Shown here: positions 1-41,498 of the stretch, one piece after another | Layout: every line of letters begins with the position of its first letter | Position numbering within the stretch: position 1 is the first letter of the stretch | NCBI GenBank assembly: GCA_019694955.1 | Contig: JAIBAX010000043.1 | Span: 1-41,498 of the forward strand | DNA from: Chitinophagales bacterium | GTDB lineage: Bacteria > Bacteroidota > Bacteroidia > Chitinophagales > JADIYW01 | Direction of reading: 5' to 3' | Length of the DNA: 41,498 nucleotides | Notes under the pieces: model-generated | What the model was told of the DNA's origin: nothing | Seen by the model: only the letters and a program-made list of their open reading frames with translations | Databases searched by the model: none | Made by a program: the position numbers and the translations under genes

Positions 1-2979
1 AAAAATATTGCCTGATTGTCTATGGATTTCAGCGATATAAAAGCCGCTATTTAGATGAATTATGGCGTCATTGAGGTAATTATATCCTTCTTCTATGTAA
101 ATGTTCTTACTGAATATGAGCTTACCTTCTATATTAAAGATATTTAATATTCCTTCGCCCGGGGTTGTTGCAAAGAATTCAAACTCAGGAACAGATTTAG
201 ACGGATTCGGAAATATTCGCAGATTTTCTTCTGTTGGTATTTGCACGGCTTCAATGGTTGTTTCTTCTTCAGAAAGTCTGGCATTGCAACCGCTATTTAA
301 ATATGTAGGATCATCCGTTCCAACATTTACGTTTAGTCCCAAACTGCCATTATTATTTGTTGATGATAAATCGTCTATTATTTGACTTCCAGTTGAATTA
401 AAATCCCAATACCCAACCAACCCATTCGATTGGGGGTTAATGGTAGTATTTTTATAGGTATTAATATCTGAAACACTTCTAGCGACATTCCAAATTCTTA
501 CTTCATCTATGTCACCTGTAAAGCCAAAGTAAGAGCCCCAAGTTGTTGTTCCAGTGGTTTTATATTTATTTCCACCGCCAATACTCCATCCAGATGCAAC
601 GGTAGGGCTTTCAATTGTATTTGTATATGTTTTGCTATTGCAAATGATGCCATCTACATATGCAGATAACATGTTGGCATTACGAACGATGGCAATATGG
701 TGCCACTTGCTATCATTTAGATTCTTACAGGGAAGAAAAACGAACTTTTTGCCATTTAGCCATATTTCTAAGCGATTTGTTCCATTATATCTACTGTATG
801 CTACAGTTAAGTTGTTTTTAAAGGGATAAAATGTTTGGGGTGCATTGGACAATAAAACCATGTAGTTCGTATTGCTAAAACCACGTGCTTTTAACTCGAT
901 GGTAAAACTCGATTTGCTAATATTTTGAAGTGCTATTGCAGGCATATTGACAAAATCTCCGGCACCACCTGTGTTGGTGAAATTCAGATAAGAACATGAT
1001 CCACCGCTGCTACCATTCGGTGTTTTAGTAAGCTTTATTTCTAAGTAACCAATAGAATATTTTCTATAATTAAAGGTATTGAGTGAACTTAATAGGATAT
1101 CCTCCGAAAATTGAATGGTTTTGTTTAGGTTAGTATTATAGAGCGTTTCATCATTTAAAAATGCAGTTGTACCACGACTGGCATATAATTTATCAGCAGT
1201 GGCAAAGGTGTGATGGATGGATTGAATAGCATAATCATAGGAAGTACTGATCATAGATAAGGCACCTAACCCAGCTGCAATATCCGCCTCAGTTTTATTA
1301 GAATAGTAGATATATAATGTACCACCATCTGTTTCTGAAGCACCTCCTGGTTTATAGAAAACCCGGTTTTTTATGTTGGGATTTGTTTGCAAAATATTGG
1401 TTGTACCATTACAAATATACAGGCTGTCTTTGCAGAGTGGTTTCAATATGGATGCAGCAATATAATTAGCCCGCTGTTTAACACTTTGCTGAGCAGCGTT
1501 ATAACTCATATTAGACAATTCATATGTTGGAAATGGATTTTCACTGGTGCCTAAATCTGCATCTGATGAAAACTGATGCGTAGCATATGGAATAAATTCT
1601 GAATCCGTGGTTAAGTTATTGGCATCCAACATTGTCAAGAAATATTCAAAATTATACATTGCCTGAAGTAAGGTATTGCCTACTTTTCTTCTGTTTGGAC
1701 CATAGGGGTCGCCGGGAATAGAAACGGCATCCATTTTTACTTCCCATTCCGTAATCCAAAGCTTCTTATTTCCTAATAAAGACCCATTTTTAAGCCCTAT
1801 AAACTCACTTAGTTTTTTATCTAAATAATAATTCATAGAATCCCTACAAGCAGGAAAATCTGTATCTAAATTATCTGTCAAAGTTAGTGGGTCGTATTTG
1901 AAAAAGTAGTTGTGTAAGATGTAAGCATCTGAGAAGTTTTGCATGTGGTTGTTCATGTAGTAGTTCCAAAGATTGATATAACCATTGTCATCCAAGAGTG
2001 GAACACCTATTTTAATATTGGCACCATTTGTTATTGAGTTTTTGATGATTTTACTATACATGCCGACCAAAGCAACATAATAACGAAGGGAAGCTGTATC
2101 AGTAGAAGTGTATATTTTTTGGTGAAGATCTATGCGTTCAAAAAGAGTAGTACTTGTTTTTTTGAAATCTGCTAAGGTATAATCAGACTGGTACTTGGTG
2201 TTGGCCAATTCATTTCCCATTTCTACTCCGGCCACACCGATTTCTGTATTTAAATCGGTGATTGCGTCATAGTTTTCTTTTACTAACTCGTAGAATTTCT
2301 GAGAAATCAATCCTTGATTTTTTTTCGATTCTAAGTCGGCGAGCGATGTGATTGATTCTATGGTTGCCACTTTTGTTATCAACTCATTTCTTAAGTTATC
2401 GTGGAAAGAAAAGTGTGGAATAATATTGAGGACATACATCACTTTGATATTATTATCTTGTACACCATCACCATTTTTATCACTATTCAAATCTTTCACA
2501 TACTTCATAAATGGAAAGATGATGTTGCCTTGTCCACCGTTAGGATTATTCCATCCAGCATAACCCTGATAGGTAGATGCGTTATTGGTGGCATTTTCAT
2601 CTTTCATTTTCTGATAACTCGCGTTTGTAATGGCTGGATCCCAATTTAAAATATTAACAGGACCTTCATCAATGCGCTCGCCAAATCCATTCCGCCATCT
2701 GTGATAGTCGTTCGAAATACCACCGCCGGGAAATCTAAGTGTATTGATATTTAAGTTATTGTATTCAGCAATTGCATCAGGATCAATCTCTCCATTATAA
2801 CTACCATCCGCATTTAAGTTGATGATAAATGACCATTGTCTGGAAAGGTTGTACCCTTGAAGGGTGTTCGCAATCTTTTTAGTATTTGTGTTTTCTAAAC
2901 TAATTACCTGAGCACAAGTTTTTGTGATAGAAAATTGTGTTACTAGGGTTAATAATAAAAACTTGTAGATGTTTTTCAT
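1..2979 (-). CDS. Secreted glycoside hydrolase (clan GH-A TIM-barrel) with LamG/concanavalin-like domain and T9SS (Por) C-terminal sorting domain. It is a paralog of the next gene, and its 3' end (last ~10 codons) runs off the window.
   Basis: On the reverse strand there is an ATG at 2979, followed by MKNIYKFLLLTLVTQFSITKTCAQVISLEN..NTLRFPGGGISNDYHRWRNGFGERIDEG... This is collinear with and very similar to the 1001-aa ORF 2987..5992. The frame is open to position 1. The + strand ORFs in this region are antisense artefacts. Confidence 0.7.
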   Translation of the reverse strand, partial: MKNIYKFLLLTLVTQFSITKTCAQVISLENTNTKKIANTLQGYNLSRQWSFIINLNADGSYNGEIDPDAIAEYNNLNINTLRFPGGGISNDYHRWRNGFGERIDEGPVNILNWDPAITNASYQKMKDENATNNASTYQGYAGWNNPNGGQGNIIFPFMKYVKDLNSDKNGDGVQDNNIKVMYVLNIIPHFSFHDNLRNELITKVATIESITSLADLESKKNQGLISQKFYELVKENYDAITDLNTEIGVAGVEMGNELANTKYQSDYTLADFKKTSTTLFERIDLHQKIYTSTDTASLRYYVALVGMYSKIIKNSITNGANIKIGVPLLDDNGYINLWNYYMNNHMQNFSDAYILHNYFFKYDPLTLTDNLDTDFPACRDSMNYYLDKKLSEFIGLKNGSLLGNKKLWITEWEVKMDAVSIPGDPYGPNRRKVGNTLLQAMYNFEYFLTMLDANNLTTDSEFIPYATHQFSSDADLGTSENPFPTYELSNMSYNAAQQSVKQRANYIAASILKPLCKDSLYICNGTTNILQTNPNIKNRVFYKPGGASETDGGTLYIYYSNKTEADIAAGLGALSMISTSYDYAIQSIHHTFATADKLYASRGTTAFLNDETLYNTNLNKTIQFSEDILLSSLNTFNYRKYSIGYLEIKLTKTPNGSSGGSCSYLNFTNTGGAGDFVNMPAIALQNISKSSFTIELKARGFSNTNYMVLLSNAPQTFYPFKNNLTVAYSRYNGTNRLEIWLNGKKFVFLPCKNLNDSKWHHIAIVRNANMLSAYVDGIICNSKTYTNTIESPTVASGWSIGGGNKYKTTGTTTWGSYFGFTGDIDEVRIWNVARSVSDINTYKNTTINPQSNGLVGYWDFNSTGSQIIDDLSSTNNNGSLGLNVNVGTDDPTYLNSGCNARLSEEETTIEAVQIPTEENLRIFPNPSKSVPEFEFFATTPGEGILNIFNIEGKLIFSKNIYIEEGYNYLNDAIIHLNSGFYIAEIHRQSGNIF

Positions 2980-2986
2980 GTTATTA

Positions 2987-5900
2987 TCAGTTTGTTATAA
3001 TAATTTTATTTATAATTTGCTGTTTATCAGGTTGTTGTAATATAAGTATGTACATACCACTCTCTAAGGCAATATCATTTAGTGCTAATTTTTGCATTCC
3101 AGTAAATACTTTTATTTCTTTCGAAAATACTATACTTCCATTCATATTAATTAAACTTAGTTGCACGGTTTTATTCTCTATAGATTGGTATTCTATGGTA
3201 GGCAAATAATTTGAAGTAGGGTTAGGGTAGATGATTAATTTTTCTTCATTAGAAAGGGTATTTTCCTCGGCAATATCTTCCGTCAATCTATTATTATTAC
3301 ATCCACTATTTTTATACAAAGGGTCTGAATTATCCGTATCCAATGTTTCACCAAGAGTAGCTAAATTTCCTGATGTTGAAAGGTCATAAATAATTTGGCT
3401 GCCTCTGTCATTAAAATCCCAGTAACCGATTAATCCGAGGCTTGCTGGAGAAACACTTGTAGATGAACTTAACTCGTTAATCTCCGTAGCAGTTTTTGCG
3501 ACATTCCAAATTCTCACATTATCCATATCGCCAGTCATACCAAAATAATTTCCCCAAGTTGTGGTGCCAGTAGTGTATTTGTCGCCCCCACCAAATGACC
3601 AATAGGCTGATTGTGTTACTGTTTCTCCCGTAGTTGAGTATAATAATGATTTACAAAGATTACCGTCAATATATACTGAAATATTTTTCCTGTATCTTAC
3701 TACTGCTATATGATGCCAGAGACCATCATATAGGTTTTTACATGTTCCAAACAGCATTCTTTTACCGTTTATCCAAACTTCTATCCTATCATAGCCATTG
3801 TATCTATTGTATGCGAGCGTGAAATTATTTCTGAAAGGGAAATAAGCTTGTGGTGCATTGCTGAGTAGTACCATATAATTGGTATTAGTCAATCCTTTCA
3901 CTTTAAGTTCTGCGGTAAAGTCAGCTTTACTAAAATCTTTGAAAATGGGGTTAGCAATTCTAACAAAATCTCCTTTACCCCCTGTATTTGAAAGCCTAAG
4001 GTAAGAACATCCATTGTTTCCTCCTCCCCCATTTGGATCGTACTTGTCTAGTTTTATAATGAGACATCCAAACGAATATCTTGGATATACAAAATTGGAC
4101 AAATTACTTAAGGATGTCGTTGAATATTGTAAAGTTTTGTCCAAGTCATTTGTATATAATGTCTCATCAATTGAGAATGCTGTCATTCCTCTTGAGGCAT
4201 ACATTTGGTTGGCAACCGCATACTGATGTGTAATGGTATTAATATCGAAAGCAAAGCCTGTTTGTAAAAAGGTCAATCCTCCTAGGTTGGCTGATATTTC
4301 GCTTTCTGACCAATTGGAATAGTATATATATATTGTTCCGCCATCCGTATTGCTGATACCTTTTTTATAGTAAATTTTTGTTTTGATATCAGTATTTAAA
4401 GGAATAATGCCAGATGAAGAATTTACAGCAAAAAGAGTCCCTGTTGTAATATTTCTTATCATTTCTGCAACGATAAAATTTGTTCTTTTTACAATATTTG
4501 TGGCAGTATTGTTTGAAAGATTACAAAGCTCATAGGTTGGAGTACTGCTTTCTCCTAAACCTATTTGTGCATCAAACAAAAACTGATGATTCGCATATTC
4601 AATAAAACCGCCTGATTCTTTAATTAAATTGTTTACTTCCAACATCATCATATAATACTCCGTATTATACATTCCCTGAAGCATGGTATTGCCAAATTTT
4701 TTGCGATTTGGTCCATAAATATCCCCCGAGTTGGCAACTTCATCCATTTTTATTTCCCATTCTGTGAGCCATAATTTCTTGCCAATAAGATTAATATTGT
4801 TTTTTAAAGAACTAAATTCGTTCTTTTTGTCTTCTAAAAAAGTCGTAATGGTACTCCTACAGTTTTTAAAATCTGCTACAAGATTATTGGCAAGTGTGGT
4901 GGGTTGGAAATCATAAAAGTAATTGTGAATAATATATGAAGTTGCATAATTACTTAGATTAGCAAAAATATAATTATTCCATTGATTGTCATAATTTGTT
5001 TCAGGAATGATGGGGATACCAATTTTTATAGTATTGCCATTGGAAACTGAATTTTTAATTATGTTAGTATACATTTTAACTAAAGCTGCGTAAAATTTAA
5101 TAGAACTTGCATCCTGAGTGGTATATATTTTTAAATGCAAATCCGTTCTCTCGTAAAGCTGTGTATTGGGTTTTGTAAAGTTTTCCAAGGTATAGTCTGA
5201 TCTATATTTTAAAAAGGAAATTTCATTACCCATTTCTACACCTGCAACGCCAATTTCTTGCTGTAAGTTAGAAATGGCCTCGATATTTTCAAGGACAAGA
5301 TTGTAAAAGGACTCAGATAAGATTCCCGAATTTTTCTTAGTTGTCAAATCTGTCAATGATTGAATATTTTCAATCTCAGCTACTTTTTGAATAAGCTCAT
5401 TCCTTAAATTATCGTGAAAGGAGAAGTGAGGAACGATATTTAAAACGTATAAAATTTTAATATTATTATCGTTAATCCCATCATTATTTTTGTCTTTATT
5501 AAGTTCTTTTACGAACCGCATAAAAGGGAAAATTATATTGTTATTTCCAACTGAAGAAGCATTCCAACCCGCATAAGAACTGTAAATTGTAGGGTCGTTA
5601 TAAGCTTTATAGTCCTTAATCTTATCATACCCATCATTGGTCACTAAGGGGTCAGTATAATTAAGATTTAAAACACCCTCGTCAATTCGTTCACCATATC
5701 CTTTTCTAAATCGATGATAATCAACAGATGTGCCACCACCTGGAAATCTTAGTGTATTAATGTTTAGATTATTCAGATTATTAATGGCCTCAAGGTCAAT
5801 ATTACCATTATACCCTCCATTCGCATTTTCACCTATAATATAAGACCATTGTCTGGCAAGATTATAACCATGTAAATTGTTGTCAATTTGTTTTAAATTA

Positions 5901-5992
5901 ACGTCTTCAAGACTTATAATTTGTGCGTTAGACTCTTGTAAAACAAATAAAAATAAACATGCTAAAGCATAGCGTGTAAAAAATACCCTCAT
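2987..5992 (-). CDS. Secreted glycoside hydrolase, clan GH-A (RFPGG motif, GNE acid/base, LTEWE nucleophile region), with a LamG-like domain and a T9SS type-A C-terminal sorting domain
   Basis: Signal peptide MRVFFTRYALACLFLFVLQESNAQ. Motifs NTLRFPGGGTSVDYHRF (GH51/GH-A-like), VEMGNEISF and KKLWLTEWE. LamG-like stretch LWHHIAVVRYRKNISVYIDGNL. C-terminus ...GMYILILQQPDKQQIINKIIITN is typical of the Por secretion CTD. Confidence 0.8.
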   Translation of the reverse strand: MRVFFTRYALACLFLFVLQESNAQIISLEDVNLKQIDNNLHGYNLARQWSYIIGENANGGYNGNIDLEAINNLNNLNINTLRFPGGGTSVDYHRFRKGYGERIDEGVLNLNYTDPLVTNDGYDKIKDYKAYNDPTIYSSYAGWNASSVGNNNIIFPFMRFVKELNKDKNNDGINDNNIKILYVLNIVPHFSFHDNLRNELIQKVAEIENIQSLTDLTTKKNSGILSESFYNLVLENIEAISNLQQEIGVAGVEMGNEISFLKYRSDYTLENFTKPNTQLYERTDLHLKIYTTQDASSIKFYAALVKMYTNIIKNSVSNGNTIKIGIPIIPETNYDNQWNNYIFANLSNYATSYIIHNYFYDFQPTTLANNLVADFKNCRSTITTFLEDKKNEFSSLKNNINLIGKKLWLTEWEIKMDEVANSGDIYGPNRKKFGNTMLQGMYNTEYYMMMLEVNNLIKESGGFIEYANHQFLFDAQIGLGESSTPTYELCNLSNNTATNIVKRTNFIVAEMIRNITTGTLFAVNSSSGIIPLNTDIKTKIYYKKGISNTDGGTIYIYYSNWSESEISANLGGLTFLQTGFAFDINTITHQYAVANQMYASRGMTAFSIDETLYTNDLDKTLQYSTTSLSNLSNFVYPRYSFGCLIIKLDKYDPNGGGGNNGCSYLRLSNTGGKGDFVRIANPIFKDFSKADFTAELKVKGLTNTNYMVLLSNAPQAYFPFRNNFTLAYNRYNGYDRIEVWINGKRMLFGTCKNLYDGLWHHIAVVRYRKNISVYIDGNLCKSLLYSTTGETVTQSAYWSFGGGDKYTTGTTTWGNYFGMTGDMDNVRIWNVAKTATEINELSSSTSVSPASLGLIGYWDFNDRGSQIIYDLSTSGNLATLGETLDTDNSDPLYKNSGCNNNRLTEDIAEENTLSNEEKLIIYPNPTSNYLPTIEYQSIENKTVQLSLINMNGSIVFSKEIKVFTGMQKLALNDIALESGMYILILQQPDKQQIINKIIITN

Positions 5993-6148
5993 AAATTGTA
6001 AAATTAGTCCCTCAATTAACTTCGCCTCAAAGTTAAGTAAATATTAATACAATTACAAGTGTTCGGAATAAAATATTATATTTAATATATTTAAAGTGTA
6101 TTCTTGTTGATTTTCAATGTGTTTGAAAATATATATAAAATTTAAGGC

Positions 6149-6889
6149 TTAGATGTTAAAAATAACAGTCTTATTATCCACTCTTATGCGATCTCCGTAA
6201 ACACCTTCTGGTTTAGCAGTTCCGACGCTGATTATCATACAAATCTCAGCTTCTTTTGGCAGCCTTAAGAAATTTTTTACTCTTTTAGAATCAAAACCTT
6301 CCATTGGACAGGAGTCATAACCTTCTGCCTTCATACTTAACATAAAAGTTTGTGCTGCAAGCGCTGCACTTTTGTGGACAACAACACGCATATCATCAGA
6401 AGTAACTTCTCTGCTAATCGGTTGGAAAACACCTGTTCCAAAGGTGGCAGTTTTCTTAAAAGCATTCATGAGTCCTAAAGGATCATTACCGTATAACATT
6501 GGAATCAACCTTTCATAATACGTTTCTATAAGCGCTTCCTTTTTGCCTTTTTTTTCCGGGAATGACTTTCGCGCTTCATTCAATACAAACTGTGCACGCT
6601 CCTTCCATTTGTCTTTTCTGGTTACAACAACAATCAATTCGTTTGCCGTTTTAGCGGCCTTTTGCCCCAAACAATATCCCGCCAGTTCATCCTTTTTTTG
6701 CTTAGTATGTACCCGATAAAACTCCCATAATTGTAAATTAGAACTATTCGGCGACAATACGGCACGTTCCAAACTTCTCAATACTGCATTTCCATCAAAA
6801 GGTGCCAACTCATCATATATCCTTACCGACCTTCTTTCATGAACGATTTGCTCAAAAATAGCCACCATTTTTTCTTTTTCCATTTCCAT
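6149..6889 (-). CDS. Nitroreductase family protein (the ORF-track start at 6925 is TTG; an internal ATG at ~6889/6883 is more likely)
   Basis: RRSVRIYDE...AVLSPNSSNLQLWEFY matches the nitroreductase fold signature (RRS.R.F...SP.S.N.QPW.F). Confidence 0.75.
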   Translation of the reverse strand: MEMEKEKMVAIFEQIVHERRSVRIYDELAPFDGNAVLRSLERAVLSPNSSNLQLWEFYRVHTKQKKDELAGYCLGQKAAKTANELIVVVTRKDKWKERAQFVLNEARKSFPEKKGKKEALIETYYERLIPMLYGNDPLGLMNAFKKTATFGTGVFQPISREVTSDDMRVVVHKSAALAAQTFMLSMKAEGYDSCPMEGFDSKRVKNFLRLPKEAEICMIISVGTAKPEGVYGDRIRVDNKTVIFNI

Positions 6890-6970
6890 ATTTTCCAACG
6901 TGAATAACTTTTCTTTTCTTTTCAATGCAAAAATGTCATTTTTGTTTAGAAATTTATAAAAAAGATTCTA

Positions 6971-7477
6971 ATGACTGTCAATGAACTTATCAATGAACTG
7001 GATCGCTTTGTAGTGCCGACCTTAATTTATTTTGCCGGACTGCCATTATTTGCATTGCTTTTAGGCTGGATTTGTGGCGAAAATGCAATAAAGTCACCAT
7101 GGAAATTTATATATTCCGTATTAATTTATGCTGTATGTATTCCTGCCATATTTAGTTTTGTGCTAATTTTGTATGCCATACTTTTTGTTCATACGAATTT
7201 ATTAGACTCAAGTGTGTTAGCATATTTCTTGCCCATCGTTTCCCTCCTGTTTACGGTAGCCATTATTAACAAAACCATTAAAATGGATCAAATTCCGGGA
7301 TTCCAAAGACTTTCGGGACTTGTAACAGTCATCATATTGGCATTTGTAGCCACATTCTTAATACAGAGAGTGTTTATTGCTTTTGTATTTTTTGGTAGCA
7401 TATGGAGTTTTATAGCCATATTTTTGGTGCTATTCATTGTTTTTAAGTTTGCTCTTAAAAACGTTATCAAGTCATAA
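6971..7477 (+). CDS. Hypothetical integral membrane protein (4-5 TM helices)
   Basis: Hydrophobic composition throughout. Its stop overlaps the start of the next ORF (TAAATG). Confidence 0.55.
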   Translation: MTVNELINELDRFVVPTLIYFAGLPLFALLLGWICGENAIKSPWKFIYSVLIYAVCIPAIFSFVLILYAILFVHTNLLDSSVLAYFLPIVSLLFTVAIINKTIKMDQIPGFQRLSGLVTVIILAFVATFLIQRVFIAFVFFGSIWSFIAIFLVLFIVFKFALKNVIKS

Positions 7478-7987
7478 ATGGAATTACGTGAAATTGTTTT
7501 AGCAGAACATTCTAAGCAACAACAACTTAAGATAATAACATTAATTGGCGATAATCATGAGCGTTTTTTAGAACTCATGCACTTGTTTCTAACGGATGAA
7601 TACAGGGTTGTTCAGAGAGTCGCATGGGTAATGGGTGCATTGGGCGAAATACACCCAGAGTGGTTTCTTAATTTTATTCCGGATATCATTCAAAAAATCA
7701 AACAACCCGAACATGAAGCTGTAAAGCGCAATTGCCTGAGGATATTAACATTCATAAGCATTTCTGAAGAATGGCAAGGCGAATTATTTGATATTTGTTT
7801 TAATATCATCGGTTCATTTGAAGAACTTCCCGCACCCAAAGCTTATGCCATTGCCATCATCACAAAATATATCAAGGTCTATCCAGAATTGGCGCAAGAA
7901 TTGGACATATTATTACAACAGATATTGCCCCATGAAGGGCCGGCAGTAAAAAGTAAGGCAAAGCAATTTTATAAATCCTATCGCTAA
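7478..7987 (+). CDS. Hypothetical protein, possibly a HEAT-like repeat protein of the DNA-alkylation-repair-enzyme family
   Basis: Helical repeat character (RVAWVMGALGEIHPEW; AVKRNCLRILTFIS). The family assignment is tentative. Confidence 0.45.
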   Translation: MELREIVLAEHSKQQQLKIITLIGDNHERFLELMHLFLTDEYRVVQRVAWVMGALGEIHPEWFLNFIPDIIQKIKQPEHEAVKRNCLRILTFISISEEWQGELFDICFNIIGSFEELPAPKAYAIAIITKYIKVYPELAQELDILLQQILPHEGPAVKSKAKQFYKSYR

Positions 7988-8008
7988 AAACTTCCACATA
8001 GCACTACA

Positions 8009-9454
8009 TCATCCCATGGGTGTTATACTTCTTATTTTTGGAAATTGAACTACATGTTTGGTTTGAAGAGATAAAAGAGTTTTAATAAGCGTAATCCTGG
8101 TTTCCCGTGGAAAAATTACTTGGTCGATAATCCCTTCTGCCGCTGCCTCATAAGGATTTAGAAAGCGTTTTTTATATAGATCAATCTGCCCTTTTAAGTA
8201 TTGCTCAGGGTCGTTTTGTTTTAAAGCAGCTTTTTCAAACAAAATACTTAATGTCGCATCAGAGCCAACAACAGCAATGGCAGATTGAGGATAGGCAAAA
8301 TTATAATCAATACCCATGCCTTTTGGCCCCATAAAACCGTAAGCGCCGCCAATTAGTTTTCTCATGATAACTGTAATTTTAGGATTCGTTGAATTTCCTT
8401 GTGTCTGAAAATACCTGCCCCCACTTCCTAAGATACCATTCTCTTCTTGCTCCTTTCCTGGCAACATTCCGGGAGAATCTGCTAGAAAAACTACAGGAAT
8501 TTGATAGGCATCACAGATTTCTAAAAATCGGGCAGCCTTCTGCGATGCCTTTACATCAATAGCACCACCCAATACCATAGGTTGATTGGCAATGATACCA
8601 ATGTTCAGTCCACCGATTACTGAAAAACCTACAACTATGCTAGTACCAAAATCTTCATTGACTTCTAGAAAACGACCTTCATCAACTATCATTTCAATAA
8701 TATTCCGGACATCGTAGCCCTGCCTATCATCTTCAGGGAAAAAGTTGTCCAGTAAGGGAATAAGGTCTTTGTCAGAAATCTTATAGTTTGACAATGGTTT
8801 TTCAGCATCGAAATACTGAGGCAAGAAGGTTAGAATAGATTTTATCATTTCTATACCCTCATATTCATTTTGTACAACATGTGATGCCAATCCTGTTAAC
8901 TGACTATGTAAAAAGGCGCCACCTAGGTCATCAAAAGAATACGTTTTATTTAATACTTTCTCAATGACCTTTGGTCCAGTCAAGAACATATGTCCTTGAT
9001 TCTCTATCATAATGTTAAAATCTGACATGGAGGCAGCATAAGCAGAGCCACCTGCACATGAACCACAAATAATCGTGATATTAGGAATATAGCCAGAAAT
9101 TTCAGCCCATTTTTTTGCAAAAATTGCTGTACTGTCTATAGACATGGCGCCTTCTTGAATGCGCGCTCCACCTGAATCTATAAATCCAATAATAGGGGCT
9201 CGATTTTGTACTGCCATGTCAATGAGACGACAAATCTTTTGGCAATGATGTATGCCACTTGTACCTGCAAAATAAGTGACATCCTGAGAAAATGCAAAAG
9301 TCAATCTGCCATTTATAGTTCCAAACGCAGTAATAACACCATCACCAGTTCCATTCGTAAAAGAACCCCTTGAACAAATTAAAGAACCCACCTCCTCAAA
9401 AGAATGAAAGTCAAATAAATACTGAAGACGTTGACGCGCGGTTAATTTTTTCAT
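8009..9454 (-). CDS. Acyl-CoA carboxylase carboxyltransferase (beta) subunit, propionyl-CoA/methylmalonyl-CoA carboxyltransferase family
   Basis: Carboxyl transferase domain throughout (RLTFAFSQDVTYFAGTSG, GFIDSGGARIQEG, IICGSCAGGSAYAASMSD, ADSPGMLPGKEQE). Confidence 0.85.
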   Translation of the reverse strand: MKKLTARQRLQYLFDFHSFEEVGSLICSRGSFTNGTGDGVITAFGTINGRLTFAFSQDVTYFAGTSGIHHCQKICRLIDMAVQNRAPIIGFIDSGGARIQEGAMSIDSTAIFAKKWAEISGYIPNITIICGSCAGGSAYAASMSDFNIMIENQGHMFLTGPKVIEKVLNKTYSFDDLGGAFLHSQLTGLASHVVQNEYEGIEMIKSILTFLPQYFDAEKPLSNYKISDKDLIPLLDNFFPEDDRQGYDVRNIIEMIVDEGRFLEVNEDFGTSIVVGFSVIGGLNIGIIANQPMVLGGAIDVKASQKAARFLEICDAYQIPVVFLADSPGMLPGKEQEENGILGSGGRYFQTQGNSTNPKITVIMRKLIGGAYGFMGPKGMGIDYNFAYPQSAIAVVGSDATLSILFEKAALKQNDPEQYLKGQIDLYKKRFLNPYEAAAEGIIDQVIFPRETRITLIKTLLSLQTKHVVQFPKIRSITPMG

Positions 9455-9754
9455 ATTCGGTAATTACACTACCTCAGCTACTACCTTGTTAGCAAAGATA
9501 ATCTTTGCAGGAAAGATAAACAAAAAATAAGCACTTCGACAGAAAAATATATTACAAAAAGCATATTTTATTTATAAAAATTACTTTTTCAAAATCAATA
9601 TCTGATCAAAGGATATTTTGTTTATATGGAACATTTATTTTCATTTTATGAAATGATTTTTCAATAAAAGAGAATTTTTATTGAAAAATCGATAATGAGT
9701 AAATACCAAAAAAATCAATAAGCTGAACAAAAAAAAATCAAATTATTTGGAAAT

Positions 9755-9886
9755 ATGAAAATGATAGATTTACCTTTGTGCCAACAAAATTACGACATGC
9801 TAAAAACAAATTTCATACTCAATTATCGTTTCGGAACAGAAAGTCCGATTGGTAGAGATGATATTTTTAGCCGGGGAAAAAGTTGA
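9755..9886 (+). other. Small ORF (43 aa, MKMIDLPLCQQNYDMLKTNFILNYRFGTESPIGRDDIFSRGKS) or small RNA unit, followed by its own intrinsic terminator
   Basis: ATG at 9755 and TGA at 9884, with a terminator hairpin 9912-9940 immediately downstream. There is no homology I recognise. Confidence 0.3.
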
Positions 9887-9911
9887 TTTTTTTAATTAAA
9901 AATGATACATA

Positions 9912-9940
9912 CCCTGGCAGCAACGCCGGGGTTTTTTATT
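9912..9940 (+). terminator. Rho-independent terminator (stem CCCTGGC/GCCGGGG with one G-U pair, loop AGCAAC, followed by TTTTTTATTTT)
   Basis: Hairpin plus T-run read directly from the sequence. Confidence 0.6.
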
Positions 9941-9963
9941 TTAAAATTGTATAACAAAAAAAG

Positions 9964-10077
9964 ATGCTAAAAAACAGTTTAACACCATTTTATCCGCAAG
10001 CATTAGATGCTTGTAAGGACCATACCTACCGCGTATGGATGGAAACAACAAGGCATCGGCAGTGGGTACATACATAG
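9964..10077 (+). other. Small ORF (37 aa, MLKNSLTPFYPQALDACKDHTYRVWMETTRHRQWVHT) or small RNA unit, followed by a strong intrinsic terminator
   Basis: ATG at 9964 and TAG at 10075. Internal hairpins CAAGCAT-TAG-ATGCTTG and CCATAC-CTACCGC-GTATGG. Terminator at 10107-10140. Confidence 0.3.
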
Positions 10078-10106
10078 CTTATATTTTACTAAATAAAAGT
10101 TGTTGA

Positions 10107-10140
10107 CCCCGGCCGATGCATCGAGCCGGGGATTTTTTAT
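10107..10140 (+). terminator. Rho-independent terminator (CCCCGGC-CGATGCATCGA-GCCGGGG followed by ATTTTTTATTTAT)
   Basis: Perfect 7-bp GC stem with a palindromic loop and a T-run. It overlaps the TTG start (10100) of the ORF-track model, so the real start of the downstream gene is the ATG at 10157. Confidence 0.7.
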
Positions 10141-10156
10141 TTATAAAAGTAACATT

Positions 10157-17490: not shown

Positions 17491-18489
17491 TTACAATCCC
17501 AACAAAAACCCAATCGTAAAATTGGCGTCCCAGTCGAATACAAACTCGGTACAACCTGTTTCTTCGCGGATGGTTTTGTATATGCCTAATCCAGATTTTT
17601 GCTTTTCTCCTTGTGCTGTATAGCTGTCTGGTGCTTTTAAGACGGTATATCTTTCTTTGCCATTTCTGCTTTGCTTGGCTAATTCGAAAGGAATACCGCC
17701 AATAATAAAGCAGGTTTGGCTATTGGAGGCGGGAATTTTAGCTGCTTGCTCGCGTACTTGAGGTAGTGCGACATCTGCAGACATTTTTTCGAAAAACTTA
17801 CTTCCTGGTGCTTCAAGTCCAGTTGTTGAGCCGCCGCTCATCCAAGAGATTTTCGTATTGCCGGAGCCGATATCTACCACAAAGGCCTTGTTTTGGTACG
17901 CTTTTGGCAGGACGCAATTTAAGGCGAGTTTGCCTTCTTGCTGTGGTGTTACCTCGTTTACTACATAACCCATTCCTTTTAGATTAGTGATGATTTTTCC
18001 GGTGACTTCAGCTTTTTTGGCACCACTGCTGATGACGAAATGTATGTTCTTACCACTAACGCCGAAGGCCAGCATTTCAGCGATATACTTCTTCAATCCC
18101 GCCCTGATATCATCATCTGTCGCCATGTTTTCATATACTAGAGATGCGCCATAATCTGCTTTTTCCAATTTCCAGTTTTTGTTGCCGTCGATGCGGACGA
18201 TAAATGAATTAAATCCGGTAGCGCCAAGCTCTACAACGCCCTTTAATGTACCATTTATAGGTTCCGGTGCAGTATATGTAAAGGTGGATGAAGTGGCTTC
18301 AGTCACCTCTTCAACGTTTTCTGTTGCTTCGGTCACTTCTTCAACTGTAGAAGTTTGAGAAGTACTTGTTTCGGTGTTTACCTTCTTGGCATCCAGTTTT
18401 GGCGCAATAAACTTCTTGAAACCAAAAAACAGACCCAAACAAACCAACGCAACAATTAATATTCTCGAAAATGGTGTTAAACGACTCAT
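17491..18489 (-). CDS. Membrane-anchored phosphatase of the Ppx/GppA or NTPDase type (ASKHA superfamily), with an acidic Ser/Thr-rich linker
   Basis: N-terminal TM helix; repeat linker VEEVTEATENVEEVTEATSS; VVELGATGFNSFIVRI and AFVVDIGSGNTKIS resemble the two phosphate-binding motifs of Ppx/GppA/CD39-type enzymes. Confidence 0.5.
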   Translation of the reverse strand: MSRLTPFSRILIVALVCLGLFFGFKKFIAPKLDAKKVNTETSTSQTSTVEEVTEATENVEEVTEATSSTFTYTAPEPINGTLKGVVELGATGFNSFIVRIDGNKNWKLEKADYGASLVYENMATDDDIRAGLKKYIAEMLAFGVSGKNIHFVISSGAKKAEVTGKIITNLKGMGYVVNEVTPQQEGKLALNCVLPKAYQNKAFVVDIGSGNTKISWMSGGSTTGLEAPGSKFFEKMSADVALPQVREQAAKIPASNSQTCFIIGGIPFELAKQSRNGKERYTVLKAPDSYTAQGEKQKSGLGIYKTIREETGCTEFVFDWDANFTIGFLLGL

Positions 18490-18598
18490 ATATTAAAATT
18501 TGATGTAAATATATAGTTTTTTGAAAAAGGAGTATGCAAAAAATCCTGACAGGTTTCCAAAACCTGTCAGGATTGGAAGTTCTTAATCGGTATACGTA

Positions 18599-20425
18599 TT
18601 AGAAGCAATATCCGTCAGCCGCCAATACTGTTTTGGCGATTGCTCTTCTAAGTTCTTTTGGATTGACATCATATGATTCTGTCAATACTTCCAATAGTTT
18701 GGTGACGATTGTTTTCTCAGCACCGGTTGCATAACTGGCAATGGCATCATTACCTGCTTTACGCACTTTTGCCAGGGCTTCGTACAGATACAATTGTAAT
18801 ATTTTCTTCTTCGTATCTAAATGCTCTTGGTTGAGTGACTTGTTTTCTGTGAGTTTTTTGATCCTCAGCAATAGCGATTCTGCAATAAATGACTCAGCGA
18901 GAATATCTGCCAAGTTCATAACAATCTCTTGCTCGTCTACCAATTTGAGTTTCAGTTTACGTCCTGCTGCACCTGAAATAAGGATAAACGCCTTTTTCAA
19001 GTTTTCAACGATGGCTTCTTCTTTGCCAAACTTTCCGGATTTTGGTATCGGCAACCACTCTTTTAATAACTGTGCCGGGATTTCTTTACCTGCTTTGTTG
19101 AGGTCAACTTCTTTGGTTTTGAAAGCTCTTTTCATCAACTCGCCTACTGAAAGCATGCGGTTGATTTCGTTGGTGCCTTCATAAATCCGTGTAATTCTGG
19201 CGTCTCTATAACCCATTTCAACACCGGTTTCCATACTATAACCCATACCGCCATATACTTGAATGGCCTCATCTACGGCATAGGAAACCGCTTCTGATCC
19301 GGCAACTTTTAGGATGGCACATTCTACTGCGTACTCACGAATGGCTTTTTGTTTAGCGTCATTGTTAGACATTCCGGCATCTTTCAGTTCATGATACTTC
19401 TGATCGACCATTTTTCCAACCCTATACAATGCCGATTCTACCGCAAAAGCACGGGTAGCCATTTCGCCAATTTTATATTGTATCGCACCAAATTCTGCAA
19501 TAGGTTTGTCGAACTGGAATCTTTGGTTGGCATATTGTGCTGATTGGGTGGCAGCAAACTTACAACCGCCAATGCTGCCGGCTGCCAATTTGATGCGTCC
19601 TGTATTTAAAATATTCAACGCCATTTTAAAACCATCACCTCTCCCACCGAGTAAGTTTTCCTTTGGGACAGGGCAGTTGTTAAAAAACAATTGCACGGTT
19701 GAGGACGCTTTTATGCCCAATTTTTTCTCTTCTTTACCGATTTCAATACCACCGAAATTCTTCTCCACGATGAATGCAGAAAGGTCTTCATCATTTTCTA
19801 TTTTGGCAAAAACGACAAATACGTCTGCAAACCCACCATTGGTAATCCACATTTTTTGACCGTTAATGATGAAATCGCCTTCCGGTGTGATGGTAGCACG
19901 TGTTTTTCCACTATTGGCATCGGAACCTGCAGAAGGTTCTGTAAGCGCATACGCCGCCTTGATCTCACCACTGGCTACACCCGGTAAATATTTTTGCTTT
20001 TGTTCTTCTGTACCATAATATGCTATAGGAAGAGAACCAATAGAAGTTTGTGCGCCAATGGTAGTTGCAAAACTAAATCCCAACGCTATCGCCTCAGAAA
20101 ATATCAACCCTGTATTGAAGTCTAACCCCAATCCTCCATATTGTTCATCGATAGAAACTCCACAAATACCTAGTTCGGCGGCTTTATGGAAGATTTCCAA
20201 AATCAAGTCCATGTCTTTAGATGCATCCATCATGGCGGCACGTTCAATACCAAGACCATGTATTTCTTTAAGGCAAAATTCCTTTACCATTTCAGCAATA
20301 CTTTTTTGTTCTTCCGTAAATTCTTCCGGAACAAAAATATCTTTAGGCGAGGTGTCATTTGTAATGAAATAACCACCCTTTAACCATTTCTTTCCCTCAA
20401 CAGGTTTATTAGATTGTACAGACAT
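18599..20425 (-). CDS. Acyl-CoA dehydrogenase (long form with C-terminal extension). The ORF-track start at 20443 is TTG; the ATG at 20425 (MSVQSNKP) is more likely.
   Basis: Acyl-CoA dehydrogenase N-terminal, middle and C-terminal domains: AYALTEPSAGSD, MWITNGG, YEGTNEINRMLS. Confidence 0.85.
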   Translation of the reverse strand: MSVQSNKPVEGKKWLKGGYFITNDTSPKDIFVPEEFTEEQKSIAEMVKEFCLKEIHGLGIERAAMMDASKDMDLILEIFHKAAELGICGVSIDEQYGGLGLDFNTGLIFSEAIALGFSFATTIGAQTSIGSLPIAYYGTEEQKQKYLPGVASGEIKAAYALTEPSAGSDANSGKTRATITPEGDFIINGQKMWITNGGFADVFVVFAKIENDEDLSAFIVEKNFGGIEIGKEEKKLGIKASSTVQLFFNNCPVPKENLLGGRGDGFKMALNILNTGRIKLAAGSIGGCKFAATQSAQYANQRFQFDKPIAEFGAIQYKIGEMATRAFAVESALYRVGKMVDQKYHELKDAGMSNNDAKQKAIREYAVECAILKVAGSEAVSYAVDEAIQVYGGMGYSMETGVEMGYRDARITRIYEGTNEINRMLSVGELMKRAFKTKEVDLNKAGKEIPAQLLKEWLPIPKSGKFGKEEAIVENLKKAFILISGAAGRKLKLKLVDEQEIVMNLADILAESFIAESLLLRIKKLTENKSLNQEHLDTKKKILQLYLYEALAKVRKAGNDAIASYATGAEKTIVTKLLEVLTESYDVNPKELRRAIAKTVLAADGYCF

Positions 20426-20504
20426 GATATAAATTTTATGCAAAGTTATATTTTAAATGCATGCATTGCAATTATTGGGTTTTATGAAAATATTATGAAA
20501 ATTC

Positions 20505-21045
20505 CTTGTGGGAATTTGGAGATGTGAAGATTTGAAAATGTGGAAATTTGGAGATGTTAAAATTCGTGCATTCGTGGCAGAAAAAATCACAGTTGATGGT
20601 TTAAAAACAGTCAAAGGGCAATAGTCAATGGTTCACCGTCGCAATACGCAATACGAATATCGCTGTACTAAAAAGGTTCACAGTGGTCAGTTCACAGACA
20701 TTTGGGAATGTGAGGATTTGAAAATTTGAAGATGTAGGCTCCTGCTGCTAATGACTTAAAAACTTAACCAATGTCGAAATACGAATTTCTCTATACTAAA
20801 AATCGTGTATCTCATTGTGCGCGCTGTGGTTGAAATTCTTTACAATGGACTGTTCAGAAATGGTCGCAAATAACGTCGCAATACGCAATACGAATATCGC
20901 TGTACTAAAAAAGGAGATGTTAAAATTCGTGCATTCGTGGCAAAAAGCATACGAATTGACAGTATTGTTCATGGAAGATTTGAGAATGTAAAGATGGGCA
21001 TACAATTCTCAATACTAATTTCTCAAAACTAAGTACGATTTTCAC
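20505..21045. repeat. Non-coding divergent intergenic region carrying three interspersed direct-repeat families (A 30 bp x2, B ~37 bp x2 plus 2 degenerate copies, C ~18 bp x3)
   Basis: A: GGAGATGTTAAAATTCGTGCATTCGTGGCA at ~20550 and ~20913. B: GTCGCAATACGCAATACGAATATCGCTGTACTAAAAA at ~20638 and ~20875, with degenerate copies at ~20773 and ~21003. C: TGTGARGATTTGAAAAT at ~20523 and ~20709, with a variant at ~20964. Confidence 0.7.
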
Positions 21046-21074
21046 TATATTTCCGAACAATAAACCGTCATACT

Positions 21075-21590
21075 ATGAATAAATATATTGCCTTTTTGCG
21101 AGGGATCAATGTTTCGGGTAAGCACCTGATTAAAATGGATGAGTTGAAGGGGCTTTTTGAGGAAATGGGTTTTACTGCTGTAAAAACCTATATCCAAAGT
21201 GGCAATATTCTCTTTTATAGTGATCATATGGATAAAAAAGATGTGGAAGGTACCATCGAAGCAGGCATTGCGACAAGATTCAATATGACCGTTCCGGCTA
21301 TTGTTCTTTCTGCGCAAGCGTTAGAAAGCTATTTAGAACAAAATCCTTACAAGGATGCACCTTCCGGAACTTTGTATTTTACCTTTTGTAAAGACATGCC
21401 TACCGCAGCGTTGAGCAGGGCGTTTTCTGATGAAGATGATAAATTTATGCAAAAGGATACCGTTATTTATTTACATATTCCAAATGGTTATGGGCGTACG
21501 AAATTGAACAATCAGTTTTTTGAGTCAAAGTTAAAAGTCATTTGTACAACGAGAAATATGCAGACGTGTAGGAAAATGTTGGATTTGTAA
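21075..21590 (+). CDS. DUF1697 family protein
   Basis: MNKYIAFLRGINVSGKHLIKMDELKGLFEEMGFTAVKTYIQSGNILF is the characteristic DUF1697 N-terminus. Confidence 0.7.
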   Translation: MNKYIAFLRGINVSGKHLIKMDELKGLFEEMGFTAVKTYIQSGNILFYSDHMDKKDVEGTIEAGIATRFNMTVPAIVLSAQALESYLEQNPYKDAPSGTLYFTFCKDMPTAALSRAFSDEDDKFMQKDTVIYLHIPNGYGRTKLNNQFFESKLKVICTTRNMQTCRKMLDL

Positions 21591-21672
21591 TTTTCCCAAG
21601 TTGCAACGTTAATTTATTATGAACAAGGAATTTAATTTTTCTATTACAGAAAACCTTTTTACCTTTGCCCCC

Positions 21673-21757
21673 GGAGAGATGGCAGAGTGGTCGATTGCGG
21701 CGGTCTTGAAAACCGTTGACTGTTAAAGGTCCGGGGGTTCGAATCCCTCTCTCTCCG
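21673..21757 (+). tRNA. tRNA-Ser (anticodon TGA), long variable arm, CCA not encoded
   Basis: Acceptor GGAGAGA/TCTCTCC, anticodon loop CTTGAAA, T-arm GGGGG-TTCGAAT-CCCTC, discriminator G. Closely resembles bacterial tRNA-Ser(UGA). The overlapping ORFs 21538..21879 and 21716..21904 are artefacts. Confidence 0.85.
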
Positions 21758-21803
21758 CTAAAATCTCTTCCTTCTCCTCGCAACACCAGATTTTTCAAGA
21801 AAA

Positions 21804-22901
21804 TTATAAGGCAGCATAAATTTCTAACAGCTTTTTTTCCTCTTTTTCCCAGCACAGTTCTTTTTTGGCTATTTGACAATTTGTACGTATCAAGTGATAG
21901 GTGAATTTGTTGTTCATCAATTCTTTAACTGCTGAAACAATAGTGGCGGCTTCTAAATCTTTTACCAAAATACAGGTTTCATATGCCTCTGCAATCTTTC
22001 GGTACTCAGGAAAGTCAATGCAAATCGAGGGTACTTCCGCCTGAATATAATCAAATGTCTTATTGCCCAAAGAGTAATAATAACTTTTACTTGAATTATA
22101 TTTTAATAAATTAATTGTAATCAATGAATTATATGTTATTTCTTTAAGTTTTAAATAAGATATATTCCCTAGAAAATGTACTTTGTCTTCTATTCTTAAA
22201 TGCTTCGCCAAGGCTTTGAGCTTGTCTGCAATATCCCCACTTCCGGCAAGATACAGTGGTAAGGGAATTTGTTTCATAGCTACCAACAACTCCTCCAAAC
22301 CGCGACCTTCATTCAATGCACCTTGATATAGTAGGTATTTCCCATTGTTTTCATTTCTTTCAGGGCTGTAATAAGGCAAGTTTCGAATGACGCTTACTTC
22401 TCTTTTGTACGCCTGGCTCAATATTTCTGCGATAGATTCGGTAACTGTGTAGCATGAATCACAGTATTGCATGGCGAGTGCTTCAATTTGCTGCCAAAAA
22501 TGTTTGAGTTTAGGTCTATGCGTGATTTCCGGACTTTCGGGAAAGTACTCGTGCGCATCATACACCACTTTAATTCTTTTTATCTTCCCGACCAGCAGGC
22601 AAGGCAAAATAGTGTCTAAGTCAACCGCACAAATGATATCTGCTCGTTTAAATAATAAAGTAAAAAAAAGCTGAACATTTAATAAGGTATAAAACAAAAA
22701 ACCTTTATTAAACAATATATTTAAATAAATTGTTTTAAATAATTGATTGTCAATATTTAATTTATTATTACTTAATTTTCCAATTAAACATACTTCATAT
22801 CCATTTTTTTGCAAACTATTACAAATTCGATGCATCCTTTGGTCGGTACCCAAATCGTTACTCACTGTACACAGTATACGTTTAGACTTTGGAGATTTCA
22901 T
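21804..22901 (-). CDS. Glycosyltransferase family 4 (GT-B fold)
   Basis: The C-terminal half (YQGALNEGRGLEELL...LYLAGSGD...VHFLGN) is typical of GT1/GT4 enzymes. It overlaps recQ by 20 bp. Confidence 0.7.
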   Translation of the reverse strand: MKSPKSKRILCTVSNDLGTDQRMHRICNSLQKNGYEVCLIGKLSNNKLNIDNQLFKTIYLNILFNKGFLFYTLLNVQLFFTLLFKRADIICAVDLDTILPCLLVGKIKRIKVVYDAHEYFPESPEITHRPKLKHFWQQIEALAMQYCDSCYTVTESIAEILSQAYKREVSVIRNLPYYSPERNENNGKYLLYQGALNEGRGLEELLVAMKQIPLPLYLAGSGDIADKLKALAKHLRIEDKVHFLGNISYLKLKEITYNSLITINLLKYNSSKSYYYSLGNKTFDYIQAEVPSICIDFPEYRKIAEAYETCILVKDLEAATIVSAVKELMNNKFTYHLIRTNCQIAKKELCWEKEEKKLLEIYAAL

Positions 22902-24783
22902 TTTTGGAATTTATTTTCAGTTGTTGCTCATCTAAAAGAAACCGTAAAGTGGTTAAAAAATCTTGCTTGGTATAATGGCCATCTACTTTTGCCAATAAAT
23001 CATCCAATGTTAAAGCAGACGTACCAATTATTTGGAAAATTGCATCTTCGATGCACTTCCACGAGGTATTTTGGTTCTTTCGTTTTTCAATGCAATGATC
23101 ACATTTTCCGCAGGGCAATGGATTTTTTTCTCCAAAATATTGTGCGATATATACTTGTCGACAAATTTCTTCTTGTGTGATATAGCCTATCATTGCTTCT
23201 ACCCTATCTACAACGGCAGCTTTTCTCTGCACTTGTCTTTTAACATCCAGTCTTAAATCTTCTGCCACTACCCGACCACGCAAAAAAGTAATATGTGGTT
23301 CGTCATTACTCATATTGTACCGCAACATGTTTTGCTTGCTCAACAAAATCAGTAAGTTCTTCACTTCTGCCTCACTTATTTTGAGCTTTCTACCCAAGAA
23401 AGACTCATTGATTTTGATATAACCTTCTAAAATGCCTCCATAGGTACGTAGGAGTAGCTTTAATAATGGCTCATGCTTAGGATTTTCCACCTGATATTTG
23501 TACAAGACCGATTTTTGAGCGATTATTTTTACCCTGGAGGGCAGCCAAACGCCTTCACTTAAACTTAAAAATCCTTCATCTTCCAACAATTTCAGGCTAT
23601 AGTACACTTGCTGTTGTTGAAGGTGAAAGACCCTGCAAAATTCGGTTATTTCAAAGGGATAAGTCATCATCTCACCGGAATGAACCGCTACCTGCAAATA
23701 ATTGCATAGTGCATTATAGGTAGTTTTAATAACATCATGTGGCGGAAACAATTGTGTTACATTCTTTCTAAGTTGCTGAATATCTGTCTGTTTATATAAT
23801 GCGACAGCGTAAGCCAACTTGCCATCGCGTCCGGCACGTCCGGCTTCCTGATAATAAGCTTCGAGGCTGTCTGGTAAGTCCATGTGTACCACTACCCGCA
23901 CATCCGGCTTGTCGATGCCCATGCCGAAAGCATTGGTGCAACTCATTATACTGGTTTCGCCTTTTATCCAACTATCTTGGCGCTTACTTCTTTCTTGTGC
24001 TTTTAATCCGGCATGGTAGAAGCTGCTGTTGATGTTATTTTTTTTAAGGAAATCTGTAATTTCCTCTGTTTTCTTGCGGTTTCGGGTATATATGAGTCCA
24101 CTTCCTTTCGTTTTTTGAACAATTTCCAAGAGTTTGACGGATTTGGCTTCCTCATTTCTACAAATGAAGGAAATATTGTCTCGCAGGAATGATTTTGAAA
24201 ACAGCAGCGGTTGCCGGAACGCTAATTTTTCCATGATGTCCTGCTGTACATTCGGTGTTGCGGAAGCGGTAAGGGCGATGGTTGGACAAGGGTTAATGAT
24301 TTTTTTGATAGCAGCAATCTCGAGATAAGTCGGTCTGAAATCATAACCCCATTGCGAGATACAGTGTGCCTCATCAACCGCCAATAGTCCAATGTTCATT
24401 TGTTTGATGCGGGTGAGAAACCATTCACTTTTAAGCCGCTCCGGGCTGACATACAAGAATTTATACCACCCAAACTGCGCATTGTCCAGAATGGTTTCCA
24501 TTTCATGGTTGCTGAGTCCGGTGAATAAAGCGCCGGCTTTAATTTTTCTGTTTTTGAGTTGTAACACCTGGTCTTTCATGAGTGCAATGAGTGGCGAAAT
24601 TACCAGACACAGCCCTTCACGTAGCATGGCAGGCACTTGAAAGCATACGGACTTTCCGCCTCCGGTTGGTAAGATTGCCAGTACGTCTTTATCTTCCAAT
24701 ACCGCTTGTATGATGTCTTCTTGCGGTGTTCGGAATGTATCATATCCCCAGTATTGTTTTAATATTTCCTTAGGTGTGGACAT
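22882..24783 (-). CDS. recQ: ATP-dependent DNA helicase RecQ
   Basis: YWGYDTFRTPQEDII, LPTGGGKS, VDEAHCISQWGYDFRP, RecQ-C zinc-binding region CGKCDHC, HRDC-like C-terminus. Confidence 0.9.
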   Translation of the reverse strand: MSTPKEILKQYWGYDTFRTPQEDIIQAVLEDKDVLAILPTGGGKSVCFQVPAMLREGLCLVISPLIALMKDQVLQLKNRKIKAGALFTGLSNHEMETILDNAQFGWYKFLYVSPERLKSEWFLTRIKQMNIGLLAVDEAHCISQWGYDFRPTYLEIAAIKKIINPCPTIALTASATPNVQQDIMEKLAFRQPLLFSKSFLRDNISFICRNEEAKSVKLLEIVQKTKGSGLIYTRNRKKTEEITDFLKKNNINSSFYHAGLKAQERSKRQDSWIKGETSIMSCTNAFGMGIDKPDVRVVVHMDLPDSLEAYYQEAGRAGRDGKLAYAVALYKQTDIQQLRKNVTQLFPPHDVIKTTYNALCNYLQVAVHSGEMMTYPFEITEFCRVFHLQQQQVYYSLKLLEDEGFLSLSEGVWLPSRVKIIAQKSVLYKYQVENPKHEPLLKLLLRTYGGILEGYIKINESFLGRKLKISEAEVKNLLILLSKQNMLRYNMSNDEPHITFLRGRVVAEDLRLDVKRQVQRKAAVVDRVEAMIGYITQEEICRQVYIAQYFGEKNPLPCGKCDHCIEKRKNQNTSWKCIEDAIFQIIGTSALTLDDLLAKVDGHYTKQDFLTTLRFLLDEQQLKINSKNEISKV

Positions 24784-24832
24784 TTAAGAATAAAAACGTA
24801 AATTGTTTCCCAAAATAAACAAAAAAAATAAA

Positions 24833-25717
24833 ATGGAAAGCATAAAGCAGATAGCAGCTTCTGAGCTGATTCTCAATAGTGATGGCAGCGTATATCATTT
24901 ACATCTATTGCCGGGCGATATTGCCACGGATATCATTACTGTCGGCGATCCGGACAGGGTGCCGGAAGTGTCTAAGTACTTTGATAAGATTGAGTTGAAA
25001 AAGCAGAAGAGAGAAATCGTTACCCATACGGGTTATTATAAAGGAAAACGGATGACCGTTATTTCTACGGGAATGGGTACTGATAATATTGATATTGTTT
25101 TCAATGAGTTGGATGCCTTGGTCAATATCGACCTAAAAGAAAGGCGTGTGAAAGAAAACCTGACCTCGCTAAACTTGATTCGTGTAGGAACTTCCGGTAC
25201 GATTCGGGCAGAATTCGGTGTTGACACACATTTGGTCAGCGAATTTGGCGTTGGTTTAGATGGTTTAGGTGGGTTCTATTCTTTTGACAATACTGAGGAA
25301 GAAATCCTCATTAAAGATGCGGTGACAAAATGCCTCTCGGCAGACAATTTAGGCGTACAACCTTATGTCTGTAAGGTTTCACAAAAATTATATAACAGCA
25401 TCAATTTTGATATTTTTAATGGGATTACCGTCTCCAATGCAGGATTTTATGGTCCACAAGGGAGAACATTGCGGCTGACGCCAAAATCTGTGCATTTCAT
25501 CGATAAGTTGGCGGGTATGGATATTAATGGTCGCAGGATTACCAACTTAGAGATGGAAACTTCCGCCATGTATATGATGGCAAAAGCCATGGGACATCAC
25601 GCCATTTCTTTCAATGCCTTGCTGGCAAACAGGGCCACCGGAGACTTTACCAAGGATGCTGCCAGAACGGTAGATAGCCTTATTGAGAAGGTGTTGGAGT
25701 GGACATTAACATTATAA
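24833..25717 (+). CDS. Nucleoside phosphorylase (PNP/UDP family 1). The ATG at 24833 is preferred over the TTG at 24803.
   Basis: VGDPDRV...ISTGMGTDNIDIVFNEL and RVGTSG are typical of the uridine/purine phosphorylase fold. Confidence 0.65.
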   Translation: MESIKQIAASELILNSDGSVYHLHLLPGDIATDIITVGDPDRVPEVSKYFDKIELKKQKREIVTHTGYYKGKRMTVISTGMGTDNIDIVFNELDALVNIDLKERRVKENLTSLNLIRVGTSGTIRAEFGVDTHLVSEFGVGLDGLGGFYSFDNTEEEILIKDAVTKCLSADNLGVQPYVCKVSQKLYNSINFDIFNGITVSNAGFYGPQGRTLRLTPKSVHFIDKLAGMDINGRRITNLEMETSAMYMMAKAMGHHAISFNALLANRATGDFTKDAARTVDSLIEKVLEWTLTL

Positions 25718-25726
25718 ACAACCGTT

Positions 25727-26728
25727 ATGGATAAAGTACTTATTACCGGAATCTCGGGATTGATTGGCAACCATTTAGCGGAGTTGGTACTGGAACGCGG
25801 TACTTTTGCAATTCGGGGGCAGTATTTTAGTGCCAGAAATAAGGATATGTTTGCCGGAATGCCTGTAGAAATGGTGCAGGCGGATATTTGCAATCCGCAA
25901 GAATTGCAAGGCATTTGCGATGGCTGTCAGGTGGTGGTACACAGTGCTGCCAGGGTCATTGACCACGGAACAAAGAAGGATTTCTACCTCGCCCATGTGG
26001 ATGCCACGCATTTCATGTTAGAGGAAGCAGCAAAAAGTAAGGTGCAACATTTTATTTATATCAGTTCATTTGGACCGGCCACTTATCTCGATAGAACGAA
26101 CGGCCTTCCGGATGAAACGGTGCCTTTAAAAATGAGTGGTGTACATTATGATGATGCAAAAATTGTCGCCGAAAATATGGTGAAGACGTTCTGTGCGGAA
26201 CACGATATGCATTTTACGATTATAAGACCGGGTGCGGTCATTGGTCCGGATAGTGTTTGGGTTCGTGAGCCTTTGCTGCGGATGCACAAGGCGCCTGGCG
26301 TAGCACTCATCAATGGTGGCGTTGCCGATGCGTGCCTCATCGATGTGAGAAATATGGCAGACGGTATTTATAGAACGATGACCAACGAGGTGGCGCACGG
26401 ACAAACGTATTTCTTTGTAGACGACTATGGCGTAAACTGGAAGACTTTTATCAACGATGTTTTGGGCATCGTTGGGAAGGAAACTACGTTAAGTTTCCCT
26501 AAAGCCATCATTCTGCCAATTGCGCAGTTGCTGAATTTTATCCTGACACCGCTGGGAAAGAAACCGCCTTTCTCACCGAAAGCCATCATGGCATTGGGTT
26601 CCGATAGAAGGGTATCCACAGAAAAGGCGAAGCGAGAACTGGGTTGGAAAACTATTTACAGCTATAAAGAAAGCATGGATAATATTACCCGTTGGGTAGT
26701 GGCAAATAAGGAAAAGTTGGGGTATTGA
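25727..26728 (+). CDS. NAD-dependent epimerase/dehydratase (extended SDR family)
   Basis: N-terminal Rossmann motif ITGISGLIGNHL and the catalytic YxxxK region. Confidence 0.75.
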   Translation: MDKVLITGISGLIGNHLAELVLERGTFAIRGQYFSARNKDMFAGMPVEMVQADICNPQELQGICDGCQVVVHSAARVIDHGTKKDFYLAHVDATHFMLEEAAKSKVQHFIYISSFGPATYLDRTNGLPDETVPLKMSGVHYDDAKIVAENMVKTFCAEHDMHFTIIRPGAVIGPDSVWVREPLLRMHKAPGVALINGGVADACLIDVRNMADGIYRTMTNEVAHGQTYFFVDDYGVNWKTFINDVLGIVGKETTLSFPKAIILPIAQLLNFILTPLGKKPPFSPKAIMALGSDRRVSTEKAKRELGWKTIYSYKESMDNITRWVVANKEKLGY

Positions 26729-26913
26729 TGAAAAGTACGTTAGAGTAGAAGAGGGAAAATAGCATTGTATCACAAAGTTTCTCGAAGAAGGCACTAAGCA
26801 CCCAAAGTAGCCAAAACATAAAATGGAATGATGGATTTTATCAATAAACCGCAATAGGGATAGAGGAGCAACCGTGTGCGACGAAAGCCCGACACCCGAT
26901 AGGGTGGATTGCC

Positions 26914-28113
26914 CTATAACCTTGTGTCCAGTGTACTTTCCACTTCTTCCTGCATGATTCTTTTATAACACAAAAGCTTCATCAGGTAGTTTTCGGCATC
27001 TATCTTTCGATACGGTATCTTGATCATGTCGGCACTGATTTGCCAGTCGTTAATAGAGCATTCTAATTTTGCTTTTATGTTTCGGCGCTCCAGATAATAG
27101 TCATACTGGTCATTGAAGCGAATGCCGTATATCAACTGCAAATAATGGTTGTTTCTGACTTTAAATGCTGGTGGCAATTGCGGTATAAAGCATTTTTCGG
27201 GTTTTACCATAACACCTTCTAAGGAAGCATCGATTAACCCTTGATAAAAGGAGTAAGCATTTGGCATATTTTCTTCAAAACTGGCAGATGCCACTACAAA
27301 TTGTTTGTCATCGCTCACTTTTTCGAAAGCAGCGATATTATTGTTGGGAATCTCCTCTCTCCCATCCAGGAAAATGTATTTGAGGATGTTAAAGGGTTTA
27401 AAGTGCAATTCGCCTTCGCTACCAAACATTTGCAATTGCTGTTCAAAGAGTGCTATCGCTTGTGCATATTTTTCCAAATCTTCAACGAAAAAGTTTCTAA
27501 TACTCTCATACTGGCGAATGATATGATCCTTGTAGTGTTGCTTGATTTCTTTTGCAGCCATTTTGGCTGTATCAAGGATATACTTCAAATAAGGTTCTGA
27601 GCGTTTAACTTGTTCAATTTTACTTAGGAGGGTGCTGTTTTGTAAAAAATGCAGGTGGTGTTCATGGCTGTACAGATAACCTGCAAATTCTCTTTCAATA
27701 AGTCCTTTTCCTAGTGCACTCCAAGGCATCAATTCACTTTGAACAATCACCCAATCGCCATTATTTTCCCAGAAATCGGTGAACTTCTCGTGCAGCGGTT
27801 TGCATTTTAACCGTGCATCTTCCACATCGATATAAGAGATGTCGTGGCCATTTCTGCTGACGAAGTATGTTTTTTCAATATCCCTGTTCAGGTATATATC
27901 GCAGTACGAACCCATGTATTTGGGTTGTAGGGTAACCTTTTGTACGCCTCTGTCAAAGAAGTATCGAATGGCTTCTTCCAAAGACTCGATTTCGTTTTTT
28001 TGCTTATTTTTTGGCGCAGGACTGATGGTTGGACTAAAATGGTTACACTTTGTTTTACAAAACCAATCTATTCTATTTTCTAATCTTCTCAACTCTGCCG
28101 GACTTTTTTCCAT
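26914..28113 (-). CDS. Stand-alone ATP-dependent polynucleotide ligase-type nucleotidyltransferase. I predict it is the ligase component of a split Pnkp/Hen1-type RNA repair system.
   Basis: Covalent nucleotidyltransferase motif I variant VTLQPKYMGSYC (KxxG) and motif IV EGVMVKPEK. It sits 5 bp downstream of hen1 on the same strand. Confidence 0.55.
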   Translation of the reverse strand: MEKSPAELRRLENRIDWFCKTKCNHFSPTISPAPKNKQKNEIESLEEAIRYFFDRGVQKVTLQPKYMGSYCDIYLNRDIEKTYFVSRNGHDISYIDVEDARLKCKPLHEKFTDFWENNGDWVIVQSELMPWSALGKGLIEREFAGYLYSHEHHLHFLQNSTLLSKIEQVKRSEPYLKYILDTAKMAAKEIKQHYKDHIIRQYESIRNFFVEDLEKYAQAIALFEQQLQMFGSEGELHFKPFNILKYIFLDGREEIPNNNIAAFEKVSDDKQFVVASASFEENMPNAYSFYQGLIDASLEGVMVKPEKCFIPQLPPAFKVRNNHYLQLIYGIRFNDQYDYYLERRNIKAKLECSINDWQISADMIKIPYRKIDAENYLMKLLCYKRIMQEEVESTLDTRL

Positions 28114-28118
28114 AGTGG

Positions 28119-29393
28119 TTAATTTTTCTTGTCAATTATTGCAACATGTGTAGGATAAGTGCCTCTTATGCAGTCACCGATGCCGTATGTTTTCACGTTC
28201 ATGTCTTTAAAAATATCTTGAATCATAGATTCGAACTCATGTTGGCCCATTTCATATTTATGGTCTTCATGTCTGAAATTACCGTCAAGTTCATAGTGCT
28301 GATTAAAATCGCCATTGGGTGTGGTGATGATGATGCGCAAGAAATCCAATCCCGCCACTTCTTTGAGGAAGGTAATGGAATCTTCGACCGTGTTATGTTC
28401 TATCACCTCTGAAATGATGATATTTACAGGCTCGTCAATGTCTATATCTGCCAGTTCGGTACTAAATGTCAACAAGGGGTAGTCCCGTTGGTACTTTGCA
28501 GCGATTTCTCCAAAGGTTTCTTCCCTGTCGACGGCAAAATATGGGCGTTTAAATCCTTTGTTTCTGAACATCTTAAAGTATTGTAACTCACCGCAGCCAA
28601 TATCTAAAATGGGGTGCTCCAGTCCGATGGCTTTCAATACTTCTATTTTTCTGGTTTGGTAATTGTCTGTAAAGGAGAATTTTATTTCGTGGTTGAAATA
28701 CGCCTCTACTACGGGTTGTATCGTTTCGAATGCCTTTTCTGAACGGATACATTTTTTGATGAACAGGTAAAATACGAAATAGGGCAAGTGTTCAATATTG
28801 GTCATAATCCTTACATACTTCAGGTACCATTCTTCGTTGAGGTATGCGGATGGGTATGAATTGGTAATATCGATTAGGCAGGCAATTAGTGCCAATAAAT
28901 TCATGGCTTCGAAAAGGTTGCCAGCCTCAATCTTGAGATGGTAATTGTTACCGATGACATGGGTTAATGAAACGCCTTTAATATATTTTCCCAATAAAAA
29001 ACGCCCATTTCGATACCAAGAACTGTCGAGATAAAAATTGGGTACTTCAATAACCGCCGGAGTATGGTCGATGGTTTCATAGGTTTTGTCTAACCAACTG
29101 ACGACTTTTGCCTGATAAGTTTGTTTCTCTATGATAAGATGGCTGAAAAACTGGTTGATGATCTGCAAAACTACACCGGGATTACAATAGGATTGGAAAT
29201 CCATCTGCCCTCTTTCGGTTTGGAAGCTATCTTTAGTATCTTGAAAGATAACTTCATAGTGATGTGCATCCACGCAATTGCCCACCATTACGCCATTTTT
29301 AAGCGGTTTTAGGTATAATCCCAAATCTGTTCCCGGATTTTTATTCAGAATATCCAAGAAATAAGCATTCTCGCAACTTATTTTAATAATCAT
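28119..29393 (-). CDS. hen1: Bacterial Hen1, RNA 3'-terminal ribose 2'-O-methyltransferase
   Basis: C-terminal methyltransferase with SAM motif ILDIGCGE and the Hen1-specific metal-binding EVIEH ... FRHEDHKYEM motifs. It has an N-terminal ~200-aa domain as in bacterial Hen1. Confidence 0.8.
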   Translation of the reverse strand: MIIKISCENAYFLDILNKNPGTDLGLYLKPLKNGVMVGNCVDAHHYEVIFQDTKDSFQTERGQMDFQSYCNPGVVLQIINQFFSHLIIEKQTYQAKVVSWLDKTYETIDHTPAVIEVPNFYLDSSWYRNGRFLLGKYIKGVSLTHVIGNNYHLKIEAGNLFEAMNLLALIACLIDITNSYPSAYLNEEWYLKYVRIMTNIEHLPYFVFYLFIKKCIRSEKAFETIQPVVEAYFNHEIKFSFTDNYQTRKIEVLKAIGLEHPILDIGCGELQYFKMFRNKGFKRPYFAVDREETFGEIAAKYQRDYPLLTFSTELADIDIDEPVNIIISEVIEHNTVEDSITFLKEVAGLDFLRIIITTPNGDFNQHYELDGNFRHEDHKYEMGQHEFESMIQDIFKDMNVKTYGIGDCIRGTYPTHVAIIDKKN

Positions 29394-29408
29394 ACATATT
29401 GTTTGAGG

Positions 29409-30320
29409 TTAAAATTCGATTAGTCCCTGATTGACGTTGAAGCAAAATATGCCTTCATCGTACCACATCTTGCAGACTTGCAGTCGGTCATCAACGGCGA
29501 AAAGTACATTATAATTCGGCAAAATTTGTTCGTTTAAGATTTCCGACTTAATGATACTGTCTTTGCGGTAGTCTCCGGTTTTTCGCATCAACAACTGGCA
29601 ATCTTTTATTCCCGTATGTTGTTCAATCCACTTCAAGGATACTTGCTTGTATTTATCTTCTCTTCCGGAAACAAAGATAATGGTGTATTTTATTGCTAAC
29701 GGCACAATAACTTCCACCACAGGTATATTGGGCTGATCTGCTAAGATTTCGGCTTCTTCCGGGTTAAACATATCTCTATTCGTGATACATAATGTACCAT
29801 CGAGGTCGCAGAGGACGGCATAGGGTTTCTCAGGCTGAAAAGGTTGCTGTTTAGCACGGTGTGGGCGGTCTGTTTTTGGTCTATCAGAAAAATCAAAAGA
29901 TTGCACAAGGTGCTTGACGCGGTCAAATCCTGACCGTATTACACCCAAGGGTACTTTTCTGGTTCTTTCTTGGTTGCGCTCTAAAAGTTCTTCCAATGGC
30001 ACTTCGAAGACCTTAAATTTAATGTCTGCAAGATGATTAAACCGTTGGATAATCTCGTCTAAATATTCTTTTTTTGTATGGGTGTTGTCGATGAGCAAGT
30101 TTTTGCCCTTTGCTAATGCTGTACCCATCATTTTATAGGTTATTTCCGTAAGGAGGTCTTCATCATAAAATTCCATTTGCTCAGAAAAGCGCAGCATTTT
30201 TCTAAGATCGTCGCGATTTATCCTAAAGACATCGTGGAATTTTGCATAATATTCGGCAAACGTAGATTTCCCCGAGCAAGGACTTCCTATTAATACCAAT
30301 ATTTGAGGTGCTTTCTTCAT
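29409..30320 (-). CDS. Phage-T4-type polynucleotide 5'-kinase/3'-phosphatase (Pnk: N-terminal P-loop kinase plus C-terminal HAD phosphatase). The ATG at 30320 (MKKAPQILVLIGSPCSGKST) is preferred over 30332.
   Basis: MKKAPQILVLIGSPCSGKSTF...INRDD resembles T4 Pnk MKKIILTIGCPGSGKSTW...INRDD. HAD motif I VLCDLDGTL. C-terminus RKDSIIKSEILNEQILPNYNVLFAVDDRLQVCKMWYDEGIFCFNV resembles T4 [45 protein letters not shown]. Confidence 0.88.
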   Translation of the reverse strand: MKKAPQILVLIGSPCSGKSTFAEYYAKFHDVFRINRDDLRKMLRFSEQMEFYDEDLLTEITYKMMGTALAKGKNLLIDNTHTKKEYLDEIIQRFNHLADIKFKVFEVPLEELLERNQERTRKVPLGVIRSGFDRVKHLVQSFDFSDRPKTDRPHRAKQQPFQPEKPYAVLCDLDGTLCITNRDMFNPEEAEILADQPNIPVVEVIVPLAIKYTIIFVSGREDKYKQVSLKWIEQHTGIKDCQLLMRKTGDYRKDSIIKSEILNEQILPNYNVLFAVDDRLQVCKMWYDEGIFCFNVNQGLIEF

Positions 30321-30367
30321 ATTGCAAACCATTCATTTTGTGGTGCGAAAATAGGAAATCCATCTGT

Positions 30368-30392
30368 AAAATCAACCTCCGAGGTTGATTTT
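30368..30392. repeat. Short form (25-bp palindrome AAAATCAACCTC-C-GAGGTTGATTTT) of the TCAACCTCG..GGTTGA repeat family, between the alpha/beta-hydrolase stop and the pnk start
   Basis: The 12-nt arms are exact reverse complements. It shares the outer arm TCAACCTCG with the 12648 and 36583 elements. Confidence 0.75.
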
Positions 30393-31244
30393 AAGGAAGT
30401 CGTATATCAGCACTGGCAATTCCTCATGGAAAGCGGCACGGTTAAACTCCGGAAGATCGGTGGCAGGAAGGAATCCCGGTTGTGTCATGGAAGCAGGGAA
30501 AGGGCTAATAAAGGAAAAATGTCCTGCATTTTTAATGGTAACAGATGACAGTTTTGTAGCATCGGCAACGCCTTGACGTATAATGTCTTCCGTCCACATC
30601 TTTGGTAGGATGGCATCTTTTTCGGCAATGAGCAGTAAAATAGGAATATTTACTTGCTCCAAAGAATGTGGATGCATGAAATAGGGTGCCGCCGGAGCCA
30701 TGAGTACCAAGGCTTTTAATCTCGCATCTTTAACGGTATCTACACGCTCTCCTGCCTGTGTATAGGGAATACCACCAGCCAATGCTAATGCCGTATAGCC
30801 ACCAAAGGAATGGCCGATTACTGCAATTTTTTCGCTATCTATATGTTCAGCAAAACTGTCTTCCAATAGCGCATCAATGGTCAAACTTACGTGAAATGGG
30901 CGATAACGAAGGTTTTCGATTGTTTTTTCCAAGGCATTATTGTTGCGGTTATTGCCGTAATGTTCTATCATGGCAATTATATAGCCCTGTTTTGCCAGAT
31001 AGGTGCTGATGGTTCTATAAAGAAAATAAGAACCGCTGTTTCCATGAGAGATGATGATTAAGGGAAATTCACCCTCCATAAGGTCGGCATCCACACTTAC
31101 ATCCAGCACGTAGGGACCAAAATTTGTTGGGGAAGAAGGTTGTCGTGTGGGATAATGTATGAGCACAGGGAAGTCAACCTGATGGGTTTCATCTTTTAAT
31201 TGTATGAGTTTACTTCCTGTGAATGTAACTTTTAAATCGTTCAT
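30372..31244 (-). CDS. Alpha/beta-hydrolase (dienelactone hydrolase/PAF-acetylhydrolase-like), first gene of the pnk-hen1-lig string
   Basis: Nucleophile elbow VIGHSFGGYTA (GxSxG). Confidence 0.7.
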   Translation of the reverse strand: MNDLKVTFTGSKLIQLKDETHQVDFPVLIHYPTRQPSSPTNFGPYVLDVSVDADLMEGEFPLIIISHGNSGSYFLYRTISTYLAKQGYIIAMIEHYGNNRNNNALEKTIENLRYRPFHVSLTIDALLEDSFAEHIDSEKIAVIGHSFGGYTALALAGGIPYTQAGERVDTVKDARLKALVLMAPAAPYFMHPHSLEQVNIPILLLIAEKDAILPKMWTEDIIRQGVADATKLSSVTIKNAGHFSFISPFPASMTQPGFLPATDLPEFNRAAFHEELPVLIYDFLKINLGG

Positions 31245-31579
31245 AATAAATTTTTATCTAAAAGATTGCTTTCCTCATCTGTTTCTTTTGAGTCAAGTTG
31301 GAATTTATTAACTCCGAGTTGTCCTTTTTTAAAAACCAAGAGGAATACATAAAATGGTATTATTTGTAACCATCCATGCTGACCAATATCATGACAACGT
31401 TTTGTTCCTTGGGCAATAATCATCCAAAAGAGTGGGATAAATAACAATTCAAAAAATGACAGATTATCATTCACTGAAATAATTTCATTAATTACCTTTA
31501 GACAAATTAAAAAGACAATTAAGGATATAAAATATTCACTTCTATCAATCCTTCCTTCAAGTGAAAAGAAATCTTTCAT
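31241..31579 (-). CDS. DUF805 family inner-membrane protein
   Basis: GRIDRSEYF...TKRCHDIGQHGW signature. It overlaps the hydrolase start by 4 bp. Confidence 0.65.
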   Translation of the reverse strand: MKDFFSLEGRIDRSEYFISLIVFLICLKVINEIISVNDNLSFFELLFIPLFWMIIAQGTKRCHDIGQHGWLQIIPFYVFLLVFKKGQLGVNKFQLDSKETDEESNLLDKNLL

Positions 31580-31585
31580 TATGTA

Positions 31586-32098
31586 TCAATAAGTGTTTAA
31601 AATAACCCAATCAGAGGTATCATTTTTGAAAAGTTGAACATTTAAATCTTTAAATTTCTTACTACCTTTTGCAATAACACATAAATTAACTTCAACTTGA
31701 TTATTTGTTGAAAAATAACTACCCCTTGGTAGGGCAATTATGGTGTTTATCTTTCCAATTTGCTCAACTAAATCCTTGTTAGTTGTAATATAATTTTTAG
31801 AAAACCTAAAGGCGTCAGATGTGGAAAATAAAAATAAAATTGTTATTGCAATCAGCAAATATGCGGATATTAAACATATTGCAATCTTTTCAGAAATTGT
31901 CTTCCCATTATTTTTTTGCTTAATTCTTTTCAGTAGAAAATAAATAATACTAATAAATAGGAAAAACCATCCCAACGTTTTACTTTCCCAGAAAAAATAA
32001 CAACCAATGATTCTACATAGGTAGCCATATAAAAGGAGTAAACTTGTAAGTCCAATTAGAAACTTATCTATGAAATGTTTTTTTTTAAATAAATACAA
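31586..32098 (-). CDS. Hypothetical membrane protein
   Basis: Several TM helices; no recognisable domain. Confidence 0.45.
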   Translation of the reverse strand: MYLFKKKHFIDKFLIGLTSLLLLYGYLCRIIGCYFFWESKTLGWFFLFISIIYFLLKRIKQKNNGKTISEKIAICLISAYLLIAITILFLFSTSDAFRFSKNYITTNKDLVEQIGKINTIIALPRGSYFSTNNQVEVNLCVIAKGSKKFKDLNVQLFKNDTSDWVILNTY

Positions 32099-32120
32099 AA
32101 CGAAATGTTCTTATGGTTTT

Positions 32121-32618
32121 TTACGCAAACTGACAGATAATGCCGCCCATGATAATCAAACATGCTAACCAAAAGCCGCCATTGATGGCAATATAGGCGA
32201 ATGATTTTCTTTCAAATAAGGCATTTATTACTATTGCAGGAAATATAGTAGTCATACAAGCGATACCGCCATGTAATGCACCGTGACCAAATGTTCTGAA
32301 TTCTGTTCCATATTTAGTCATGAAAGATTTATAATACTCTATTGCTTCCGGATCTTTAGCATAGTGTTGTAAAGCCTGAAATACGCCAAATTGGTGCATT
32401 ACGGCTGTGAGTAAACCAAAAGAAATAGCGAGTCCCATAATAAGGGTAAGCCCAAAAATGAGCCACATTTTAGCACCTTTCATTTTGTCTTCGGTCATGT
32501 CTGCGGCTTTCATCCATGCATTTCCGAATACCTTTGGATTATACCAAATAAATCCAATAACCAAGGGAATGAGGGCATTTAATAAAACGACAATCCAATT
32601 AACATTAGGTGTATCCAT
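32121..32618 (-). CDS. DUF1761 family membrane protein
   Basis: N-terminus NWIVVLLNALIPLVIGFIWYNPKVFGNAWM matches the DUF1761 pattern. Confidence 0.6.
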   Translation of the reverse strand: MDTPNVNWIVVLLNALIPLVIGFIWYNPKVFGNAWMKAADMTEDKMKGAKMWLIFGLTLIMGLAISFGLLTAVMHQFGVFQALQHYAKDPEAIEYYKSFMTKYGTEFRTFGHGALHGGIACMTTIFPAIVINALFERKSFAYIAINGGFWLACLIIMGGIICQFA

Positions 32619-32728
32619 GGCATATAATTTTAAAAATTAGAGATAAATGTATGGTTTATTCTTTAATATTTTATTATAATGGTATAAAAAATGCGGTCCA
32701 AGAACCGCATTTTTATGAATAGCACTTT

Positions 32729-33754
32729 TTAGTTGTTATAATAATCTACTTGGGTATAGTTCTTTCCTTCCATGAAAACGCCATCTTTTCTTGCGGCGGG
32801 CGAGATTCTTAAAATCACGTTTTCATTCTCTCCTGTTTCCGGTAATTTTCCAATTACTTTTAATAAAACATAGCGTTGGTTCACTAAATTGGTGACTTTG
32901 ACAATTGTACCAATAGGTGCCGTTTTATGTAGGCAGAAATAATTTGATTTCATCATTGGATTGCCTGTTTCTAACCATGCTGCTGTTCCACGCTCGCTTT
33001 TTGCACCTGTTTTTGAATTGCTTTTTTGCTTTTGATATTCTTCAAACAAGAAATCCTGCTGATCGTTTAAGGCTACTTTTGTTTTAACGGGTTCAGTAGA
33101 AGGTTTGATTTCTTTGACTTCCTTCTTTTCTTCGTCTATAATTTTGATGGCACCAAATGGGCTGACAATGAGTTTTTGCCCGACTTGTATATTGGGATTT
33201 TCACCAAGATTATTCCATTCAACGATTTTTTCTACAGGTTGATTATACGTTCTGGAAATGCCATATAAGGTTTGACCCTTTTCAACTAAATGATAAACAA
33301 TTTTGGTGCTATCAAATTTAATGGGCTTTGGCGTCACTGTGGCATTGATATTATTGGTTGGTTTTGGTGTATTTGCATTCGTATTATTGTTAGCGGTCGG
33401 TTGTTGTTGTGGCTTAACTTCATTTTTTGGTGGCATAGTTGGCTTCACATCCGTTTTGGTAATGGGAGGTTTAGGTGCCATAATCTTTTCATTAAAGGGT
33501 ATTTTTAATATTTGCCCGGGCACAATAACACTATCAACAATGGTAGTATTGTATTTCCACACTTCACTCATGGGCGTGCTGTATTTTTTTGAAATAGAGT
33601 ATAAGGTTTCTCCTAATTCTACTACATGGATAACAAATTCCTGCCCTTCTAATTGAACATTGCAAATGCCCTTATTTCCACCTTGTCCAAAGGAATTTAA
33701 ACTTACCAACGCCGTCAATAAGACAAAAGCAAACTTTTTAAAATAATTCATCAT
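32729..33754 (-). CDS. LysM-repeat peptidoglycan-binding protein (2 LysM domains) with a Pro/Thr/Asn-rich linker
   Basis: HVVELGETLYSISKKYS...PGQILKIP and YHLVEKGQTLYGISRTYN...VGQKLIV are LysM motifs. Low-complexity linker PKPPITKTDVKPTMPPKNEVKPQQQP. Confidence 0.7.
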   Translation of the reverse strand: MMNYFKKFAFVLLTALVSLNSFGQGGNKGICNVQLEGQEFVIHVVELGETLYSISKKYSTPMSEVWKYNTTIVDSVIVPGQILKIPFNEKIMAPKPPITKTDVKPTMPPKNEVKPQQQPTANNNTNANTPKPTNNINATVTPKPIKFDSTKIVYHLVEKGQTLYGISRTYNQPVEKIVEWNNLGENPNIQVGQKLIVSPFGAIKIIDEEKKEVKEIKPSTEPVKTKVALNDQQDFLFEEYQKQKSNSKTGAKSERGTAAWLETGNPMMKSNYFCLHKTAPIGTIVKVTNLVNQRYVLLKVIGKLPETGENENVILRISPAARKDGVFMEGKNYTQVDYYNN

Positions 33755-33849
33755 AAAATTTTTCTAATTTTAGGAACGAAAATTATACCGATTGTTGTTT
33801 AAACTATAATCTTAGTTATCCACAAAAGTGTATATAACAAAAATTAACC

Positions 33850-35205
33850 ATGTATATGAATAGAACTAAAAATTGGTTAAGAGTATTGATAATCAATATT
33901 TTATTGTTTGTTATCTACTCGTTACCCGCACAAAACAAGGTAAAAGTGTATCATTTTACTTTAAGTCAGGAGATCATGCCGGCAGCAAAAAGACATGTCA
34001 CAAAGGCGATTTCAGAAGCAGAAAAATGGAAAGCTGATTATATTATAGTATCCTTGAATACTTACGGTGGTATGGTGGACGTTGCAGATACTATTCGCAC
34101 CAGGCTTTTAAAGACGAAGCCTACAACCATTGTATTTATCCAGAACAATGCCGCTTCTGCAGGTGCCTTGATTGCCCTTTCTTGTGATAGTATTTATATG
34201 GCAAAGGGTGCCAGTATTGGTGCTGCCACAGTGGTTAATGAGTCAGGAGAAAAGCTGCCGGATAAATACCAATCATACATGCGTTCAAAAATGCGTTCAA
34301 CAGCAGAAACCCAAGGAAGGAATCCAACTATTGCCGAAGGAATGGTGGATGAATCAATCTTTATTGCTGGAATGAAGGACACGGGAAAAATTCTCACTTT
34401 CACTACGGAAGAAGCTATAAAATATGATTTCTGTGACGGTTTTGCGGAAAATATTGAAGAAGCCCTGAAAAATGCAGGTGTTACCAACTATGAACTCAAG
34501 TCATATCAGCCAACAGCCTTAGATGCTTTTATTTCTTTTCTGTTAAACCCTATTGTAAACAGTATTTTATTGCTGATGATTGTTGGCGGTATTTTTTACG
34601 AAATGAAAGCGCCCGGAATCGGCTTTGCCTTGGGGTGTGCAATTGTGGGCGCTATCCTATACTTTGCACCACTATATTTAGAAGGTTTGGCCAAGAATTG
34701 GGAAATTTTGGTGTTCCTTGCCGGACTTATTTTACTGGCGCTAGAGATTTTTGTCATACCGGGTTTTGGTATTGCAGGTATCAGCGGGATTTTATGTATC
34801 ATCATCGGTTTAGGGTTGGCATTAATTGATAATGATAAGCTGAACTTTGAAGGTATCGGTATGCTGTCTGTCGGCTGGGCGTTTTTTAGGGTTACTGCAG
34901 TAGTATTTTTTGGACTCATCTTCTTTCTCATATTTGGCAAGTCGATGTTTGAATCGAAAGCCCTTGCGCCGATGATACTGAAGAATGAAGAAACTGCCCA
35001 CCATGGCTTTAGTGTTGCCAGAGCAGACTATAAGCAATTGGGTGGAAAAGAAGGTTTCGCCCTTACTGATTTGCGTCCAAGCGGAAAAGTCTCCATTGAA
35101 GAAGAAGTGTATGATGCACTGACATTGGGAGAATATATTACCAAAGGAACTGCCATTAAGGTTGTCAAACATGAAGGATATTCTATTGTCGTAAAACAGG
35201 TATAG
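33850..35205 (+). CDS. NfeD-family membrane-bound ClpP-class serine protease (stomatin-operon partner protein), with no SPFH gene adjacent here
   Basis: ClpP-like N-domain (YGGMVDVADTI...NNAASAGALIALSCD), central TM helices, C-terminal OB-like NfeD domain. Confidence 0.75.
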   Translation: MYMNRTKNWLRVLIINILLFVIYSLPAQNKVKVYHFTLSQEIMPAAKRHVTKAISEAEKWKADYIIVSLNTYGGMVDVADTIRTRLLKTKPTTIVFIQNNAASAGALIALSCDSIYMAKGASIGAATVVNESGEKLPDKYQSYMRSKMRSTAETQGRNPTIAEGMVDESIFIAGMKDTGKILTFTTEEAIKYDFCDGFAENIEEALKNAGVTNYELKSYQPTALDAFISFLLNPIVNSILLLMIVGGIFYEMKAPGIGFALGCAIVGAILYFAPLYLEGLAKNWEILVFLAGLILLALEIFVIPGFGIAGISGILCIIIGLGLALIDNDKLNFEGIGMLSVGWAFFRVTAVVFFGLIFFLIFGKSMFESKALAPMILKNEETAHHGFSVARADYKQLGGKEGFALTDLRPSGKVSIEEEVYDALTLGEYITKGTAIKVVKHEGYSIVVKQV

Positions 35206-35916
35206 ATGAACATTGTGGGTCTCATACCATCTAGAATGGAGTCACAGCGCTTTCCGGGAAAGCCGTTGGTAGATATCAATGGCATTCCAATGGTAGTACG
35301 CGTATATAAGCAAGCCGCTCGTTCTCCCAATATCGCTAACCTGTATGTATGTACCGACTCTGATGAAATCATCGAAGTACTGAAGGACTGGGATTGTCAA
35401 TATATAAAAACTTCCGCACTACCTATTAATGGTACGGAACGTTGCGCAGAAGCATTGAGTAGCCTTTCAGTGCAACCGGATGCCGTTATCAATATTCAAG
35501 GGGACGAACCATATATACATCCACGCCAGATTACACAAGTAGCAGAACTCTTGGAGGCAGGAGCAGATATTTGTACTTTGGCAAAATCTATTTTCCATAA
35601 GGCCGATATCGAAAATCCACATGTTGTGAAAGTTGACTTTAATGCTTCCGGTTTGGCAACCAATTTTTACCGCAATGTTGCTTTTGATTCCAATCAGCAT
35701 TTTTACAAACATATTGGCATTTATGGTTATACGTATCATTCGTTGCTACATATTGTTCGATTGTCGCCAACAATAAAGGAAAAAGAACGGGCATTGGAGC
35801 AATGGCGTTGGTTGGAAAATGGGTTGAATATTCTTGTAGGAAAAACAAATTTCGATGCCTATTCTGTAGATACTACAACAGATTTAGCATATTTATTGAA
35901 TAAGTTTAAACAGTAA
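35206..35916 (+). CDS. kdsB: 3-deoxy-manno-octulosonate cytidylyltransferase (CMP-KDO synthetase)
   Basis: LIPSRMESQRFPGKPL...GTERCAEA...IQGDEP matches the KdsB signature. Confidence 0.85.
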   Translation: MNIVGLIPSRMESQRFPGKPLVDINGIPMVVRVYKQAARSPNIANLYVCTDSDEIIEVLKDWDCQYIKTSALPINGTERCAEALSSLSVQPDAVINIQGDEPYIHPRQITQVAELLEAGADICTLAKSIFHKADIENPHVVKVDFNASGLATNFYRNVAFDSNQHFYKHIGIYGYTYHSLLHIVRLSPTIKEKERALEQWRWLENGLNILVGKTNFDAYSVDTTTDLAYLLNKFKQ

Positions 35917-36485
35917 TGATGAGATACTTTTTTTGTTTACTATTACCACTCATCCTCTTTTCTTGCAAGGCTGGAAAAGAAATTAAAGACGCCAATCATT
36001 CAACGGAAGCGCCTAAAAAGCCGACCCATCAGGTGAAACTCATATCCAATAATCTTTCTGAGGAAATCACTTCCAATGATGAATTGAATGTTTATTTGTA
36101 TAAGTTGCCTTCTGATGGTGGTGTTCCCATTCCCCTACTGTTGCGAAACATGGTATATACAAAGTCGGGACAGACCTTGGCATATAATATTGATATGTCT
36201 GCAGTTGACAAAAATGATGAATTGCTTATTGTTGTCATAGAAATGGATAGTAAAAATGAACTGCAACAAATGGAGCCTGTTGTCCGGTTGAATTGGAAGG
36301 ACATTCTTCAAAATCATGACGACCCGAAGTCTGAGGTGTTGCAGAAATTCTTAGGAGACGAGGACTTGCTCATCATCAAGAAATTCACCTTAAAAGAAAT
36401 AGAAAAAGACAAGAACAAAATTGCCATTGAAGGGGTTCATTTGTTTGACAGGTATGATTACTCGCTGTTTATTTTGGCATTGTAA
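35916..36485 (+). CDS. Hypothetical lipoprotein (lipobox LFSC); its start overlaps the kdsB stop (TAATG)
   Basis: MMRYFFCLLLPLILFSCKAG signal/lipobox. Confidence 0.5.
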   Translation: MMRYFFCLLLPLILFSCKAGKEIKDANHSTEAPKKPTHQVKLISNNLSEEITSNDELNVYLYKLPSDGGVPIPLLLRNMVYTKSGQTLAYNIDMSAVDKNDELLIVVIEMDSKNELQQMEPVVRLNWKDILQNHDDPKSEVLQKFLGDEDLLIIKKFTLKEIEKDKNKIAIEGVHLFDRYDYSLFILAL

Positions 36486-36522
36486 CCTCGGAGGTTGGAT
36501 GCGTTTTAACCTCGAGGGTTGA
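36484..36522. repeat. Two half-site copies (AACCTCGGAGGTTGG at ~36484 and AACCTCGAGGGTTGA at ~36508) of the palindromic repeat family
   Basis: Each matches one arm of the full elements. Both sequence subtypes (CGGAGG and CGAGGG) are present. Confidence 0.7.
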
Positions 36523-36582
36523 ATGATTTTATGGTATTATTCTTTTTACAACCTATTGAAAGTAAATATATTGTAAAGTATT

Positions 36583-36622
36583 TCAACCTCGGAGGTTGGT
36601 TGCAACCAACCTCCGAGGTTGA
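36583..36622. repeat. Perfect 40-bp palindrome TCAACCTCGGAGGTTGG-TTGCAA-CCAACCTCCGAGGTTGA abutting the histidine-kinase stop codon. Same family as 12648-12687.
   Basis: The 17-nt arms are exact reverse complements. It differs from the 12648 copy only in the central CGGAGG/CGAGGG and the loop C/T. Confidence 0.85.

Positions 36623-41498: not shown

Follow-up and report, generated by a model that had tools for sequence, protein, structure and literature searches.

A clustered pnkp1–hen1–rnl operon in a Chitinophagales genome, predicted to encode an RNA repair system of the Capnocytophaga gingivalis kind

The closest described system is the RNA-repairing heterohexamer Pnkp1–Rnl–Hen1 of Capnocytophaga gingivalis (PDB 4XRP and 4XRU), which was discovered, reconstituted and crystallized in 2015 (Wang, Selvadurai & Huang, Nat Commun 2015; PMC4411300). 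Repair of colicin-cleaved tRNA in vitro requires all three proteins, the activity of Rnl depends on Hen1, and the repaired junction becomes methylated (PMC4411300). In C. gingivalis, rnl and pnkp1 form an operon and hen1 lies at a distance, a gene order from which the 2015 study inferred the order of complex assembly (PMC4411300). Its authors listed ten host species, mostly oral Capnocytophaga, posed this narrow range as a question, and described the in vivo substrates as unknown and the complex as generic looking (PMC4411300). In the classical Pnkp/Hen1 systems of Clostridium thermocellum and Anabaena variabilis, a single Pnkp of ~850–870 amino acids instead combines kinase, calcineurin-type phosphoesterase and ligase, whereas the phage T4 pathway pairs its Pnkp with the ligase Rnl1.

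We analyzed a window of 41,498 nucleotides, one contig from a metagenome-assembled Chitinophagales genome, in which three contiguous genes on one strand (30332–26914) follow the order pnkp1–hen1–rnl (Table 1). GenBank names their products "AAA family ATPase", "class I SAM-dependent methyltransferase" and "hypothetical protein", respectively. The open reading frame (ORF) list and the spacer sequences confirmed the tight linkage and the spacer lengths given in the initial annotation, and all of the motifs it quoted were found: the GSPCSGKST P-loop, INRDD and DLDGTL in Pnkp1; ILDIGCGE, EVIEH and HEDH in Hen1; and KYMGS and EGVMVKP in Rnl. The shorter Pnkp1 that it reported corresponds to the GenBank model MBX7227319.1, but the ORF can also be read from the upstream start.

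Table 1. Features of the pnkp1–hen1–rnl locus (window coordinates).
Feature	Coordinates	Strand	Description
Region upstream of pnkp1	30333..30375	-	Short; overlaps the end of an unrelated alpha/beta-hydrolase gene
pnkp1	29409..30332	-	Intact ORF; 307 aa from ATG at 30332, or 303 aa from ATG at 30320
Spacer, pnkp1 stop to hen1 start	29394..29408	-	15 bp
hen1	28119..29393	-	Intact ORF; 424 aa
Spacer, hen1 stop to rnl start	28114..28118	-	5 bp
rnl	26914..28113	-	Intact ORF; 399 aa

Consensus scans for promoters and terminators returned sites no more numerous than in shuffled sequence, with the intergenic regions empty, and the sigma-70-type scan gave none in the short region upstream of pnkp1. In that region, a TTG separated by 19 nt from TATTTTCG at 30353–30346 could be read as a weak candidate for a Bacteroidota-type promoter. 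The alpha/beta-hydrolase gene (30372–31244, 39 bp upstream) was considered as a fourth operon member, but none of the relatives with the same gene order has it beside the operon, and we dismissed it on that ground.

The three genes very probably constitute an RNA repair system of the same kind as that of C. gingivalis. The best PDB matches of the proteins are three different chains of one entry, 4XRP, each aligned over nearly the full length, and sequence matches to solved structures settle their folds. Orthology further supports the assignment, as do the intact ORFs, the conservation of catalytic residues, the tight linkage and the synteny kept in relatives; chance does not account for PDB matches of 1e-50 to 3e-122 or for the Pfam matches given below. 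The initial annotation had stated that no split, T4-Pnk-type Hen1 system was known; this claim fails because the proteins in the window are orthologues of the system published, with its crystal structure, in 2015. New here are the host group and the unusual gene order.

Pnkp1 is a predicted bifunctional polynucleotide 5′-kinase/3′-phosphatase of the T4 Pnkp type, in which a P-loop kinase occupies the N-terminal part and a phosphatase of the HAD (DxDxT) superfamily the C-terminal part. Its best solved-structure match in a PDB sequence search was 4XRP_A (1.1e-50, 39% identity), it aligned with T4 Pnkp (1LTQ) from end to end (1.5e-32, 37% identity), and its Pfam matches were HAD_PNKP (7.5e-35) and AAA_33 (6e-18). 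The T4 alignment, proposed earlier as a check, showed that every catalytic residue compared is retained, both in the kinase (window to T4: K22 to K15, S23 to S16, D41 to D35, R44 to R38 and R123 to R126) and in the phosphatase (D176 to D165, D178 to D167, R186 to R176, R224 to R213, D258 to D254, K262 to K258, D281 to D277 and D282 to D278). These residues are invariant across 13 family members, except S23, which is at least 90% conserved. Pfam detected no Metallophos domain in Pnkp1, Hen1 or Rnl, in line with the original reading of the phosphatase as HAD rather than calcineurin type.

Hen1 is a predicted RNA 3′-terminal ribose 2′-O-methyltransferase, as first proposed from its EVIEH...HEDH and SAM motifs. 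Its ligase-activating domain is N-terminal (about residues 2–233), and its SAM- and metal-dependent methyltransferase domain is C-terminal. It matched 4XRP_C best (3e-122, residues 1–423, 47% identity) and Pfam Hen1_N (6.8e-50). Across 82 distinct family sequences there is no variation in the SAM motif (D264, G266, C267 and G268), in D289 or at the metal site (E329, E332, H333, D377 and H378). The protein belongs to a divergent branch: it scored 47 bits with the bacterial Hen1 equivalog TIGR04074, whose cut-off is 340.

Rnl is predicted to act as an ATP-dependent RNA ligase that stands alone and belongs to the Pnkp-ligase family. The profile searches called for in the initial annotation, which had taken it for a separate nucleotidyltransferase and stand-alone ligase, gave PNKP_ligase in Pfam (1.3e-23) and 4XRP_B as best solved structure (8.7e-119, residues 11–399, 49% identity), followed in the PDB by the C. 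thermocellum Pnkp ligase domain 3TY9 (8e-15). The motif I lysine is K65 of KYMGS; 25 distinct family sequences all share K65-Y-M-G-S69, R87/N88/G89, E127, E299/G300/K304 and K318/R320.

The locus thus has the three proteins of C. gingivalis, alike in domain architecture and catalytic residues, including the HAD-type phosphatase and a stand-alone ligase paired with a Hen1 that bears a ligase-activating N-domain, but in a Chitinophagales host and as one operon. With the classical systems it shares the ligase family and, as predicted here, the four chemistries and Hen1-dependent ligase activation, and the Hen1 methyltransferase domain is recognizably related to CthHen1 (4e-08); unlike them, it has a split architecture, and the NCBIfam equivalog for classical Pnkp, TIGR04075, scored only 34 and 74 bits where 750 are required. 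In contrast to the T4 pathway, sealing here would use a Hen1-dependent, Pnkp-type ligase and leave a junction predicted to be 2′-O-methylated. We scanned all window ORFs that reach 150 aa, plus a 112-aa (DUF805) and an 80-aa ORF, and none matched an Rnl1-type ligase (PF09511); in three relatives (L004, L012 and L035), an Rnl1-type gene lies beside the operon. A scan against the PADLOC defense-system library assigned the locus to no system.

We surveyed layouts in relatives with a metagenome scan, using the best 80 of 191 matches (mostly redundant contigs from the human mouth), supplemented by ten exact-protein look-ups; a genome-contig search with a single protein query returned one locus. Among 98 related loci, there were four layouts: solo hen1, which is the oral Capnocytophaga layout; hen1–rnl–pnkp1, which has the widest taxonomic spread and accounts for most non-oral relatives (for example, L001 by tblastn); hen1–rnl only; and pnkp1–hen1–rnl, which is confined to the window's own Hen1 clade. 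The layout published in 2015 characterizes the first examples and does not amount to a requirement for function. A fused form of Pnkp occurs at one locus (L095). Co-localization of the three orthologues in other organisms, which had been left as a check, was confirmed: no fewer than 21 distinct loci show it, and they come from Flavobacterium, Capnocytophaga cynodegmi, Taibaiella, Rhizosphaericola, a Bacteroidales metagenome-assembled genome and metagenomes. A 2016 survey of RNA repair systems by Burroughs and Aravind may already cover clustered layouts and the Band-7-associated tRNA-like RNA.

From the characterized C. gingivalis complex, we infer the activities, complex formation and in vivo substrate of the window proteins as follows. 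A transesterifying ribotoxin would cut RNA to leave a 2′,3′-cyclic phosphate (or 3′-phosphate) and a 5′-OH end. The P-loop kinase domain of Pnkp1 would phosphorylate the 5′-OH, and its HAD domain would clear the 3′- or 2′,3′-cyclic phosphate through an aspartyl-phosphate on D176. Hen1, using SAM and a divalent metal at E329/E332/H333/H378, would then 2′-O-methylate the healed 3′-terminal nucleoside. Rnl, expected to be active only while bound to the Hen1 N-terminal domain, would be adenylylated on K65, transfer AMP to the 5′-phosphate and seal the break, and the 2′-O-methyl group at the junction would prevent a second cut at the same site.

The predicted chemistry could also serve another job, with the system reversing cuts made by the cell's own toxin–antitoxin modules or anticodon nucleases, or processing or marking RNA in a programmed way, rather than repairing damage by foreign ribotoxins. 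This is the strongest of the alternatives, and we regard it as a real, if clearly less probable, option. Besides the generic look of the complex and the unknown substrates acknowledged in 2015, it draws on the operon neighbors in relatives (a tRNA-like RNA and genes for RlaP nucleotidyltransferases, Band-7 proteins and small S24-like proteins), which hint at a more elaborate pathway, and on PIN and XisH/XisI genes near the operon in one relative. In the window itself, however, no toxin or nuclease gene adjoins the operon among the ORFs scanned, and the family's sole experimental evidence is the in vitro repair of colicin-cleaved tRNA, which favors repair of foreign damage.

The window also carries a cluster of RtcB, a tRNA-like RNA, an Rnl5 ligase and Band-7 at 10.1–15.5 kb. 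No joint MAFFT alignment was obtained for five copies of the tRNA-like element, a covariance model derived from three of the copies recovered nothing beyond those three when run on 41 sources (40 loci plus the window), and the minimum-free-energy fold of the window copy was no more stable than that of shuffled sequence. On a speculative reading, to which we give little weight, the pnkp1–hen1–rnl order may mark a lineage whose assembly order differs from that deduced for C. gingivalis from gene order, with Hen1 and Rnl joining first and Pnkp1 made ahead of both, and the operon may form a single RNA-repair island with this cluster, the permuted tRNA-like RNA acting as cofactor or decoy.

The expected functional unit of the repair system is a (Pnkp1)2(Rnl)2(Hen1)2 heterohexamer. 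The salt bridge between Pnkp1 and Rnl is reversed in polarity relative to C. gingivalis (R29/D379 there, E27/K384 here): glutamate at Pnkp1 position 27 occurs with L/K at Rnl 380/384, and R/K with N/D. This swap covaries perfectly in 13 Pnkp1–Rnl gene pairs, which fits a retained interface, although as few as one evolutionary event may lie behind the 13 pairs. Residues of the phosphatase dimer are mostly kept (V205, V208, Y216, F278, F298 and V300), while several published residues of the Pnkp1 kinase dimer are changed (C. gingivalis R63 to L60 and L75 to A72), so the oligomeric state could differ. Replacements at published dimer and interface residues, together with the variable gene order across the family and the lack of pnkp1 near hen1–rnl in several contigs, would suit three separate enzymes that form no heterohexamer and are linked only for co-regulation. 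We consider this unlikely, given the covarying charge swap and the mostly kept phosphatase-dimer residues, the adjacency of hen1 and rnl in every clustered locus seen, and the need of the studied Rnl for Hen1.

Another view would make the locus phage-derived, a T4-like counter-defense cargo on a prophage or mobile island. Beyond the resemblance of Pnkp1 to T4 Pnkp, large and jumbo phages (Xanthomonas XacN1, Stenotrophomonas CM1/RAS14 and Vibrio RYC) have hen1 next to a separate Rnl-type ligase gene, and XacN1 even shares the order predicted kinase, hen1, rnl. These pairs show only 25–30% identity, however; the XacN1 kinase is 164 aa without an annotated phosphatase, and in RYC the Hen1 methyltransferase part lies within a 717-aa protein annotated "polynucleotide kinase". 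Among the ORFs scanned, phage, integrase and transposase genes are absent from the operon flanks, and GC content (0.39–0.40 over the three genes versus 0.40–0.44 in the flanking 5 kb) does not shift abruptly at the operon. An IMG/VR scan gave just two matches to this Hen1 type, both distant, and the Hen1 tree groups by bacterial lineage, which leaves a phage origin highly improbable. Finally, breakage of a classical fused Pnkp/Hen1 by frameshift or misassembly, a general risk in metagenome-assembled genomes and favored by nothing further, is refuted by the different phosphatase superfamily and by the recurrence of this split, which dozens of independent assemblies share and a crystal structure shows; the position of hen1 between the kinase–phosphatase and ligase genes also speaks against it.

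The locus leaves the understanding of the chemistry unchanged. For annotation, it illustrates that a structurally characterized RNA-repair machine is invisible under current protein names because the GenBank labels are generic and no NCBIfam model captures the proteins. Clustered operons are the taxonomically widespread form, and the assembly order drawn from the C. gingivalis gene order therefore cannot be generalized; the unlinked hen1 seems to be a derived trait that is peculiar to some oral Capnocytophaga. The hosts of the system, all Bacteroidota, include Flavobacterium, Apibacter, Taibaiella, Rhizosphaericola, Tannerella, Bacteroidales and Chitinophagales, a range wider across the phylum than the mostly oral Capnocytophaga picture of 2015, and the recurring neighbors of the operon in relatives (RlaP, Band-7, the small S24-like protein and the tRNA-like RNA) offer leads to its role in vivo.

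The operon at 26914-30332 on the minus strand belongs to a known, structurally characterized RNA repair system and has a lineage-specific gene order. In sequence searches against all solved structures, the top match of each protein was, by far, a different chain of one entry, 4XRP: Pnkp1 matched chain A ("Pnkp1"; 1.1e-50, 39% identity), Hen1 matched chain C ("Hen1"; 3e-122, residues 1-423, 47% identity) and Rnl matched chain B ("Rnl"; 8.7e-119, 49% identity), followed, respectively, by T4 Pnkp (1LTQ; 1.5e-32, 37% identity), classical Hen1 methyltransferase domains (4e-08) and the ligase domain of C. thermocellum Pnkp (8e-15). Entries 4XRP and 4XRU show the Capnocytophaga gingivalis Pnkp1-Rnl-Hen1 complex (Wang, Selvadurai & Huang, Nat Commun 2015, PMC4411300), a "hybrid" system discovered in that study, in which a homologue of T4 Pnkp is combined with a distant Hen1 and with a separate protein homologous to the Pnkp ligase domain. 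The initial annotation had regarded a split, T4-Pnk-type Hen1 system as undescribed, which is wrong because the 2015 paper already describes the same system.

The biochemistry that had been read from the raw sequence is correct according to the PDB and Pfam matches. Pfam assigned HAD_PNKP and P-loop kinase domains to Pnkp1, Hen1_N to Hen1 and PNKP_ligase to Rnl, and detected no calcineurin-type domain in the operon proteins, in agreement with the proposed HAD phosphatase; the checks suggested for the 399-aa protein (ligase profiles) and the 303-aa protein (T4 Pnk) are answered by PNKP_ligase with 4XRP_B and by 1LTQ. The three minus-strand ORFs, their spacers (15 bp between pnkp1 and hen1, 5 bp between hen1 and rnl) and the motifs quoted for them are all present. 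The operon is preceded on its own strand, at a distance of 39 bp, by an alpha/beta-hydrolase gene, and 185 bp downstream lies a convergent gene for an NAD-dependent epimerase; neither was found beside the operon in the relatives compared, so the unit consists of three genes. NCBIfam equivalog models for classical Pnkp and Hen1 gave matches far below their cut-offs, and the proteins therefore represent a divergent branch and not the classical system. No NCBIfam model reached its cut-off for any of the three, and the GenBank product names (26914-30320) are 'AAA family ATPase', 'class I SAM-dependent methyltransferase' and 'hypothetical protein', which amounts to an annotation gap for a structurally characterized system.

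Positions of repair genes and associated elements in the window and in related loci
Feature	Source	Position	Strand	Remarks
pnkp1	window	30332..29409	-	ORF, 307 aa from first ATG; 303 aa from ATG at 30320 (GenBank start)
hen1	window	29393..28119	-	ORF, 424 aa
rnl	window	28113..26914	-	ORF, 399 aa
AAA+ ATPase	window	10100-11224	+	
RtcB ligase	window	11224-12645	+	
Non-coding gap	window			~600 nt, between RtcB and Rnl5-type ligase
Perfect 19-bp inverted repeat (AATCAACCTCGAGGGTTGG / CCAACCCTCGAGGTTGA)	window	12646-12690	+	directly 3' of RtcB stop codon
tRNA-like element	window	12780-12841	+	in gap between RtcB and Rnl5/Band-7
Rnl5/DraRnl-NgrRnl-type ATP-dependent RNA ligase	window	13250-14278	+	PDB 5COT (Naegleria NgrRnl) 4e-61; TIGR02306 above cut-off
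SPFH/Band-7 protein	window	14358-15539	+	
NfeD-family gene	window	33850-35205	+	NfeD1b_N, membrane and C-terminal partner-binding domains
Related tRNA-like copies	L035; L073; L007; L008	8493-8552; 9015-9074; 226-278; 2074-2127		
Companion genes	L007; L008; L073; L035	586-4246; 2545-4458; 9736-10509; 8723-9049		Chitinophagales and Flavobacterium-type loci
T4 Rnl1-type ligase gene (PF09511)	L012; L004; L035	3997-5004; 3768-4787; 3724-4740		
Three direct repeat copies	L073	about 8340-8630; 8631-8920; 9172-9300		
Predicted kinase, hen1, rnl	Xanthomonas phage XacN1 (L099)	103018-106092		ligase annotated 'metallophosphoesterase'
Adjacent Hen1 and stand-alone Rnl-type ligase genes	Vibrio phage RYC (L100)	115349-118566		Hen1 methyltransferase region lies within 717-aa protein annotated 'polynucleotide kinase'
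Classical Hen1 and fused Pnkp	L095	4950-9326		NusG-like gene just upstream

Mapped through the PDB-search alignment, every T4 Pnkp residue that we take to be essential from the mutational literature is kept in the window Pnkp1, in both the kinase (K22, S23, D41, R44, R123) and the phosphatase (D176, D178, R186, R224, D258, K262, D281, D282). These residues were invariant in an alignment of family members extracted from the fetched loci, except S23 (at least 90%), as were K65-YMGS, R87-N-G, E127, E299-G...K304 and K318/R320 of Rnl and D264/G266/C267/G268, D289, E329/E332/H333 and D377/H378 of Hen1. With their ORFs intact, the three genes are predicted to be functional.

In C. gingivalis, Pnkp1 is dimeric, Pnkp1 binds Rnl and Rnl binds Hen1 in pairs, and the three together form a heterohexamer; repair of colicin-cleaved tRNA requires all three proteins, ligation is at least tenfold faster with SAM, the repaired RNA is resistant to re-cleavage, and an ordered path has been proposed from kinase and phosphatase to methyltransferase to ligase (PMC4411300). 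If this pathway carries over to the window orthologues, with the chemistry taken from homology, Pnkp1 would heal the RNA ends, Hen1 would then 2'-O-methylate the 3'-terminal nucleoside, and Hen1-activated Rnl would seal the break, so that the repaired site would resist renewed cleavage. The system may also serve some purpose besides ribotoxin repair, which is possible and would not exclude this pathway.

The published Pnkp1-Rnl salt bridges link Pnkp1 R29, R33 and K110 with Rnl E369 and D379 (PMC4411300), and the window has E27 in place of Pnkp1 R29 and K384 in place of Rnl D379. Across the 13 loci supplying both proteins, Pnkp1 E27 was found with Rnl L380/K384 and Pnkp1 R/K27 with Rnl N380/D384, and the two states were never mixed, as would be expected if the interface were kept and its polarity reversed. 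Because the states follow clades, the swap may have arisen in one evolutionary event. Most of the phosphatase-dimer residues are kept in the window Pnkp1, and the kinase-dimer residues are less well conserved. It is unlikely that the three enzymes act independently, without a complex. Carriage of the operon as phage cargo is also unlikely, as no mobile-element genes were found among the scanned window ORFs (those of at least 150 aa and two shorter ones) and base composition shows no sharp break at the operon, and an assembly artefact was excluded.

The window contains a second RNA-repair cluster (10100-15539) and, counting the operon's Rnl, encodes three RNA ligases of different families. From 11 to 15 kb, GC content is raised to 0.38-0.47 (the adjoining 2 kb on each side have 0.28-0.37) and GC skew is strongly positive. 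The inverted repeat behind RtcB, which precedes the tRNA-like element, probably forms a hairpin for termination or processing. Genes for NfeD and SPFH proteins normally occur side by side as partners; here they lie about 18 kb apart, which suggests that the Band-7 gene next to Rnl5 is a distinct paralogue associated with repair.

The tRNA-like element within this cluster was called by neither ARAGORN nor Rfam. Its T-arm reads GAAGG-TTCGAAT-CCTTC (T-loop across copies, TTCRAWT), and immediately 3' of it lies a hairpin of 5-7 bp, the strands of which vary per copy and always pair. Four of the five copies continue with 'TA' and a 4-bp hairpin resembling a D-arm; the window copy has 'CC' in place of 'TA' and a weak D-stem with two G-U pairs. 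This order of parts is that of a permuted tRNA or tRNA mimic, its acceptor-like stem closed by a loop, and is reminiscent of the domain by which bacterial YrlA RNAs mimic tRNA. Burroughs & Aravind (2016) reportedly linked a "novel tRNA-like molecule" to Band-7 modules, which the window element also recalls. Related copies adjoin hen1-rnl-pnkp1 operons, near RlaP, Band-7 or small S24-like genes; two Flavobacterium-type loci (L035, L073) have their copy shortly after the operon, and Taibaiella (L007) and Rhizosphaericola (L008) have theirs upstream of it. When 41 sources, the window and 40 loci, were scanned with a covariance model of three copies, none beyond these three was recovered, so the element does not always accompany the operon; nothing like it occurs beside the window's own operon.

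Recurring companions of hen1-rnl-pnkp1 are SPFH/Band-7, one or two RlaP (PF10127) nucleotidyltransferases and a ~108-aa S24-peptidase-like protein. In L073, the last ~45 nt of pnkp1 and ~250 nt downstream form three direct copies, with the tRNA-like element between the second and third. A T4 Rnl1-type gene lies within or just upstream of the operon in L012 (between pnkp1 and hen1), L004 and L035, which thus carry a T4-like Pnkp and Rnl1 pair together with the Hen1 and Rnl pair; none was found in the window. Several large and jumbo phages, such as XacN1 and RYC, encode Hen1 adjoining a stand-alone Rnl-type ligase gene; the phage proteins are 25-30% identical to those of the window. L095, a 416-kb IMG/VR contig classed as viral, differs from the split system in that it encodes an 861-aa Pnkp with fused kinase, calcineurin-type phosphoesterase and ligase.

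MBX7227318.1, encoded in a Chitinophagales MAG, has the same sequence as the window Hen1, and a search of about 5.8 billion proteins yielded 322 clusters at E <= 1e-10, with Flavobacterium, Capnocytophaga, Apibacter, Taibaiella, Rhizosphaericola, Tannerella and unclassified Bacteroidota as the named sources among the 120 best. The host range of the family is far wider than first reported in 2015, when ten species were known to carry the system (PMC4411300).

Gene layout is the one real difference from C. gingivalis, in which hen1 is far from the rnl-pnkp1 operon (PMC4411300). Using tblastn and neighbour Pfam tables, we sorted 98 loci into four layouts, with counts that are not prevalences (the metagenome scan covered the best 80 of 191 matches): solo hen1, matching the published layout (64 contigs with high redundancy, almost all of which come from metagenomes of the human mouth); hen1-rnl-pnkp1 (15 loci, among them C. 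cynodegmi, Flavobacterium hungaricum, Taibaiella helva, Rhizosphaericola mali and a Bacteroidales MAG); pnkp1-hen1-rnl (six sequences, namely the window, L002/L003, which are one sequence present twice, L012, L096 and L097); and hen1-rnl without a nearby T4-type Pnkp1. The last comprises several contigs apparently from termite gut metagenomes (L080, L085, L086, L088, L093), in which the available sequence of several kb contains no T4-type pnkp1 and, in the two inspected (L085, L086), the genes beyond rnl are on the opposite strand; they have either pnkp1 elsewhere or a different end-healing enzyme.

The ligase-after-Hen1 order emphasized in the initial annotation fits Hen1-dependent ligase activation, and hen1 is directly ahead of rnl in every clustered locus. 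The order of subunit association argued from C. gingivalis gene order (PMC4411300) does not carry over to these clustered layouts. In a neighbour-joining tree of Hen1, the clade of the window (52-56% identity) contains all pnkp1-hen1-rnl loci together with L098, a short contig with no pnkp1 upstream, and solo hen1 is nested within Capnocytophaga, beside the clustered C. cynodegmi locus. On the simplest reading, the ancestral order would be hen1-rnl-pnkp1, pnkp1 would have become the first gene through one relocation in the clade of the window, and the operon would have broken up in some oral Capnocytophaga.
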